Shown in pieces: positions 1 through 64,000 of a DNA stretch of 64,000 nt. The stretch's first letter is position 1. Each line of letters starts with the position of its first letter. The translations under genes and the position numbers were made by a program. The stretch is from a virus. The stretch lies in the IMG/VR virus record IMGVR_UViG_3300020182_001907. One strand, written 5' to 3'. A model generated the notes under the pieces. That model saw only the letters and a list, made by a program, of their open reading frames with translations, had not been told where the DNA came from and ran no database searches.

Positions 1-2
1 GT

Positions 3-605
3 AACGAGTATTGCCACGAAGAAATAGACTGTATAGGAAGCAAGTTAATTCCTGTGTATGCAGCGGTTGGCGGAATGAAAAGATACTTTGAACAATTGTG
101 TGATTACTTTAGCAATCAAATACACAATCCTATGCAATGTATTATAGTACGACCTAGTAATGCATTTGGGCCTAACGATAAGTTTGATTATGATAAATGT
201 CATGTAACTCCTGCTAATATACGCAAGGTAGCAGACGGGTTGAATCCGATACCAATTTGGGGCGATGGTAAAGACATTAGAGACTTAATGTATGTAGAAG
301 ATATGTCAGACAGCATAGTTTTTCTAGCAGAAAATATTCACAAGTATGATATTGTAAATGTTTGTTACGGTAAGGGATATAGTATCAATGAAGTTCTAGC
401 TGTCATGAAAGATATTGAAAATAATGATAATCCAGTGGACTATGTTAATAATAAAGCATTCATGATATCTGTGAGACTTTTAAGTAGCAAAAAACTTAAC
501 GATATGGGATGGAAGCCTAAGTATACTCTTCGCGAAGGTTTGGAAAAAACTTTAAACTGGTATAAGCAAAATACACATTTATTCGATCCGGACAGCAAAC
601 CATGA
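3..605 (+). CDS. NAD-dependent epimerase/reductase, GDP-L-fucose synthase-like (5' truncated by window edge)
   Basis: Frame is open from base 3; motifs RPSNAFGPND, HVTPA, IWGDGKDIRDLMYVED and GWKPKYTLREGL are typical of extended SDR sugar epimerases. Confidence 0.85.
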   Translation, partial: NEYCHEEIDCIGSKLIPVYAAVGGMKRYFEQLCDYFSNQIHNPMQCIIVRPSNAFGPNDKFDYDKCHVTPANIRKVADGLNPIPIWGDGKDIRDLMYVEDMSDSIVFLAENIHKYDIVNVCYGKGYSINEVLAVMKDIENNDNPVDYVNNKAFMISVRLLSSKKLNDMGWKPKYTLREGLEKTLNWYKQNTHLFDPDSKP

Positions 606-1534
606 AAATTCTTATTACAGGTGGAGCAGGGTATTTGGGCTCCACAATGGCGGAATATCTCCTTGACTGTGGACATACAGTAACAGTTCTAGACAATTTA
701 ATGTACAAGCAGTTGAGTTTACTGCATTTATTTAAATGGGAAGGATTCAACTTTATAAAAGGTGATGTTAGAAATGTTAAACTGTTAAAAGAACTAGTAG
801 GAATACATGATGTTATTATACCTCTTGCTGCTATAGTAGGGATGCCTGCATGTAATGCCGACCCTGAACTTGCTGTAGCTGTAAATCAAAAACACGTAGA
901 AAACATTATTGCGTCAATGAACGACAACACCAAGATAATTATGCCTAACACTAACAGCCAATATGGAAGCAGTCAGGAAATTATTACAGAAGAAAGTGAT
1001 TTTAATCCACTTAGTTTATATGCTGAAACTAAATGTGCTGCTGAGGATGCAGTAATTGCTGCTGGCGGAGTAGCATTGCGATTAGCAACAGTATTCGGAG
1101 TAAGTCCAAGAATGCGTCAAGATTTGCTGGTTAACGATTTTGTTTACAGATCTGTAGTGGACGGTTATCTGGTTTTATTTGAAAGCCACTACAAACGTAA
1201 TTATATACATGTTCAAGATATAGCTAGAGTGTTTGCTTTTATGATCCAGAACTATGATGCTGCGAGTGGGCAAGCATTCAATGTAGGTCTAAGCAGTGCT
1301 AATTTAAGTAAACTTGAACTGGCAGAAAAAATCCATGAACACATACCTAATTTAGTTATATGCCAAGAAGAATTTAAAAAAGATTTCGACCAAAGAAATT
1401 ATATTATTAGTAATGACAAAGTAGAAAGCCTAGGTTGGAAACCACAATTTGGATTAGACTTCGGTATAGCCCAATTAATAACTGCATATCAAATGGTGCA
1501 AACTTACAACAACAGGAGTTTTACGAATTTATGA
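602..1534 (+). CDS. NAD-dependent epimerase/dehydratase (nucleotide-sugar)
   Basis: ITGGAGYLGS Rossmann motif, YAETK (YxxxK), RLATVFGVSPRMR. Confidence 0.9.
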   Translation: MKILITGGAGYLGSTMAEYLLDCGHTVTVLDNLMYKQLSLLHLFKWEGFNFIKGDVRNVKLLKELVGIHDVIIPLAAIVGMPACNADPELAVAVNQKHVENIIASMNDNTKIIMPNTNSQYGSSQEIITEESDFNPLSLYAETKCAAEDAVIAAGGVALRLATVFGVSPRMRQDLLVNDFVYRSVVDGYLVLFESHYKRNYIHVQDIARVFAFMIQNYDAASGQAFNVGLSSANLSKLELAEKIHEHIPNLVICQEEFKKDFDQRNYIISNDKVESLGWKPQFGLDFGIAQLITAYQMVQTYNNRSFTNL

Positions 1535-1956
1535 AATCTAGAAAATACAATCACACACTAGGAGACCTAATAGATAGGTTATCAATTGTTCAACTTAAAG
1601 AAGTGTTTATACCAGAGTTTAAAAATGAATATGCAGATGAAATTAACGACATTGTGCATGACATACAGCTAATTTTAGATGAAGAAAATCCTAAACTTGA
1701 TGCGAAAACCCTTAGAGCTATCATAGTATGTGCTCAAATGAATTTACATATTTGGCATAATGAGTCTAATTACCGACGAGGAATCAAGGAGGGTAATAAT
1801 CTAGAACTAACGCATGGATTAAATGGTATTCGTAATACCAGTAAAAATGTAATACAAGAAGCAGTGGGCGGTAGAAAAGATTATAAAGTAGACTGCTTGG
1901 CAGCTGATTGGAAAGATTGGTCAGTTAGTTGGGATGAACAAACAGGAGATAGATAG
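1531..1956 (+). CDS. Hypothetical helical protein (DUF6165-like), glycan-cluster associated
   Basis: ATGA overlap with upstream stop; TLGDLIDRLSIVQLK and NLHIWHNE motifs. Confidence 0.6.
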   Translation: MKSRKYNHTLGDLIDRLSIVQLKEVFIPEFKNEYADEINDIVHDIQLILDEENPKLDAKTLRAIIVCAQMNLHIWHNESNYRRGIKEGNNLELTHGLNGIRNTSKNVIQEAVGGRKDYKVDCLAADWKDWSVSWDEQTGDR

Positions 1957-2488
1957 GATGCTGTACAAGGACGAACTAAAAAATGCAATGACCTACATAG
2001 GCAAAAAACCTTTAAGTAAATTTATTGGGCAGCAAACGGTTTATCCTGGTAACGTTACAAGCGGCACTTTGGTAAATGTCCCTAGAGATAAATTATTAGA
2101 AGTGCCAGTGTTCGAAGAAGTACAAATGGGTATGAGTTTGGGTTATGCACTAACAGGAGGTACAGTAGTATCAATTTTTCCTAGATGGGACTTTTTGATA
2201 AGTGCTACTAACCAACTAGTCAATCATGCCGACAAATGGAAACTTTTAACTAATAAGGAAGTTAATTTGATAATTAGAGTGTGCAAAGGATCAAACACAC
2301 CGCTTAATCCTGGGCTTCAACACCAAGGTGATTATTTTGATGAATTCCAATCAATGTGTAAAAACGTCAATTTCGTAAAATTAACTAAACCAGCTCAAAT
2401 TTACAACAGTTATGCAGAAGCAACAGATCAAGGAGGTGTACATTTAATACTGGAGTACCCTGACTTATATGAAACAACCGATGAATAA
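1934..2488 (+). CDS. Transketolase / 2-oxoacid dehydrogenase E1 beta-like pyrimidine-binding subunit
   Basis: EVPVFEEVQMGMSLGYAL, DFLISATNQLVNH and GLQH motifs; lacks C-terminal domain. Confidence 0.8.
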   Translation: MNKQEIDRMLYKDELKNAMTYIGKKPLSKFIGQQTVYPGNVTSGTLVNVPRDKLLEVPVFEEVQMGMSLGYALTGGTVVSIFPRWDFLISATNQLVNHADKWKLLTNKEVNLIIRVCKGSNTPLNPGLQHQGDYFDEFQSMCKNVNFVKLTKPAQIYNSYAEATDQGGVHLILEYPDLYETTDE

Positions 2489-3329
2489 CAATACACGTTG
2501 GACTGAGAAAGCAATTGCATTTGCAGGATGCAGTTTTACCTGGGGACAAGGCCTTTATTATTATAGCGATTTAAGCACAGTGGTCCCAGTAGGCGAATAT
2601 GATTATCAAGATAATCTTGTTACTGAGATACAAAAAAAGTATGTAATGAGAAATAATTATAGCTGGCATGTTGCAAACTATTTTAACAGTGTTCAACTAA
2701 ACCAACTTAGGAACGGAGGGTCAAACTCCGATTGGATTAATTACTGGGGCGAAGATATATTGGGGGGTCCCAATCGGGAACATTATTACTATCCTGAGGA
2801 AATACACCTTTTTGTTGTCCAAATGACACAACCCCACAGAGACAATAACAGCCAATTATTTCCTTCAGATATGACCTATTTGGATGCATTAAACGATCCT
2901 AATCTACTTCCTGAAATAATGGAAATTCACGGCTTTAAAACAATACAAGAATTTACCAACGCTCATAATAAAATGGTTGTGGGAAATGTAAAAGCATTTT
3001 TACAAAAATTAGAAGCTCATGGAATACCTACTATGCTATATACCTGGCCAGCCGAGAATGTAAATCACATAATAAGTGATCCTTGGCTAGCTGAAAGATT
3101 TATGCGCATAACATATAATGGAATCACTTATGATTGTCAGTATGACTTGATGAACGATAATCCTCATCTAGTAATCAAGCACGACAAAAGTACGTTTGGT
3201 GAAAATTGCCCTACCGATCATCACCCTTCGTTAGAATGTCATAAAATAATAGCAGATAATGTAATACAACACATTACAACACACGATTTAATAAAGGAAA
3301 GAAATGAACGAGAGTTGGCAAGATCTTAA
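2469..3329 (+). CDS. SGNH/GDSL-like hydrolase or acyltransferase
   Basis: GCSFTWGQG, GGSN and C-terminal DHHPS (DxHP) motifs. Confidence 0.65.
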   Translation: MKQPMNNNTRWTEKAIAFAGCSFTWGQGLYYYSDLSTVVPVGEYDYQDNLVTEIQKKYVMRNNYSWHVANYFNSVQLNQLRNGGSNSDWINYWGEDILGGPNREHYYYPEEIHLFVVQMTQPHRDNNSQLFPSDMTYLDALNDPNLLPEIMEIHGFKTIQEFTNAHNKMVVGNVKAFLQKLEAHGIPTMLYTWPAENVNHIISDPWLAERFMRITYNGITYDCQYDLMNDNPHLVIKHDKSTFGENCPTDHHPSLECHKIIADNVIQHITTHDLIKERNERELARS

Positions 3330-3381
3330 ACATAATTTTTTTGAGCAGAAAGCCCGCCCTACTAGCAGAACGGATTAGCGT

Positions 3382-3774
3382 ATGAAAATATTTGTTAATG
3401 GTACCTTTGATATTTTACATCCTGGACATATGGCATTATTTGAATACGCAAAATCGCTAGGTAAGGTGAGAGTAGCAATAGATTCTGATGCACGAATAAA
3501 GTTAATGAAGGGCGATAGTAGGCCTATTAACAGTGTGGAAGTTAGGAAACGCATGTTAGAATGCATAAGATATATTGATGAAGTTAGTGTTTTCGGCAGC
3601 GATCAAGAACTGATTGACACGGTAAAGACTTATGCACCTGATATAATGATAGTGGGTTCAGATTATAAACACAAAACAGTTATTGGAAGTGAACATGCAA
3701 AAAAATTGTTTTTCTTTGAAAGAGACGATAGATATTCTTCAACTAGCATCATCCAAAATATTAATAATAGGTGA
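3382..3774 (+). CDS. Cytidylyltransferase-family nucleotidyltransferase, HldC/RfaE domain II-like
   Basis: GTFDILHPGH (HxGH), KGDSRPIN, GSDY and SSTSII motifs. Confidence 0.88.
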   Translation: MKIFVNGTFDILHPGHMALFEYAKSLGKVRVAIDSDARIKLMKGDSRPINSVEVRKRMLECIRYIDEVSVFGSDQELIDTVKTYAPDIMIVGSDYKHKTVIGSEHAKKLFFFERDDRYSSTSIIQNINNR

Positions 3775-4492
3775 CGGCTGTAAAGATATCTACCACTACG
3801 GCGATGTAAATAAGATCAGCCAGGAAGCCCCTGTGCCTATTTTTAAGCAAGTAAAAACGGATTTTAAATTAGGCATGAGTTACAATGTGTGTAGAAATTT
3901 TAATGCTCTTGGATCAAACACAGTACTGCAAAGTTATGTTGCAGAGAATAAACATCGATACATAGATAGAAAAAGTAATCAGCAAGTATACAGAGTTGAC
4001 GAATCTTTAGCAACACCTCGATCTGAATTTGATTGTAGTGGAGACTTTGATGCAGTAGTGATTAGCGATTATGACAAAGGCGCTTTAAGCTATGAAGATA
4101 TCGAAGAGATAATTACATCCGCGAATGCACCAGTTTTTATTGATACAAAAAAATCTGATCTTGCAAGATTTAAGGATTGTATAGTAAAAATAAATGAGAT
4201 AGAATACAATGATAGTGTTAGCTTGCCAGAGAATTTAATTGTTACTAGAGGCAGCAAAGACGTAATTGTTCTAGATCAAGGTAAAGTTACAAGTACGCAT
4301 CCTGTTAATTCAGTAGAGTTATATGATACTACAGGAGCAGGAGATAGCTTTTTAGCCGCATTTGTGTTATACTATATAGCTACAGATCATTTAGTAGACT
4401 CAATAAACTTTGCTGTTAGAAGTAGCCAAATAAGTATAACTAAACGTGGGGTATATGCACCTACTCTGGAGGAAATATGTCAACTAGACTAA
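3695..4492 (+). CDS. PfkB-family sugar kinase, HldA/RfaE domain I-like (start uncertain)
   Basis: ISQEAPVP, ISDYDKG and DTTGAGDSF motifs. Confidence 0.88.
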   Translation: MQKNCFSLKETIDILQLASSKILIIGDGCKDIYHYGDVNKISQEAPVPIFKQVKTDFKLGMSYNVCRNFNALGSNTVLQSYVAENKHRYIDRKSNQQVYRVDESLATPRSEFDCSGDFDAVVISDYDKGALSYEDIEEIITSANAPVFIDTKKSDLARFKDCIVKINEIEYNDSVSLPENLIVTRGSKDVIVLDQGKVTSTHPVNSVELYDTTGAGDSFLAAFVLYYIATDHLVDSINFAVRSSQISITKRGVYAPTLEEICQLD

Positions 4493-4836
4493 GTGGTGAC
4501 GTGCAAAAAACATGGGGGTCAGAAACAATTTGGTGTTCTAACGATTTGTATTGTGGCAAAATGCTTAATTTTAACACAGGACATAGTTTCAGTATGCACT
4601 TCCACAAGGAAAAAGATGAGACATGGTATGTGCTTAGTGGTAAATTCCAGTTAACAACTATTAATACAACAAATGCTGAACAACTAGTTGAAACACTACA
4701 CGCAGGAGATGTAAAACATATACCGCCTATGCTGCCTCATCAGTTACTGTGTTTAGAAGCTGGCACCGTTATTGAAGTTAGCACACCTGATAGCGTAGAA
4801 GACAACTACCGAATGTGGAGAGGACAACCATCATGA
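4477..4836 (+). CDS. Cupin-domain sugar isomerase (mannose-6-phosphate isomerase-like)
   Basis: KTWGSE, SMHFHKEKDETWYV and EVSTPD..DNYR motifs. Confidence 0.85.
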   Translation: MSTRLSGDVQKTWGSETIWCSNDLYCGKMLNFNTGHSFSMHFHKEKDETWYVLSGKFQLTTINTTNAEQLVETLHAGDVKHIPPMLPHQLLCLEAGTVIEVSTPDSVEDNYRMWRGQPS

Positions 4837-5198
4837 AATACATAATTGACATTGACGGAACTATATGTTATACCGATAAAAGTGAATATACTAAATCTAA
4901 GCCTATAAGTAGTAATATAGACCAAGTTAACAATTTGTATGACCAAGGACATGAGATTGTTTACTGGACTGCACGTGGAGGCAATAGCGGTATCGATCAT
5001 TCCGAACTAACATTAAAGCAATTGAGTGATTGGGGATGTAAATATCACTCAGTGATGTTTAACAAACCTACTTACGATGTGTGGGTTGACGACAAAGCTT
5101 CTTGGATTTTTTCTGAAACACCAAAGGCGCAGTTTAGTGACGAATTAAAAGAAAGATTAAAAAAATTAAGAGAACGGGATCCGTTTATATACAGATGA
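4833..5198 (+). CDS. HAD-superfamily phosphatase (capsule-biosynthesis type)
   Basis: DIDGT, TARG and KP..D.WVDDK motifs. Confidence 0.85.
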   Translation: MKYIIDIDGTICYTDKSEYTKSKPISSNIDQVNNLYDQGHEIVYWTARGGNSGIDHSELTLKQLSDWGCKYHSVMFNKPTYDVWVDDKASWIFSETPKAQFSDELKERLKKLRERDPFIYR

Positions 5199-6691
5199 AT
5201 AGAATATTAGGTATTAGCAGTATGTTCCATGATGCAGCAGTATGCGTTATAGAAGATGGAGAAATATTGTTTGCGAGTCATGCTGAACGTTATAGTAAAG
5301 AAAAGAATGATCCTTTTCTTAACGAACAACTAATGACTGAAGCTCTCAGTTATGGTCTACCTGATGTCATAGTGCTGCATGAAAAAACTTGGGCAAAGCG
5401 TTTGAGGAATATTGCTGGCAGACAATGGAGCGGATTGCGTGAACCTAGTGCAGAATCTTTTATTAAAACAAGCATGCCGTTTTTAAATGATGTACCAATT
5501 AAAAGCTATTGGCATCACGAAACACACGCAGCAGCTGGTGTACTAACAAGCAATTTAGATAGTGCTGCTGTTATGGTTATTGACGCTATTGGAGAATTTG
5601 ATACTGCTAGTATATGGCATTGGAAAGATAATAAATTAACAAAGAAACACAGTATAAAATTCCCTCACAGCTTAGGGTTGTTTTATAGCGCAGTAACACA
5701 TTTTGTCGGATTAAAACCCATGGAGGATGAATACATTCTAATGGGAATGGCAGCATATGGGAATGATGTTGTTGCTGCTGATATCGAAAGTGCAATGACA
5801 GATGTTTACTTTAATAATAAACAAGGCCCTATTAAATTTAGAGAAAATTTACAACGTGGGTTACCACATAAAAGCCATTTTAATCAATATGATAATATGG
5901 ACATAGCATTAGCTGCACAAAACATTACAGAAAAACACATACTGGACTATGCTAACATAGCAAAAAATATAACTGGAGAAAACAATCTAGTATTTATGGG
6001 AGGTGTTGCTCTTAACTGTGTTGCTAACAGTCGACTGTGTTCTTTGTTTGAAAATGTACACATAATGCCTAATCCTGGTGATGCAGGTAGTGCATTAGGT
6101 GCCGCAGCATTAGAATATTTTAATCAAACTGGAAATAAAGTAAACTGGAAAAGCCCTTACTTAGGAACAAACATACCAGGAAAGTATCCTGTGAATAAAG
6201 CAATGGGTGCACTAACATCAAATAAAATTTTTGGTATAGCAAACGGCCGGGCGGAGTTTGGACCAAGAGCGTTAGGTAATCGCAGTTTGATGGCAGATCC
6301 CAGAGGAGAACAAATTAAACAAAGAGTTAACGTAATTAAGAAGCGCCAACAATTTCGCCCTTTTGCTCCTGTTGTTTTAGAACAATACGCTAATAAATAT
6401 TTTGATATGCCAGTAGCATCAAGTCCTTATATGCAATTTGTTGCTAAATGTAAATTCCCTAATATGTATCCTGCTATTGTTCATGCAGACGGTTCAAGCC
6501 GTGTGCAGACAGTTAACAAGTCCCAACATCCTGGATTGTACCAACTGCTAATGGAATTTTACTCTTCAACAGGATGCCCTATGTTGCTGAACACTAGTTT
6601 AAATATTAAAGGACAGCCAATAATTAACGACGAGGATGACGCTAAAGCATGGACATTACAATATGGTAGGCCTGTATTTACACATGATTAA
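5195..6691 (+). CDS. Carbamoyltransferase, NodU/CmcH family
   Basis: HDAA, HHETHAA, GGVALNCVAN, EFGPRALGNRS, FRPFAP and LLNTSLN motifs. Confidence 0.93.
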   Translation: MNRILGISSMFHDAAVCVIEDGEILFASHAERYSKEKNDPFLNEQLMTEALSYGLPDVIVLHEKTWAKRLRNIAGRQWSGLREPSAESFIKTSMPFLNDVPIKSYWHHETHAAAGVLTSNLDSAAVMVIDAIGEFDTASIWHWKDNKLTKKHSIKFPHSLGLFYSAVTHFVGLKPMEDEYILMGMAAYGNDVVAADIESAMTDVYFNNKQGPIKFRENLQRGLPHKSHFNQYDNMDIALAAQNITEKHILDYANIAKNITGENNLVFMGGVALNCVANSRLCSLFENVHIMPNPGDAGSALGAAALEYFNQTGNKVNWKSPYLGTNIPGKYPVNKAMGALTSNKIFGIANGRAEFGPRALGNRSLMADPRGEQIKQRVNVIKKRQQFRPFAPVVLEQYANKYFDMPVASSPYMQFVAKCKFPNMYPAIVHADGSSRVQTVNKSQHPGLYQLLMEFYSSTGCPMLLNTSLNIKGQPIINDEDDAKAWTLQYGRPVFTHD

Positions 6692-6701
6692 GATACCGCT
6701 T

Positions 6702-6709
6702 AATAAATA
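6702..6709 (+). promoter_or_regulatory. T4-like late promoter element (AATAAATA), 5 nt upstream of ATG
   Basis: TATAAATA-like box; same spacing to ATG as four other sites in the window. Confidence 0.6.
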
Positions 6710-6714
6710 TTCCT

Positions 6715-9700
6715 ATGTTTGATATATATTATACTGGTACAAATTCCTTACTGCATAGCACATATCCCTTTGCAAAAAAATACACGGAAGATGCTAATCC
6801 ATTGACAAAAATGTATTGGCTAGTAGACTCTGACATAGAAATTGTTGATCATAGTATTTTTGAATACCGTCCTCCTGCACATCAGGAACAATATGAACAT
6901 ATCTGGAAATGGAATAGTAAAAATTACGGCGGTGTACGGCTGCTACCTAAAAAATCTCCTAAAGGTGTTGTAGAGATAAACAAAGTTGTATGTAAAAAAA
7001 CTATTAGGATACTTTTTGATTGTGATGATCCAGACGAATATTTTGAGAATAATACAGCAGAGTACGTATGGTGTGTAGATTCTAGATATAAGTTGCCAGA
7101 AGGTGGTTTAGAATGGGCACCTGATAACACTGAACTTCCTTATATACATAATTTCCATTTAAAAAATCAACTTCAAGACTATTATCCTGAAGATGAAGGT
7201 GGGGTGACGCTGTATCCTAGAGACTGGAAAAAGCTGACAAAAAAATATCACGGGATTATGCATTTGGATAGCAGATTGTATCCTGTAATGTATGTTAGTG
7301 ATCCTTCAGATTACTCGCAACGTAATATATACAATCATGATTATGTGTGGTTAATAGACAAAAACTATAAGATAAATGAAGAAACCCTTCAATGGACTCC
7401 TAGTGTGGGAGAGCCTGAACAGTACATACATAATTTTCGAATGCCACAACAACTAAAAGAAAAATATCCACGAGCAATGGGAGGCATTTACTTAGTACCT
7501 AAAAACTGGATGGATGCTCAGATAAAAATACACAAAGGTTGCCATGTTGAAAATGAGGAATATGATACATTTTTCACTAATAAACCGTTTAATGCAAGTA
7601 CATATGAATTCTATGCAAACCGTAGCCTAACCGATTGGTTTTGGATTGTTGACTTAGAATACAATTTTAACGGTAAACTAAGCTTTGTTCCTGACAAACA
7701 CGATGGTAAAGTAACCCACGTTTTTCACTTTCCTGGGCAATTGCCTGCCCGCTATCCAGACAACGTAGCTGACCTTCCTCCTGACGATACTCGTAATGGC
7801 GGAATAAGATTAGTACACAAACAATTTGATATAACTAAAAACAAAGTGTGCAGAGATATATTACCTATAATTTATGACGTATTTTTTGTACATCACACAG
7901 AATTAAATAATTACACCAAGTATGAAAAACTATCTAATACAAGTATGTTTTATCTGGTAGACGAGGAGTTAGTGTTCGACATTGACTCACTGAATTATGT
8001 TCCTGAACCTTGGGCGTATCAATACGTACACACATGGCATTTACCTCCTCAGCTGGAATATAGATATGATAACGAAGGAGTTGGTCCCATAAAACTTGTA
8101 CCAAATACTTTTGTTAATGATGGTCACTATAAGTTAATTGAAGGAGATTTGTTTATTGGTAACTATGAAAATCTATCTAAAATTACATATCCGGTAATCA
8201 GGTCAAAAACCGTGTCAGATTTATTTGATATAGATGAGGATATACCTGGGCTATGTTGGCTTGTTGACGATAATTATATTATAGATAATGATAAGTTAAG
8301 CAAGATATGGAATCCTTCTAGCGATACTATTAACTATATACACAACTTTAAACTTGCTAATCAGTTAACTGAACTGTATCCAGATGAGATGGGGGGTATA
8401 TACTGGCTTCCCGATAACTGGAGAGAATTAAAAAATACAAAAAATACATTAGTAATACACGGATCGCAAGCTTGGCAAGAAACTAATATTGATGCCGAAT
8501 TCCCAATATTTTATAACGAAGAAGAAGCTAATAATAAGTGTAAAGATGAAAGATTCTACTGGTTAATTGACCCTGATGTAACAGTAGTAGACGACTTTGA
8601 TTTTAATTTCCAACCAGAATTCTGGGATCATGATAAAACACATATTTGGCAAAAATGTAATCCAGTGACTAATTCAGTTTTTGATTACGGGGGTATACAA
8701 TTAGTAAGTCGACATGCCGACAAAAAGAAACGACCAAAACATATACTAGAACCTGGCTGTTACCAGAAACAGATTCCTATTCACACTTTAACAAATGAAA
8801 CTTCACTAGCAAAGCAAATGTTTGACTTTAGTGTCCAAGCAAAAAATAACGGATTTAAGATGTTTTGGGTATTAGATAGTAGTGTTGTATTACATGACGA
8901 ATGGGACTTTAGTTATTACCCATCGCAATGGGAGCAAAACTTTGTGCATGTTTTTCAAAATACTAATGGTGAGTATCGAGATGTGCGGTTAGTTCCGACT
9001 AATTTTATAGAAGATAATGCTGATTTAACACTAAGTGATTTTACATACAATAATCTAGAAAACTTAAAATATATAGATATTATTGCTACTACGATACGAG
9101 AATGGCCAGTGATAAAGTTAAACGTAATTAATGTAGAGATTTTCTTGCAAGAGTTGCAGTCATACAGAAACCAAGGAATTTCTTATGTATGGACTGTTTC
9201 TTCCTATGTTGATGTAAATGAACAGTTAATAAAAGATAGTTTCCAGCCAGCAGGAGTAGATAACGCAAAAATTCATATATTCCAAGATTTTTCTCCTCAT
9301 ACAGGTCGTTTACACAGTTATGGTAGGGTTATGCTGTGGCCAACAGATGGAAATTACAGCAATCTTACTAGCAAACAAATCGAAACAGCAAGTATAAAAG
9401 ATAAAAAATACGTTAAAGAAGTTGGATCTACATATAAAAAGTTTGATGTTGCCTTAATTACTTACCGTAACGAGAACGCTGATGAAAGATTTGCAAAGCT
9501 AAAAGAAAAAGCACCACACGCAATACATATAAAAGATGTTAAAGGTATTTTTGAAGCACATAAAGCAGCAGCAGGCCAGTCCACTACGGAGATGTTGTGG
9601 GTAGTAGACGGCGATGCTGAGATAGTAGATGACTTTAATTTTGATTACATACCAGATATATATGATACTAACACTGTACACGTCTATACCACTATTAACC

Positions 9701-10113
9701 CAATCACAGGTGACAAATACGGCTATGGCGGAGTAAAACTATTTAATAGAAATCAAATTATGAAAGTTGATAATTGGGGATTAGATTTTACCACAGGCCT
9801 CAGCAAAGATTTTAAATTAATGGACGAAGTAAGTAATATCACTGCTTTTAATACCAGTCCATTAAGCACATGGCGTAGTGCATTTAGAGAAGTAGTAAAA
9901 TTAACATTAAAGGGCGACAATGAAAGCTTCCAGCGTTTGTTTATATGGTCTGAACCTGAGATAGAAGATGCAGATTATATACAATATGCAAAAGACGGGG
10001 CAGAGCAGGGTTATAATTTTGTAATAGAAAATTCAAACAAACCTGAAAAACTACAGATAATAAACGATTTTGATGAATTAGAAAAGATGTTTAATGCCAA
10101 ATATGAAACTTAA
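6715..10113 (+). CDS. Large protein of about ten tandem glycosyltransferase(GT-A)-like modules
   Basis: Ten repeats of W(L/V)(V/I)D ... P ... H.(F/W) ... GG+.L+P; last module has AHKAAA..S.TEMLWVVDGD and TWRSAFRE. Confidence 0.7.
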   Translation: MFDIYYTGTNSLLHSTYPFAKKYTEDANPLTKMYWLVDSDIEIVDHSIFEYRPPAHQEQYEHIWKWNSKNYGGVRLLPKKSPKGVVEINKVVCKKTIRILFDCDDPDEYFENNTAEYVWCVDSRYKLPEGGLEWAPDNTELPYIHNFHLKNQLQDYYPEDEGGVTLYPRDWKKLTKKYHGIMHLDSRLYPVMYVSDPSDYSQRNIYNHDYVWLIDKNYKINEETLQWTPSVGEPEQYIHNFRMPQQLKEKYPRAMGGIYLVPKNWMDAQIKIHKGCHVENEEYDTFFTNKPFNASTYEFYANRSLTDWFWIVDLEYNFNGKLSFVPDKHDGKVTHVFHFPGQLPARYPDNVADLPPDDTRNGGIRLVHKQFDITKNKVCRDILPIIYDVFFVHHTELNNYTKYEKLSNTSMFYLVDEELVFDIDSLNYVPEPWAYQYVHTWHLPPQLEYRYDNEGVGPIKLVPNTFVNDGHYKLIEGDLFIGNYENLSKITYPVIRSKTVSDLFDIDEDIPGLCWLVDDNYIIDNDKLSKIWNPSSDTINYIHNFKLANQLTELYPDEMGGIYWLPDNWRELKNTKNTLVIHGSQAWQETNIDAEFPIFYNEEEANNKCKDERFYWLIDPDVTVVDDFDFNFQPEFWDHDKTHIWQKCNPVTNSVFDYGGIQLVSRHADKKKRPKHILEPGCYQKQIPIHTLTNETSLAKQMFDFSVQAKNNGFKMFWVLDSSVVLHDEWDFSYYPSQWEQNFVHVFQNTNGEYRDVRLVPTNFIEDNADLTLSDFTYNNLENLKYIDIIATTIREWPVIKLNVINVEIFLQELQSYRNQGISYVWTVSSYVDVNEQLIKDSFQPAGVDNAKIHIFQDFSPHTGRLHSYGRVMLWPTDGNYSNLTSKQIETASIKDKKYVKEVGSTYKKFDVALITYRNENADERFAKLKEKAPHAIHIKDVKGIFEAHKAAAGQSTTEMLWVVDGDAEIVDDFNFDYIPDIYDTNTVHVYTTINPITGDKYGYGGVKLFNRNQIMKVDNWGLDFTTGLSKDFKLMDEVSNITAFNTSPLSTWRSAFREVVKLTLKGDNESFQRLFIWSEPEIEDADYIQYAKDGAEQGYNFVIENSNKPEKLQIINDFDELEKMFNAKYET

Positions 10114-10765
10114 TACCTGGTCCGAAGTAGAAAAATTTACTGATAAAAATCTAAGAATATCACCCACCTATCTTTCAGAAGTTGGAACAGGAAAGTATCC
10201 TTGTGAAGCTTTTAGTTTGGGCCAGCTTGCAAGTAAAGCGTGGCTAATACGTTGTATTAATCAATATGTTAATCCTTTACAAGCTAATGTAACCGTTGCT
10301 ATTTTAGGCAGCTGGATAGGTGTATTAGTAGAATTTTTACATCAAAGTTTTCTTATTGATCGAATCTATGGCATAGATCTAGACGAATTCAGTATAAAAT
10401 TAAGCGAGGAACTTAATAAAAAACATGTCAACAATTCATGGAAATATAAAGGTGTAGTAGCAGATGTTTTGACACTGTCTACAAACAATATGGAATTTCT
10501 TACTGATAACGAATTAATAAATGTTAAACCTGAATGGATTATAAACGCCAGTTGCGAACATATGGGCTCTCAATGGTTTAATACTGCGGATTCAGATCAG
10601 TTAATTATTATGCAAACAAATAACTATCATAGATGGCATGAGCACACAAACACTGTGGACAGTATAACAGACATGCAAGATAAATATCCATTATCTAATA
10701 CCTTATATGCAGGAGAATTAGATATGCCATTATACACTAGGTACATGCAAATAGGATATAAGTAA
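10103..10765 (+). CDS. Class I SAM-dependent methyltransferase-like protein
   Basis: SKAWL, ILGSWIG, GIDLD and INASCEHM motifs. Confidence 0.75.
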   Translation: MKLNTWSEVEKFTDKNLRISPTYLSEVGTGKYPCEAFSLGQLASKAWLIRCINQYVNPLQANVTVAILGSWIGVLVEFLHQSFLIDRIYGIDLDEFSIKLSEELNKKHVNNSWKYKGVVADVLTLSTNNMEFLTDNELINVKPEWIINASCEHMGSQWFNTADSDQLIIMQTNNYHRWHEHTNTVDSITDMQDKYPLSNTLYAGELDMPLYTRYMQIGYK

Positions 10766-10908
10766 TGGGTGATAACGTCGACAAAGCCCAAGCAATATTA
10801 GAAGGCCGTTGTGAGGAATGTGGATGGAAGGATGCACATAATGTGAGTTGTTCTAAAAATGCTATGCCAATTCAGTTAGAGCTAAATTTTGGGTGTATAA
10901 CCCCTTAG
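10765..10908 (+). CDS. Small zinc-finger-like protein (47 aa), not in ORF track
   Basis: TAATG-coupled to upstream gene; MGDNVDKAQAILEGRCEECGWKDAHNVSCSKNAMPIQLELNFGCITP. Confidence 0.6.
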   Translation: MGDNVDKAQAILEGRCEECGWKDAHNVSCSKNAMPIQLELNFGCITP

Positions 10909-11174
10909 ATCCCACTAAAGTATAAATTAACAGCATCCTGTTTGTGCTTAAAGTAAACAACCGTCTCTTCCATTAAGCCATCATACGCTATTGCGGTGTT
11001 TTCTTGCTCTATTTGCAATTGCCTATACCTACGTTTAAGTCGGTCATTACGTTTACGAGTAGTTATATTGTACTCTTTATAATTCCATGTAATACTAACA
11101 AACGCTTCCCAAGGACCAGGCGCAGTATAAGGATGCAATTGTAATGTTGCTATGTTATTATTATGGTTGTGCAT
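10905..11174 (-). CDS. Hypothetical protein
   Basis: ORF in minus-strand gene train. Confidence 0.55.
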   Translation of the reverse strand: MHNHNNNIATLQLHPYTAPGPWEAFVSITWNYKEYNITTRKRNDRLKRRYRQLQIEQENTAIAYDGLMEETVVYFKHKQDAVNLYFSGI

Positions 11175-11523
11175 CGTTCTCAGCAAAAATATTATCTAGT
11201 ATTGAGGCAGCTTCATAACGTATAAACGTATCCGCATCAGCAATGTCTAATAAGATTTCTATTTTTGTGATATTGTTTGGAACTCCAATCTGTGATAAAA
11301 TTTTATCTATTTCAGGCAGTAGAATATCGTTTCCTAATGCACCCTGATTAACTTTATATTTTTCACCTGTTGTTAAAGTTACAAAGATACTGTCCAACAA
11401 CTCTAGTGGTATTGATTGCTGATTATCATGTCCTGTGTTTAAAAACTCGTGCAATACAGACGTTGGATTTGATTTGCCTTTACTTAAAATAACAATATCG
11501 GGACCTTGTTGTTTATTTGACAT
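11161..11523 (-). CDS. Hypothetical protein
   Basis: ORF with AGGAG Shine-Dalgarno. Confidence 0.7.
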   Translation of the reverse strand: MSNKQQGPDIVILSKGKSNPTSVLHEFLNTGHDNQQSIPLELLDSIFVTLTTGEKYKVNQGALGNDILLPEIDKILSQIGVPNNITKIEILLDIADADTFIRYEAASILDNIFAENDAQP

Positions 11524-11549
11524 AAAACTACTCCTAGCTATATTATTAT

Positions 11550-12179
11550 TTAGCTAAGAGTAGTTTTTTTAGGACGTCCTGGACCTTTCTTTGGAACAAG
11601 CTCGGGATTTAATTCGTATGCTTGATTTATTTTTGCTTCTGCGTCCGCTAACATTGCTTCAGCATCTTCTTTCATTAACTGTGCTTGTACTAACAATCCT
11701 TCTGCAATATTACTATCGTCGATAGTTTCTACTTCCTGATTTGCTGTAGTTCCCTCAATGTCAGCAGTAGTGACACGAGTTTGTTGATCTTCTGGAAGGA
11801 TTCGGTTAGTTTTATGATTTTCTGATCGAGATTCTATCTTCCTAATTTCAGCATTAACTTCTGACAACATGATAGTTTGAGTAGGAGTAGGTTTTAGTAC
11901 TACTTGCGCTACTGGTACTTTTTTAATTTGTTTGTTATTATGCAACGAGTTTAATGCATTGTTACCATCAGTAAATGTTTTCCTTGCTAGTACTTGACTG
12001 ATGTCATTAGCCTCTTGACCTTCTGCACTTTGCACAAACATCATTAAGTCATCATGTGTTCTAGGATCAAGCTGGCCAGATTCTACTATTAAACAATTTT
12101 CTGGTTCGTTTGGAACTTCTCTATATAGCACAATACAAGGTCTATCTCCATATGCGCCCATGTGTTTCAAAACAGTCAT
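11550..12179 (-). CDS. Conserved phage hypothetical protein with C-terminal AT-hook-like motif
   Basis: GGAG SD; ends PKKGPGRPKKTTLS. Confidence 0.75.
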   Translation of the reverse strand: MTVLKHMGAYGDRPCIVLYREVPNEPENCLIVESGQLDPRTHDDLMMFVQSAEGQEANDISQVLARKTFTDGNNALNSLHNNKQIKKVPVAQVVLKPTPTQTIMLSEVNAEIRKIESRSENHKTNRILPEDQQTRVTTADIEGTTANQEVETIDDSNIAEGLLVQAQLMKEDAEAMLADAEAKINQAYELNPELVPKKGPGRPKKTTLS

Positions 12180-12180
12180 A

Positions 12181-12447
12181 CTATTCTCCCTTAGCTTCTT
12201 GCGCTGCTGCTGCTTCTTGCGCTGCTGCTGCTTCTTGCGCTGCTGCTGCTTCTTGCGCTGCTGCTACCCCCTCTAAAAATGCTCCTAGTTTGTCTCTAAC
12301 TGCACCAATCTGAGTGAGTTCTGGACCTTTAAAAGCTCCTCTTTCAGCAGACAAGTCGACAATTTGTAATAACGATTGTAAATCGTTTAAGTTGATACTT
12401 TCTCCAGTAGCTGGTGTAGGTGTTCCCTGTTGTAGTTGTTCGGACAT
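12181..12447 (-). CDS. Hypothetical protein with AAAAQE repeats
   Basis: AGGAGG SD; ERGAFKGPEL motif. Confidence 0.75.
   Translation of the reverse strand: MSEQLQQGTPTPATGESINLNDLQSLLQIVDLSAERGAFKGPELTQIGAVRDKLGAFLEGVAAAQEAAAAQEAAAAQEAAAAQEAKGE
12194..12265. repeat. Four exact tandem copies of an 18-bp unit (GCTTCTTGCGCTGCTGCT)
   Basis: Read directly; encodes the (AAAAQE)n tract. Confidence 0.95.
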
Positions 12448-12466
12448 TATTGTTCCTCCTATGTTA

Positions 12467-12733
12467 CTAGTGATATTTACTTTCTTTTATGACTTCAGGT
12501 CGTATTTTATGGCATAAATTAACAGTATTCTCTTTATCAATAACATTTTCAAAATAGATATAAGAATATCCAGTAGGGTCTACACGTACATGGTAAAAGC
12601 CTGTACTGTACTCATCCACAAAGTCTAATACTTCGTCCAGCATATCCTTTGTAAGGGTAATACGGTTACGAATTAGCGTAACAGCTAATTCGGTACCTGC
12701 CAACATAACAAACTCTGCCATATCAAGTTTCAT
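12467..12733 (-). CDS. Hypothetical protein
   Basis: ORF with ATGA overlap with the VWA gene. Confidence 0.65.
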   Translation of the reverse strand: MKLDMAEFVMLAGTELAVTLIRNRITLTKDMLDEVLDFVDEYSTGFYHVRVDPTGYSYIYFENVIDKENTVNLCHKIRPEVIKESKYH

Positions 12734-14088
12734 GATTCTCTCTCATAATGTACACTAGTACCAAAAGGTGCTTCAGGAGATTGCCCGTTATAGCCACCGT
12801 GTACAATAAACAGTGTCTCACAATAGTTTTCATCTCCCCAACTGTTCCAAGGGTATCCGTCAGTGAACATCACAAACAGTTTAGGATTGATACCCTGATC
12901 TTTCATGTAGTCCCAACAGCACATAAAGTCCGTACCGCCACCGCCCATAGATTCATATTCTAAAAATTCATCTATGTTATTTTCGTCAAAATCCTGAGGA
13001 TTGTGTACCTCAGTATCAAAACAAAACAAATGTATATTGAAGTTGGTATACTGATCCATGCAGCCTTGTGTCTCTGACAATATGTCTTGTAGCATATCCT
13101 GAGACATACTACCTGAAGTATCAATTGCAATTGCAATATCAATACTTTCATCATAGTCCATGCTGGGCAAGTAAAAGCCTGCATCAACTCCCTTACGGCT
13201 AGGACGTCTATACGTGTAGTCGCTCTTTACAGTGCTTTGTATTTTAGTAGGTAACATATCGCGCCAATTTAATTGAGGAGAAAGAAACTCGTTAATGAGC
13301 CTCCGAACACCACTGGGTAAATTGCCAGCATCCTGGCCACGTGCACTTTGCAATACAGTACTCTGTACTTCCTGACTGATTTGCTCTTTCTCTTCTTGGG
13401 TGTACCGAATAGGACCATTGGTACCATCATTGTTTCCAGTACCAGGAGCATCATCTTCCTCTCCAGCATCATTACCATCTAGATGCATATCAAAAGGTGA
13501 GTATTGTATTACTCTGCCATTCTCTTCTGCATCTGTGATCATCTCGTCATATAGTTCTTCTGACGTCTTACCACGAGCCTGATGATCGTATATAATTTGT
13601 ATACTTTCAATCTTTTTACCAATTCGAGCTTCAACCAAATCGCTATTTACAATCTTGTCGTTGGCAATGTTCCAGATGTCAGCTTGTCTTGTGGTGTTGT
13701 TAACGTAATCCACATACTGCTCATCTGTATCAAAATCCTTTCGATTCTTAGTGATCTCCCAGTCACGATTGCGTCTCCCCATATGATCATATACACAATG
13801 TAATACTTCGTGACCAAAGCCAAACTCGTTTTCCCCTTCGTGTTCGTTAAACATTGCAACTAAATTACGATTGTAGTAAAAGTTCTTGCCGTCTGTTGCA
13901 AGGGTAGGACACCAGCTTGTAGCATCTACTAGGTTAAGTCTGGTTGCTTGGTTGCCAAAGAACGGAGCACTCATTAAGAGTTTCACACGAGCTTTAATTA
14001 GGATATCTCGAATTTCTTCGCTAGATAAATCAGTTTCTGGGATATGAAAGCTGGGTTTTTTCTGGGCAGTAGTATCTTTAGTACTCAT
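12730..14088 (-). CDS. Metallopeptidase-VWA domain protein (DUF2201-like)
   Basis: TLATDG, HEVLH (HExxH), MIDAS DTSGSM, GGGGTDF and FTDG motifs. Confidence 0.9.
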   Translation of the reverse strand: MSTKDTTAQKKPSFHIPETDLSSEEIRDILIKARVKLLMSAPFFGNQATRLNLVDATSWCPTLATDGKNFYYNRNLVAMFNEHEGENEFGFGHEVLHCVYDHMGRRNRDWEITKNRKDFDTDEQYVDYVNNTTRQADIWNIANDKIVNSDLVEARIGKKIESIQIIYDHQARGKTSEELYDEMITDAEENGRVIQYSPFDMHLDGNDAGEEDDAPGTGNNDGTNGPIRYTQEEKEQISQEVQSTVLQSARGQDAGNLPSGVRRLINEFLSPQLNWRDMLPTKIQSTVKSDYTYRRPSRKGVDAGFYLPSMDYDESIDIAIAIDTSGSMSQDMLQDILSETQGCMDQYTNFNIHLFCFDTEVHNPQDFDENNIDEFLEYESMGGGGTDFMCCWDYMKDQGINPKLFVMFTDGYPWNSWGDENYCETLFIVHGGYNGQSPEAPFGTSVHYERES

Positions 14089-14119
14089 ATAAACTCCTAA
14101 TTTCTTAACCTACTCTTAT

Positions 14120-14164
14120 ATTATAGCAGATTTCACAGTATTGTCAAGCTCTAAGTGTTTGATT
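14120..14164 (-). promoter_or_regulatory. Sigma70-type early promoter TTGACA-N16-TATAAT (extended -10) with upstream IHF box
   Basis: -10 at 14120-14125, -35 at 14142-14147, AATCAAACACTTA at 14152-14164. Confidence 0.85.
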
Positions 14165-14174
14165 TAAAAGAGGA

Positions 14175-14233
14175 AATTAGTGCCCGGGCTGTAGGTAGGA
14201 GTAGGGAGTGTGTAGATTGCCCGGGCACCAATT
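14175..14233 (-). ncRNA. Stem-loop in the 3' UTR of the AAA gene: 15-bp stem, 29-nt C-rich anti-SD-like loop (terminator / putative sRNA)
   Basis: AATTGGTGCCCGGGC / GCCCGGGCACTAATT inverted repeat; loop AATCTACACACTCCCTACTCCTACCTACA. Confidence 0.55.
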
Positions 14234-14236
14234 AAA

Positions 14237-15349
14237 CTATACGATATACTTGGTATATCGCTCCGAAAAGACCTTGTATAAGTCTTTGTCAAGATCAGTT
14301 CGGATGTTGAACCGAATTTTGTAATCCTTCATAATGGTCTTGAAGAACAGGATTACTTGTTCGGGTTGAAAATTACTGTACGCAAATCGTACAGTGTTAT
14401 TAAAGAACTTCTTAAAGTCGCCCTTGATGCCATCTCGCTTGTAAATATTGTGGATTTCATAACTCAGTCCAACTACTAAGCTGGTCATTGCACTTACTTC
14501 GTTCTTAAGCTCTTTATCAATTGTAGTTACAGAACCGTCCAAGATGCTTTCTGGATTAGGTAAACGTCCTGCTGAACGTCTATGTTCCATAAACTTAGCA
14601 GCCATACCATCGCCTACTGAGCCAGCAATCTCTGCCTTACGCTCGTAATCAGGTGCAGCATCAAAGTCAGGATGCCACAAAGCGTCTGATACATCTACCC
14701 AACTACGTGGTGACGCCCATGCTTCGCTAGCACTCTTGGGGTCAAATGCAAACAAATCCTGTTTTGCAAAACTTAGATAACCAACTACATCAGGATGCAC
14801 TTCTTGATGGATGGCCCAGTCTTTCCAGTCTTCAAAGTCTACTACTAACTCAACATGTCGGAAACGATTAGCAAGGGGAGCAGGCATACGATATGTAACA
14901 CCTCTATCGCCCTGCCGGTTACCAGCCGCAACAATAACGACATTGTCTGGGAGGACATACTGACCAATACGACGATTCAGTATCAGCTGGTAACCGGCGG
15001 CTTGCACTGCTGGAGGTGCACTATTAAGTTCGTCTAAAAATAACACCACATTGTCATACTCTGAAGCTACTTCTGCGCTGGGCAGATCTGCTGGAGGGCT
15101 CCACTCCATAGTATTAGTGGACTCGTTTCTCCAAGCATAACCACGCAGGTCAGTTGGATCCATTAGTGCCAAACGGCAATCAATCAGTAGATTGTTACCA
15201 GGCATCACATCGTAGCAAATCTGGCTAACGATGTCTGACTTACCAATACCGGGAGGACCCCAGATGAACACTGGCTTTGGTTTGCGGGGATTTGTCATAG
15301 CACGATGAATAACGCCTACTGCTTGACTGGGTTTAACTGTAAGATCCAT
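14237..15349 (-). CDS. AAA+ ATPase (MoxR/dynein-related), partner of the VWA protein
   Basis: GPPGIGKS Walker A, LFLDELN Walker B, AAGNR, LANRF and SPRSW motifs. Confidence 0.92.
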   Translation of the reverse strand: MDLTVKPSQAVGVIHRAMTNPRKPKPVFIWGPPGIGKSDIVSQICYDVMPGNNLLIDCRLALMDPTDLRGYAWRNESTNTMEWSPPADLPSAEVASEYDNVVLFLDELNSAPPAVQAAGYQLILNRRIGQYVLPDNVVIVAAGNRQGDRGVTYRMPAPLANRFRHVELVVDFEDWKDWAIHQEVHPDVVGYLSFAKQDLFAFDPKSASEAWASPRSWVDVSDALWHPDFDAAPDYERKAEIAGSVGDGMAAKFMEHRRSAGRLPNPESILDGSVTTIDKELKNEVSAMTSLVVGLSYEIHNIYKRDGIKGDFKKFFNNTVRFAYSNFQPEQVILFFKTIMKDYKIRFNIRTDLDKDLYKVFSERYTKYIV

Positions 15350-15381
15350 AAACTACTCCTAATTTTTTAACCTACAATATA

Positions 15382-15409
15382 ATTATAGCACCTATTTGCT
15401 ATTTGTCAA
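15382..15409 (-). promoter_or_regulatory. Sigma70-type early promoter TTGACA-N16-TATAAT
   Basis: Perfect hexamers with TGC extended -10. Confidence 0.85.
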
Positions 15410-15414
15410 CCTTT

Positions 15415-15756
15415 TTACATAGTCCAATAACGTTCTGTGAAAGGATCAGCACTGCTGCCTATTTGGTTAATGCTCATTGATAGCGTGATTTCTTTACCAG
15501 TACCTGGTGCAATACCAGTACGAGTAACCTGGCGCTCAATATTAGCCAAATAATGTTCAGATTCAGCAATACCGTAAATGAACTGAGGATCAGTGTCTAT
15601 ACTGTAAGTAGACAGATTTTCATGAGCCTTCTTGCTCATTCTAGTTAGAGCAGCCTTCGCAGCACCTAGGGACTTATAACACGTTGTCTCACGGTAAGAA
15701 TTACTGCTTCGGGCTTTAACAATTGCGGTGGTCTTTAAATCGTATATTACAAACAT
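15415..15756 (-). CDS. Hypothetical early protein
   Basis: ORF with own promoter; YKSLGAAKAALTR motif. Confidence 0.75.
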   Translation of the reverse strand: MFVIYDLKTTAIVKARSSNSYRETTCYKSLGAAKAALTRMSKKAHENLSTYSIDTDPQFIYGIAESEHYLANIERQVTRTGIAPGTGKEITLSMSINQIGSSADPFTERYWTM

Positions 15757-15788
15757 ATTTTCTACTCTTTTTATTAATGTATGCGTAT

Positions 15789-15833
15789 ATTATAGCAGGA
15801 ATACAGGATTTGTCAAGCTGTAAGTTATTGATT
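15789..15833 (-). promoter_or_regulatory. Sigma70-type early promoter (N16) with IHF box
   Basis: -10 at 15789-15794, -35 at 15811-15816, AATCAATAACTTA at 15821-15833. Confidence 0.85.
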
Positions 15834-15855
15834 TATATAGACCAAAAAAAAGGTT

Positions 15856-15882
15856 AAAAAAAGCGGGCAATTGCCCGCTTTC
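15856..15882 (-). terminator. Rho-independent terminator
   Basis: AAAGCGGGCAATTGCCCGCTTT palindrome followed by a U-tract on the minus strand. Confidence 0.85.
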
Positions 15883-15898
15883 TGGGACGGCCTTCAGC

Positions 15899-16171
15899 TT
15901 ATACTAAGCCTGCTGCCAATGCTTTGAAACCAGCAGCAACAACTGCGCGGCTTGGGTTACCAAGACGATAAAAAGTCTTAGTACGGCCCTTTGTGTCAGT
16001 CTTTTTGTTTGCGTAGATAGCAAACCCTTTCATACGAAGAGCTGATACAGTTGACCGTGCATTACCTACACCAAATCGAGCTTCGATTTGAGCAGCAGTG
16101 AGACCACGATTGTTAGCTTTGAGAGCCTCGAGTACACGAGCTTCTTTAGTTACAACTGTTGAATTAGTCAT
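15899..16171 (-). CDS. Winged helix-turn-helix DNA-binding protein
   Basis: LTAAQIEARFGVGNARSTVSALRMKGFAIY..YRL pattern; AAGGAG SD; own promoter and terminator. Confidence 0.75.
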   Translation of the reverse strand: MTNSTVVTKEARVLEALKANNRGLTAAQIEARFGVGNARSTVSALRMKGFAIYANKKTDTKGRTKTFYRLGNPSRAVVAAGFKALAAGLV

Positions 16172-16228
16172 TAATGACTCCTTTACTTAGGTTTAATTGT
16201 GCTGTGCTTTATTGCGCAACATGTATTA

Positions 16229-16256
16229 ATTATAGCAGGTCTTAGCTCTTTGTCAA
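16229..16256 (-). promoter_or_regulatory. Sigma70-type early promoter TTGACA-N16-TATAAT
   Basis: Perfect hexamers. Confidence 0.8.
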
Positions 16257-16568
16257 GCGTTTTTTCATGTTTTCTGTAATTTTTTTCATATTTTTTATGA
16301 TAAATTGCGCAGATTCTGGATTATCAGCAACTAGGATTTGTAGTTCAAAGCATAGTTCTGCTAATTCATCTAACTGAGACTCGTTGCCAAACTGAGGTAA
16401 GTTGTCCCAGAATGATTCAGAATCCCAGTTCAATACATCCCCATTTTCGTCAAAGGATATTGTAAGATTATTTAGGTCGTATGAAAGTTCTGCTAACCAA
16501 TCTGTGTTTTGGTTCTTATTTGATTTCTTTGGAAATTCTATGATATTTCCAGTTTTTTTCTCAGTCAT
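16242..16568 (-). CDS. Hypothetical protein
   Basis: GGAG SD; N-terminal NIIEFPK motif. Confidence 0.7.
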   Translation of the reverse strand: MTEKKTGNIIEFPKKSNKNQNTDWLAELSYDLNNLTISFDENGDVLNWDSESFWDNLPQFGNESQLDELAELCFELQILVADNPESAQFIIKNMKKITENMKKRLTKS

Positions 16569-16597
16569 TACGTTTCTCCCTAAATATTTTCATGATC

Positions 16598-17212
16598 TTA
16601 TGATTGGTATGGATTTAATAATATGTCTAATTGCTCATACTCTCTTGGTCCAAACAGCGTTCTTTCCAGGATATGATTAGCAACCGTATCTACATTCATT
16701 CTTTTTGTGTCATAACTTCCCGATTTATCAGGATCACTTCTAGCAGTTGCTATTCTTGTTAGTGTGTAGTGACTTAATCTACATTTTCTACGAGGAAGAA
16801 CAGTAAATGAATCAAATATGCAGTTTTTGTATGCCTCCCAAAGCCTAATATTTGTTCTCATATCTTCTTTAGGCATACTATTCTCCGCCATTTTCTCCGT
16901 CATTATATCTATAATAAACTGATATTTTAATGCACTGTTAACAACAATAATATGTTTGTCCGGAAGTTCTCTCCATTTAGAATATAGTTCGGTTAATAAT
17001 TTGCTTTGCCCCATAGGTCCAGTCATTATAAACGCATCAAGGTCGTTTTCTAAAACATTCTCAACACAATTTAAATGAGCTTCAGTGTCGTACCGAAATG
17101 TGTAACCTGTTGCTCTAGAGTAACCATATAGTGTATGCTGGTTATCCTTATGTAGTTGGTTGCATAGAGCTGTTCCTAGTCCACCAGTGTGACCAGTAAT
17201 TCCAATTTTCAT
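16598..17212 (-). CDS. Short-chain dehydrogenase-like Rossmann-fold protein
   Basis: KIGITGHTGGLG and GYSRATGY motifs. Confidence 0.75.
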   Translation of the reverse strand: MKIGITGHTGGLGTALCNQLHKDNQHTLYGYSRATGYTFRYDTEAHLNCVENVLENDLDAFIMTGPMGQSKLLTELYSKWRELPDKHIIVVNSALKYQFIIDIMTEKMAENSMPKEDMRTNIRLWEAYKNCIFDSFTVLPRRKCRLSHYTLTRIATARSDPDKSGSYDTKRMNVDTVANHILERTLFGPREYEQLDILLNPYQS

Positions 17213-17715
17213 TGTATGTATTCCTCCCAACTTGGATGTTTAACTGTGAAAGGCATCTTCTTCCTGTTACTTGCTAGTTCAAAGTAGGTGGGTTGATATG
17301 GCTTTCTTATAGGTTTAATAATTTTGTGCCCTTTGTGACTATTGCATTTAGCACATGCTGTAACAATATTAGTCCATGTTGTTTTACCGTGATGCTTTAT
17401 AGGTATAACATGATCTAGTGTACCGTTAACCCTGGTTACATCTGTTTCGCAGTACTGGCACACAAACATGTCGCGTAATAATACACAATATTTGCTGAAC
17501 CTAGGTGCTCTGTTTTGGTTGACATACTGCTTAACCATTATCACAGCAGGCACTTGTGTTTCCCATGTGGGGGAACTTACAATCCAATCGTCATACCATT
17601 CTAGTACGTTAACTCTATCTAACCAAACATACTTGATTGCATCTTGCCAACTAACTGCACTTAATGGCAAAAAACTTATAGGTTGTGCGTCACTATTAAG
17701 TATTAAAGTGTCCAT
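17209..17715 (-). CDS. HNH endonuclease (McrA-like)
   Basis: RD...CQYC, TLDHVIP and WTNIVTACAKCNSHKG motifs. Confidence 0.92.
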   Translation of the reverse strand: MDTLILNSDAQPISFLPLSAVSWQDAIKYVWLDRVNVLEWYDDWIVSSPTWETQVPAVIMVKQYVNQNRAPRFSKYCVLLRDMFVCQYCETDVTRVNGTLDHVIPIKHHGKTTWTNIVTACAKCNSHKGHKIIKPIRKPYQPTYFELASNRKKMPFTVKHPSWEEYIQ

Positions 17716-17716
17716 G

Positions 17717-18085
17717 TTATAAATATTCCGCAAATTCGTTTATATTTTTACCATTAAGCTGATACCAGGCAGCATCGTCCTCAGAGTAAAAAGTCGCATA
17801 TCTCATACTTATATAATACGGCCATAACATCTTTTTGTCAAGTACTATTATTGCTTTGTTGCTAATTTCTTGTATAACTGGATACGAATTAAATGCAAAG
17901 TGTTTGCATAGTACTGCATTACCATTAAATGTTAATCGTAATCCTTGGTGATGTCCATGACTAAATCTGTAGTTTTTAAATAAAAATGATAACGCTTTAG
18001 ATTTACTTACTTCTTCGTCAAACAGGGTGTTGACATCGTTATATACTGTATAGAGTATGTGTTCATGCAAACTTTTATACGTCAT
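17717..18085 (-). CDS. Conserved phage hypothetical protein
   Basis: GLRLT..G and LDKKMLWPYYI motifs. Confidence 0.7.
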   Translation of the reverse strand: MTYKSLHEHILYTVYNDVNTLFDEEVSKSKALSFLFKNYRFSHGHHQGLRLTFNGNAVLCKHFAFNSYPVIQEISNKAIIVLDKKMLWPYYISMRYATFYSEDDAAWYQLNGKNINEFAEYL

Positions 18086-18371
18086 GTTCCTCTACAACTT
18101 CACCCTGAGTAAGTTTAATTACACAAAACTTGTCTGTATTAAAAATTTTGTTTAATCTATCTCTTAAATTAAACGCATGTCCAGGATTACTAAAAGAAAC
18201 TTTTTTATATTTAGGTCCAGGATAATTTACTAGTGTATTTTGTGTTCTTAAATTAACAGGATTCCCGTCAAAGAATACACTAAAAATTGCTTCTGCACTT
18301 AGCACTTGTTCTGATTTATATGTATGTTTGTTAACTGCTTCTAGTAATATGTGTGGTTTAGGTCTACTCAT
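18075..18371 (-). CDS. Conserved phage hypothetical protein
   Basis: MSRPKP start; PGPKYKKVSFSNPGHAFNL motif; late box 5 nt upstream. Confidence 0.75.
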   Translation of the reverse strand: MSRPKPHILLEAVNKHTYKSEQVLSAEAIFSVFFDGNPVNLRTQNTLVNYPGPKYKKVSFSNPGHAFNLRDRLNKIFNTDKFCVIKLTQGEVVEEHDV

Positions 18372-18376
18372 ACAGG

Positions 18377-18384
18377 TATTTATC
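18377..18384 (-). promoter_or_regulatory. T4-like late promoter element (GATAAATA)
   Basis: 5 nt upstream of ATG at 18371. Confidence 0.6.
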
Positions 18385-18396
18385 AAAAAACATGTT

Positions 18397-19338
18397 TTAA
18401 CGATTAGCAGTATATGTAAACTCCATATCGTTTAAACTAACACCATTTTCACAACTATTGCACATCTCAAAACATGTGTAAGGTTCCGGCGCTATTTCTT
18501 CATATGATTCTAGTATTAGGTTTCCCAGTACATGTTCTAAGTTATAATCCATACAACATAATACAACATCCCCATTAGGCAAACATACGTTATGATATAG
18601 TCCTTCTGGACAATTACAAGTAGTTGGACTTTCAGGAGGATGGCTAGCCCAGTAAAATATTTCGGGAAGCAATTCTGGCTTTAGTAAACGTTCTTTTTCC
18701 AAATTTCCTGCTCTCGAATACATTTTACTTGCACTAAATCCGTTCCAGAGATGGCTGAATTCATCTAATACTTCTCCCATGCACATTACATCAAAATTTT
18801 GTACTCTGTGCTCGTTTTCTTTAATATGCTGTAAAAGTTTACGATATCTATCAGTTATAGGATGCTTTGCTCTTTTTTCTTTGTCAGGCAAATGTAGCAT
18901 GAATCCACCGTTCGGATTTCCAGCAAAAGGTATATGTGCTATTTTCTCAAAATCCTCAACGCTCATACCTATGCCTGTGGTAAAAACACTTACAGGATGC
19001 CCGGTTTCGTGTGCATAAACAATCATATCAGCACAGTGGTTGTTTACAAATGGTTCTGTAAACCCTGCAAATGTAACTCTAAGCTCAAGTGGTAATTTAT
19101 CAACCATGTGTTTAAAGCTATCAAGAGATAACATAGTTAAGTCACTGTATGCTTTAGTTAATACACGCTGCGGGCAAAATACACAATCAACAGGACAACC
19201 TTTTAACGGTATATTTGTTGTAAATTCCATAGTAGGGAAATCTGTAGTTTTCCAAGGATGTGTTGTAAATTTTTTGTGTTTTACCACAGTGTTTACTTTT
19301 TTTGGTATAACTTCAACGGTTTTAATTAAGTTAATCAT
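18397..19338 (-). CDS. Radical SAM protein with SPASM/twitch domain
   Basis: CPVDCVFC (CxxxCxxC); C-terminal GDVVLCCMD..LGN..CNSC. Confidence 0.88.
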   Translation of the reverse strand: MINLIKTVEVIPKKVNTVVKHKKFTTHPWKTTDFPTMEFTTNIPLKGCPVDCVFCPQRVLTKAYSDLTMLSLDSFKHMVDKLPLELRVTFAGFTEPFVNNHCADMIVYAHETGHPVSVFTTGIGMSVEDFEKIAHIPFAGNPNGGFMLHLPDKEKRAKHPITDRYRKLLQHIKENEHRVQNFDVMCMGEVLDEFSHLWNGFSASKMYSRAGNLEKERLLKPELLPEIFYWASHPPESPTTCNCPEGLYHNVCLPNGDVVLCCMDYNLEHVLGNLILESYEEIAPEPYTCFEMCNSCENGVSLNDMEFTYTANR

Positions 19339-19862
19339 TATGTTAATTTCTGAGCATTCCTATATACTTTATTTAACTGTTTTAATCTCTGTTTAGCGTC
19401 AAAGGCAGTTTTAAAAGGACCTTCGTAACCATATTTCTCAAGTGTGGCTAGTTTGGGCCCGTGTGCATGCTTCCACCCTTTTTCAAAGTTAATTGTGTAA
19501 AAACCAGCAGCATAGTATACATCGCTATCTAAAATCTTTGTGTATAAAGGTAAATCATGCCGATAGTCTGGATTAGACTCTTCTAAGGCAAATGGTTCTG
19601 TATAATCTACTTGATGCCCTTTAACAAAAAACTTATCTGGTTTTTGTATAGGTTTTTTTATTTGTACCTCAAACATCTCTACATTACCAAAATGCTTAAT
19701 TACTGCAGACTTGTCTGTAAAATGAAGTAGTTCTTTACCAGTTATAAAAGTAAAATGGTCTTGTACATCTTTATTTAATATGCCCATTCTGTTTTCACCT
19801 TGATGAACTAACCAAGCAACGTCTGATACCTGCTGTAACATTATCTCTTTAAAGTACGACAT
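19338..19862 (-). CDS. Conserved phage hypothetical protein
   Basis: LPLYTK..S..YYAAG and PKLATL..Y.YEGPFKT motifs. Confidence 0.7.
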   Translation of the reverse strand: MSYFKEIMLQQVSDVAWLVHQGENRMGILNKDVQDHFTFITGKELLHFTDKSAVIKHFGNVEMFEVQIKKPIQKPDKFFVKGHQVDYTEPFALEESNPDYRHDLPLYTKILDSDVYYAAGFYTINFEKGWKHAHGPKLATLEKYGYEGPFKTAFDAKQRLKQLNKVYRNAQKLT

Positions 19863-19872
19863 GTGTTTTTTC

Positions 19873-20133
19873 CTATTTTGTATCCCCAAACCTTCTAGGT
19901 CGGGTAAATTCTTGTTGTATTGCTTCGTGCGCACTATTGCCTTCAGCTGCTTTGCGTATATTGTAATATTTTTCTCGTTTAGTGTCTATCCAGGGAGGTA
20001 CATTACTATCTGGATCTCCCATAAACGGTCTTCTATATACTTGCTCATCTACTCTTTCGTAAACCCATTTAATATCAGGCTGGCCATTTTCTAAAATCCA
20101 AGCAGCTTTGTCTGTATCTGTCCACTCTATCAT
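19873..20133 (-). CDS. Hypothetical protein
   Basis: ORF in gene train. Confidence 0.6.
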   Translation of the reverse strand: MIEWTDTDKAAWILENGQPDIKWVYERVDEQVYRRPFMGDPDSNVPPWIDTKREKYYNIRKAAEGNSAHEAIQQEFTRPRRFGDTK

Positions 20134-20336
20134 AGTTTAAATGCCAATACCATTAGTATACACAATAAAAGTATATTTGTAAAGAAGATTTCTATTGCAA
20201 GAATAGTATGATACCAAACCCAGCGGGACTCATATATCTTGTTTACTTCTGGGTGACTGCCTTTTTCTATAATAGCTTTATCCAGTATATTATCTTCAAC
20301 TGGACGTTCGAAGAATTTAATTATTTTTGCTAACAT
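20130..20336 (-). CDS. Small membrane protein
   Basis: C-terminal hydrophobic helix. Confidence 0.65.
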   Translation of the reverse strand: MLAKIIKFFERPVEDNILDKAIIEKGSHPEVNKIYESRWVWYHTILAIEIFFTNILLLCILMVLAFKL

Positions 20337-20386
20337 TGTCTAATTGTTCCTTCTAGTTCTATCTTTTCTGAGGACATACAATCCAT
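20330..20386 (-). pseudogene. 18-codon mini-ORF resembling the N-terminus of translation initiation factor IF-1
   Basis: MDCMSSEKIELEGTIRQC*; AGGAG SD and TAATG coupling to rnh. Confidence 0.3.
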
Positions 20387-21375
20387 TATTTAACTCCTGC
20401 GTTTAATAACGTAGCAAACTCTGTAGGTTGATCACTAAGTCTCTTTAAATCCCACTTAGCACAAAACTTCATAAAGTGTATGCCTACGTTCTGTACTTTT
20501 TCTTTATTTACTGCCTCAGCAATTACCGCATTGCATGCCTGCTTAACTTCTTCTGGTTGCATGGTTAAATCAATTAATGTACGGTTACGTTCATAGTCAT
20601 CTCGAACACGATGCTCTATATCTTCATGGTCTGTCCAGCGTTGTAGCATAAAGTTATTGTAATTAAAGCCACCAGTGTTTCGATCTGCAAACGCTTCCGA
20701 AATACCAGTTTTATTTTTACTGCCCTTAGTACGTGCGCCTGGGTAAGCAGCAAACACATTGTCTGCACTATCACCACGAACACATTTTTCAAACAGAATC
20801 CATTCAGGATCAGGCAGTACTTTATCTTTACCAGTCTTCTTATCAACTATACGCTTACCACTCTTAGCATCAACAAATCCTTCTAGACTAACAATTGTAT
20901 CCTGTGTGCCGTTATATTGCTTGACATTGGGCGCCATTAGCTGATGGAAATCACTATCTGTACTTACAATAACATGTTGATCATCTGGATGCTTTTGTAT
21001 CCAGGTAGCAATTAGGTCGTCAGCCTCAGCATTACCACACTGGATAACACTAGAGTTTGTCTTTTCAGTAAAGAACTTGATCATGTCATTATAAGCTTCA
21101 AAGAACAATTCGTCATCTTCTTGTTCCCTGACTGATCTTTTAGCTGCTAACACTTTACGATTGGCTTTGTAAGGGGGGTAAAAGTCTTTACGCCATGAAC
21201 GACCTTCTAAACAAAACACAACATGACTGCCGTTAAAATCCTTCCAGGCCTTCTTAATGCTGTTAAACATAATGTGCATTGCCATGCCAATCTTCATGTC
21301 AATGTCCTTACCACCACCCACATGCTTTGCTCTGAAAAACATGTTCAAACTGTCTACTAGGATATATGTTGACAC
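20386..21375 (-). CDS. rnh: T4 RNase H-like 5'-3' exonuclease (FEN family)
   Basis: LVDSLN, SWRKDFY..YKANR, EADDLIA, STDSDF and GDSADNV motifs. Confidence 0.92.
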   Translation of the reverse strand: MSTYILVDSLNMFFRAKHVGGGKDIDMKIGMAMHIMFNSIKKAWKDFNGSHVVFCLEGRSWRKDFYPPYKANRKVLAAKRSVREQEDDELFFEAYNDMIKFFTEKTNSSVIQCGNAEADDLIATWIQKHPDDQHVIVSTDSDFHQLMAPNVKQYNGTQDTIVSLEGFVDAKSGKRIVDKKTGKDKVLPDPEWILFEKCVRGDSADNVFAAYPGARTKGSKNKTGISEAFADRNTGGFNYNNFMLQRWTDHEDIEHRVRDDYERNRTLIDLTMQPEEVKQACNAVIAEAVNKEKVQNVGIHFMKFCAKWDLKRLSDQPTEFATLLNAGVK

Positions 21376-21384
21376 TGTGACCTC

Positions 21385-21732
21385 CTATGGTCGATTCATT
21401 ACACGTAAATATTTAAGTTTGGTTTTGCCTTTATTGTACACACGATGAAATACACCTGCTTGAACAGTTACAATGTCTTGTGCATTTACTTTGTGTGTTT
21501 CTTCGATTTCTCCCTGCCCTTCGTCAGGATATCTCAAATACATCTCACCTGCGCCCTGGGTAAAAAAGAAAATTTCATCTTGTAAATGATGTTTGTGTCC
21601 AGCAGTATGGCTACCCGAAAACAGGTGAGTGCTACTGAGTATGAGATTATCACCAACAAAGTTATCTTTTACAGTATAACTGTCATTCTCTTTGGTGATA
21701 TGTCCGCCAATGTCATCAAATTCATCCTTCAT
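21385..21732 (-). CDS. Cupin-domain protein
   Basis: GHKH...DEIFFF..G.G and GVFHRVYN motifs. Confidence 0.85.
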   Translation of the reverse strand: MKDEFDDIGGHITKENDSYTVKDNFVGDNLILSSTHLFSGSHTAGHKHHLQDEIFFFTQGAGEMYLRYPDEGQGEIEETHKVNAQDIVTVQAGVFHRVYNKGKTKLKYLRVMNRP

Positions 21733-22036
21733 TACTAGTCCTGCCCTCGTGACCTTGAATACCTTGACGTCCTTGTGTTGCTTGAGAACCAGTGTTGCCC
21801 TGTGGCACCAACTGTGTTTTGAACTCCTTGTACATCTTGTATGCCTTGAGCGCCAGTTGTGCCTTCTTCTTAGACTTCTTCTTCATACGGCGCAATTTTG
21901 CAAAAAAGTTTGATAATCGCTGTGATACAATTTCCCTGCGTTTATGACGTCTAGTTCTAGCACGTTCAGACTGTTCAACTCTTTTGGTCTTAACAACAGG
22001 TTTAACAACAACTTCTTCTAATATTTTGTCTTCCAT
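21722..22036 (-). CDS. Highly basic hypothetical protein
   Basis: GAGG SD; K/R-rich core, Gxx-repeat tail. Confidence 0.65.
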   Translation of the reverse strand: MEDKILEEVVVKPVVKTKRVEQSERARTRRHKRREIVSQRLSNFFAKLRRMKKKSKKKAQLALKAYKMYKEFKTQLVPQGNTGSQATQGRQGIQGHEGRTSNEG

Positions 22037-22043
22037 AACTACC

Positions 22044-22229
22044 TCACTTTGAATGCGGTGGTTTTTTTACCTCTACAAACCATTCGTGCTTGCGACTAAC
22101 CGGATTGAATTTTTTCATTCGCATTTTTTCCATCTTCTTCTTTTTGGATACAGTGTAATGATACTCGTGAGATTCACGAGTTTGTCCTTCTGGGATCAAA
22201 TACACAATGTCGTTGTCTTTTCTAGCCAT
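22044..22229 (-). CDS. rpmG: 50S ribosomal protein L33 (zinc-independent type)
   Basis: YHYTVSKKKK..KMRMKKFNPVSRKHEWFVEVK matches the bL33 signature (Y.T.K...KL...KFDP..R.HV...E.K). Confidence 0.85.
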   Translation of the reverse strand: MARKDNDIVYLIPEGQTRESHEYHYTVSKKKKMEKMRMKKFNPVSRKHEWFVEVKKPPHSK

Positions 22230-22230
22230 T

Positions 22231-22455
22231 TTAATCTCCGTTTAAAATATCGTCAAAAGGTGATTCTTTTAAACCAACCTCTCTTGCTTTTTCTAAGTCT
22301 TGCTCTAAGTTAATTTTAAGGTAATTTCGGTAATTTGTCAAGATATAATTTACCTCTGCATTAGACATAGTTTTAATATACTCATCTATAACAGGTTGTA
22401 CTGCATTCATTAAGGCAGCCAGTTTAAGTTTACTTTTGGTATCAACGTCTTTCAT
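22231..22455 (-). CDS. Hypothetical protein
   Basis: ORF in gene train. Confidence 0.65.
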   Translation of the reverse strand: MKDVDTKSKLKLAALMNAVQPVIDEYIKTMSNAEVNYILTNYRNYLKINLEQDLEKAREVGLKESPFDDILNGD

Positions 22456-22846
22456 GTGGGTCTACCTGTTGTAATCCGTAATCTTGGTCAGCCCCTGCTT
22501 GCAATAACACACTCCTACAAATACTGTTGAACCATTGATTAACAACATCTTCATCACTCTTGCCAGCCAAGCCGTTTGAAGACAGCATTTTAATAAATTC
22601 ATCGTTCCAATCTAATTCAAAAAAGCCTTGTGTTACATCGTCAGGATTAACACCAACTTCAATAACACTTACCCAAGGTTCCTCTCGCTTTGTTGCGTCT
22701 TCCTTGTCCCATTTGTTATTGATTTTAGTAACTTCTTCAGCTAACTTTTCTTCATCTTTAATTTCGTAATTAGCCTTTGCTAACTCTAGTTCTCTGTCTT
22801 TTTTGCCCCAACTAGTTGGGTGCATTCTAAAAGGTATTCTAGCCAT
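22442..22846 (-). CDS. Conserved phage hypothetical protein
   Basis: AT..EPWV.V, GFFELDWNDEFI and VNQWF..IC motifs. Confidence 0.75.
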   Translation of the reverse strand: MARIPFRMHPTSWGKKDRELELAKANYEIKDEEKLAEEVTKINNKWDKEDATKREEPWVSVIEVGVNPDDVTQGFFELDWNDEFIKMLSSNGLAGKSDEDVVNQWFNSICRSVLLQAGADQDYGLQQVDPHERR

Positions 22847-22847
22847 A

Positions 22848-23771
22848 TTATTTTCCTATTGCGTTTCCGTATATATGAACGTGGGCTCTTGTAGTATAGT
22901 TGTAACCACGTTGTATTGCTTCATCAGCAATGTTTGCTTCTGTTAAAGTAAGTCCTTCAAAGGTACCACCAACGCCCATAATCCAAACAGGAAAATCACA
23001 ACCGGCATCTCTAAATGCTTTAGTGTGTTCTTCCACTTCACGCCATGATTCCTTCGAACCGTTTACCACAAACTTTAACTGCCCGTGAGGACTAACCTGT
23101 ACATACTTACCTACTACTTTTGGCTTAATTGCTTTAGAGTTCTTCTCTCCAGCAGTGTTCCACAGTTTAGGTGAAATACTCCAATACCATTCAGGCGAAC
23201 CTAATGAGTCAGATAGCAATCCACCATAATCGCTTGAGGTATAAAATCTTCCTTGTATCCAACTAGCCATCTCGTCTGTGATATGCTGTGTACCGTTTGT
23301 TTCCACAGTAACGTTCTTGGGTGTGTTGAGCCGTTTATGAAACTCCTGCATAACAGCAATCATGCTCTTTTGGCTTGCTTTAAGCATGGGCTCACCACCT
23401 GTAAACACCATGTGTGTCCATTGCTTTGTTTTAGGATGACAGAACTTTCCATGTGGCAGCAATGCAGTTAGTTCGTCTACACCTTGCTCAACAGTGCGAT
23501 TATTAATCAAGTGTCGATACCGTTTGCTCCAAGTATATGAACTGTCACATCCTTTATCAAATACAGGCAAGTCAAACACACTTGTGATGTTAGTAATATC
23601 TAGTGTTTCATAAGGTAGTTCATATGTACTAGGATCAGTAGGATCAGTTTGTCCAAACCCGTCACACTGCAAGTTGCACAGAAAGAAACGCATCCACAAG
23701 CTGGGTATGCCTGTGTATGCGCCTTCGCCTTGTGCACTAAAAAATGTTTCTGAATATTTAAGTGATTCCAT
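22848..23771 (-). CDS. queE: 7-carboxy-7-deazaguanine synthase (radical SAM)
   Basis: SETFFSAQGEG, CNLQC...GCDS, FTGGEP, VETNGT, SISPKL and HVHIYGN motifs. Confidence 0.9.
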   Translation of the reverse strand: MESLKYSETFFSAQGEGAYTGIPSLWMRFFLCNLQCDGFGQTDPTDPSTYELPYETLDITNITSVFDLPVFDKGCDSSYTWSKRYRHLINNRTVEQGVDELTALLPHGKFCHPKTKQWTHMVFTGGEPMLKASQKSMIAVMQEFHKRLNTPKNVTVETNGTQHITDEMASWIQGRFYTSSDYGGLLSDSLGSPEWYWSISPKLWNTAGEKNSKAIKPKVVGKYVQVSPHGQLKFVVNGSKESWREVEEHTKAFRDAGCDFPVWIMGVGGTFEGLTLTEANIADEAIQRGYNYTTRAHVHIYGNAIGK

Positions 23772-24285
23772 TTATTTCTCCGAAATCAAATTTTAGACTG
23801 GATAACAGATATTCTATATCGCTCTGCTCTAACTCGCCATAGCTCTTTACAAAAGCATCATATACGATTTGATGCAACATACTTTCCTTAAAATGGTACT
23901 CATTTATGTATAAATCTTTTAAGATGTCACGTAATATATGGTGTAATCCTACCGCAAACAACCGTTTTAAATCGTCAGTGTTTAAATGTACATTTCCATA
24001 TGCAAGCACCGCTAAAAATACCCATTTACTTAGTCCCAGTGTGTGCAGAGATAGTTCGTTTTTTGCGTTGTGGGTTACTTCTAGTTCAATAAATTCCTTA
24101 TTACTAATTTCTGTTGTGTCAAGATAATAATCTATGCAAGCAAATACTTCTTCGTAAGTAACTGGATACAATCTTTTTGTGCGTACTAAGTTCCTATCTA
24201 CTACTACACTTTCTAATACTGCATCCACCGGTGTAGCAGTGGATTCAATAAGCACTTGATTACTAAATTGTCTCCTACCGAACAT
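23758..24285 (-). CDS. Hypothetical protein with DUF433-like N-terminal HTH
   Basis: IESTATPVDAVL...LYPVTYEEVFACIDYY. Confidence 0.55.
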   Translation of the reverse strand: MFGRRQFSNQVLIESTATPVDAVLESVVVDRNLVRTKRLYPVTYEEVFACIDYYLDTTEISNKEFIELEVTHNAKNELSLHTLGLSKWVFLAVLAYGNVHLNTDDLKRLFAVGLHHILRDILKDLYINEYHFKESMLHQIVYDAFVKSYGELEQSDIEYLLSSLKFDFGEINGIT

Positions 24286-24287
24286 TA

Positions 24288-24959
24288 TTACGAATGCCCC
24301 TTCATGCTTAAACATACATCGTAAAACTCTTTCTTTAAACTCTTGTCTGATTGGAATAGGCCATGCATAACAGCAGTTGTCATATCCGATTCATGTTCTT
24401 TGACGCCTCTGTGCGTCATACAATGATGTTCTGCTTTAACTAAAACAGCAACATTAGGCGTCTTTGCATACTCCATTAATGCCTCTGCAATCTGTGTAGT
24501 CATCTCTTCCTGAATCTGTGGCCGCTCTGCAATGTGATGTGCTAGACGATTAAACTTGCTGAGACCAATTACTTCTTCCTCAGGAAAAATACCTACCCAA
24601 CACTTTCCAACGATATTTTGAAAATGGTGTGCACAAGTACTCCTGATACTTATAGGTCCTGTAACATACAAGCTTTTGTAGCCCATGTTAGGAAAACTTG
24701 TTACTCTAGGAACAGGTGCATAACGGCCGCCAAATGTTTCCCTAATAAACATTTTTGCAACACGTTTTGCAGTTTCTTGTGTATTGTGATCGTTATCTGT
24801 GTCAATAACCAGGGCTTCTAGTACACTCTGCATAGCAGTTTGTACTTCTGATTGTAATTGATCTAGTTCACCTTCATAGATAAACTCTGCAATATTGTCA
24901 TTACTGTGGAACCGCTTGCCTGCTTTTCCTATGCGGCTACGAATTTTGTCTGAAATCAT
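24288..24959 (-). CDS. folE: GTP cyclohydrolase I
   Basis: TAKRVAKM, STCAHH, GLSKFNR, RPQIQE and HHCMTHRGV motifs. Confidence 0.95.
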   Translation of the reverse strand: MISDKIRSRIGKAGKRFHSNDNIAEFIYEGELDQLQSEVQTAMQSVLEALVIDTDNDHNTQETAKRVAKMFIRETFGGRYAPVPRVTSFPNMGYKSLYVTGPISIRSTCAHHFQNIVGKCWVGIFPEEEVIGLSKFNRLAHHIAERPQIQEEMTTQIAEALMEYAKTPNVAVLVKAEHHCMTHRGVKEHESDMTTAVMHGLFQSDKSLKKEFYDVCLSMKGHS

Positions 24960-24985
24960 ATTAAGAATCCTTTGTAAGTTTTATA

Positions 24986-25014
24986 ATTATACAGCTATTT
25001 AGACAGGAAGTCAA
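24986..25014 (-). promoter_or_regulatory. Sigma70-type promoter TTGACT-N17-TATAAT (with CTAAATA late-like box in the spacer) upstream of folE
   Basis: Hexamers read directly. Confidence 0.6.
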
Positions 25015-25029
25015 GTATCAAAGGAAAAT

Positions 25030-25494
25030 TTAAGACCACCAATTTTCCCAGGGGAATTCAAACCATTGTGTATCGTCAGATCTACGTATATCCCTACCAG
25101 TGAAATCCACTTCAAATTCAACTTCATGGTTATGAATAGCAGCAGCGTAACTTACATAAGCAAAATGGCCTTCATTATGAATAAACTCTGCTATTTGTTT
25201 GAATGTTTTAGCAGTATCACATATATCATCTACTATTAATACGTCTTGACCTACGAAGTATTTTAATATGTCATTGAGTTTACTGGTTTCTCTAATATAG
25301 CCATCCCGAGTTTGCCATGCAACAGCGTGTGTTGGTACACTAAAATAGTGACTTAGTTTGTTAGAGAAGTCTACACCACCTCGCATAATGCCTACAATAA
25401 CATCTGGTTTATAATTAGCGATTGACATTTGACGAACACATTCTGAATAATATCCGTTCATTTGTTGTTCTGATAATTTTTCTATTACAGGCAT
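25030..25494 (-). CDS. Purine phosphoribosyltransferase (xanthine-guanine PRT-like)
   Basis: GIMRGG, VLIVDDICDTAKT (PRPP loop) and WFEFPWE motifs; alternative start at 25530. Confidence 0.88.
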   Translation of the reverse strand: MPVIEKLSEQQMNGYYSECVRQMSIANYKPDVIVGIMRGGVDFSNKLSHYFSVPTHAVAWQTRDGYIRETSKLNDILKYFVGQDVLIVDDICDTAKTFKQIAEFIHNEGHFAYVSYAAAIHNHEVEFEVDFTGRDIRRSDDTQWFEFPWENWWS

Positions 25495-26465
25495 TGTAAT
25501 TTTTTCCCAGTGGTACTGCTCTTTTGCCAATCATATGCATGACTTACTATATCTTTTAAAGTAAACTGTGGCTGCCAGCCTAGTAATTCTTTTGCTTTAG
25601 TAGTATCTGCATTCGTAGCAGCAATATCTCCAGGCCTAGCCGGGCCTACATCATACTCTATTGCTCTTGCATGTTTTTCTATTACTGCATTCATAACATC
25701 TAATATGCTATAAGAATTACCACAGCCAATATTAAATACATCACTAGTTTCTTGGTCATGTATATAATTTAATGCTGCTAGATGCGCAGTAGCAACATCA
25801 TATACATGTGTGTAATCTCTTTGAGCTGTGCCGTCAGGTGTGTTGTAAGAATTACCATTTACTGTAAATGTTTCTTGTTTTAATGCTGAGATGCATAAGG
25901 CTGGAATTAAGTGACTTGCAGGACTTTGTGTATAACCATGGCTTAAGTCAGGCATCGCACCAGCAGCATTAAAATAACGTAGAATTATATAGTTAAAGTC
26001 ATATGCTTTTCTATAATCCTCCAAAATCGTCTCTATAATGAGTTTTGATCTAGCATAGGGACTTTGCGGGTTACAATCGTGTGTCTCGGGTGTAGGAGTA
26101 GATGCATTGCCATAAACACTACTTGAGCTACTGAAGACAAATTCTTTAACACCAGCATCTACAGCACAATTTAGCAGATTGATAGTATTTGCAACATTGT
26201 TTGCATAGTAAACTGCTGGATCAATAACGCTTCTACCAACTTCATGATCAGCAGCAAGGTGTATAATACTGTCAGGTCGTACTAGTTTTATAATACCTTT
26301 TACTTGATTATTGTCAATATCAAAGGGATATTGTGATACTCCTTCTATTTTTTTCTTTTTTCTATCTAAATTAATAACATTGTGTCCTGCGGATACTAAT
26401 AATTTACATACCACAGTACCAATAAAGCCTGAACCTCCTGTAACTAAGATCGTTTTACTTTCCAT
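25485..26465 (-). CDS. galE: UDP-glucose 4-epimerase
   Basis: TGGSGFIG, FSSSSSVYG, YARSK, LRYFNAAGA, TPDGT..RDYTHV and RPGD motifs. Confidence 0.92.
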   Translation of the reverse strand: MESKTILVTGGSGFIGTVVCKLLVSAGHNVINLDRKKKKIEGVSQYPFDIDNNQVKGIIKLVRPDSIIHLAADHEVGRSVIDPAVYYANNVANTINLLNCAVDAGVKEFVFSSSSSVYGNASTPTPETHDCNPQSPYARSKLIIETILEDYRKAYDFNYIILRYFNAAGAMPDLSHGYTQSPASHLIPALCISALKQETFTVNGNSYNTPDGTAQRDYTHVYDVATAHLAALNYIHDQETSDVFNIGCGNSYSILDVMNAVIEKHARAIEYDVGPARPGDIAATNADTTKAKELLGWQPQFTLKDIVSHAYDWQKSSTTGKKLQCL

Positions 26466-27447
26466 GTGTGTGTTCTCCAAACCAAACGTCAAAACAATTA
26501 TTTTTTATTTTATATGACTCTGACCCTGTTGTATTTGTTAAAGCATCGCAAACCATATCAATACTTTCTTCAAACCTATCGAATAAAAATTCTTTAGGAT
26601 ATAATTCTGGATAAACTAATCTGTTGGGCAAAATAACATTGCATCCTAAATATGCAGCTTCAGCCATCCCAAAACCAAAATTTTCTTGTAATGCGTAACT
26701 AACAGCACATTTGCTTTTCGCTACTATATTATAGTAATTATCTTTATCCAAGTTCATTTCTTGTGTTTTAAGGAATTTTACTGGAAAATCTAGCTTTTTC
26801 GATACTTGTCGTGCTAGTTCATCAAACAACCATGGCTGCTTTTCATCGCACAACCTTCCATTAAATATTACAATATTATCTTTTTCTGTTCCTAGATGCA
26901 TGTCTAAGCCTACAAAATCTAAAGGTAGTCCGCTAACAATTAGTTTTTCTGACTGTACCATTCTTTTTTTAAGGATGTCATTTCGAATAAAATTACTGGC
27001 GCAAAAAACTTTGTCGGATATGTCAAAAACCATATCCTCGAAGTTTTTTGCCCAGCGTTCCATATCACGTACAAAGTCTGTATCAGTAAAACTTCCTGCA
27101 TGTACAACACCAGTAATTTTTGCATTTACTTTATGAAAATAATTCATATAGGCAATACTTTCGATCCCAGGGAACCAGATATCACTAAAAAAGAACACAT
27201 CATTGTCGGATACTTCGCCACGCTCATACATACTGGCAATTTCTGCCATCTGTAAACTTTTAAATTTAGAAGTAAATGCAGCATTTAAAAAACAACCTTC
27301 AGGTAATCCCGCAGGCTCTCCTGCAGCAGGATATACTCGTACAAATGGAACATTATTGACATTCAAATAATTAAGTATGTCTCTGTCCATATGAACTGTG
27401 TATCTGCCTTCAATATGCTCTAACGGAACATATATAATCTTACCCAT
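26455..27447 (-). CDS. GT-B (family 4-like) glycosyltransferase
   Basis: FNGRLCDEKQP, QENFGFGMAEA and PNRLVYPELY motifs. Confidence 0.85.
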   Translation of the reverse strand: MGKIIYVPLEHIEGRYTVHMDRDILNYLNVNNVPFVRVYPAAGEPAGLPEGCFLNAAFTSKFKSLQMAEIASMYERGEVSDNDVFFFSDIWFPGIESIAYMNYFHKVNAKITGVVHAGSFTDTDFVRDMERWAKNFEDMVFDISDKVFCASNFIRNDILKKRMVQSEKLIVSGLPLDFVGLDMHLGTEKDNIVIFNGRLCDEKQPWLFDELARQVSKKLDFPVKFLKTQEMNLDKDNYYNIVAKSKCAVSYALQENFGFGMAEAAYLGCNVILPNRLVYPELYPKEFLFDRFEESIDMVCDALTNTTGSESYKIKNNCFDVWFGEHTHGK

Positions 27448-27511
27448 ATTAGGTTTCCTTATAAATTGATGACGTATTTTTCTTTTTTGTAATAATCTGC
27501 CAGCACCCATT

Positions 27512-27691
27512 TTACATTGCGTTCTTTTTGTCCTGGATTTCTGCACGACGAGCTTTTGCAAGTTTTGCAAGTTCTCCCAAAGCCTTACGAGCTCTTGCCG
27601 CAGATGCTTTTACGCCTTTGGTTTCAAACTTCTCGCTTTCTGCGAGATACTCTTCCATTTGTGCTTTAATTTGTAAATGTACTTCTGTCAT
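27512..27691 (-). CDS. Histone H1-like (Hc1-type) nucleoid protein, 59 aa, not in ORF track
   Basis: MTEVHLQIKAQMEEYLAESEKFETKGVKASAARARKALGELAKLAKARRAEIQDKKNAM; AGGAG SD. Confidence 0.85.
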   Translation of the reverse strand: MTEVHLQIKAQMEEYLAESEKFETKGVKASAARARKALGELAKLAKARRAEIQDKKNAM

Positions 27692-27702
27692 TTCTTTCTC
27701 CT

Positions 27703-28788
27703 TTAGTTTGTTTCATACCCTACAGCATAATTGTAATCTACGTAATCCTTCTTACATTTTAGATTACATTCCACCCAGGGCGAACTCTTCCAACTGTTAA
27801 ATAGTTTCTTCCAATGTTCATGATTAAGAACATCTTGCATAGAACTTGTTTTGACACTAAGTTGATCTCTATACATATAAAAGAAACTGTCAGTATAATT
27901 TATTGTTTTATCACCGTCACTCATAGCAATATAGGGAAAACTAGTCCAGGAACAGGGATGTAGTGCACCATCAGCGCTCAAATACATACCTCTGTTTCCC
28001 ACCATGCATAACGGCAAAATATTACCTTGTGGTTTTGCATTTTCATATTTAAAATGGTTAGTTTGCATATAGTTTTCTATAGGCTGTGTCCTGTTGCTAA
28101 TTTTTTTAATGCTTCTTTCGTATCTGTTAGTGCTACTAACAAATTCTGAATCTGGTTCTAAAGGATCGTATTCTCCGTACGATCCGTACTTGCTAGAAAA
28201 CTTTGTGCTTTTAGTCCATTGTACACTATCACAGCCATTTTGTAAAGCCTTATTTTGTATGTCGTAAATATGATCCTGATTAAATTTAAAATATATTGCT
28301 GCCCATACTGTAAATGCATCACTTTCTAATCCTATTATACGCATACCTTCCATTATGCTGTCCCACTCACTGTTTACCCGATATAGTATGTTACTGTCGT
28401 GATCGTAGCCATCTACACTAAAGTTTACAGTATCATAGTTGTTTAATAACCCTGCTAGCTCACGCCACCATTCTGGCTTTTTATAACTGCCGTTAGTGAT
28501 AATGAATATGTGACACGTAGGTTTAAGATTTTTTATATAGCGTACAATGTCTAGCATGTCCTTGCAGTATATAGGATCGCCGATATCTCCGCAAAATGTA
28601 AAACGTTGTACGTGTTCCAGTATAAAATCTTCTGTAAATGCGTTTTTAAACTCCTCAAAAGACCATTCTTTGTTTGTCCAGGAAGTGGCAGGCAATTCAG
28701 TTCTGGGGCACCTAGGACATTTTAGTGTGCACTTAGCACTTAACTCTATGTGCCAATGATATAATTGCCAGCCGTAATTATTAATCAC
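27703..28788 (-). CDS. Radical SAM protein with SPASM/twitch domain
   Basis: CTLKCPRC, GDIGDP, TNGS and FSVDG motifs; C-terminal Cys cluster. Confidence 0.88.
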   Translation of the reverse strand: MINNYGWQLYHWHIELSAKCTLKCPRCPRTELPATSWTNKEWSFEEFKNAFTEDFILEHVQRFTFCGDIGDPIYCKDMLDIVRYIKNLKPTCHIFIITNGSYKKPEWWRELAGLLNNYDTVNFSVDGYDHDSNILYRVNSEWDSIMEGMRIIGLESDAFTVWAAIYFKFNQDHIYDIQNKALQNGCDSVQWTKSTKFSSKYGSYGEYDPLEPDSEFVSSTNRYERSIKKISNRTQPIENYMQTNHFKYENAKPQGNILPLCMVGNRGMYLSADGALHPCSWTSFPYIAMSDGDKTINYTDSFFYMYRDQLSVKTSSMQDVLNHEHWKKLFNSWKSSPWVECNLKCKKDYVDYNYAVGYETN

Positions 28789-29381
28789 GGCGCTAACCTT
28801 AAAAACTTATCTGCAGAAAATATAAAGTGATATATTTCTTCCGCAACATCTTCAGGCAAAAGGTGTTGATTATCATATAAATTATCAATAGATTTGTGGT
28901 TAGGCTTATGTCTATTATTATTAAAGTTTGTTTTAGTAAGGCCTAACCGAACTTCCTTAACTGTAACACTAGGATGCTCTTGGGAAAGCATATTACCAAA
29001 GTCTTCTAATGCTTTTTTAGATAGACTATATACTAAATCACCAGGCCAAAACTTATCATTGTTTGTGCTTGTGATGTTAACAATTATTACTTCTGAGTTT
29101 TTTCTAATTGCTAACTGACTTAGAGTCATAGGACTTACTAGATTAGCAGAGATAATTTTTTGCCAATCTAAAGTGTTATGCGAACTAAACGGAACTTTAC
29201 CACCCAAGTCGTGACCAGCACAGTTTATTAGCATGTCCACAAATGGCAGGCTTTCTATTCTGTCAGGGTAGTCTAAATCACATGCATTACGTGTTAGTTC
29301 AAACACATTATGTGTGGCTTTTAACAATGTGCTCAGGCACTTTCCTACCCCACTTGATGTTCCGGTAATTGCAACTTCCAT
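28785..29381 (-). CDS. Short-chain dehydrogenase/reductase
   Basis: TGTSSGVG, INCAG and YSLSK motifs. Confidence 0.88.
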   Translation of the reverse strand: MEVAITGTSSGVGKCLSTLLKATHNVFELTRNACDLDYPDRIESLPFVDMLINCAGHDLGGKVPFSSHNTLDWQKIISANLVSPMTLSQLAIRKNSEVIIVNITSTNNDKFWPGDLVYSLSKKALEDFGNMLSQEHPSVTVKEVRLGLTKTNFNNNRHKPNHKSIDNLYDNQHLLPEDVAEEIYHFIFSADKFLRLAP

Positions 29382-29383
29382 GT

Positions 29384-29791
29384 TTATCCTTGACGCACCT
29401 TCATTGTAAGGTCGCCATAAATATTCTCGCAACCGTTTTCATTGTCTTCGGCTACGGATATTTTTAACCAGCGATTGGGATATTTTGCTTGTATCTCTAA
29501 TGCCAAGTCATCTGCAATCATTTCACAACTCTTGTGATCCAATTGTAGTACACATGTACTGCTTTCTACTTCAGCGTACAATCTTTCTAACCAGCGTTTG
29601 AACTGGATAAATTCAATGTCTCTGTCGTCATGGAACACTTCGATCCATACTTTAAAGTGAAACATGTGTCTATGCGGAAAACCCAGGAAGCTAACATCGT
29701 CCCATTCACCTGTAGCAAGTTTAGGGTCTGTATCTGCACCTGGATACATGTGTACGCCTTCCTTCTGAAAGGTTACCCAAATAGTTCTCAT
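29384..29791 (-). CDS. queD: QueD-like 6-carboxytetrahydropterin synthase (T-fold)
   Basis: EGVH.YP, PHRHMFHF, DRDIEF and SCEMIA motifs; lies in folE/queE context. Confidence 0.75.
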   Translation of the reverse strand: MRTIWVTFQKEGVHMYPGADTDPKLATGEWDDVSFLGFPHRHMFHFKVWIEVFHDDRDIEFIQFKRWLERLYAEVESSTCVLQLDHKSCEMIADDLALEIQAKYPNRWLKISVAEDNENGCENIYGDLTMKVRQG

Positions 29792-30195
29792 TATAATGTC
29801 TCCACAAATTCTGCTAAGTCTTTAATGTCTGCATCACTTAACAAACTAGCCTGACTCCACATCATCGCAGATTGTCTGCCAACCTTCTCACGATTCTTGT
29901 ACGCAACAAGTCGCTCACTAATGTATGCAGCAGTTTGTCCTGCAAGTTTAGGACCAACACCACCTTCGCCTTTGCCACCGTGGCATGCAGCACAGCCAGC
30001 ATACTTCTTTTCACCTGGCAATTTTGGCTGTTCTTTCTTAACTGGAGCACCACCTGCTATAGCCACGGTTGGACTAAACAGTTGGTATTCAACAGTCTTT
30101 GGTTCTTCTTTTGGTGGTGTTACTCTTGTGCCAAACACTTTGTTAGGATCACAAGCTGTGATCAATAAGCATAAACTTACTAATAAAACTCTCAT
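29791..30195 (-). CDS. Class I c-type cytochrome (c553/c4-like), predicted lipoprotein
   Basis: Signal/lipobox LLITA-C; heme motif CAACHG; PKLAGQ; distal Met in SAMM. Confidence 0.92.
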   Translation of the reverse strand: MRVLLVSLCLLITACDPNKVFGTRVTPPKEEPKTVEYQLFSPTVAIAGGAPVKKEQPKLPGEKKYAGCAACHGGKGEGGVGPKLAGQTAAYISERLVAYKNREKVGRQSAMMWSQASLLSDADIKDLAEFVETL

Positions 30196-30338
30196 GTATT
30201 GTCCCCATCTCTATATTTTACGTTGTTCTTGTCAAAACCTTTTTTCTCATCATGTTCGACCATAAAGGGGTATGCAATACCGCATATGCCTACTAGCAAA
30301 AACCAAGCAGCCCCTAATAGTGTCATGATAGTATCCAT
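30192..30338 (-). CDS. Small membrane protein
   Basis: N-terminal hydrophobic helix; TAATG coupling. Confidence 0.6.
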   Translation of the reverse strand: MDTIMTLLGAAWFLLVGICGIAYPFMVEHDEKKGFDKNNVKYRDGDNT

Positions 30339-30625
30339 TAGTCTTCGCCTTCCCGAAGATTTAACTCCTTTAAGTATTCGCCGCCATCCAATGTAGTGCT
30401 GTGAAAGCTCTCCCATCTTTTAACCACAATTCTTAACCCTCGGCAGATACCAGTTGAACCCACATTTTTAAATGCAAACGCTTCTATTGCCTGCATCTCT
30501 TCACGATTACATTGAGTAAAAGATTTACCATAAAAACTTCTGATAAAGTTTTCACATAAATTACTTAGATATACATCTAACTCTCTTTCTACAACTGAAA
30601 AATTTTCTATAACAAACTTATTCAT
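30338..30625 (-). CDS. Hypothetical protein
   Basis: ORF in gene train. Confidence 0.6.
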   Translation of the reverse strand: MNKFVIENFSVVERELDVYLSNLCENFIRSFYGKSFTQCNREEMQAIEAFAFKNVGSTGICRGLRIVVKRWESFHSTTLDGGEYLKELNLREGED

Positions 30626-30732
30626 TTATTCAACGCATCTTTTAGTTGCTCTAGAATCACAAGTATGCGCTCAAGCTGTTTCTTGTCTGATACATTATCA
30701 GTGTCAACTTCAAATTCTACTTTAACTTTCAT
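30622..30732 (-). CDS. Small hypothetical protein (36 aa), not in ORF track
   Basis: MKVKVEFEVDTDNVSDKKQLERILVILEQLKDALNK; fills the gap with overlapping start and stop. Confidence 0.6.
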   Translation of the reverse strand: MKVKVEFEVDTDNVSDKKQLERILVILEQLKDALNK

Positions 30733-31042
30733 CAGCTTCCTTTACAAACACGCCATCTACCATACGACCTTTGCGATCCTTAATATCATTATACGCTACT
30801 TCTAGACATTCTGTCAAGCTCAGTTTGTTACGTTCAGCGATATTAATTAGTACGACCATCATGTCACCGATATCGTCCCGGATGTCTTTGCCTTTGCAAA
30901 TGTTATCCGATAGCTCACCTGCTTCCTGAATAAGTTTAGCAAACTGTGTCTTATCATCTGAACCTTTAATAAGGTTCCTATCGTGATGCCATTGCTTGAT
31001 ATTTTCTACCCAAGCAAGAATAGTTGTATCTTCCATTGCCAT
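30722..31042 (-). CDS. MazG-like all-alpha NTP pyrophosphohydrolase
   Basis: W..DRNL, QFAKLIQEAGEL, DDIGD and AYNDIKDRKG motifs. Confidence 0.88.
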   Translation of the reverse strand: MAMEDTTILAWVENIKQWHHDRNLIKGSDDKTQFAKLIQEAGELSDNICKGKDIRDDIGDMMVVLINIAERNKLSLTECLEVAYNDIKDRKGRMVDGVFVKEADES

Positions 31043-32571
31043 TATATTTCTCCTAAAATATCTTCAAAGTTTGCATATTCCTCTGGTTTTGTCTCTTCCG
31101 ACTCTTCAAAAAAGTCAACACTTAGAGATGATTCCTGGTCTAGATCACCAAAACTTATTTCTTCCAAAAACGGCTTGTACTCTTTTAGCATTTCATAAGG
31201 ATTTTTACAGTCAGGATGCAACACTTCTTTTACAAAACTATCAAAATACACTACACTGTAAGGTACATATGGAGAGAACTCATTTGTTCCTTTGTTCTTT
31301 TTGTCTCTAATCCAGTCTTTGTATGTCAAATCAGTTCTGTATTTTTCCACATCAGCAAGACGATTTGCTTCCTGTACTGCAAATATATGGTTGTAAACAC
31401 TGTGCGCCATATAATACAAATAACTCTGCGTATCCCAGCTGGTGCTTCCTGCTTTTTTAGGTTTGCCGTTTCGATCCAGGTCACCTTCAGCCATAGCACA
31501 AATATCACCAGTAGTAAGTCTACTCATAATAGGAGATGCAGCAAATGGCATCGGCAAATCGCTGCCCTTCAAGCCCTGTTGATCAATAGCCCTATCCATA
31601 AAGTAACTAAACTTTTTAGGAGAAAAGAAATTATACGAGTATGTTGTCCCGTATGCTGTGTTCACAAAAGGGCTAGCAGCATCAAAACTTACTATAACAT
31701 CTTTGCTATAGTGTTCGCGGATAGTTCGTTGGATGCTTGTTAAATAACAACCCCAGTTCAACCTACCTGTTCCCAAAAAGTGAATCCAACCTTTGTTCTG
31801 TAGCAACCCATCGTCTTTAAGATTAAGTAATCTTTTGAGCGCCAAATACATGTTACTCTTGTTATTGCCAGCAAAAGCAAAGCCTTCAAGTGCAAGTTCA
31901 GCATCTCCGTAGTTTTCTTCCACCCAAGCAGGATCTGAAAATTGTTTAACGCCTTCATACCAGATATCAGATGTTGCTTCATCATTTCCACTAAGGATAT
32001 TCATAAATTTTGTTGCGCCAAGCACACGGTTTTTTAAAAAGTAATCAATATTTAAACAAGTAATATCAACACAAGTTTGGAAGTCCTTAAGTCCTGTTCG
32101 TTCGTTCAACGGAGGGATCGCTGCTACACTGGGAACATCAAGTATCATACTCCAATCTGTAGTATATTCTAACCATCGCAGCACTTTTTCGCAAAGTGCA
32201 AGTCTAGCAGGATCATTAGGATCTGTTACTGTTTCCCAGTCCATTTTAATAACGCCAGTTGCTACTTGGAACCCACCACTATCTCCTAGCACTACAGTTT
32301 TATTTCGGTTACGTCCCTGTACCATAGGTTCCTGAGAATCTGTTTTTTTCAAATCCAGTTGTGCATGTCCTGCACTATACAGAGTGTAAGGATAATGATA
32401 GTAACTATCCACTTCTTTCAAAAAGTCCATCCCTTCATGACCATGTTCTAAACCAACTGGAATTCTTGGTGCTTCTTCTTTAGATAACTTATCAAGTTGT
32501 TTTACATAGAAACTACTAAGTGCTGGTAAGTATACTGCATAGTCTCTTTGAGTTTTTCCTAAATCAAACAT
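31042..32571 (-). CDS. TGT-fold guanine transglycosylase-like protein (putative DpdA-type 7-deazaguanine insertion enzyme)
   Basis: GDSGGFQ, MILDVP, IHFLG and SFDAASP motifs; adjacent to folE/queD/queE and replication genes. Confidence 0.75.
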   Translation of the reverse strand: MFDLGKTQRDYAVYLPALSSFYVKQLDKLSKEEAPRIPVGLEHGHEGMDFLKEVDSYYHYPYTLYSAGHAQLDLKKTDSQEPMVQGRNRNKTVVLGDSGGFQVATGVIKMDWETVTDPNDPARLALCEKVLRWLEYTTDWSMILDVPSVAAIPPLNERTGLKDFQTCVDITCLNIDYFLKNRVLGATKFMNILSGNDEATSDIWYEGVKQFSDPAWVEENYGDAELALEGFAFAGNNKSNMYLALKRLLNLKDDGLLQNKGWIHFLGTGRLNWGCYLTSIQRTIREHYSKDVIVSFDAASPFVNTAYGTTYSYNFFSPKKFSYFMDRAIDQQGLKGSDLPMPFAASPIMSRLTTGDICAMAEGDLDRNGKPKKAGSTSWDTQSYLYYMAHSVYNHIFAVQEANRLADVEKYRTDLTYKDWIRDKKNKGTNEFSPYVPYSVVYFDSFVKEVLHPDCKNPYEMLKEYKPFLEEISFGDLDQESSLSVDFFEESEETKPEEYANFEDILGEI

Positions 32572-32576
32572 ATTTC

Positions 32577-33332
32577 TTAACCCTTAGCTGGAAGTAAGTA
32601 TGTGTATTCACCAATACCACTGCTAACTTTAATTTGTAAAAGTCCTTTAGTATTAATACTCATAACAATACCAGCGCTGTCACCCAAACGTAAAATTTTC
32701 AATACTACGTCCAAAGGCCATTTAAACTCATGAGTGATTTGACCGTTTGGTGCATCATTAATTAAAATTTTTGTCCTATCACCACCAGCATCACCAATAT
32801 AAAAATATAACTTTCCATCTTCTGTACGAGGGGAGAAAGTGCTTTCAAAAGCACTTAACACGCCGTTGAAATATGCTAAGTCTTTTAAGTTTTTTTGACT
32901 AGGTACAATACTTAGATCGAAATCTGCTCCTTTAAACTTAATTTCTTTTAATTGTGCATTAACAACATCAGCAAGCATAAATCTGTAATGTGCATCTGTA
33001 CCATTCTCGTCAACAAACGCAACTTCAGTTGGAACATCCACACCATTTCGTGACTGTTTAATAACTTGAACAGTCGCTACATCAGAGTCAAAGCCTGGAT
33101 ATTTTAAGTAACCGTCTAGTACATTCATACGACTTAAACCAACAGTGCTATCAACAAAATCAGCAACAGGATTTACCATAGACCCTTTAAAAATAACAGT
33201 CTTGTCTGCATCTACTGTTTCTACTTCTGTACTAGAACCAGTACCTGAAATTTTAACCATTTCAAAAATACCCAAGCTGTGGGTGTGTTTAAGTACGTCT
33301 TTCAGTACATCCTTAATCGCATTTTCTGCCAT
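32577..33332 (-). CDS. Sliding clamp (T4 gp45-like)
   Basis: 251 aa next to PolB; YRFM linker and C-terminal GLLQIKV..G..EYTYLLPA pattern. Confidence 0.7.
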   Translation of the reverse strand: MAENAIKDVLKDVLKHTHSLGIFEMVKISGTGSSTEVETVDADKTVIFKGSMVNPVADFVDSTVGLSRMNVLDGYLKYPGFDSDVATVQVIKQSRNGVDVPTEVAFVDENGTDAHYRFMLADVVNAQLKEIKFKGADFDLSIVPSQKNLKDLAYFNGVLSAFESTFSPRTEDGKLYFYIGDAGGDRTKILINDAPNGQITHEFKWPLDVVLKILRLGDSAGIVMSINTKGLLQIKVSSGIGEYTYLLPAKG

Positions 33333-33356
33333 GTGTGTTCTCCTGTGTAATTGTAT

Positions 33357-33614
33357 TTAGACAGTCTGTTCTGTCTGTTTTTGTTTTTTTCGTTCATTGT
33401 TTAGAAAATATAACCTTATATGATATTTTCTAACTACTGCAAAAACTGTAAAGATACATATAAGTGTCGTGCTTGTTGCAACTGGTCCAAATTCTAGTAT
33501 AGTAAGGCATACCCATACTATTATATAGTTTAACGGTATGTTAAAGGAACCAGCAATAAGCGTATCTATAGCCGCTTCTTTTAATGCTCTAGCTTTATCA
33601 CTTTTTGTAATCAT
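33357..33614 (-). CDS. Small two-helix membrane protein
   Basis: ALKEAAIDT, two hydrophobic segments, RKYHIRLYF. Confidence 0.7.
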   Translation of the reverse strand: MITKSDKARALKEAAIDTLIAGSFNIPLNYIIVWVCLTILEFGPVATSTTLICIFTVFAVVRKYHIRLYFLNNERKKQKQTEQTV

Positions 33615-33619
33615 ACTGT

Positions 33620-33648
33620 ATTATACTAGAAATCGAAGAATGTGTCAA
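33620..33648 (-). promoter_or_regulatory. Sigma70-type promoter TTGACA-N17-TATAAT overlapping the end of polB, 5 nt upstream of the next ATG
   Basis: Perfect hexamers. Confidence 0.65.
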
Positions 33649-36313
33649 GTGCTTCTGAGTCCTTAATACGGGTAAGATCCCATCCCATAGCACCTAACAC
33701 GTTATTAATCTTCTTGTTAAGCACACTTTCCTCCATCAAGTCGTCATCAAAGGGTAACTCTTTGAACCATTGCGGCAACTGTAGTTCATCTGTAGGGTAT
33801 GCAACGTTTGTGTATCCCATTGCATTATTTTTAAGTCTACAAACAATAACTTTCATACCATCTGTTACTTGCATGCTGTATTGATCGCCATTCATTTTTT
33901 TAAGAATGTTCCAATGTATACTTGCAGTTACATGACCTGGCATCATGTTGTTTACGGGTTTGCCATCAATTAGGGGTTTACGTTTTTTAGCAAACGGATC
34001 CTCACCGCCTAAACCTTTGAGCTTGTTATACTTAACCGTGTATGGTGTTAAGTTGTTAACTCGTTTAGGCATACCTTTTTCCCAAGGATTAAGCCCTTGA
34101 AAATATGTTTTAAACTTTTTAATCTTTGCTATAACTTCTGTTTCTGGAACACCTTCTAGTGCGTTGTCTAATATTTCTTCTAGAAAGTCTTGAATAAATT
34201 CAGGGGTATCTGAACGTTTGATATCCATGCCCATGATTTTTAGTTTACCACCCTCGGGCTGGTATCCTTCAATATCCAAACACTTGATTGCATAACGCTT
34301 CTTGGTAATGAACAATCCTGATCTACCAACTACCTCCCTGCCTGCCTTCATTACTTGTCCAGCACTAATTGGTACGTTAAACTGTTTGTTCAACATATCA
34401 GGGAAAGTGTCACTTACTTGATCTGAAATAGTATCATACAGTTTAATAGCACTTTCCATGTCCAGCTCAGTGCCCTCTGGCAATACATTTGCTGCTGTAA
34501 AATATACGCTATCAGTATCTCCGTATATTATAGTCTCGCCACTATAGTCGTAGATTCCTGTGAGCAGTCTATTTGTTTCTGCTGCCATATGTTTTGTAAT
34601 GGCTCTGCCTGTAAGTGTGGTGCTCTGGCCAATACGTTTATCGAAAAAACGACACCCAGCATTAAGAATAGCGCCATATAATGAGTTAAGGTTAATTTTT
34701 TTAACCAACTGTCTTTTGTCCCAGAACGCAATATCAGCCGCAGTTGTTGCTGCTTTTTTCTTTGCTTGTAGTTCCTTCCTTTCTGCATACCACCTCTCTA
34801 ATAAGCCAGGAATGATTCCCTGAAAGTCCGTTTTAAATATAGTGCCATTTGCTGATATATTCCAAGGCTGCTCACCATTAAAAATTAAGTTATATATGTC
34901 AGCACCAGTCACTTCATGAGTGCTACCATCATCCATATCTAAATGCATGATATGATCAACGTCCTTACTTATCATAAATTCGTATTCACTAGTAGTAAAC
35001 TTTCCTACCCAAGCATCTGCAAACGACCTTTTTTCTAAAGACATCCTGTTATTAATTTCTTCATCTGTATAAGTTGGTCTAAGTTGACCCACAATAGTTT
35101 CCGGTCCCATATTGAGTGCACGAATTACACTAGGGTATAGACTGTTCAAGTCCATGCTGCCAATCCATTCATGGAATCCTTTCTTGGGAAAGGCAACAAA
35201 TGCACCTGCTGCTTTACCGTCCTTTTCTTCTCTGTGTCGATCAGGAACAACATACCCACGTCTGTGCGCTTCGTTAATAATTGCTTGTTCTGTGGTTGCA
35301 ACAGCACCCATTGTGGTTGGTAGTAACACGGTGTTATCGTGTGCAATTGTATTTGCTAAATCAATAAACTGGAGCTTCTTGTCTAGTTTGTCTAGTAACA
35401 TAACGTCCTGAATATTGTATTCTAAAAACAGTTTAAAGTCATGATTATATAATCTATCTAAACTGCCTTCGTATGCAACCTTCTTCTCACCAACTTCCAT
35501 CTCTCCAATGAAGTCCAACCTATAACTGTGTCGTTCTTCGTAGTTGTACTTCTGGTACAGTTGCATATAGTCTAAGTGAATGCGCCCTATTAAATCATAT
35601 GTCTGTGATTCCTTACCGTAACGTTCAAACACTCTTTCTTTTGGACGTTGATCCCACAAACACAATTTTCTAGTCTCTGCTTTGCCCAATACTTTTATAA
35701 TACGATTAGTAGTGTACGGTATATCATAACCTTCCGAATTCCAACCGCTTAATACATCAGCATCATCAATCACCATTAAAAACTTTTGCAACATTTCCTT
35801 TTCCGTTTCACACAACATGACTTCGGGCATGTCAGAGACAATTGATTCTGCTTGCTTCCAGCTTAGTGTTTTGGGAGGAACAGCCAAACAAATCATAGCG
35901 TCCATCCATTGCAGGTAGACGCCTATGCTTGTTATTTCCATAAATGCTTCTTCAGGTGAACTATATCCTCTCTCAGGATCAAAGTCTACCTCGATGTCAA
36001 AAAATGCTGTTTGGAGTACAGGTTGATCAGCACCTGAATAGTGCTTTGCAATAGTTTTGTTAACAGGTTTAATGTCGCTTTCAAACATCTTATTATGTCT
36101 GTTAAAGGCAACATTCTTTCGGAAGTCCTTGAGATTTTTACATCTTATCTCAGCTACGGGATCACCGTAAATACTGCGATGGCTACCACGAGGATCTGAA
36201 ACATAAAAGTTGTATTCAGGCCTGTGGTCCACTAATATACGCTTACCATCAACACGTTCTACGACTCGAACGAGGTCTTTGTGTTTGTCGTAGAATGCAT
36301 CTACGTATGACAT
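33626..36313 (-). CDS. polB: Family B DNA polymerase (T4 gp43-like), uninterrupted
   Basis: FDIE, GWNSEGYDIPY, DLNSLYPS, KINLNSLYG, YGDTDS and KKRY motifs. Confidence 0.97.
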   Translation of the reverse strand: MSYVDAFYDKHKDLVRVVERVDGKRILVDHRPEYNFYVSDPRGSHRSIYGDPVAEIRCKNLKDFRKNVAFNRHNKMFESDIKPVNKTIAKHYSGADQPVLQTAFFDIEVDFDPERGYSSPEEAFMEITSIGVYLQWMDAMICLAVPPKTLSWKQAESIVSDMPEVMLCETEKEMLQKFLMVIDDADVLSGWNSEGYDIPYTTNRIIKVLGKAETRKLCLWDQRPKERVFERYGKESQTYDLIGRIHLDYMQLYQKYNYEERHSYRLDFIGEMEVGEKKVAYEGSLDRLYNHDFKLFLEYNIQDVMLLDKLDKKLQFIDLANTIAHDNTVLLPTTMGAVATTEQAIINEAHRRGYVVPDRHREEKDGKAAGAFVAFPKKGFHEWIGSMDLNSLYPSVIRALNMGPETIVGQLRPTYTDEEINNRMSLEKRSFADAWVGKFTTSEYEFMISKDVDHIMHLDMDDGSTHEVTGADIYNLIFNGEQPWNISANGTIFKTDFQGIIPGLLERWYAERKELQAKKKAATTAADIAFWDKRQLVKKINLNSLYGAILNAGCRFFDKRIGQSTTLTGRAITKHMAAETNRLLTGIYDYSGETIIYGDTDSVYFTAANVLPEGTELDMESAIKLYDTISDQVSDTFPDMLNKQFNVPISAGQVMKAGREVVGRSGLFITKKRYAIKCLDIEGYQPEGGKLKIMGMDIKRSDTPEFIQDFLEEILDNALEGVPETEVIAKIKKFKTYFQGLNPWEKGMPKRVNNLTPYTVKYNKLKGLGGEDPFAKKRKPLIDGKPVNNMMPGHVTASIHWNILKKMNGDQYSMQVTDGMKVIVCRLKNNAMGYTNVAYPTDELQLPQWFKELPFDDDLMEESVLNKKINNVLGAMGWDLTRIKDSEALDTFFDF

Positions 36314-36396
36314 GTGTGTACTCCTAAAGATTGGGTCGGGGAGATGCGTCTCCCCAGTTTATGCCGTCATGCGCTCAGGAGGCACCCAAAAGGGTT
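36314..36396 (-). promoter_or_regulatory. Structured cis-regulatory RNA in the polB leader (three-way junction with anti-SD segment)
   Basis: GC-rich 83-nt spacer: UUGGGU/ACCCAA, GCC/GGC and GGGGAGA/UCUCCCC helices; CUCCUGAG complementary to SD UUUAGGAG. Confidence 0.65.
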
Positions 36397-36660
36397 TTAT
36401 AATGTACGACCAACAGTTTCTAGAATAGTTTCTAGTTCGTCATACTTGTCTTGTTCGTCAGTCCATGCTGCTTTGTGTGCAATGTTGATTGCTTTGTTAA
36501 GTACAGCAGGCTTGAGGTCCATTTCTTCTGCAATTGCTTTAACAGTGTCACGTAAGCCTTCAGATAAGATATCTACCTCTGCTTTAACTTGGCAGCCTTC
36601 ATCAATTAGTTTCTTAAGTCGTGCTTGTTCTTCGCCGTTAAATGTTCTATTAAAAGCCAT
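36397..36660 (-). CDS. dsbA: Double-stranded DNA-binding protein (T4 DsbA-like)
   Basis: RLKKLIDEG...LRDTVKAIAEE..LKPAVLNKAINIAHK; 87 aa; upstream of PolB. Confidence 0.7.
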   Translation of the reverse strand: MAFNRTFNGEEQARLKKLIDEGCQVKAEVDILSEGLRDTVKAIAEEMDLKPAVLNKAINIAHKAAWTDEQDKYDELETILETVGRTL

Positions 36661-36674
36661 ATTTGTATTCCTTC

Positions 36675-36878
36675 TTATGTGCGTGTGTTTATATTGATAT
36701 TGTTAATTATAGCAGGATTTGTTGTGTTGTCAACTGAAACATCTAGATAATAGCTAATTTTAAATGCGGGCATCTGATCAAAACTTATTTGTTCCAATAT
36801 GTTACGATCAGTAATACGATTACCTTGCGGATCATACGCTACAAATTCATTACCTGTGCGATGAACTTCTATTCTCAT
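36675..36878 (-). CDS. Hypothetical protein
   Basis: ORF with TATAAATA 5 nt upstream. Confidence 0.6.
   Translation of the reverse strand: MRIEVHRTGNEFVAYDPQGNRITDRNILEQISFDQMPAFKISYYLDVSVDNTTNPAIINNININTRT
36706..36733 (-). promoter_or_regulatory. Sigma70-type early promoter TTGACA-N16-TATAAT for dsbA-polB, embedded in the upstream ORF
   Basis: Perfect hexamers with TGC extension. Confidence 0.8.
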
Positions 36879-36883
36879 ATTCT

Positions 36884-36891
36884 TATTTATA
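36884..36891 (-). promoter_or_regulatory. T4-like late promoter TATAAATA
   Basis: Exact consensus, 5 nt upstream of ATG. Confidence 0.65.
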
Positions 36892-38053
36892 CGCTAACTT
36901 CAATCACTTGACTCATATTTTTTCCACCAAAGCCAAAACTGTTGTTAATCATTACAAGTTTATCTTTTTTAGGGAGAGCTTGGTTTAAAGTAGCAAGTTT
37001 ATTGTTTGTGTCAAAGGAACATATTTCTAAATTTTGGATATGCGGTACTGTACCTTGTTTCATTGATTCTATGCAGTATATTGTTTCTAACGTGCCTGCA
37101 CCACCTATAGTATGACCTACTTTGGACTTTGGAGCCCATATTACTGAGTCGGGTAGCGTTTTTGCTATAGCACTATATTCAACAACGTCTCCTACAGGAG
37201 TAGATGTAGCATGAGCGCATACAGCGTCCACTGTAGGATAGCCTGCATTCTTTAGTGCGCTTGTTATACTTTGTATTGCCCCTCTACCGTCCTCAGCAGG
37301 TGAAGTTATATGAAGACCTTCTGATGCATGTCCTGGAGTATACAGTTTAGCATGTGATGTACTGCCATACTCTTTGGCTTTCTCTTCACTTTGTAATATC
37401 AACACACCTGCACCTTCCCCCATAACAAATCCTGATCTATAGTCATCAAATGGTTTATTGTCTGCTGAAATTGCTCCTATGGTTGTAAATCCTTTTAACG
37501 CCATAGGATAACATCCTGCATCAGCACTGCCAACAATAACATATTCGTATTCATCTAATAGTCGCATAGCATAATCTATACCTACTAATCCTGTTGCACA
37601 CGCAGCAGCAACACTAGTAGACATTCCATGAAACCCCCAATGGCTTACAACATGGTATGTTACCATATCTGTTATTCGGTTAATCATTCTTCTAGGTTGT
37701 ACTTTGCGATTTTCTAGTAATTTAGAAAAGTCAGTAGATACAAACTCTCCTTCGCTTAAAGTAGAGGATATAATAACTGCTACGTCTTTTTTTATTGGTA
37801 GTTTAGAGTGAGATATTGCAATATTTGTAGCATGCATTGCAAACTTTTGCGCTCTTGTTAATGCTCTAGGTTTAAACCCTTCTGGATATTCTATACAGTT
37901 ATCATCAACCATGTATCCTCGATTTATGGGATAATCAGACATAAAATCTAACTGTTTGATATAATCATGATCATCTAACATCCTGTTAAATGATGATAAT
38001 GAATTATTGCCTAACACGTCAATAGAACCATAACCTACAACATGAGCTTGCAT
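36887..38053 (-). CDS. fabF: Beta-ketoacyl-ACP synthase II-like
   Basis: AACATG (Cys), AHATST, KSKVGHT, GFVMGEGAG and NSFGFGG motifs. Confidence 0.9.
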   Translation of the reverse strand: MQAHVVGYGSIDVLGNNSLSSFNRMLDDHDYIKQLDFMSDYPINRGYMVDDNCIEYPEGFKPRALTRAQKFAMHATNIAISHSKLPIKKDVAVIISSTLSEGEFVSTDFSKLLENRKVQPRRMINRITDMVTYHVVSHWGFHGMSTSVAAACATGLVGIDYAMRLLDEYEYVIVGSADAGCYPMALKGFTTIGAISADNKPFDDYRSGFVMGEGAGVLILQSEEKAKEYGSTSHAKLYTPGHASEGLHITSPAEDGRGAIQSITSALKNAGYPTVDAVCAHATSTPVGDVVEYSAIAKTLPDSVIWAPKSKVGHTIGGAGTLETIYCIESMKQGTVPHIQNLEICSFDTNNKLATLNQALPKKDKLVMINNSFGFGGKNMSQVIEVSV

Positions 38054-38120
38054 AAAAAGTTTTCTCCTAATGTTATGCTATTACTTATAGTGATTTAATT
38101 TATGATTGGTATATTTTGGT

Positions 38121-38630
38121 TTATCTGTTAAGTAACCTTACTTGTGATATTAAGTCTAGATCATTAGCATAGTGTTTTTCTATAAACTTTGTATTAACTG
38201 ATGTTACTACTTTCTCATTACAAACATTATACCTAACATTTTTATCGACTGCTAGATTATAATAATCAATTATGTTGTTAACTACCTCACTATCGTACAT
38301 CCAGTAATCAATATCAGCAAAATCCTTTACAGCATCCATATAAACTGTTTGGGGGACAAAATGCTTATTATTTTTGAGATAATTTTCAAAGTTAATTGGT
38401 TCAGGGAACATAAAATCTCGACCGGTTTGTAGGTACATGTTCACTGCACTAATAAACCTATCAGTAGGATCACGTAGAATTACTACGTGTTTAGACAAAG
38501 GAACGTCACTAGGAATTTCTCTTGTCCAGTTGTTATAATCTTTGTTTGCTCTAATAGCAGTAGAAGCGTTTTTTGGTATTTGCAAAAAAGCCAGTTGCTG
38601 ATCTGCAGGAACCATTGTGTATATTACCAT
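38121..38630 (-). CDS. Sulfotransferase family 2-like protein
   Basis: IPKNAST (5'-PSB), RDPTDRFISA (3'-PB) and HFVPQ motifs. Confidence 0.8.
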   Translation of the reverse strand: MVIYTMVPADQQLAFLQIPKNASTAIRANKDYNNWTREIPSDVPLSKHVVILRDPTDRFISAVNMYLQTGRDFMFPEPINFENYLKNNKHFVPQTVYMDAVKDFADIDYWMYDSEVVNNIIDYYNLAVDKNVRYNVCNEKVVTSVNTKFIEKHYANDLDLISQVRLLNR

Positions 38631-38635
38631 GTATG

Positions 38636-38643
38636 TATTTATA
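38636..38643 (-). promoter_or_regulatory. T4-like late promoter TATAAATA
   Basis: Exact consensus, 5 nt upstream of ATG. Confidence 0.65.
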
Positions 38644-38650
38644 TTAGGTT

Positions 38651-40258
38651 TTAATCTTCCAACCAGGATAGTGATAAAGCACTTCTAGTTATCTGTGCAG
38701 TTGATTCAACCAGCAAACTAATGGTGCTGCCTGGTGGGATATTTAAATTTAGAGTTTCCAAATTCTCACTTACACTTTCCAGCACGTCAATGATATACAA
38801 TGGTACATTATCACCCAAAGTCGTGACATCCTGTGTGTTGCTGTAATACACACTGCTCTGTGTCTCACTAACGGCTGTCCATTCTCTGGTGAAGCCTGGT
38901 TCAAAGTTAAACATAATATAAACTGCAACTGCTGTGGAACTGGCTTGTGTAAAGGCAGCATTGATATTTTTTAAGATAAACTCTCTGGTGTTAATTTTAT
39001 CCAGGAACAATGTTCTGTTTTTAATGCTGATAAGGTGCGTTAGGACATTAGCGCCAATGTTAGTGGTGTTGGAAGTCTGTGCTGCACTGGGAAATTTTGT
39101 AGGACGTATTAGGCCCTCAATAGCACCCATCATACTTGCACCACAAACACTCACTTCTTGTGCAATTGGCCCGCCGCTCAAGTTAGCAGCTATATAACCC
39201 ACTTTCAAACTGGGGTTATCTAAATGCACATCAGTGTTTTGGTTACTGTAATGAAGATGGTGAAAGAACACCAGATCACCAGTGTTAGGATCTTCAATAG
39301 CAAAACGCATTTCGCCAGCGCCTAGCCAACGGAAGTTAATTTGGTATACATTTAACTTTTGATGATCCAAATCCATACCGCTTGGTCCGTTGCCGTCCAG
39401 TGTGTCAATATTAAACGCACTCTGGTAAATCCATTGATCGTTGTGTATGAGTCCTGCTTGTCTAACACTGTTAGTCATTGTGACGGCGCCTGTGGTGCTG
39501 AATTCAAATAAGCCACCAAGAGGACCAACACTGGTGCTTAAAAAACTCACATGATCTTCACCTTCTTCTACAATCCACAGTAAATTGCCCACAAAATCTG
39601 CACGGACACCTACTGCAATTTCAGCAGCAGTCTGAGATATACTTGCGCCGCCTGATAATGTGATAGCAATGCTGTAGTCATTTAACGTAAGAGTAAGCGT
39701 TTCGCCACCGCCAGCTACAGCACCAGTAATTTCAAAACGATGTATGTGTGCTTTACCACCGTTTTGTCTCAGTATGCCAAAGTCTGATCCATTGTATCCA
39801 ACTTGCAATGCTTGTTCTTGTGTAAAGAACCCTGCTCGTTGGGTTGCACCAGGCTGCGGTGTTGAAAATTTAGCAGTAAATCTGGTTAGTGCGCCCTGTC
39901 CTGGACGATATCTCACAGCACGTCTACTACGTAATACACCATAACCGTTATTAGCAAGACCAGATTTAACTTCCATTAATGTGCCTGTGGTTCCCGCAGA
40001 ACCACTTGCTGGATTGCTATATGTTTCAAAGTCACGTTCTGGTAATCCATAAAGTCCGTCTAATTGGAATACAGGATTTATTATGGAAGTCATTATCTCA
40101 CCAAATGCGGATGTTGAGCCTGCATCAGCTGGTTTGGATGACGTGAGAGTTCTAATAACTGGCTCACCGCTAGTATTATATTGCATAGCAGTGTGTAGAT
40201 TATTTAAATTCCAATTTGTGCTGTTAGCGCCAGTGGGCGGATGTATATAATCTGTCAT
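38651..40258 (-). CDS. Putative virion structural protein
   Basis: Beta-rich G/S/T composition; SAFGE, RYRPGQG and F.WLGAG..RF motifs. Confidence 0.65.
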   Translation of the reverse strand: MTDYIHPPTGANSTNWNLNNLHTAMQYNTSGEPVIRTLTSSKPADAGSTSAFGEIMTSIINPVFQLDGLYGLPERDFETYSNPASGSAGTTGTLMEVKSGLANNGYGVLRSRRAVRYRPGQGALTRFTAKFSTPQPGATQRAGFFTQEQALQVGYNGSDFGILRQNGGKAHIHRFEITGAVAGGGETLTLTLNDYSIAITLSGGASISQTAAEIAVGVRADFVGNLLWIVEEGEDHVSFLSTSVGPLGGLFEFSTTGAVTMTNSVRQAGLIHNDQWIYQSAFNIDTLDGNGPSGMDLDHQKLNVYQINFRWLGAGEMRFAIEDPNTGDLVFFHHLHYSNQNTDVHLDNPSLKVGYIAANLSGGPIAQEVSVCGASMMGAIEGLIRPTKFPSAAQTSNTTNIGANVLTHLISIKNRTLFLDKINTREFILKNINAAFTQASSTAVAVYIMFNFEPGFTREWTAVSETQSSVYYSNTQDVTTLGDNVPLYIIDVLESVSENLETLNLNIPPGSTISLLVESTAQITRSALSLSWLED

Positions 40259-40425
40259 ATGGTATCAGTCTTTTTCCGTAAGTTATCAGTCCTGCTTTTT
40301 TTAAAAGAAAACTCAGGATTAGCTGTTAGTTGTGCTGGATCTTTAACGTCATTAATTTTTCTTTTACTAGGATCTTTAATATCCTTTGGATTAGATTTTT
40401 TACCTATAATATCTTCTATAAACAT
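40255..40425 (-). CDS. Small basic hypothetical protein (56 aa), not in ORF track
   Basis: MFIEDIIGKKSNPKDIKDPSKRK...; abuts both neighbours. Confidence 0.6.
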   Translation of the reverse strand: MFIEDIIGKKSNPKDIKDPSKRKINDVKDPAQLTANPEFSFKKSRTDNLRKKTDTI

Positions 40426-40725
40426 TTAGATTTCCATGCTTGTTTCAAAGTCAAAGTCAAAATCAAATTCTTTATTAAGTTCATCTGAAATTTGTTCACC
40501 TTCTTCAAGACTAATTTGTTCGTTCAGCACAATTTCATAAATGTGTAAACCGTTTTGGCCTTCATATTCTGTAACAACTACACTGACTATATCCTGATCG
40601 TCAGTGTGAGAAGTGACCAATTTAACAGGAACAAGACTTTGAACAATATCATAGTATTCTATAACGTCTTCATGATCTAATTCACTGGCAGTTACTAGCC
40701 TGCAAAAATGTTTTATAAAGTCCAT
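40426..40725 (-). CDS. Acidic hypothetical protein
   Basis: ORF with GATAAATA 5 nt upstream. Confidence 0.7.
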   Translation of the reverse strand: MDFIKHFCRLVTASELDHEDVIEYYDIVQSLVPVKLVTSHTDDQDIVSVVVTEYEGQNGLHIYEIVLNEQISLEEGEQISDELNKEFDFDFDFETSMEI

Positions 40726-40729
40726 AACA

Positions 40730-41518
40730 CTATTTATCTAATTTCTTCAATATTTTTAGCAAAGGGTGCTTCTTATCGTGGCCATTGTGATGGTTGGCAT
40801 GTAATGCTTCAAACGGTATTAACCACCATCCCCAATAAAAATTATGTGCGTTATGGTAAATACGAGGATGTGCTATGTGCTTTCCGCCTATTTTACCGCT
40901 ATGATTTAGTATTCCTAGCATCTCGCCGAGAACAAAGTACAATACTGGTATTGCATAGAAATACACAAAATAATCTAACCCTGCGGATAGAAAACCTATA
41001 CTTGTAACAGCTAATGTTAGTACAAAATATTTTTCAAAAAATATTGCTGCAGGATCATTCATTAGATGTTGCACACTAACAAAACATTTTTTTTGTTGAT
41101 AAGGCGGCAGGTGATCTAAACTAAATTTATGATTTGAATACCACATTACTTTAAAAAATCCTCGATGCTTGGGACTATGTGGATCTAATTCTGTATCCAC
41201 GTATCTATGATGCATATAATGTATTAACGCCCAACTTACAGTAGGAGTTACAATATAAGCAGTGCTAAAAAAATTCAAAATAAATCTCAATGTGGTTGAT
41301 TTAATTTTAATCAGTTTATGTGTGTTTATAAAATGGGTGTTTGTCATTAGCACTGCAAAAATACAATATGAAAAAAATGCACTGTACAACAACATCATCA
41401 TGTCAATAGGATAAACTGTAAAGTATACTAATATTCCGATAGGTAGTATAACCTGAGACCACCAACTTTTTATTCGATACTTTAGAATTTTATCTTTTTG
41501 GGTGTGTACAAAATCCAT
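40730..41518 (-). CDS. Membrane fatty acid desaturase (delta-9 type)
   Basis: His boxes HFINTH, HYMHHRY..DPHSP, NH and HANHH; transmembrane segments. Confidence 0.88.
   Translation of the reverse strand: MDFVHTQKDKILKYRIKSWWSQVILPIGILVYFTVYPIDMMMLLYSAFFSYCIFAVLMTNTHFINTHKLIKIKSTTLRFILNFFSTAYIVTPTVSWALIHYMHHRYVDTELDPHSPKHRGFFKVMWYSNHKFSLDHLPPYQQKKCFVSVQHLMNDPAAIFFEKYFVLTLAVTSIGFLSAGLDYFVYFYAIPVLYFVLGEMLGILNHSGKIGGKHIAHPRIYHNAHNFYWGWWLIPFEALHANHHNGHDKKHPLLKILKKLDK
40731..40738 (-). promoter_or_regulatory. T4-like late promoter element (GATAAATA)
   Basis: 5 nt upstream of ATG at 40725. Confidence 0.6.
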
Positions 41519-42274
41519 TTATGCTCCTTTTGTTAGCAGGAAACTGCTTACTGTTGCATTAGAATTATCATACTCCATTCCATCAATGTAACAAAACTCT
41601 GATATATTAGATTTGAATGTGTATAATTTTTCTAACCATCTCATGTTCTGTATATTTATAAAATGCTTAATATTGTCTTTTTGTAATTCACTAAGATCCT
41701 TTACTAAAACACCATTGTTTACAAAATACATATAATCTTTGATATTCTTAAGATCATCTGTAGTGCACTCCACACAACCGTATTGTTCCTTTCTTCGTGG
41801 CATTAAATAGAAATAAGCATTGAGAGGCGATACAAATGATATAAGTAATTTACCGCCTGGTTTTGTTGCAGCTAACAATTTGTCCAAATCGTCTAAATAT
41901 CTACTGTTAAGAGTATGGTTAAATACATTATATGCAAAAACAAAATCATAGTAGTTATCAATAAGCTCAATATCTTCTAGATCTTGTTCTAGACTACTAT
42001 ATATTGTAGATGCTACTGGTCTAAATATCCAGTTTGCCTCAGGTATTTCTAATCTCGAAAGTTCTAACACAACTTGATCTACATCCACACATGTATAGTT
42101 ACTTGGATGTATTTCATTTGATGCCATACCATCTCGCAGCAAATAACCCACATTGCCGCCCCAATCTAGTATGCGCATGTTCTCAGGCAATGATTCGACA
42201 CCTAGTGCATAACGTACTAAGCCAAGATGCTTTTTTTTATTAGACCTAATGCTTCTGGTGTTTAAAATTTTCAA
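41519..42274 (-). CDS. Class I SAM-dependent methyltransferase
   Basis: ILDWGGNVG, VDVD, YNVFNH and KPGG motifs. Confidence 0.85.
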   Translation of the reverse strand: MKILNTRSIRSNKKKHLGLVRYALGVESLPENMRILDWGGNVGYLLRDGMASNEIHPSNYTCVDVDQVVLELSRLEIPEANWIFRPVASTIYSSLEQDLEDIELIDNYYDFVFAYNVFNHTLNSRYLDDLDKLLAATKPGGKLLISFVSPLNAYFYLMPRRKEQYGCVECTTDDLKNIKDYMYFVNNGVLVKDLSELQKDNIKHFINIQNMRWLEKLYTFKSNISEFCYIDGMEYDNSNATVSSFLLTKGA

Positions 42275-42881
42275 CGGGATTTGATTCTAAAATATTTAAA
42301 AATGTTTGTTCATAGGTGGTATCAAATAAAATATAAAGCACATACTGTGGAACTGAGTTTACATTATACGGACCTACTAGCTTTGTGGGATAGGGATCTT
42401 TCTCATTGCTTTTATAGCGTACTCTTTTTTTATCATTTATAAACATGATTGTCCTAATGATTTTTTTATTGTATTCATTTGTGTATATACATAGACCTTT
42501 ATATCCATGCTCTAGTGCAATTCGTATAGGGTAATCTTTGAGATATTGATGATACTGTGGACCAGTAATACTCTTATCAATGGGTGCATATACCCTGCTA
42601 CCACCAACTAAAATGTTTTTATCTAACACAAAAGGAAGATATCCAGATCCAAATAAATATTGTTCTGTCTCGCTGTCCTGATATATACAGTATCCAGAAC
42701 TTTCACCATCGTACGCTTTATCAATATATATTTTATATAGCAAACTGTTAGGTGCATTTTCCCAGTTAGTAAATTTAATGTTACTAGCTGCTGGTCGAGA
42801 ATCTAGGTCTGCTAGTTTACAAAAAGGAATAACTAAATCTATGTCGGTGTTACTGGTTACTTCTATAATATCTATGCTCAT
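42246..42881 (-). CDS. Hypothetical protein (possible GNAT-like fold)
   Basis: ORF in gene train; fold guess is weak. Confidence 0.6.
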   Translation of the reverse strand: MSIDIIEVTSNTDIDLVIPFCKLADLDSRPAASNIKFTNWENAPNSLLYKIYIDKAYDGESSGYCIYQDSETEQYLFGSGYLPFVLDKNILVGGSRVYAPIDKSITGPQYHQYLKDYPIRIALEHGYKGLCIYTNEYNKKIIRTIMFINDKKRVRYKSNEKDPYPTKLVGPYNVNSVPQYVLYILFDTTYEQTFLNILESNPVENFKHQKH

Positions 42882-43780
42882 AATATACGCTCCTTTATGT
42901 ACTGTTCAAGCTCAGGAACCATTACAGAATCGGTTATAATCTCAGGTATTTTATAGTTGTTAATAATTTTTTCAGTATCTAGAGTAATTCCGTTGTATGT
43001 ATTTTTTTCTAGTTCAGCGATATCTATATCATATAGTGTAGCTAAAGCTGAATCAGTATTACCAACATTTAAAGGAATAGTGCGATCGTAAATATAACAA
43101 CTGTCATTAACTAACAATAACAAATTAAGATTTCCAATGATTGCTTGTTCCAACAGTTTAAAATTAACATTAAACTCTTCATGACATATAATGCTAGGAT
43201 ACTGTATGGTTTTTGCAGATTGTTTATTGCAACATAATAATCTAAAACAAGTATAATCTTTTTGCCCTAAAGTTTTTTTCACTCTAGAATAAAACTTAAA
43301 AGCAGTTTTCATTTTTTTACGCACTTTATCGTTGTTGGCTAGCGCCATAAACTTAGGAGATAATACCTGCCAATTAATACAGTGAAACTGTTTAGTGCTG
43401 TGGAAAATTTGTAAATTAGGAAGTACTATTGTTTCAGAAGTAAAAAGCACATCTGCATTTGAATTTTGTAATGTGTTGTGTACTATGGATATACCATCAG
43501 GTCCTAAAAAGTCGTCACCGTCTAACATTGTTATCCAGTCGTATTCAGTATTGAGGAAGTAGTCAATTACACTTTGCTTGCCCTTTGCCACTGTGCCATT
43601 TGATTGAGTACGCACAATATTGAAATTTTGGCAATAGGAATCTTCGCACAATTTTTTGTAATACTCTTCGTCAAGAGTATTACAAATTATTACCACGTCT
43701 TCCAGTTGTCCGATACTAACTAGAGCACGTTTGAGTTTTTTTAAATTACATGATGTTAGTACAGTAGTTAATAATTTCAT
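42878..43780 (-). CDS. GT-A (family 2-like) glycosyltransferase
   Basis: LKRALVSI, SNGT..KGKQS and MLDGDDFL (DxD) motifs. Confidence 0.8.
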   Translation of the reverse strand: MKLLTTVLTSCNLKKLKRALVSIGQLEDVVIICNTLDEEYYKKLCEDSYCQNFNIVRTQSNGTVAKGKQSVIDYFLNTEYDWITMLDGDDFLGPDGISIVHNTLQNSNADVLFTSETIVLPNLQIFHSTKQFHCINWQVLSPKFMALANNDKVRKKMKTAFKFYSRVKKTLGQKDYTCFRLLCCNKQSAKTIQYPSIICHEEFNVNFKLLEQAIIGNLNLLLLVNDSCYIYDRTIPLNVGNTDSALATLYDIDIAELEKNTYNGITLDTEKIINNYKIPEIITDSVMVPELEQYIKERIL

Positions 43781-44170
43781 CTATATCAGCATTTTAACTA
43801 AATTCATCATAACTGCTGTGCCGCTAATAGCACTACCTATCATGATTGCTTTATCGTTCCAGCAGTGTCCTACATATATCCAACAGATAGCACTACCTGC
43901 ATACAACACCTGTCCTTCAGTTATTAGTCCTGCACTCTGTAGAAAAACGCCCACGACGGCTAATATAGTTGCCGCCCACTTTACGTATTCATCAACTGTG
44001 CCTGTAGGTGTTACAGGAGAAAGATTTAATACTTGCTCTTGCAGTTCCTCCATCTCTTCAGATAGCCGTCTTTTTTCAGTTGCAAGTTCCATAGCAAGAC
44101 GCCCAGCCTTACTCATTGTACTTTCTTTGTACTGCTCCTTAATATCTGCTTGTTTTTCTGCTGTGCTCAC
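43781..44170 (-). CDS. Membrane protein with N-terminal coiled coil
   Basis: YVKWAAT, three hydrophobic helices, WNDKAIM; GTG start. Confidence 0.7.
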   Translation of the reverse strand: MSTAEKQADIKEQYKESTMSKAGRLAMELATEKRRLSEEMEELQEQVLNLSPVTPTGTVDEYVKWAATILAVVGVFLQSAGLITEGQVLYAGSAICWIYVGHCWNDKAIMIGSAISGTAVMMNLVKMLI

Positions 44171-44193
44171 AATAACTTCTCTATTTTATTTTT

Positions 44194-44270
<77 letters not shown>

Positions 44271-44276
44271 AGTAGT

Positions 44277-44353
44277 TGGTGTCCCTAGAGGGATTCGAAC
44301 CCCCGTTTCCACCCTGAGATGGTGGCGTTCTCGCCCATGTAAACTATAGGGAC
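44277..44353 (-). tRNA. tRNA-Glu(CUC), atypical anticodon loop
   Basis: GTCCC acceptor; CCACC-AT-CTC-AG-GGTGG; short variable loop; CCA encoded. Confidence 0.8.
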
Positions 44354-44363
44354 ATTTCTGCAA

Positions 44364-44747
44364 CTACTGTGGTACGTTAGGTAGTTGCCTCCATACAGGA
44401 CCTTTTGTTCCAGCAGTAGAATAATTGTAACACCAGAAACTACCATCATTGCATTGAAACAAAATGTCAGTTGTTCCGTCAGGCATTTCGATTAATGTAT
44501 AATCCACAGCCATACGATTTGCATGCAAGTTTGATTCACGCTCATTGTGTTTCATTAATTGAAATTCTAGATTTTTCATCATTGAAAATAATTCTGTAAA
44601 ATCCTGTTGATTTGAGTCTTGTTTAACTACTGGATCTCCAATAGCTAGGTCTTTAACGGAAGAACTTGATCCTGTTGGTTGTTCGGATTGTTGTCCCAAC
44701 TCTACAAATTTTCCTAATTTTTTCTTTTCTTTATTAAATATATTCAT
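44364..44747 (-). CDS. Hypothetical protein within tRNA cluster
   Basis: AAGGA SD; C-terminal CNDGSFW...WRQLPNVPQ. Confidence 0.7.
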   Translation of the reverse strand: MNIFNKEKKKLGKFVELGQQSEQPTGSSSSVKDLAIGDPVVKQDSNQQDFTELFSMMKNLEFQLMKHNERESNLHANRMAVDYTLIEMPDGTTDILFQCNDGSFWCYNYSTAGTKGPVWRQLPNVPQ

Positions 44748-44781
44748 TAAATTTCCTTAAAACAAATTTTTATAAGGGTTT

Positions 44782-44857
44782 TGGCTCCCTGTCGTGGGCT
44801 CGAACCACGGACCCAATGATTAACAGTCATTTGCTCTACCAACTGAGCTAACAGGGA
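44782..44857 (-). tRNA. tRNA-Asn(GUU)
   Basis: Cloverleaf; AATGA-CT-GTT-AA-TCATT; G73-CCA. Confidence 0.95.
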
Positions 44858-44864
44858 ATTATCA

Positions 44865-44940
44865 TGGTGCCGCCACCAAGAGTCGAACTCGGGACCTACT
44901 GATTACAAATCAGTTGCTCTACCAACTGAGCTATAGCGGC
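44865..44940 (-). tRNA. tRNA-Thr(UGU)
   Basis: Cloverleaf; CTGAT-TT-TGT-AA-TCAG; CCA encoded. Confidence 0.95.
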
Positions 44941-44983
44941 ATATGTCTATTTAACCCTTTATGCTCCAGCAAACCAAAATTAA

Positions 44984-45020
44984 TGGTAACCGGAGGCGGA
45001 ATCGAACCGCCAAGGCCATT
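44984..45020 (-). repeat. Duplicated 3' end (37 bp, 2 mismatches) of tRNA-Leu(UAA)
   Basis: Matches 45224-45260. Confidence 0.9.
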
Positions 45021-45032
45021 TATTTCTCCGTA

Positions 45033-45109
45033 TGGTAGGACTGGGTGGAATCGAACCACCGTTCTCTGACTTATAAGATCAGTGCATGACACCACTCTGC
45101 TACAGTCCC
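45033..45109 (-). tRNA. tRNA-Ile(UAU)
   Basis: Cloverleaf; CTGAT-CT-TAT-AA-GTCAG; A73-CCA. Confidence 0.88.
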
Positions 45110-45116
45110 TTTTATT

Positions 45117-45193
45117 TGGTGGGCCCTGATGGACTCGAACCATCGACCTGCCGATTATGAGTCGGATGCTCTAACCAACTGAGCTAAGGGCCC
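45117..45193 (-). tRNA. tRNA-Ile2(CAU) (lysidine type; Met not excluded)
   Basis: CAT anticodon; GGGCCCTTAGCTCAG body with C4-G69 and C5-G68 as in ileX-type tRNAs. Confidence 0.85.
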
Positions 45194-45223
45194 TAATAGG
45201 TTATCTCTATTTTAATTATAGTT

Positions 45224-45311
45224 TGGTACCCGGAGGCGGACTCGAACCGCCAAGGCCATTACAGCCGGGGGATTTTAAGTCCCCTATGGTTACCAATTTC
45301 ATCATCCGGGC
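45224..45311 (-). tRNA. tRNA-Leu(UAA)
   Basis: GGGGA-CT-TAA-AA-TCCCC; long variable arm; CCA encoded. Confidence 0.93.
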
Positions 45312-45751
45312 AATTTACTCTTCTTCATTGTAACACTAAGACGTACAGAAGTCAACTCTGAAATACTATGCGGCTGTAAAATATTAATCCTATGCCAAGT
45401 TTTTTCAGGTAGCACAACTGAACACACACTTGGGTTAGGTGAGTTCACAGCGTCCCACCACATTGTTGTTACTTCTTTCCCACCTAAGGTTAAAAGGTAA
45501 TTATATTTAAATTCGTTGTCACCAAAATCAATATGTGGTGTCAAAGCTACTTTAATTACTTGGTATCTGACATCTACGTTAAAATCAAAAAACTGTTGTC
45601 CCCATTGTTGCAATTCGTCACTTACAAAATATGTTGCATAGGCATGAGGGATCTTTAACGGATGTAGATTTTGTCTTTGCTCTATATCTTCCAATGGGTC
45701 AATCATGCTTTCAGGTATACTAGGTATATCTGAAAAAGAATAGTATTCCAT
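45302..45751 (-). CDS. Hypothetical protein, cupin/2OG-Fe dioxygenase-like
   Basis: PHID, YNYLL..GG and WHRINI..PHS motifs. Confidence 0.6.
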   Translation of the reverse strand: MEYYSFSDIPSIPESMIDPLEDIEQRQNLHPLKIPHAYATYFVSDELQQWGQQFFDFNVDVRYQVIKVALTPHIDFGDNEFKYNYLLTLGGKEVTTMWWDAVNSPNPSVCSVVLPEKTWHRINILQPHSISELTSVRLSVTMKKSKLPG

Positions 45752-45752
45752 T

Positions 45753-46289
45753 CTATGCCTCCCAACTAATAGTTGGTCTACAGTCACCACTACCATTCCA
45801 ATTTATTGTACAACCACATTCTTCAATAATGGGAATGATTTCCTTGAGATTTTTTACGCCTTGTTTATCTCCATCAAAACAAAAAGATGATTCCTTTGCA
45901 ACTTCTGGAGGCATACAAGCAAAACCATCTACCCTCACATCAGGTTCATAGTCAACTTCAAAGTTGCCACGCAGATAACCTTCACCAGCACAGTAGTCGC
46001 ATTCTAGATACTGCTCTTCATTTTTTGGGTCATCTTCGTAACGATCATTATCAATCATACCTTCACCCTCACACGAAGAACACTCCTCTTCATCCTCATC
46101 ATAGATCTCACAATCCTGACTGTGATTGAATAGCACTTTGCTGAGGTCTAGTTCCTCACCTTTGAATGGCCCTTCTTCATGCTTCCAGGGTAAAGATCCC
46201 CAAGCACAACTTTGACAGCAAGGCATGTTCCACTCGACAAACCAGCCCTCTTCTCTCAACCGCTCTTGTAATTTTCTAAATCCGTTCAT
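45753..46289 (-). CDS. Hypothetical protein (DUF6891-like) with inserted CxxCxGxG zinc finger
   Basis: CCQSCA, FNHSQD, WNGS...PTI; CSSCEGEG and CDYCAGEG. Confidence 0.65.
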   Translation of the reverse strand: MNGFRKLQERLREEGWFVEWNMPCCQSCAWGSLPWKHEEGPFKGEELDLSKVLFNHSQDCEIYDEDEEECSSCEGEGMIDNDRYEDDPKNEEQYLECDYCAGEGYLRGNFEVDYEPDVRVDGFACMPPEVAKESSFCFDGDKQGVKNLKEIIPIIEECGCTINWNGSGDCRPTISWEA

Positions 46290-46301
46290 TATAAATGTCC
46301 A

Positions 46302-46874
46302 TTATTTGTCCCATACTGCGTATTCCCTGTATTTTGATAAACTACGCTCTATGAGTTCTTGATGTTTTACAGCATCAATTTCAAAATGCATGAATAATGT
46401 TTGACGATCTTCTTCAAACTCTACACCATGCATACCGTTTGTGTGTCGTAAAACATACGTATCGGTATCTTCTGCAATCTGTGGATAAAATTTCTCACCA
46501 TTGCTTTTAATCACATATAATTTATTTTGCTTAGATCCTTTTATTAAAACTCTAAATCCACAAGGTTCATTTTCTGTGTTGTTTTGGTGTAACTCTGGAT
46601 TACCATCAGGATTAGTAAAATCCATATGAGGCATCACAGCTGATTGCTGTATGTTAAACTTTACATTGCGTATTGTTTTATACGGTAATAAATACATCCA
46701 TTCTAATATTTCAGAAGAAACACCAATCTTAAACAATGTTTTGTCGTATGGGCTAGGCCTATCTTCTGTTAGCTTTTTGAAATTCCAAAACAACCACTGA
46801 ACCTCTGTGTCTGTTGAAAGTGATTCAACAGGAAATTTAGGAAGATCTACAGGTAAAAACAACAAATCGGTCAT
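46302..46874 (-). CDS. Hypothetical protein, dioxygenase-like
   Basis: PHMD, NEPCGFR and MHGV motifs. Confidence 0.6.
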   Translation of the reverse strand: MTDLLFLPVDLPKFPVESLSTDTEVQWLFWNFKKLTEDRPSPYDKTLFKIGVSSEILEWMYLLPYKTIRNVKFNIQQSAVMPHMDFTNPDGNPELHQNNTENEPCGFRVLIKGSKQNKLYVIKSNGEKFYPQIAEDTDTYVLRHTNGMHGVEFEEDRQTLFMHFEIDAVKHQELIERSLSKYREYAVWDK

Positions 46875-47575
46875 TGTACAGTTAAGTCCTTCTTTTTTTG
46901 CATTGACTTCTTAGTTTTAAAGAGATGTTTAGCAACACCACGTGCCGCTGTTTTAAATGTCTTATCTTGTAGTTCCGCAGAACTGTACAAACTGTTAATA
47001 ATTATATCAGGCTGACTCCATCCATCTTGTTGTAGCCATGCTCTCTCGGCATGCTCAATCATCATTGTCGCAGCTTCGGTTACATCAATTAATGCATCTC
47101 TACCTACATCACTAACACCCACTAATCCTGTTTCAACAAAACCCCAACTAAAATTAATTAGTCTGCACTTATTATTATACGGATATTCAAAACTTCTATT
47201 GATACAGTATTCAGACAGCTCTTTCTTATCGGTAGCATATACATTTCCCGAATGCAACATATCGGTCATGTGGCCCGTGATCGAACCTGTATTAACAATT
47301 ACTTTGTGTTCGTCTTTCCATTTGTTGTGTAACTTTTTACACAACATATTCTGCACACTCGGATGCCAAGCATTGTTAAAAAATACATCAGGATTAAAAT
47401 CAGCAATTTCTTCTAGTAGCATCTTGCCGCCAGCTTCAGCTAAGTTCCAACCGTTGCTTCTACTATAGGATTTTATATCTAATGTACTAGCATTTGCAAT
47501 GCTACCAGTTAGCTCTAAAATATCTAGTATTGCTTGACCTATACCACTTGTATGTCCTGTGATTGCTATTTTCAT
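46871..47575 (-). CDS. Short-chain dehydrogenase-like protein
   Basis: ITGHTSGIG, SRSNG, NNA and YATDK motifs. Confidence 0.82.
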   Translation of the reverse strand: MKIAITGHTSGIGQAILDILELTGSIANASTLDIKSYSRSNGWNLAEAGGKMLLEEIADFNPDVFFNNAWHPSVQNMLCKKLHNKWKDEHKVIVNTGSITGHMTDMLHSGNVYATDKKELSEYCINRSFEYPYNNKCRLINFSWGFVETGLVGVSDVGRDALIDVTEAATMMIEHAERAWLQQDGWSQPDIIINSLYSSAELQDKTFKTAARGVAKHLFKTKKSMQKKKDLTVQ

Positions 47576-47579
47576 TTAA

Positions 47580-48224
47580 CTAAACTACCTTAACACGATT
47601 TACCATGGTTTCTTTACCGTCGCTAAATTTACTTATACTTTGGCTTTTAACAAATGCAGTAATACAGATAGGATCGCCTACGTTACCTAAACCATCACCA
47701 AAAAACTTAACAATGTTTTTGCCACTTTCACTACAACAATACAAACTTGAACCAGTATTTTTAATGTAACGAACATTTTCAATTACTAGATCAAAGTTAC
47801 AACGGCTGTTAAGTTTTCCAACAAATTCTGATGTATCTGCTAGTTCCTGCTCACGTGTTAACCAAACATCTTGTTCCTGTTTGTTAAGAAACACTTTGGG
47901 TAGACTTGCTGCGATTCCCAAACTTTTGTTATCTATTTCTTTGCTAGTAACTAACCTTAGGGTATTGGCTTCAAAGTCCGTAAGCTCTCTATCAAATGCT
48001 TTAAAAGTTAGCCCTGTAAGATAGTCAATGACCTGATCAGCCTGTTCTATGTCGCACTCCAATACTTCTATCTTATCATCGCCGTAAAAGTGTTGATATA
48101 ACATACTGCTGTTTGATACTTTGGGTTGATCGTCTTGCGCAAAATAAGTGTCAGCTTTTTTAACAAAGCCGTTCTTTCTATGGGCAGCACATGCAACAGA
48201 TATAACTTCATTTACTGGAAACAT
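47580..48224 (-). CDS. Conserved phage hypothetical protein (C-terminal OB-fold-like)
   Basis: ACAAHRKNG, GIAASLP and ETMVNRVK motifs. Confidence 0.7.
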   Translation of the reverse strand: MFPVNEVISVACAAHRKNGFVKKADTYFAQDDQPKVSNSSMLYQHFYGDDKIEVLECDIEQADQVIDYLTGLTFKAFDRELTDFEANTLRLVTSKEIDNKSLGIAASLPKVFLNKQEQDVWLTREQELADTSEFVGKLNSRCNFDLVIENVRYIKNTGSSLYCCSESGKNIVKFFGDGLGNVGDPICITAFVKSQSISKFSDGKETMVNRVKVV

Positions 48225-48234
48225 TTAGTTTTCC

Positions 48235-48531
48235 TTAAGCTTTTTTGCTGTTGGGTTTAGTATATCCGTCTTTGGGTTTTGCAGTTCTAGCCATCTCGCT
48301 AGGTCCACGTAATATTCTATCTATGCGACCTTTTTCTACCATTGGGTGGTTTTTAATTACTTCTTGTACTGCTTCTAGTTCTTTTCTACGTTCTGGTTTA
48401 CAAAATCTAGATTGCTCGTTGACAACAATTTCAAATAGCTTATATAAATCTGCTATCGACAAACCAGTAACTAACCGGCTAGCTTCTCGCATATAATTTC
48501 GTTGATCTCGATCTTCAATTTTACCACGCAT
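48235..48531 (-). CDS. Hypothetical basic protein
   Basis: GGAG SD; own promoter. Confidence 0.7.
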   Translation of the reverse strand: MRGKIEDRDQRNYMREASRLVTGLSIADLYKLFEIVVNEQSRFCKPERRKELEAVQEVIKNHPMVEKGRIDRILRGPSEMARTAKPKDGYTKPNSKKA

Positions 48532-48604
48532 TTCTCTACTCCATCAATTAAAAAAACGTGCCGCCCATAGCAATAATTAGCAATTTTCGTACGGCACAAA
48601 ACTT

Positions 48605-48632
48605 ATTATAACAGATTTGGCTAAGATGTCAA
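48605..48632 (-). promoter_or_regulatory. Sigma70-type early promoter TTGACA-N16-TATAAT
   Basis: Perfect hexamers with TGT extension. Confidence 0.8.
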
Positions 48633-48649
48633 GTATTAATCATCATTAC

Positions 48650-48916
48650 TTAAACTCCAAATACCTTAAGGTAGTTACCTCCGTAGTATACTACAGAAAC
48701 AATAATAGCTGTAAATATAAAGAAAGAAGGATGCCATCTTTTGACGCCGTCATCATCTTCCCAAAATCCCAGAAAAACAAAGGCAGCTCCACCAAGGTAA
48801 TACAAACTTAAAAGGAACGTGGCTGTTGCAAAAAGCAAAATTGGACTGGTAAAAAACCAAATCACAAATTTGAAAAATGTTACTATTGCTCCGCCTGCAA
48901 GATAAACTATTTCCAC
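48650..48916 (-). CDS. Small hydrophobic membrane protein (early)
   Basis: GTG start; own promoter; 2-3 hydrophobic helices. Confidence 0.65.
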   Translation of the reverse strand: MEIVYLAGGAIVTFFKFVIWFFTSPILLFATATFLLSLYYLGGAAFVFLGFWEDDDGVKRWHPSFFIFTAIIVSVVYYGGNYLKVFGV

Positions 48917-48950
48917 GATATTTTCTACTCTTTATTTAACATACTCGTTT

Positions 48951-48995
48951 ATTATAGCAGGAATACAGTATTTGTCAAGCTGTAAGTTGTTGATT
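48951..48995 (-). promoter_or_regulatory. Sigma70-type early promoter (N16) with IHF box; near-copy of the 15789 promoter
   Basis: -10 at 48951-48956, -35 at 48973-48978, AATCAACAACTTA at 48983-48995. Confidence 0.85.
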
Positions 48996-49012
48996 TTAAA
49001 GGGAGTTTTACG

Positions 49013-49192
49013 CTACCATTTGCCTTGAGGGCATTTAGATTGTGGTATTTTGGTTTTTGCAGGCATCCAGCAATGGCATAATCTACACTGTTGGGTTTTT
49101 TTATAGAATTGAGTACACGAATTACAAGTTTCGAGACGCCTGTGCGACGTCTCAATTAATTGTAAAGCAGCAGCTTTAGCTTCTGAGAACAT
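49013..49192 (-). CDS. Cys-rich small protein (DUF6171-like, 59 aa), not in ORF track
   Basis: RLETCNSC...CRLCHCWMPAK.....CPQGKW; TAATG coupling. Confidence 0.8.
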   Translation of the reverse strand: MFSEAKAAALQLIETSHRRLETCNSCTQFYKKTQQCRLCHCWMPAKTKIPQSKCPQGKW

Positions 49193-49803
49193 TAAGCTTT
49201 AGTGAACATCCAGAAATTACCAAGAGTCCAGTGATATAATGTTGTGCCTTGATTAGCTACTGCACTATCCACTGCTGCCTTAACCCCTGTAGCTCTCCCT
49301 GAAGCAGCCTCGTTATCATTATATTGATGTCCCGCGATAAATTTACCTGAAGCTACTTTTGGTATCCAAGCAGCAAATAAGCTGTCCCATACTGCCTCAC
49401 TTCTGCTTCGATGATCTATATAAATAAAATCAAAATATCCGTCGGCGTAATTACTTGCCGAAGAAACCATATCGCCTTCTATAATACTTAAAGTTGGAGC
49501 AGTGGGCTCAGAAAGGGCAATACCATTCACCGTAGCTATCACTAATTCTTTTGTTAAGGTAACTAAATTTTGATCAGTTAGTGACATATTTTTAATTCTA
49601 CCATCAGCATCAAATACCCAGTCATCAATACCAACACCAGTGACTGGAGAAACAGCGTTGGCCTTGTAACTATAATAAAATAACTCTTGACCATTGCCTA
49701 CCCCTATATTGCATATGTTTGTAATGCTGCCAAGCGCCATAGCTTTTTCCATTGGTGCATAAAAAGGTGGCCATGAAATGTCTGTAATTGTTGTTGTTGC
49801 CAT
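49192..49803 (-). CDS. Class I SAM-dependent methyltransferase (Methyltransf_24-like)
   Basis: IGVGNG, GIDDW, DFIYID, AGHQY and GVKAAVD motifs. Confidence 0.75.
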   Translation of the reverse strand: MATTTITDISWPPFYAPMEKAMALGSITNICNIGVGNGQELFYYSYKANAVSPVTGVGIDDWVFDADGRIKNMSLTDQNLVTLTKELVIATVNGIALSEPTAPTLSIIEGDMVSSASNYADGYFDFIYIDHRSRSEAVWDSLFAAWIPKVASGKFIAGHQYNDNEAASGRATGVKAAVDSAVANQGTTLYHWTLGNFWMFTKA

Positions 49804-49823
49804 GTGTAACTCCTGTTATGTTA

Positions 49824-52247
49824 TTATATTATCCAATTATAGTATACTGACGCTGTTACTTGCCCAGCTGTTGGTACTGCTTCTGTAGTGCCGTTACTTT
49901 CGTAAAAGTATAACACTATGTTCTGTCCTTTAGTTAATGTAGTTAATTGATCTTGTTCTATCAAGTAAACACCAGTTTGCGCTATATCAGTATCATTTGC
50001 TGCAACTAATGTATTTCCTGTACCGTTGTTATCTTTAATTATCAATTGATTAACGCTTCCGCCACTAAAACCGGTTTCTACAGTAACAACTACTTTTGTT
50101 GCATAGTATGTTCTAGCTGTAACACTTGGTGCCAAGCCCAAACTAATATTACTTTCTACGCTGTCTGCTGTGAATACGTTACGTAGCAATAATCCGTCAC
50201 CAGCATTGTTGCCAATATAGTCAATAATTGCTGCTGTTGTTGGTACACTAGTATCGTTATCATTGCCTGTAATTCCGTCTGCTTCTGTAATAAACTGATT
50301 AATGCTGTCTGTACCATCTGATAATGTAGCAAATTGTGTTGTACCAGTAACAGTAACGTTTCCTGTAGATATACTATCATCTAACGAAATAATAACTACG
50401 TTACCGCCTGTGCCATCACTAATGCTTGTAGTGATGTTATCACCACCCAATAAACGAAGCTCTTCGTTGAATACATTAACCAAACCGTCTGAATCTGTAT
50501 CAGTAACTAAAGAAATATTAGCGCCATCTCTCGTAGCACCAATTTGACTATCTACATATGCTTTAATACTTTGTTGTGTTGCAAGTACTGTATCACTATC
50601 GCTTGACATAGTATCTTCATCTAGAATATCTGTTACACTTACTGCGCCAGTGCCGCTTAGATTATCAAATTCTACACCACCAAAATCACCTGTACCAACT
50701 ACTGCTAAGTTCTCATCAGTATAAACATTACCGCTTAGTTCCCAGCGTGAACTACCTGGCACATAAAGTACACTTTCTATAACACCAGCAATGTTTGCTT
50801 CTAAACCTGCACTTACTGCGGCACCATCTGAATTAACACGGATGACAGCATCTGCAATATCTACTTCAGTACTATTAACTACAGTAGTTGTGCCGTTAAC
50901 CGTTAAATTACCTGTAACGGTGGCGTCACCATCTATGCTAATTGCTGTTGATGTTATATCGTTAGATAACAAAGTACCAATAACAGTAAGATTGTTGTTA
51001 ATTGAAACATCATTAGGCAAACCAATCTGTAGTGTTTGGTTTGTCATGTTAGTTTCGATTTCGTTATTAGTGCCAATTATGCTTAATTCTTCATTAGCAT
51101 ACCAATTAACAGTACCCTGTCCAGTACCACCGTTTATGATTATTTCGTCTACTTTGAGAATTTCAGTATCAACGTATGTTTTAACACTCTGCTGAGTTGG
51201 GATAGCGTTAGCAAGATCGCTAACCATAGTATCTTCGTCTTTGATACTGGTAATGCTTAGTACACCGTCTGTTAATGTACCAAAGCTTAGAATGGCAGTA
51301 TTAAGAGTGCCTGTTGCTGAGGTAAAACTAATGTTTGCAGAGTCTTCAGTTAGTAAACCACCTGTGCCTACAATAGGGACACTATCTGCTGTTAAACTAG
51401 TTGTAAAATCAGTTGTTACTGTAAGACTTCCTGGTGCTACTACATCAGCAGGAAGACTTGCCGTAAATGTTTGAACACCGTCAAAATCTACAGATATTTG
51501 GTTTGTGGTTCCATTAAAAGTAAAGACCTCAGAACTAAAGATAACAGTACCATTGCCAGTATCACCAGCAACTGTCATTGCCAAGCCACCGGATGTTAAT
51601 TCAGTATCAATGTATGTTTTAATACTTTCTGAAGTTGCTAAAGTAGTAGCACTTGCATTAGCCATTGTGTCATCGTCTAAAATGTCAGTGATAGTAACTG
51701 CACCAGTACCACTTAAACTATTAAATTCAACAACATTTAAATTTGCATTTCCTAAATAAGTACCAGTTGTTAATGTAATATTATCCCCGGCAACCTCTAA
51801 ATTACCAAATACCTTGGGGTCTTCTGTTAATGCAATACGAACAGTGTTTGTGCCTTCCCAACTAGTAATAATGTTATTTGCATTACCAGTGAGTTCAAAT
51901 GTTTCTGATGCAAAAATAATAGATCCACTACTTGGACTACCAGAGTCTGTGGTAACAGAAAGTCCACCATTATTAGTAACTTGATCGATATATGCTTTTG
52001 TACTTTCTGATGTTGCTAATCCAGTAGCACTTACATTACCAAAATCATCCTGGTCTAAAATTTCTACAATTGATGTTGATGTACCTAACGTAATCCCTGA
52101 TACTACAATTTCTTCTAGTGTGTTGCCATCGTTTGCAAAAAAACTAAACAATCCAGAGCCAGCATTGTATACTAATCTGCCTCCGTTTTTGCCTAGTTGT
52201 AGATCCGAGCCTACACCCGACAATCCAAATTGTTTAATTATTGCCAT
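49824..52247 (-). CDS. Virion structural / fibre protein with five internal repeats
   Basis: Repeated ILDEDTM...LATxxSIKxYID units; G/T/S/N-rich. Confidence 0.8.
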   Translation of the reverse strand: MAIIKQFGLSGVGSDLQLGKNGGRLVYNAGSGLFSFFANDGNTLEEIVVSGITLGTSTSIVEILDQDDFGNVSATGLATSESTKAYIDQVTNNGGLSVTTDSGSPSSGSIIFASETFELTGNANNIITSWEGTNTVRIALTEDPKVFGNLEVAGDNITLTTGTYLGNANLNVVEFNSLSGTGAVTITDILDDDTMANASATTLATSESIKTYIDTELTSGGLAMTVAGDTGNGTVIFSSEVFTFNGTTNQISVDFDGVQTFTASLPADVVAPGSLTVTTDFTTSLTADSVPIVGTGGLLTEDSANISFTSATGTLNTAILSFGTLTDGVLSITSIKDEDTMVSDLANAIPTQQSVKTYVDTEILKVDEIIINGGTGQGTVNWYANEELSIIGTNNEIETNMTNQTLQIGLPNDVSINNNLTVIGTLLSNDITSTAISIDGDATVTGNLTVNGTTTVVNSTEVDIADAVIRVNSDGAAVSAGLEANIAGVIESVLYVPGSSRWELSGNVYTDENLAVVGTGDFGGVEFDNLSGTGAVSVTDILDEDTMSSDSDTVLATQQSIKAYVDSQIGATRDGANISLVTDTDSDGLVNVFNEELRLLGGDNITTSISDGTGGNVVIISLDDSISTGNVTVTGTTQFATLSDGTDSINQFITEADGITGNDNDTSVPTTAAIIDYIGNNAGDGLLLRNVFTADSVESNISLGLAPSVTARTYYATKVVVTVETGFSGGSVNQLIIKDNNGTGNTLVAANDTDIAQTGVYLIEQDQLTTLTKGQNIVLYFYESNGTTEAVPTAGQVTASVYYNWII

Positions 52248-52273
52248 TTAATACTCCTATGCTCCTATATGCT

Positions 52274-52283
52274 TATTTATCAC
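52274..52283 (-). promoter_or_regulatory. Late promoter element GTGATAAATA
   Basis: Identical decamer at 55079-55088 and 58708-58717, upstream of structural genes. Confidence 0.65.
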
Positions 52284-54274
52284 AAATACGTTATTTTAAC
52301 CGTAACATCTCCTGCAGTTGCATTGAAATGAGTAAGTTTTGCTTGTAGTAATAGTTCCACAACAGCTGGACTTGGGTGTACATACTCAGGTAAACTAATA
52401 TATTCTTCAGCTGTTTCTAAGTTGGATTCGCTTGCTCCCATAAGCAAGTCAGTAGCTGCCAAGGTGCCTATTTCAATTACCGGAGTATCAGTACCGCCTG
52501 ACAACGGTGTAATTATGTCAATACTTACCGTGGTGATCTTTCTTCCAGGTGAAACAGTTCCAATATTTTGAACGTTTATATTGCCAGTAAATGGTCCTGT
52601 AAATGTTGTTGTGATAGTTCTTGCATCCACAGTGCTACTGTCTTGTGTTGCTATTTGAGTCCAGCCTCCGCCATTCCATAAGTACAGTACCCATTCACCA
52701 AAACCGCCGTCAAGAACGTATGCTTGATCCCCAACCTGAGCATTTAAACTGTCTCTTTCTGTAATATCTGCTACTACAGTTGTACCTGCTTTTCTAATAC
52801 CTTGTTCTATAGTCATTGCCAGCGGCAATGAACCATTTTGTCCACTAAACACACCTGTTGCAGTTTGAAATGCTTCAGATGCTTCATAAATTAATACTTC
52901 GCCGCCGTCATCTCTGGTTAAAACTATTAAGTTTTGATTAAGACCAGTAGTTGTTGCTGATAATCCTGAAACATTACTGCTGCCTACAAAAGGATTAGTA
53001 TTTGCATCCGGATCACCATTCACAATAGTTATTGATCCTCCAGTAGATTCTGTTAGTGTTAGTACAGTAGGAGTTGCACTTGCAGTTAAGTTTACAATAC
53101 CTGAGTTATTAATATCAATTGCCATATCCTGAGGGGTTGCAATACCAGGGTATATAGACCCTGATGTAGTGAAGTTTACAAGTGTGCTATTAATTGTTGC
53201 ACTAAACGGAGTATATCCACCTACTAATCCATATGCTGTTCCAACACTATTGCTAGATATCTTAGTAGGATTATTAACAGAACTTGCTAATACTTTTGTA
53301 GTCGCAGTCGCAGTATTGATATCATCTATCATATCAGTTAAGGTTTCTGTGCCACCTGCCCCAGTAAAAGTAATAGTCTCACCATTTAATACAATTGTAC
53401 TATCTGAAGATATAGTAGGATCTGGAACTGTTCCTGTTAACACTGTAGGGTTAGGACCACTTAAATTTAAAAATATTGCTTTGCCTGCTAATTGCTCAAC
53501 GTTAGTTAAAGTACCGTTAGTATCATTAACATATATTCTTTCGCCTTGCAATCCAGGAATTGCAGGATCAACATCTAGTATGGGATTATTAGGAGCAATA
53601 ATAAAGTAATTATCGCCTGGGCCTGCATCTGTAACATAACCTACGACATTTATTGCGGTGTCAGCATTGGATTTAACAAAACCGTTTGTTGTAACACTAA
53701 CAACATCTCCTACAGAGAATCCGTGATTATCTTGTTCTAATACATAATTTTTTTGAGGGTTTAAATAAGCAAATCTACTAGTAACAGTAGGAAAAAAATC
53801 AATGCCTACAGAACTAGGAAGTGGATCCAACATTGGCTGGCCTAATTCGTTGAGTGTGAACACAACAGCAGACCCTGTGTTAAATATTCCGTTTCCTGTA
53901 GGGCTTTTAAATGTATTATATCTTAACCAATCTTCTACAATACAGGTTACTGAAGACTTAGTTTTTGATTCCACTGAAATAATCTTTAATGCTTGTCCTG
54001 AAGATGCACTAGCAACCCAATCATTGACACGAACATCTAATCCATTGTAGGCAAAATCATCTCTGGTTAAATTAGACCCATGAGTTACAGCGGTAACAGC
54101 AAATGTTATTTTCCATCTGTAGTTTCTAGGAGAGGGGGAACCAGAATACCATGGATCAGTAGGCGAGTTCTGAAAAGGCCATACTTCTAAACCTTCAATT
54201 AATGATACGCTTACAGGTAATACTTTACTGGGAACATTAAGTTTAATTTGATTTGTTGTATATGTATGGGTCAT
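52280..54274 (-). CDS. Virion structural protein (baseplate/tail associated)
   Basis: Beta-rich composition; VADITERDSL..GDQAYV..WVLY.W fibre motif. Confidence 0.75.
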   Translation of the reverse strand: MTHTYTTNQIKLNVPSKVLPVSVSLIEGLEVWPFQNSPTDPWYSGSPSPRNYRWKITFAVTAVTHGSNLTRDDFAYNGLDVRVNDWVASASSGQALKIISVESKTKSSVTCIVEDWLRYNTFKSPTGNGIFNTGSAVVFTLNELGQPMLDPLPSSVGIDFFPTVTSRFAYLNPQKNYVLEQDNHGFSVGDVVSVTTNGFVKSNADTAINVVGYVTDAGPGDNYFIIAPNNPILDVDPAIPGLQGERIYVNDTNGTLTNVEQLAGKAIFLNLSGPNPTVLTGTVPDPTISSDSTIVLNGETITFTGAGGTETLTDMIDDINTATATTKVLASSVNNPTKISSNSVGTAYGLVGGYTPFSATINSTLVNFTTSGSIYPGIATPQDMAIDINNSGIVNLTASATPTVLTLTESTGGSITIVNGDPDANTNPFVGSSNVSGLSATTTGLNQNLIVLTRDDGGEVLIYEASEAFQTATGVFSGQNGSLPLAMTIEQGIRKAGTTVVADITERDSLNAQVGDQAYVLDGGFGEWVLYLWNGGGWTQIATQDSSTVDARTITTTFTGPFTGNINVQNIGTVSPGRKITTVSIDIITPLSGGTDTPVIEIGTLAATDLLMGASESNLETAEEYISLPEYVHPSPAVVELLLQAKLTHFNATAGDVTVKITYL

Positions 54275-54281
54275 ATTTTAT

Positions 54282-55052
54282 CTATCCTGCTAGTACAAAC
54301 TGTATCCAAGCGTGAGTAACTGTGCCGAAGCCACCCCTACTTGCAGCAGTTTCTGCTTCTCTTAGTCTCAGTTGTACTTCAACAGTGTCTGCACCGTCAA
54401 ACAGTGTAGGGGAACCTGATGTTCCTCCTGCTAACACAGTTCTTTTGGTCATAGTTGATTCTAACGGCGATATTACATAATTATTATTAGTATAATCATA
54501 TCCATACATAATCACACTAAGTGGTGGATAATTATAAATGCCACTATCAAAAGTAATAGTGACTTCTCCGCCAGTTGCGCTATCTATATTTGTTGAACCA
54601 ATACCTATAGTAGCATCTGTGATCGAACTTAATGTACCGTCGCTACTATAATTTAATTTAAATCTTTCAACAGCAGCTACGCCACCACCACCACTTGTAC
54701 TATTAGTTGATATTGCCGTTATTTGGCCATCTGCATTAACAGTAAGTTGAGGTATATTGTTCGCATCTCCGTATGTGCCAGGAGTTACCCCGGTTGATCC
54801 AGTTAAGAAAGTTGTAGTATCAGTTGGTCTAAATGTAAATACACCAGTGCTTGCGCTGTAACTTAAACTACCGCCTGCACTTGCTGCACCTGTAGAAACA
54901 GAAAAACTTGTGAGGTCAACATTGCTTCCACCACCACCACCACTACTTCCTGATCCCTGTGCGACCCAACTTACTCCGTCCCAAGTCCAGGTTACACTTC
55001 CTACAGCATATGTTTCATTTACAACTGGGTTGTTTGGAAAATTAATTGCCAT
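54282..55052 (-). CDS. Tail fibre-like structural protein
   Basis: MAINFP..P....WTWDGVSW, GVFTF.P and GVTPGTYG..IPQLTVNADGQI motifs. Confidence 0.8.
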   Translation of the reverse strand: MAINFPNNPVVNETYAVGSVTWTWDGVSWVAQGSGSSGGGGGSNVDLTSFSVSTGAASAGGSLSYSASTGVFTFRPTDTTTFLTGSTGVTPGTYGDANNIPQLTVNADGQITAISTNSTSGGGGVAAVERFKLNYSSDGTLSSITDATIGIGSTNIDSATGGEVTITFDSGIYNYPPLSVIMYGYDYTNNNYVISPLESTMTKRTVLAGGTSGSPTLFDGADTVEVQLRLREAETAASRGGFGTVTHAWIQFVLAG

Positions 55053-55078
55053 GATTAAATCCTAAATACGTTTTATTG

Positions 55079-55088
55079 TATTTATCAC
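55079..55088 (-). promoter_or_regulatory. Late promoter element GTGATAAATA
   Basis: Repeated decamer. Confidence 0.65.
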
Positions 55089-55098
55089 TTTGGGATGA

Positions 55099-55956
55099 TT
55101 ATGGTGGTGAGGAATAGTATGGATGAAGGGGGTCTAATATAGCTGTTGCCAAACCCCATTTGTGAGCCAAGTAACCTTCTGCTTTTTCCACATTAGAGTT
55201 ATTTGTACCACCTATGCCAGGAATGTCTTTCACACTCATGAACTCAGCTACCCTGCCATTCATTCTTTCATTAGCTCTGTTGCGGAACAGACGTAAATCC
55301 ATATTTGTATTTAATGAGTTGTCATAGTCATTTACAGGAGGAGCGACAGTACCTCCATTTAACCTTACAGAAATTTGATTTCCTGACTTGTTAAAAACCG
55401 CAGCAATCAGGTACCAAACGTTTATGTTTAGACTCGTGTTAAATAACAGTGCATTGCCTATACTTGATGAGATCCTGTTTGAAGCCAGTCCGTCTAAATC
55501 CAGTTCACCAGGAAAAGAAGTTGTATTACTGGCGCTGATAGCATAGTCTCTTTTGGTCGATAATGCCACTGAGTTATTTTCCGTACTCCAAAAACTATCC
55601 CGTGCATTAGTCACCAAATTCCACTGCATCAGTCCTATTGCCCAGTGGTTGCCTGATCCATCTGTTTGTGCAAACTCGTTAGTGGTTATATCATCGCCTG
55701 AATCAAACGACCATACAGGCTTGCCGTCCAGGCTGGTGCTATTATAAGGAGTGCCAGTCAGTGTATTAGTAGAGTTACCTGTTTTGTCTGTTACTGATGT
55801 GATCGTTGATCCGCTGGTTGTATAACTTCCTGTGTCTGAAGCATCAAACCAGGCTGCCAGAGAAATATCAGTGGGGGCCCAAGGTGCAGGAGAACCAAAG
55901 GCAGCGGCTCTACGCCCACCTGTAAAACTGCCTGTGAAACTGCTAAAGAAGGGCAT
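55099..55956 (-). CDS. Concanavalin A/LamG-like lectin, putative fibre-tip adhesin
   Basis: LAAWFDASD, DKTGN and EGYLAHKWGL motifs; TAATG-coupled to fibre gene. Confidence 0.75.
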   Translation of the reverse strand: MPFFSSFTGSFTGGRRAAAFGSPAPWAPTDISLAAWFDASDTGSYTTSGSTITSVTDKTGNSTNTLTGTPYNSTSLDGKPVWSFDSGDDITTNEFAQTDGSGNHWAIGLMQWNLVTNARDSFWSTENNSVALSTKRDYAISASNTTSFPGELDLDGLASNRISSSIGNALLFNTSLNINVWYLIAAVFNKSGNQISVRLNGGTVAPPVNDYDNSLNTNMDLRLFRNRANERMNGRVAEFMSVKDIPGIGGTNNSNVEKAEGYLAHKWGLATAILDPLHPYYSSPP

Positions 55957-58676
55957 TAACTAAACCCTACAAGCTGACCTAATACTGTGTATGTGCTAAC
56001 ACCTGTTTTAAGGAAACTAAAGCTCACCACATCTTCACCGTTGTTGGTGCCTGTGGGTGGTGATCCACCTTGCCATAGCAGTGTTTGTGCCACACCACCA
56101 ATCTGTACTGCTGTGGGAATACGTGCTGTTGCGCCCTGATCAATAACCAGTGTAACTGTGGCTGCATAGTCAGTGGTTAAACCAAAATTAGTAAAGTTCG
56201 CTGTGAAGTCTGCAACTGGAGCAGTGTGACGGAATATGTGTCCGTTATCACAATCGTGTGTTACGGTGCCTGTTGCTGCATTAATTGTGCTGAACGCTTC
56301 CTGCACACCAGTATCAAACAGTGCATCCCCCTGAGATCTGAAAGTGCCCAGCGTGTTAACTGATCCTGCAATAATGGTAGTACTGGTGCCATTACCAATA
56401 TCTATTTGTGTTGCGGTCGTTGTGCCAATGTCTACCTGGCCATTTGCCACTGCGCCAGTGCCTGCATCCAGTATCAGTGTGCCGCCTGTGCTGTTCAAGC
56501 CCGAAGCATCACCGCCGTTGATGTTTAGATTGTCACCGTTAACGCTGTCAGTGGTTTCTGCCGCAGGTTGTACATTGCCTGTTTCCAAACTGCTTGCTGA
56601 GAACGTGCCACCTGCAAATGATATAGTAACGGTATTACCACCCGAGATGCTTAGGTTGCTGTTTGCCTGATCCCAGGTTAATGTTTGACTATCAGAGTCT
56701 ACGTTGCTGTAGCCCTGAGTATCTAAATATGCTTGCACTGTGGCATTGCTATAACTTACCACTGTGTTGCTGTAGCCCTGAGTATCTAAATATGCTTGCA
56801 CTGTGGCATTGCTATAACTTACCACTGTGTTGCTATAACCGTTTGATGTAAGGAAAGTGTTTACATCACTGTCAGCATAGTTAGAAAATCCTGTGATAGT
56901 AACCTCATTGCCGCCACTGATTGAAATATTTGAATTTGCCTCGTCCCAGGTTAAAGTTTGTGCATCTAAATCTACATTACTATAGCCTTGTGCATCCAAG
57001 TATGTTTGTACATCAGTATCGCCATACGTTGTTGCAGTATTACTGAATCCCTGTGCATCTAAATAAGCCTGAACTGATGCATCTGTATAACTTACAATAG
57101 CATTACCATTTAATAATAATCCTGCGCCGCTAGTGCTAATTGTATCTGTACCTAAATAAATTGTGGCATTTGCCAAATATAAATCTTTCCAACGAGCATC
57201 GTTTGTGCCTAAATCATATGTTACGTTTGCGCTTGGTATGATATTACCTGCCCAGTTACCTTCACCTAACAACAATACATCTGCATCACCATAACTACCA
57301 CCTAGACCAGTTAAAGCAATGCTGTTACCTCCTGCAATACTAAGTGTTGCGTTAGCTTCGTCCCAAGCTAAATCTAAATCATCTAAATCTGCGAGTGTAA
57401 CAAATCCTGCATCACCTGTACCCACATGTAAAGTATCTGTGGTATAATTCCATGTTACCGAACCTTCTCCACTGCTTATCACTGTGTTACTTTGAGGTAC
57501 AATTAACTCACCATCAGTTAGATTAGCAACATCGGTTAAACCGGTAGTAGGACTTGCATCTACCCACTGTACACTATCAACATCTTGATAATAAATTTTT
57601 AATCTACCTTTATTGCTGTTCCACCACAAGTCTCCATCACTAGGACCGGAAGGGGGATTGTCGCTTACGGTTACACTAGCGCCACCACCAGCACTTCCTG
57701 CGGGGTTAGTGTCAACCCATTGACTGCTATCAACATCAGTATAATATATTTTTAATCTACCGGCAGCACTATCCCACCATAAGTCACCTTCACTGGGACT
57801 TAAAGGAGGAGTATCATCAACATCTACACTAGCACCTCCTGCTGCACTAGCGAAAGTAATTGTGTCTGCTGCTGCATTAGTAGTAATAGTCATACCAGTG
57901 CCGGCTGCAAATGTTAATGTATCTGCCTTGTTGTCAGCACTAACTGTAGTTTGTCCTGCTACTTCAATATTACGATAAGCTTCAGTTGTAATAATATTAT
58001 AATCAACATTACCGTTCCCACCAGCGCCGCCAGCCATTAGTACTAAGTCAACGTTTTGTATTCTACCGTAAGTGTCTACAGTGATTTGAGGTGCATGAGT
58101 AACGTTACCGTATGTACCTGGTGTAACACCTGTAGATACTAAGTTTAATGTTGGAGACGATGCAATACCAGATCCACCAGTAACGCTAATTTGTCCCGCC
58201 GTTCCTGAAATATTAGCTATGTGTTCTGCATTTAAACTTTGTGCAATTTCAAAAGTACCTTCTACTAATGCGGTACTAATTACTTGGCCTTTGTCGTTTA
58301 TAGTGATCGAGGGAATGTGTGTTGCATTGCCGTATGTGCCTGCTGTAGATACTGGTTCAATAAATATACCAGTGCTATTTGCAAGTAACCCTCCGGATGG
58401 CGAAGTAGTAATATTAATTACGCCCTGATCAGTTTTGTTTAAGCCATTACCTGCACTGTAAGGATCAGATAATGCGGGCCTCCATTCATTAACCCCACCA
58501 AAATATGTAAGTACTTGTCCGTTTTCTGGTGCATAAGCACCAAAGGTGTTAACATCAGATAATTCGTTTGTTGAGAAAGTAATAAAATCTATTTCAGATC
58601 CTGCTGTTATTACTACTTGGGTGCTTCCAGAGTACACTGACGGAGTGTCAGATAAACTAATAAATGTATTGGCCAT
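55956..58676 (-). CDS. Long tail fibre protein
   Basis: GTYG..P.IT repeats, 2x GDLWW.S..GRLKIYY, YDLG....W..LY, repeated VQAYLD units, ends TVLGQLVGFS. Confidence 0.85.
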   Translation of the reverse strand: MANTFISLSDTPSVYSGSTQVVITAGSEIDFITFSTNELSDVNTFGAYAPENGQVLTYFGGVNEWRPALSDPYSAGNGLNKTDQGVINITTSPSGGLLANSTGIFIEPVSTAGTYGNATHIPSITINDKGQVISTALVEGTFEIAQSLNAEHIANISGTAGQISVTGGSGIASSPTLNLVSTGVTPGTYGNVTHAPQITVDTYGRIQNVDLVLMAGGAGGNGNVDYNIITTEAYRNIEVAGQTTVSADNKADTLTFAAGTGMTITTNAAADTITFASAAGGASVDVDDTPPLSPSEGDLWWDSAAGRLKIYYTDVDSSQWVDTNPAGSAGGGASVTVSDNPPSGPSDGDLWWNSNKGRLKIYYQDVDSVQWVDASPTTGLTDVANLTDGELIVPQSNTVISSGEGSVTWNYTTDTLHVGTGDAGFVTLADLDDLDLAWDEANATLSIAGGNSIALTGLGGSYGDADVLLLGEGNWAGNIIPSANVTYDLGTNDARWKDLYLANATIYLGTDTISTSGAGLLLNGNAIVSYTDASVQAYLDAQGFSNTATTYGDTDVQTYLDAQGYSNVDLDAQTLTWDEANSNISISGGNEVTITGFSNYADSDVNTFLTSNGYSNTVVSYSNATVQAYLDTQGYSNTVVSYSNATVQAYLDTQGYSNVDSDSQTLTWDQANSNLSISGGNTVTISFAGGTFSASSLETGNVQPAAETTDSVNGDNLNINGGDASGLNSTGGTLILDAGTGAVANGQVDIGTTTATQIDIGNGTSTTIIAGSVNTLGTFRSQGDALFDTGVQEAFSTINAATGTVTHDCDNGHIFRHTAPVADFTANFTNFGLTTDYAATVTLVIDQGATARIPTAVQIGGVAQTLLWQGGSPPTGTNNGEDVVSFSFLKTGVSTYTVLGQLVGFS
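56703..56834. repeat. Exact 63-bp tandem duplication inside the tail fibre gene
   Basis: Units start at 56703 and 56766; encodes SNTVVSYSNATVQAYLDTQGY twice. Confidence 0.92.
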
Positions 58677-58707
58677 TATCAATCCTAAGCTAGTGTGCTA
58701 TTACAGC

Positions 58708-58717
58708 TATTTATCAC
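58708..58717 (-). promoter_or_regulatory. Late promoter element GTGATAAATA
   Basis: Repeated decamer. Confidence 0.65.
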
Positions 58718-58719
58718 TT

Positions 58720-59148
58720 TTAGCTAGATAATATGACTCTATCAATGCTGCCATAAGATGAATCATATGTAAGACTGTCGCCAATATGCCTACGATCCAT
58801 ATAAGCCCTTATGAATGTGTAGTTTCCTCTGAAAGTATATGCTTCTGATTTTGTTGCAGGAGCGTTTGCGTTGTATTGAATATAACCGTCTGGGTTCCAA
58901 GGATTACTACCTGGATACAAACCGTTAAGTGGATCAATCACAAGATCAAACCAATCTCCGTCCGCAGGTTCTAAACTGAGAGTTGCCTGAATTCTAAATC
59001 TTCCTATCCAATTGTTATATGTTACTTGTATTGTGTGCAATCCGTCAGTATATCCGTAATAGCTATCACTTTTTACAACTTCGCTAAATTTGGACATTTC
59101 AATGCCAGTAGCACTCATAATCGTAACACTTCTTCTATTAATGGGCAT
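58720..59148 (-). CDS. Conserved phage (putative virion) protein
   Basis: DSYYG..DGLHT, IQATL..P..DWF and F.GNY.FIRA motifs. Confidence 0.75.
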   Translation of the reverse strand: MPINRRSVTIMSATGIEMSKFSEVVKSDSYYGYTDGLHTIQVTYNNWIGRFRIQATLSLEPADGDWFDLVIDPLNGLYPGSNPWNPDGYIQYNANAPATKSEAYTFRGNYTFIRAYMDRRHIGDSLTYDSSYGSIDRVILSS

Positions 59149-59153
59149 TTGTA

Positions 59154-59321
59154 TTATCCTGCTGTTTTGACTTCTACTACAGCACCGTCACCAACCAATT
59201 GCTGTACAACTTGCTCCAGTGTGCTAACTACTTCCTCATTAACCACTGATGTAAGTTTCTCACCGTCTTTTGCAATTCTGCTGATTTCGATCACTACTGA
59301 ATCGCTTACTATTTGTGCCAT
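59154..59321 (-). CDS. Small conserved phage hypothetical protein
   Basis: GGAGAG SD; GATAAATA at 59348-59355. Confidence 0.7.
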   Translation of the reverse strand: MAQIVSDSVVIEISRIAKDGEKLTSVVNEEVVSTLEQVVQQLVGDGAVVEVKTAG

Positions 59322-59395
59322 GTGTATCTCTCCCTGGGTTATTATAGTATTTATCATATAAAATACTTTTCAACCAGCAAAGTTTCTTTTTTTAG

Positions 59396-61579
59396 TTAGA
59401 CAATACTTAACATGTAATCTTTATCTGTATATCCTATTTCTACCCAACAATCCTTTAAATTTTCAAACAATATTTTTTTACTCAATGGTTTCTTTATTTC
59501 GTGTTCAAACAATCGTTTTAATGGCCTTGCTCCCATATTAGGATCATATCCGTCTTGAGCTAGTTGTAAACGAGCATCCTGAGTAATCTTAATTCTAATT
59601 TTACTGTTGTTACCTATCAACAATGCGTTTGTTTCTTCTACTAGTTTATCAACAATTAACAACATTTGTGTGTTCTCTAGTTTACTAAACGGCACTATTG
59701 CATCAATCCTGTTTCTAAATTCAGGGGCAAAAAATTGTTGGATAGCTTTATCAATCTCTCCCTGCTTTACGGGATCACCAAAACCAATTTTACGAACCTC
59801 ACTTGCTTGTATTCCCAAATTGCTTGTCATTAAAATAATAACATTAGAAAAATCTACTTTTTTGCCAGCACTACCAGTAAGAACTCCATCGTCCATAATT
59901 TGTAACAACACCTGTAAAACTTCTGGTGCTGCTTTTTCCACCTCATCTAATAATAAAACACAATTAGGTGTTTCATCGATTGCTGCTAATAACTGACCTT
60001 GGCCCATTTTACCTTCTGCATGGCCAATATATCCTGGAGGAGCACCAATCAATTTTGCAATGCTGTGTCTTTCTTGATATTCACTCATATCAAATTTTAC
60101 CAATGTACAATTTAATTCCTCTGCTAATGCCCTTGCAGTTTCTGTTTTACCAGTACCTGTGGGTCCTACAAATAGAAAACTACCAATTGGTTTATGCACT
60201 TCCCGTAAACCTGCTTTGCTTACCAATATACTCTCTACAATTTTTGCAATTGCTTGATCTTGTCCGTAAACAACTGTCTTGATTCTATCTTCCAGTGTTT
60301 CGTAACCATAACTGCTTTCCGTATCAATTACGTCTTCGCCAATGTTACTTATTTTACTAATAACTTTTACGACATCTGAAATTTTTACGGTTTTTTGTTC
60401 ACGAAGTTTAACTCTAGCGCCAGCAGCATCTACAATGTCCAATGCTTTATCTGGAAAACACTTATTTTTGATATATCTATCAGAAAGGTCAACTACTCTG
60501 CTTAATAATTTTAAGCTGTATTTTACATGATGGAATTCTTCGTAATAGGATTTCAGACCGTATAGAATATCCTTAGTGTCAGCAACTGAAGTTTCATTGA
60601 TTATTAGTTTTTCAAAACGCCGTTTCATTGCGCCATCTTTTTCTATACTATTAGCAAATTCGTCTGGAGTAGTTGCTCCTATGGTTTGTAATCTACCTCT
60701 ACCTAACGCAGGCTTTAGGATATTTGCAGCATCAACTGATCCGCTAGATCCTGTACCTGCTCCCATGATCATATGTATTTCGTCTATAAACAAAATAGCG
60801 TCTGGGTCTTTTTCTAGATAGGAAATTACACCTTTTAATCTTTCCTCAAAGTCACCTCTGTACTTGGCACCTGCAATCATTCCTGCTAAGTCCATGCTGT
60901 ACACAACTTTGTTTTTCATTATATTTGGTATTTCACCGTCTACGATTTTTTTAGCCAACCCTTCTGCAATAGCAGTTTTACCTGTGCCTGGTTCCCCTAC
61001 TAACACACAGTTATTTTTCTTTCTTTTTGCAAGTACGTGTACTAAGTCACTTACCTCGTTTTGTCTTCCAATTAAAGGATCTATCTTGGAATTTTTTGCT
61101 TCTTGGTTTAAGTTTATGGTGTATTGTTCCAATAAATCTCTTGCTTCGTTATCTTCCTTTTCTTTGATAATTTTCTCTTTAATTGTCTCTTTTTCTAATC
61201 CGTTTATTTCGCAATAGTAACGAGCAAAACTTTCTTCCTCGCTTAAAATACTAATTAACAAATCTGTTGTTTCAAATTTGTCTTTTTGGCTAAACATCAT
61301 TTGTGCTACGCCTCTTTGAAAAACACGATCAACTAATGTTGTTTTTTTAGGTTTTCCTTTAGTGCCGTGAACATTCTTTAAACCATGCCAACTTTCTCTG
61401 TTAAAATAGTTATTTAAGTCTGTGATTATTTGATCAACGTCAACTGTATTTTCCTTACATACCTCTATTATTTTTTCGTCCCTGAGTAAGCACAAAACAA
61501 TATGTTCTAGAGTAACATATTCATGATTTAGTTCTTGGGCTACAGTTAGCGCATTATGCATTACTTCTTCAATTGTCAC
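59396..61579 (-). CDS. clpA: ATP-dependent Clp protease ATP-binding subunit ClpA
   Basis: HEYVTLEH N-domain, two AAA modules (GEPGTGKT, GPTGTGKT), KYRGDFEERLK, IGF loop, GARPL. Confidence 0.93.
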   Translation of the reverse strand: MTIEEVMHNALTVAQELNHEYVTLEHIVLCLLRDEKIIEVCKENTVDVDQIITDLNNYFNRESWHGLKNVHGTKGKPKKTTLVDRVFQRGVAQMMFSQKDKFETTDLLISILSEEESFARYYCEINGLEKETIKEKIIKEKEDNEARDLLEQYTINLNQEAKNSKIDPLIGRQNEVSDLVHVLAKRKKNNCVLVGEPGTGKTAIAEGLAKKIVDGEIPNIMKNKVVYSMDLAGMIAGAKYRGDFEERLKGVISYLEKDPDAILFIDEIHMIMGAGTGSSGSVDAANILKPALGRGRLQTIGATTPDEFANSIEKDGAMKRRFEKLIINETSVADTKDILYGLKSYYEEFHHVKYSLKLLSRVVDLSDRYIKNKCFPDKALDIVDAAGARVKLREQKTVKISDVVKVISKISNIGEDVIDTESSYGYETLEDRIKTVVYGQDQAIAKIVESILVSKAGLREVHKPIGSFLFVGPTGTGKTETARALAEELNCTLVKFDMSEYQERHSIAKLIGAPPGYIGHAEGKMGQGQLLAAIDETPNCVLLLDEVEKAAPEVLQVLLQIMDDGVLTGSAGKKVDFSNVIILMTSNLGIQASEVRKIGFGDPVKQGEIDKAIQQFFAPEFRNRIDAIVPFSKLENTQMLLIVDKLVEETNALLIGNNSKIRIKITQDARLQLAQDGYDPNMGARPLKRLFEHEIKKPLSKKILFENLKDCWVEIGYTDKDYMLSIV

Positions 61580-62400
61580 TTAAATACCTCATCTTTTATT
61601 TTATTTAACATCGATATATGCTCAGGATTAGTAATATTAGGTGTCTTAATATCTAATATTAAAAACAAATGTCCTTTGCTGTTGATATTATTAGGACTAG
61701 GCATACCCCATTGGCTTAGTCTTAATCTTTCCCCCGTACACGAACCTCTTGGTATTTTTACTTTGAACCTAGATCCTGCAAAGTGTTCGTATTCTATTTC
61801 TCCTCCTATCATTGCAGTGATACAGTCTATGTTAATTTTATGCAATACATTATCCCCATCACGTGCCATGTTTGGTGGCATTTGTGTTTGTATTCTTACA
61901 ATCAAATCTCCAGGAGGTAACTGTTTAAATCGTTGATGTCCTTTGCCGTGTATTCTTAATTTTGCCCCTTCACGAATACCAGGTGGCAATGATATATTTT
62001 CGTTTATAACCCCAGCGTTTATGTTAAAATCTCCGCCTGTATAGGATTGCAAAAGACTAATATTTAAATTTACTTGTGCATCAGGATTTCTTTGTTGCTG
62101 TGGTCCTCTGTTACTAAATCCAAATTGTGACATGACATCATCAAACGGGCTACCGGTATTAAAGTTAAAACTGAATCCCTGAGGTCCACCTTGTTGTTGT
62201 GGATCCACTGTACCAAACTGATCATACATTTGACGCTTTTGAGGATCACTTAATCCTTCATATGCTTCTTGTAATTTTTTGAACTCAGCTTCGTCGCCGC
62301 CTTTGTCAGGATGATGTTGTCCAGCTAACTTGCGATAAGCACGTTTAATCGTTTGTGGATCCGCATCGCGAGCCACGCCTAGTGTTTGATAGTAATCCAT
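61576..62400 (-). CDS. dnaJ: DnaJ-family co-chaperone without zinc finger (class B, CbpA-like)
   Basis: DYYQTLGV, HHPDKGG (HPD), G/F-rich linker, C-terminal domain. Confidence 0.9.
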   Translation of the reverse strand: MDYYQTLGVARDADPQTIKRAYRKLAGQHHPDKGGDEAEFKKLQEAYEGLSDPQKRQMYDQFGTVDPQQQGGPQGFSFNFNTGSPFDDVMSQFGFSNRGPQQQRNPDAQVNLNISLLQSYTGGDFNINAGVINENISLPPGIREGAKLRIHGKGHQRFKQLPPGDLIVRIQTQMPPNMARDGDNVLHKINIDCITAMIGGEIEYEHFAGSRFKVKIPRGSCTGERLRLSQWGMPSPNNINSKGHLFLILDIKTPNITNPEHISMLNKIKDEVFK

Positions 62401-62408
62401 ATGTGTCT

Positions 62409-62437
62409 ATTATAGCATAAGTTTGAGGAAAATGCAA
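62409..62437 (-). promoter_or_regulatory. Sigma70-type promoter TTGCAT-N17-TATAAT for dnaJ-clpA
   Basis: TGCTATAAT extended -10. Confidence 0.6.
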
Positions 62438-62460
62438 GGGGCAACTGTTGTTACCCCCGC
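62429..62460 (-). terminator. Probable intrinsic terminator after the TonB-dependent receptor gene
   Basis: GGGGTAAC-AACA-GTTGCCCC hairpin followed by TTGCATTTT. Confidence 0.65.
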
Positions 62461-62476
62461 ATCTTTATTTATAGAA

Positions 62477-64000
62477 TTAAAAGACGTACTTTAATCCTAA
62501 CTGGATACGACTTAAACTTCTGTAGTAGTTAATCGCTTGATTATCCACACGGTCTAAGCTCATGCCGTAAGCTGGACGATATTCATAACTGTATGAGCCG
62601 TCAGCGTTTGTGACTGGTACTGCTTCAGCTAAACTACGGGCTGAGTTGTTTGCTTTAGTCTGCTGTCCCCAATCTGAGTTCAACAAGTTAGGCAAGTTCT
62701 CAATATCAAGTGATACTAGGACCTTGTCTGCCTTGCGAAATCCTGGAAACTCTTGAGTAACTTTTAAGTCAACTCTGTAGTTCCAATCAGTTTCGAACTC
62801 GTTGATTGGTGCAAAGCCACCTGCATAACCTGCTAAACCAGCTGCTGCAATGTATGCGTTGTAATCAGCTGCAAAGTAATCAGGAATGATTACGTCTGTA
62901 CCTGAACCATTTGGTACATAAAATGCTGCTGTTTCATCACGAGCTGATTCTCTATCCAATCCCCATAACGCACCATCTTTATACTGACCAAGAGTATAGC
63001 TGAATGGTTCGCCACTTACAGCGCCAGCAATTAATGCAAAGCGTGTTGGTGAGTTTGGAATCCAGTTTGCAGTATAACCTGCAACAACACTAATTGTGTG
63101 TTCACGGCTGTATGGGCTTCTGTGCAATACGTCTGCATTGAAGTCTTCATACTTAGTGGTGTACTTGAAGTTACTGATGTTACGTGAGCTGCTTAAAGCA
63201 CCTACTGTTTCTACATCTTGCCAAGTGTAATTAGCGTATAAGTCAAAGCCATTATCAAAGGCCTTTGCAACACTAGCTGAGAACAAAAGACTTTCGCCTT
63301 TGTCTGTGTTAGTGAGTAACATGTCATAACCACGACCGTCAATGAATTTCTCCATTGCTTTACCACATACACTATAGTCTGCATAAATTGCTCTGCCATC
63401 TGGGCCTGTACCAATTTGAGTATTTGATACATAGTCACCAATTTCTGGACAATCTACAGCACCACCAAATGCAGGGTTGCCAATACGCAACTGCCGGAAG
63501 TGTAAGTCTTTGTCTACTTTGGTCATTAACAAGTCTGCTGTCATATCCCAACCATCACCAAAAGTCCAATCAGCGCCAATGCTTACTTTAAGTTCACGTG
63601 GCAATTCAAAGTTTGGATCCATGATGTCAGCATAACCAGGACGGAATCCAGGTTGACCAGGCTGATAAATGTACTGGTCAAATACTGATGTATCAAACCC
63701 ATCAAAGCCTGCTGCTGCTTCTAGTGGAACGTTTGCGTTTTGGATACCAATACCATCATTGCTGAAAGTACCACCCATCCACACGTTAGGACGTCCACCA
63801 GTAAAGTAACCTGCACCACCGCGGAATGTTACATCCTGGAAGAAAGCAAGGTCATCTGCTTGGAATGAAAAACTAACTCTAGGCAAGAATACATCTTTGC
63901 CGTCTAAGCTAGTAGCGTTACTGAAACCATAGTATTGTTCAATTTGAGGATTAGCCTTTGGTGCTTGATCCATAGAGATCTTTTCCCAACGTGCGCCAGC
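62477..64000 (-). CDS. TonB-dependent outer-membrane receptor, Oar-like (5' truncated by window edge)
   Basis: Frame is open to the window end; PRVSF, RGGAGYFTG..P.VW, DIENLPNLLNSDWG and C-terminal RIQLGLKYVF beta-signal. Confidence 0.88.
   Translation of the reverse strand, partial: AGARWEKISMDQAPKANPQIEQYYGFSNATSLDGKDVFLPRVSFSFQADDLAFFQDVTFRGGAGYFTGGRPNVWMGGTFSNDGIGIQNANVPLEAAAGFDGFDTSVFDQYIYQPGQPGFRPGYADIMDPNFELPRELKVSIGADWTFGDGWDMTADLLMTKVDKDLHFRQLRIGNPAFGGAVDCPEIGDYVSNTQIGTGPDGRAIYADYSVCGKAMEKFIDGRGYDMLLTNTDKGESLLFSASVAKAFDNGFDLYANYTWQDVETVGALSSSRNISNFKYTTKYEDFNADVLHRSPYSREHTISVVAGYTANWIPNSPTRFALIAGAVSGEPFSYTLGQYKDGALWGLDRESARDETAAFYVPNGSGTDVIIPDYFAADYNAYIAAAGLAGYAGGFAPINEFETDWNYRVDLKVTQEFPGFRKADKVLVSLDIENLPNLLNSDWGQQTKANNSARSLAEAVPVTNADGSYSYEYRPAYGMSLDRVDNQAINYYRSLSRIQLGLKYVF

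Follow-up and report, generated by a model that had tools for sequence, protein, structure and literature searches.

A large-loop hairpin behind a MoxR-like ATPase gene of an uncultured phage, with a loop complementary to the leader of the same mRNA

The ATPase locus and its 3′-UTR hairpin

The stretch of viral DNA analyzed here (the window; 64,000 nucleotides of IMG/VR record IMGVR_UViG_3300020182_001907) encodes a T4-type polymerase, baseplate genes, and 7 tRNAs, with the cluster of seven tRNA genes lying on the minus strand (44197-45311). A megablast search for cultured phage relatives against 50,697 records returned no close DNA match. The polymerase shared 44-46% identity with its counterparts in Phosso, Atu_ph07, and Vibrio phage 2.275.O, and the best cultured match of the ATPase described below was that of PA5oct, with 45% amino-acid identity. 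Given the distance of these matches, the window therefore represents an uncultured large myovirus.

The locus under study comprises two minus-strand genes, each preceded by its own promoter. The upstream one (14237-15349) codes for a 370-aa AAA_5 (MoxR-like) ATPase (Pfam PF07728, E = 9e-7). Its sigma-70-type promoter (TTGACA-16-TATAAT, 15382-15409, minus) is perfect (12/12 match), carries TGC before the -10 hexamer, and is followed by an mRNA leader spanning 15350-15381 (minus). Within this leader, box 1 (UGUAGGU, 15376-15370) begins 6 nt past the -10 hexamer, hence at the predicted first bases of the mRNA; after an A-rich spacer comes box 2 (UAGGAGUAG, 15361-15353), which covers the Shine-Dalgarno region. 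The ATPase partner, referred to here as the VWA gene, is a DUF2201_N + DUF2201 gene (12730-14088, minus; PF13203, E = 4e-28; PF09967, E = 1e-13) for a putative metallopeptidase with a VWA-like domain. It has an equally perfect TTGACA-16-TATAAT promoter (14120-14147, minus) and a leader (14089-14119, minus) homologous to that of the ATPase, with GUAGGU at 14113-14108 and UAGGAGU at 14099-14093. The two leaders have in common a 21-nt motif, GTAGGTTAARAAATTAGGAGT, found nowhere else in the window. A further TTGACA in the 3′ end of the ATPase gene was rejected as an internal promoter: it encodes conserved L-D-K residues and has no -10 partner. The ATPase coding sequence also holds a perfect 13-nt inverted repeat (GCCGGTTACCAGC / GCTGGTAACCGGC, 14914-14926 and 14986-14998, 59 nt apart), which may be due to chance.

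Perfect TTGACA-N16/17-TATAAT promoters occurred eight times in the window, against 0.1 expected. Besides the two above, all on the minus strand, they lie at 15789-15816, 16229-16256, 33620-33648, 36706-36733, 48605-48632, and 48951-48978. In most of them TGC precedes the -10 hexamer, and an upstream AAATCAAnAACTTAnAGC is common to three. To judge by these sites, the phage evidently has a group of very strong early promoters that are served by the sigma-70 holoenzyme of the host. Directly after the promoter at 48605-48632, on the minus strand, we have also observed an 8-bp GC-rich stem with a 26-nt loop followed by seven U (48557-48598). This hairpin precedes the ribosome-binding site of gene 48235-48531 and may be a 5′ attenuator or belong to a short RNA of ~60 nt.

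The ATPase gene ends with a TAG stop codon at 14239-14237, and 3 nt later begins the hairpin that is the subject of this work (14233-14175, minus). It consists of a 5′ arm (AAUUGGUGCCCGGGC, 14233-14219), a 29-nt loop devoid of G (14218-14190) in which CUAC is present 3 or 4 times, and a 3′ arm (GCCCGGGCACUAAUU, 14189-14175), with one G-U among the 15 stem pairs. RNAfold predicted exactly this 15-bp hairpin, with the loop fully open and an MFE of -26.6 kcal/mol (z = -4.5; 0/200 shuffles as stable). A repeat search of the window listed it independently, as inverted repeat I6, and it is by far the strongest large-loop hairpin within the 64 kb. A 15-bp stem with a 29-nt loop directly after the ATPase stop had been proposed in an earlier reading of the sequence alone (the sequence-only reading); the sequence and RNAfold confirmed it, and homologous hairpins were present in relatives.

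The stem is followed by a U-rich tail (UCCUCUUUUAAAUC, 14161-14174, minus). Through it, the hairpin may double as a weak terminator in the window's phage, which is devoid of the separate terminator hairpin of its relatives (see below). Intrinsic terminators combine a short loop (~3-8 nt) with a GC-rich stem that leads straight into a U run; the loop here is 29 nt, and a terminator scan of the window made no call at the hairpin. Plain terminators elsewhere in the window have 4-nt loops (e.g., 15860-15881). The VWA promoter follows the hairpin directly, at 27 nt, with no clear terminator in between, so that the RNA 3′ end is uncertain in the window. An Rfam 15 scan of the window brought only tRNAs to the gathering threshold, and permissive Rfam scans of the element from the window and from a relative (L017) gave only sub-threshold, terminator-like matches. 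A coding role for the hairpin region on either strand was considered and rejected. The same applied to a rut (Rho loading) site, for which the loop is too short and which in relatives would have a hairpin immediately downstream, and to an antiterminator alternative pitting the hairpin against the terminator, whose arms are non-complementary.

Occurrence and conservation of the hairpin in relatives

A profile-based scan of IMG/VR identified ATPase homologs at 35 loci, with 44-68% identity; a metagenome protein scan gave only 3 loci, all distant. A large-loop hairpin was found 3-25 nt after the ATPase stop at every locus with at least 49% identity and the 3′ end present, two further loci of that identity falling outside the count as they end before the hairpin position. 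An exact DNA search with the commonest loop matched 34 contigs. The upstream ORF was a 368-370-aa ATPase gene in all 30 that have a complete ORF, and the three readable truncated ORFs were ATPase fragments. The hairpin is present after the ATPase gene in about 35 distinct contigs from uncultured phages. When five long records were scanned with a covariance model, among them a 250-kb contig judged 66% complete, each was found to contain a single copy. The sequence-only reading had suggested looking for the element downstream of homologous AAA genes, and there it was found across a single clade of the ATPase tree (support 91/89) that contains all carriers, L013 and L012 both included. The sister group of this clade (L028, L036, L039, and L041) had no element and only plain terminators, and the same was true of PA5oct, Phosso, and Vibrio 2.275.O.

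Other searches were less productive. A blastn search of cultured phages with the element itself returned only chance, terminator-like matches. An exact IMG/VR search with the window's stem gave four unrelated matches, including a contig end contaminated with adapter. The IMG/VR matches of a loose pattern of three loop blocks were mostly due to chance and were filtered by their flanking stems. The group C covariance model, when run on the window, missed the window's own diverged copy and gave a weak match to an unrelated hairpin (11523-11570). As a side observation, positions 1530-1617 of L003 (IMGVR_UViG_3300028840_004475) are a contig end with tandem GGTGCCCT repeats followed by AGATCGGAAGAGCGTCGTGTAGGGAAAGAGTGT..., which we take to be Illumina adapter, i.e., an assembly artifact.

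In the relatives with at least 49% identity, a second GC-rich hairpin directly follows the large-loop hairpin, the window's phage being the exception. In loop groups C and D, this second hairpin ends in a clear U run and is a canonical intrinsic terminator; L009 and groups B and E have a weak U run there or lack it. The position of the second hairpin indicates that the large-loop element is not itself the terminator, in agreement with the sequence-only reading, which had held that it is no plain terminator.

We have then examined how stem and loop vary. MAFFT misplaces the 3′ arms of the hairpins, and a gap-free subset and a covariance-model alignment were used instead. The stem sequences were wholly different among lineages (GGUGCUGGGU, CACUGGGC, CCUUGUGC, CUGUUACUG, and UUGCUCG). 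Nevertheless paired, they showed double-sided changes at 8 of the 11 stem pairs in the nine gap-free sequences, shuffles of which never attained the observed covariation score, and compensatory changes at 11/11 pairs in the covariance-model alignment of 27 distinct sequences. In the gap-free set, stem cells were paired in 90% of cases, compared to ~42% with the partners slid by 1-2 columns and 18-24% with a slide of three.

The loop behaved differently. A 24-nt loop core, CCUACCUAUGUUACUCCCUACCUA, was identical in 8/8 distinct loci that had been found through the protein, and hence free of loop ascertainment bias, while third-codon identity of the adjacent gene averaged 54% in these loci. Loss of loop conservation had been named in the sequence-only reading as evidence against it, and the loop proved to be conserved. 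The loops of the relatives are G-poor (0-2 G), with YUACUCC and CUACCUA as common motifs, and that of group C contains CCUACCUA as a direct repeat (two copies). A variable stem around an invariant loop is the signature predicted for a hairpin that exists to present its loop, and the hairpin is almost certainly a selected RNA element.

Many group C loci (L017/L163, L087, L162, L169, and others) also have a Shine-Dalgarno-like GGGAG(U/A) or GGAG just after the ATPase stop. The motif sits in the first 10-20 nt after the stop and is complementary to the CUCCC of the loop; in L017/L163, RNAfold favored the alternative pairing of the motif with this CUCCC. It may act as a local competitor or switch that would be covered by terminating ribosomes. 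In the window, no GGGAG(U/A) or GGAG motif was present after the stop.

Complementarity of the loop to mRNA leaders

The last 15 nt of the window's loop (CUACUCCUACCUACA, 14204-14190, minus) are complementary to both boxes of the ATPase leader, pairing with UGUAGGU (15376-15370) and with AGGAGUAG (within 15361-15353). All 15 bases would be engaged, 7 of them with the predicted mRNA 5′ end and the other 8 with the Shine-Dalgarno region, with the 9-nt A-rich spacer of the leader bulging out unpaired in the predicted duplex. RNAduplex assigned -19.5 kcal/mol to this pairing, the best value among 84 putative translation starts of the window. The leader of gene 11161-11523 came second (-16.0 kcal/mol) and the VWA leader fourth (-14.8 kcal/mol). 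The sequence-only reading had given the coordinates of the hairpin and of both ATPase leader blocks exactly. It had also pointed to the VWA leader (GUAGGU...UAGGAGU, 14113-14093) and to the leader of gene 11161-11523 (UAGGAGUAG) as carrying the same targets; both sequences are present, and the three leaders it named rank 1, 2, and 4 of 84. As for the leader of gene 11161-11523, its Shine-Dalgarno sequence is locked against an upstream CUACUCUUAG in a 20-bp hairpin with a 4-nt loop (11524-11567, minus), so that this third target site is normally base-paired locally. The hairpin contains the stop of the preceding gene (11550) and looks like a device for translational coupling through ribosome-driven unfolding.

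These energies have to be read with caution, as they leave out the topological strain of a 13-18-bp helix inside a closed 24-29-nt loop. RNAcofold energies were discarded, since loop-to-leader pairing together with the stem forms a pseudoknot that this program cannot represent. Against dinucleotide-shuffled loops, the own-leader match in the window reached p = 0.019, and 9% of composition-matched shuffled loops had a partner among the 84 leaders at -19.5 kcal/mol or better. When both strands were scanned in sliding windows, the ATPase leader came about 14th of 10,660 by raw duplex energy, most of the sites outscoring it being G/U-rich coding stretches. Within the window alone, then, the complementarity exceeds chance only moderately (p = ~0.02-0.09). 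It is the comparison with relatives, and not these window-only statistics, that gives the finding its strength.

In every lineage, RNAduplex predicted a two-block loop-leader duplex (-15 to -25 kcal/mol) in which the 5′ box of the leader is bound by the 3′ part of the loop, and the Shine-Dalgarno region, together with the bases that follow it, by the middle of the loop. Around the Shine-Dalgarno, a leader with GGAGUAAC(AU) is matched by a loop with (AU)GUUACUCC, and GGAGUAG(UA) by (UA)CUACUCC. At the 5′ box, UUAGGUA is matched by UACCUAA, UGUAGGU by ACCUACA, and UAGUUAGG by CCUAACUG. Compensatory loop/leader changes are therefore visible between the predicted duplexes of the different loop types. 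When one representative was taken for each of the five loop types (clades), none of the 120 possible loop-leader assignments had a lower summed energy than the true one (p = 0.008, the smallest value possible in this test). For nine representatives, which are not independent of one another, the p value was 1e-4. The claim of the sequence-only reading that the loop is antisense to the Shine-Dalgarno and 5′ end of its own leader was thus upheld as a prediction in all lineages, and in a clade-specific form.

The fit was not uniformly good. The own leader was the best target among the neighboring genes in 21 of 29 distinct loci; it was weak in L018 (p = 0.29) and L026 (p = 0.10), and the L010 loop fitted the L009 leader better than that of L010. 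Few other leaders matched a loop as well as its own did (10/324). Other leaders that are promoter-proximal, i.e., directly behind a sigma-70-type promoter (n = 47), had a mean energy of -12.4 kcal/mol, compared to -7.8 kcal/mol with shuffled loops, whereas for internal leaders (n = 418) the means were -8.2 and -8.0 kcal/mol, respectively. Among the good other targets were the leaders of VWA and of a few small early genes. This is in line with the sequence-only reading, which had listed VWA and possibly other phage mRNAs as targets, with the specification that loops match promoter-proximal leaders and not internal ones. The target set appears to be small, as the extended motif GGAGUAAMWU occurred only nine times in the 250-kb contig (two for a reversed control).

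Box 1 begins 6-11 nt past the -10 hexamer in the lineages compared, except in L167/L178. In these two, an insertion of ~45 nt separates the promoter from box 1, which thus lies ~45 nt from the 5′ end, and the 9-nt and 8-nt loop complements are kept. This retention argues that box 1 is more than a motif of the initial transcribed region.

Relation to known systems and interpretation

In Firmicutes, RsaE/RoxS and RNAIII use unpaired C-rich hairpin loops to target G-rich ribosome-binding sites. Unlike the present element, they are encoded by sRNA genes of their own and have several loops and UCCC motifs. With the RsaE model, only a sub-threshold match was obtained, on the opposite strand and downstream of the hairpin (17 bits vs. 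a gathering score of 79). The C4 antisense RNA of phages P1 and P7 is part of the same transcript as its target and occludes a downstream ribosome-binding site through two short blocks. C4, however, lies upstream of its target in an immunity operon and is processed by RNase P, and the element described here has no Rfam match.

Other parallels exist among 3′ UTRs. In icaR of Staphylococcus aureus, a C-rich 3′-UTR motif pairs with the Shine-Dalgarno region of its own mRNA and blocks initiation (PMC3868564). The present element is similar in that a 3′-UTR anti-Shine-Dalgarno sequence is complementary to the mRNA's own Shine-Dalgarno, here predicted in all hairpin-bearing lineages. In icaR, a single UCCCCUG motif in a bacterial 3′ UTR of >100 nt creates an RNase III substrate (PMC3868564), whereas here a short phage hairpin with a 24-29-nt loop would pair in two blocks, through predicted helices of 7-11 bp that are short for RNase III; the two have no sequence relationship. 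In Vibrio cholerae, RNase E cuts out the autoregulatory 3′-UTR-derived sRNAs OppZ and CarZ, which require Hfq, carry linear seeds, and provide negative feedback on the RNA level (PMC7398697). Like them, the element lies at an mRNA 3′ end and has a seed complementary to the start region of its own operon. OppZ and CarZ directly precede the terminator of their mRNA; for the element, a terminator hairpin follows within a few nt in groups C and D, the second hairpin of L009 and of groups B and E has at best a weak U run, and in the window only the U-rich tail is present. Unlike in OppZ/CarZ, the seed is in a hairpin loop, and the loop also matches other early leaders. In hbs of Bacillus subtilis, pairing of the 5′ and 3′ UTRs protects against RNase Y and stabilizes the mRNA (PMC5737220); the pairing of two ends of one mRNA is shared with the element, which differs in that the Shine-Dalgarno itself is covered. 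The sRNAs published for giant phages are 5′-UTR or intergenic (PMC11512511). Our literature search revealed, as far as we found, no description of a phage 3′ UTR that pairs with its own 5′ leader. The principle of a 3′-UTR anti-Shine-Dalgarno is thus already known, from a few bacterial genes; the hairpin-loop seed, the two-block pairing with 5′ end and Shine-Dalgarno, and the phage setting define a new, unrelated RNA family.

Four explanations other than antisense control were weighed. The hairpin could bind a protein or the ribosome, with the loop and its repeated CCUAC motifs as the site of an RNA-binding protein of phage or host (e.g., a factor for stability or processing) and the leader complementarity incidental. 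A loop core that is invariant over 24 nt while leaders vary would fit such a role, as would the direct repeats in the loop (CCUACCUA twice in group C, CUAC three to four times in the window), although the invariance could alternatively reflect another RNA partner. Protein binding leaves unexplained the clade-specific match to the own leader, the preference for promoter-proximal leaders seen in comparison with shuffled loops of the same composition, and the retention of both boxes after the L167 insertion, and we regard it as unlikely. It is rather improbable that the 5′-3′ pairing serves, as in hbs, to stabilize the mRNA by shielding it from 5′-end-dependent RNases, or that it aids re-initiation by terminating ribosomes through keeping the stop and start regions close to each other. 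Box 1 is indeed at or beside the predicted mRNA 5′ end and the hairpin begins 3-25 nt past the stop codon, but with the Shine-Dalgarno itself occupied by the second block, 30S binding should be impeded, and L167/L178 have kept box 1 despite its distance from the 5′ end.

The hairpin might also be no more than an odd terminator or a barrier to 3′ exonucleases, its loop being G-free just to stay unstructured and matching the leader by chance. This would be consistent with the GC-rich stem and following U-rich stretch of the window and with the modest window-only statistics. The relatives, however, have their separate downstream hairpin (a clear terminator in two loop groups), the loop is conserved in sequence and not in composition alone and covaries with the leaders, and the plain terminators of the window make do with 4-nt loops. 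The comparison with relatives has largely refuted this explanation, which we consider very unlikely. It is barely credible that the inverted repeat acts at the DNA level, as a cruciform or hairpin for replication, packaging, or recombination: the single copy in each of the five long genome records and the covariation of its arms would agree with this, but the absence of G from the mRNA-sense strand only would be an unexplained strand asymmetry, and so would the location between stop codon and terminator and the leader complementarity. None of the four explains a complementarity that is both clade-specific and specific for promoter-proximal leaders.

We therefore favor, as the probable function, a 3′-UTR anti-leader element that represses translation, either in cis (icaR-like) or as a 3′-derived sRNA (OppZ/CarZ-like). 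The stem would serve to present a G-poor loop that is unstructured and antisense to the leader of its own mRNA. This loop would bind two leader blocks, one at the very start of the transcript and one over the Shine-Dalgarno region, and thereby hide the ribosome-binding site and limit translation; it would also fit, less well, the similar leaders of a few genes with early promoters, including the VWA partner. That the element works by pairing with early leaders to control translation we likewise hold to be reasonably likely.

In the cis mode, the leader would remain free during synthesis of the 1.2-kb message and be captured once the 3′ end is made, which would cap the output per transcript. 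In the trans mode, a stable 3′ fragment of ~80-90 nt, composed of the hairpin and the terminator, would accumulate and exert feedback on its own leader and on similar ones. In most lineages, an AU-rich AGUUU(A/U)A stretch is found ahead of the stem; by the RNase E consensus, such a stretch is a candidate entry site, a hint that RNase E may enter here. Both modes are possible, and they are not mutually exclusive. We lean slightly towards the trans mode, or cis and trans together, and towards several targets, because the loop stays invariant while the leaders drift and use different loop parts. A more tentative proposal, which is possible but on balance doubtful, is that the hairpin is released together with the terminator as a small RNA of the phage and acts in trans on a small regulon of early transcripts, as an RNA-only timer that would end early-gene translation in a lineage of giant phages. 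The members of such a regulon would share a promoter-proximal leader with a 5′ box and an extended Shine-Dalgarno region. In T4, the counterpart in the shut-off of early messages is the RegB nuclease.

The element is a well-defined RNA motif with strong covariation support, a readable mechanism, and clear predicted targets. If confirmed, the proposed control would mean that phages dose or time early proteins through 3′-UTR antisense loops. It would provide a compact, portable anti-RBS module for synthetic control and, for these phages, a handle on when infection needs the MoxR-like ATPase and its VWA partner.
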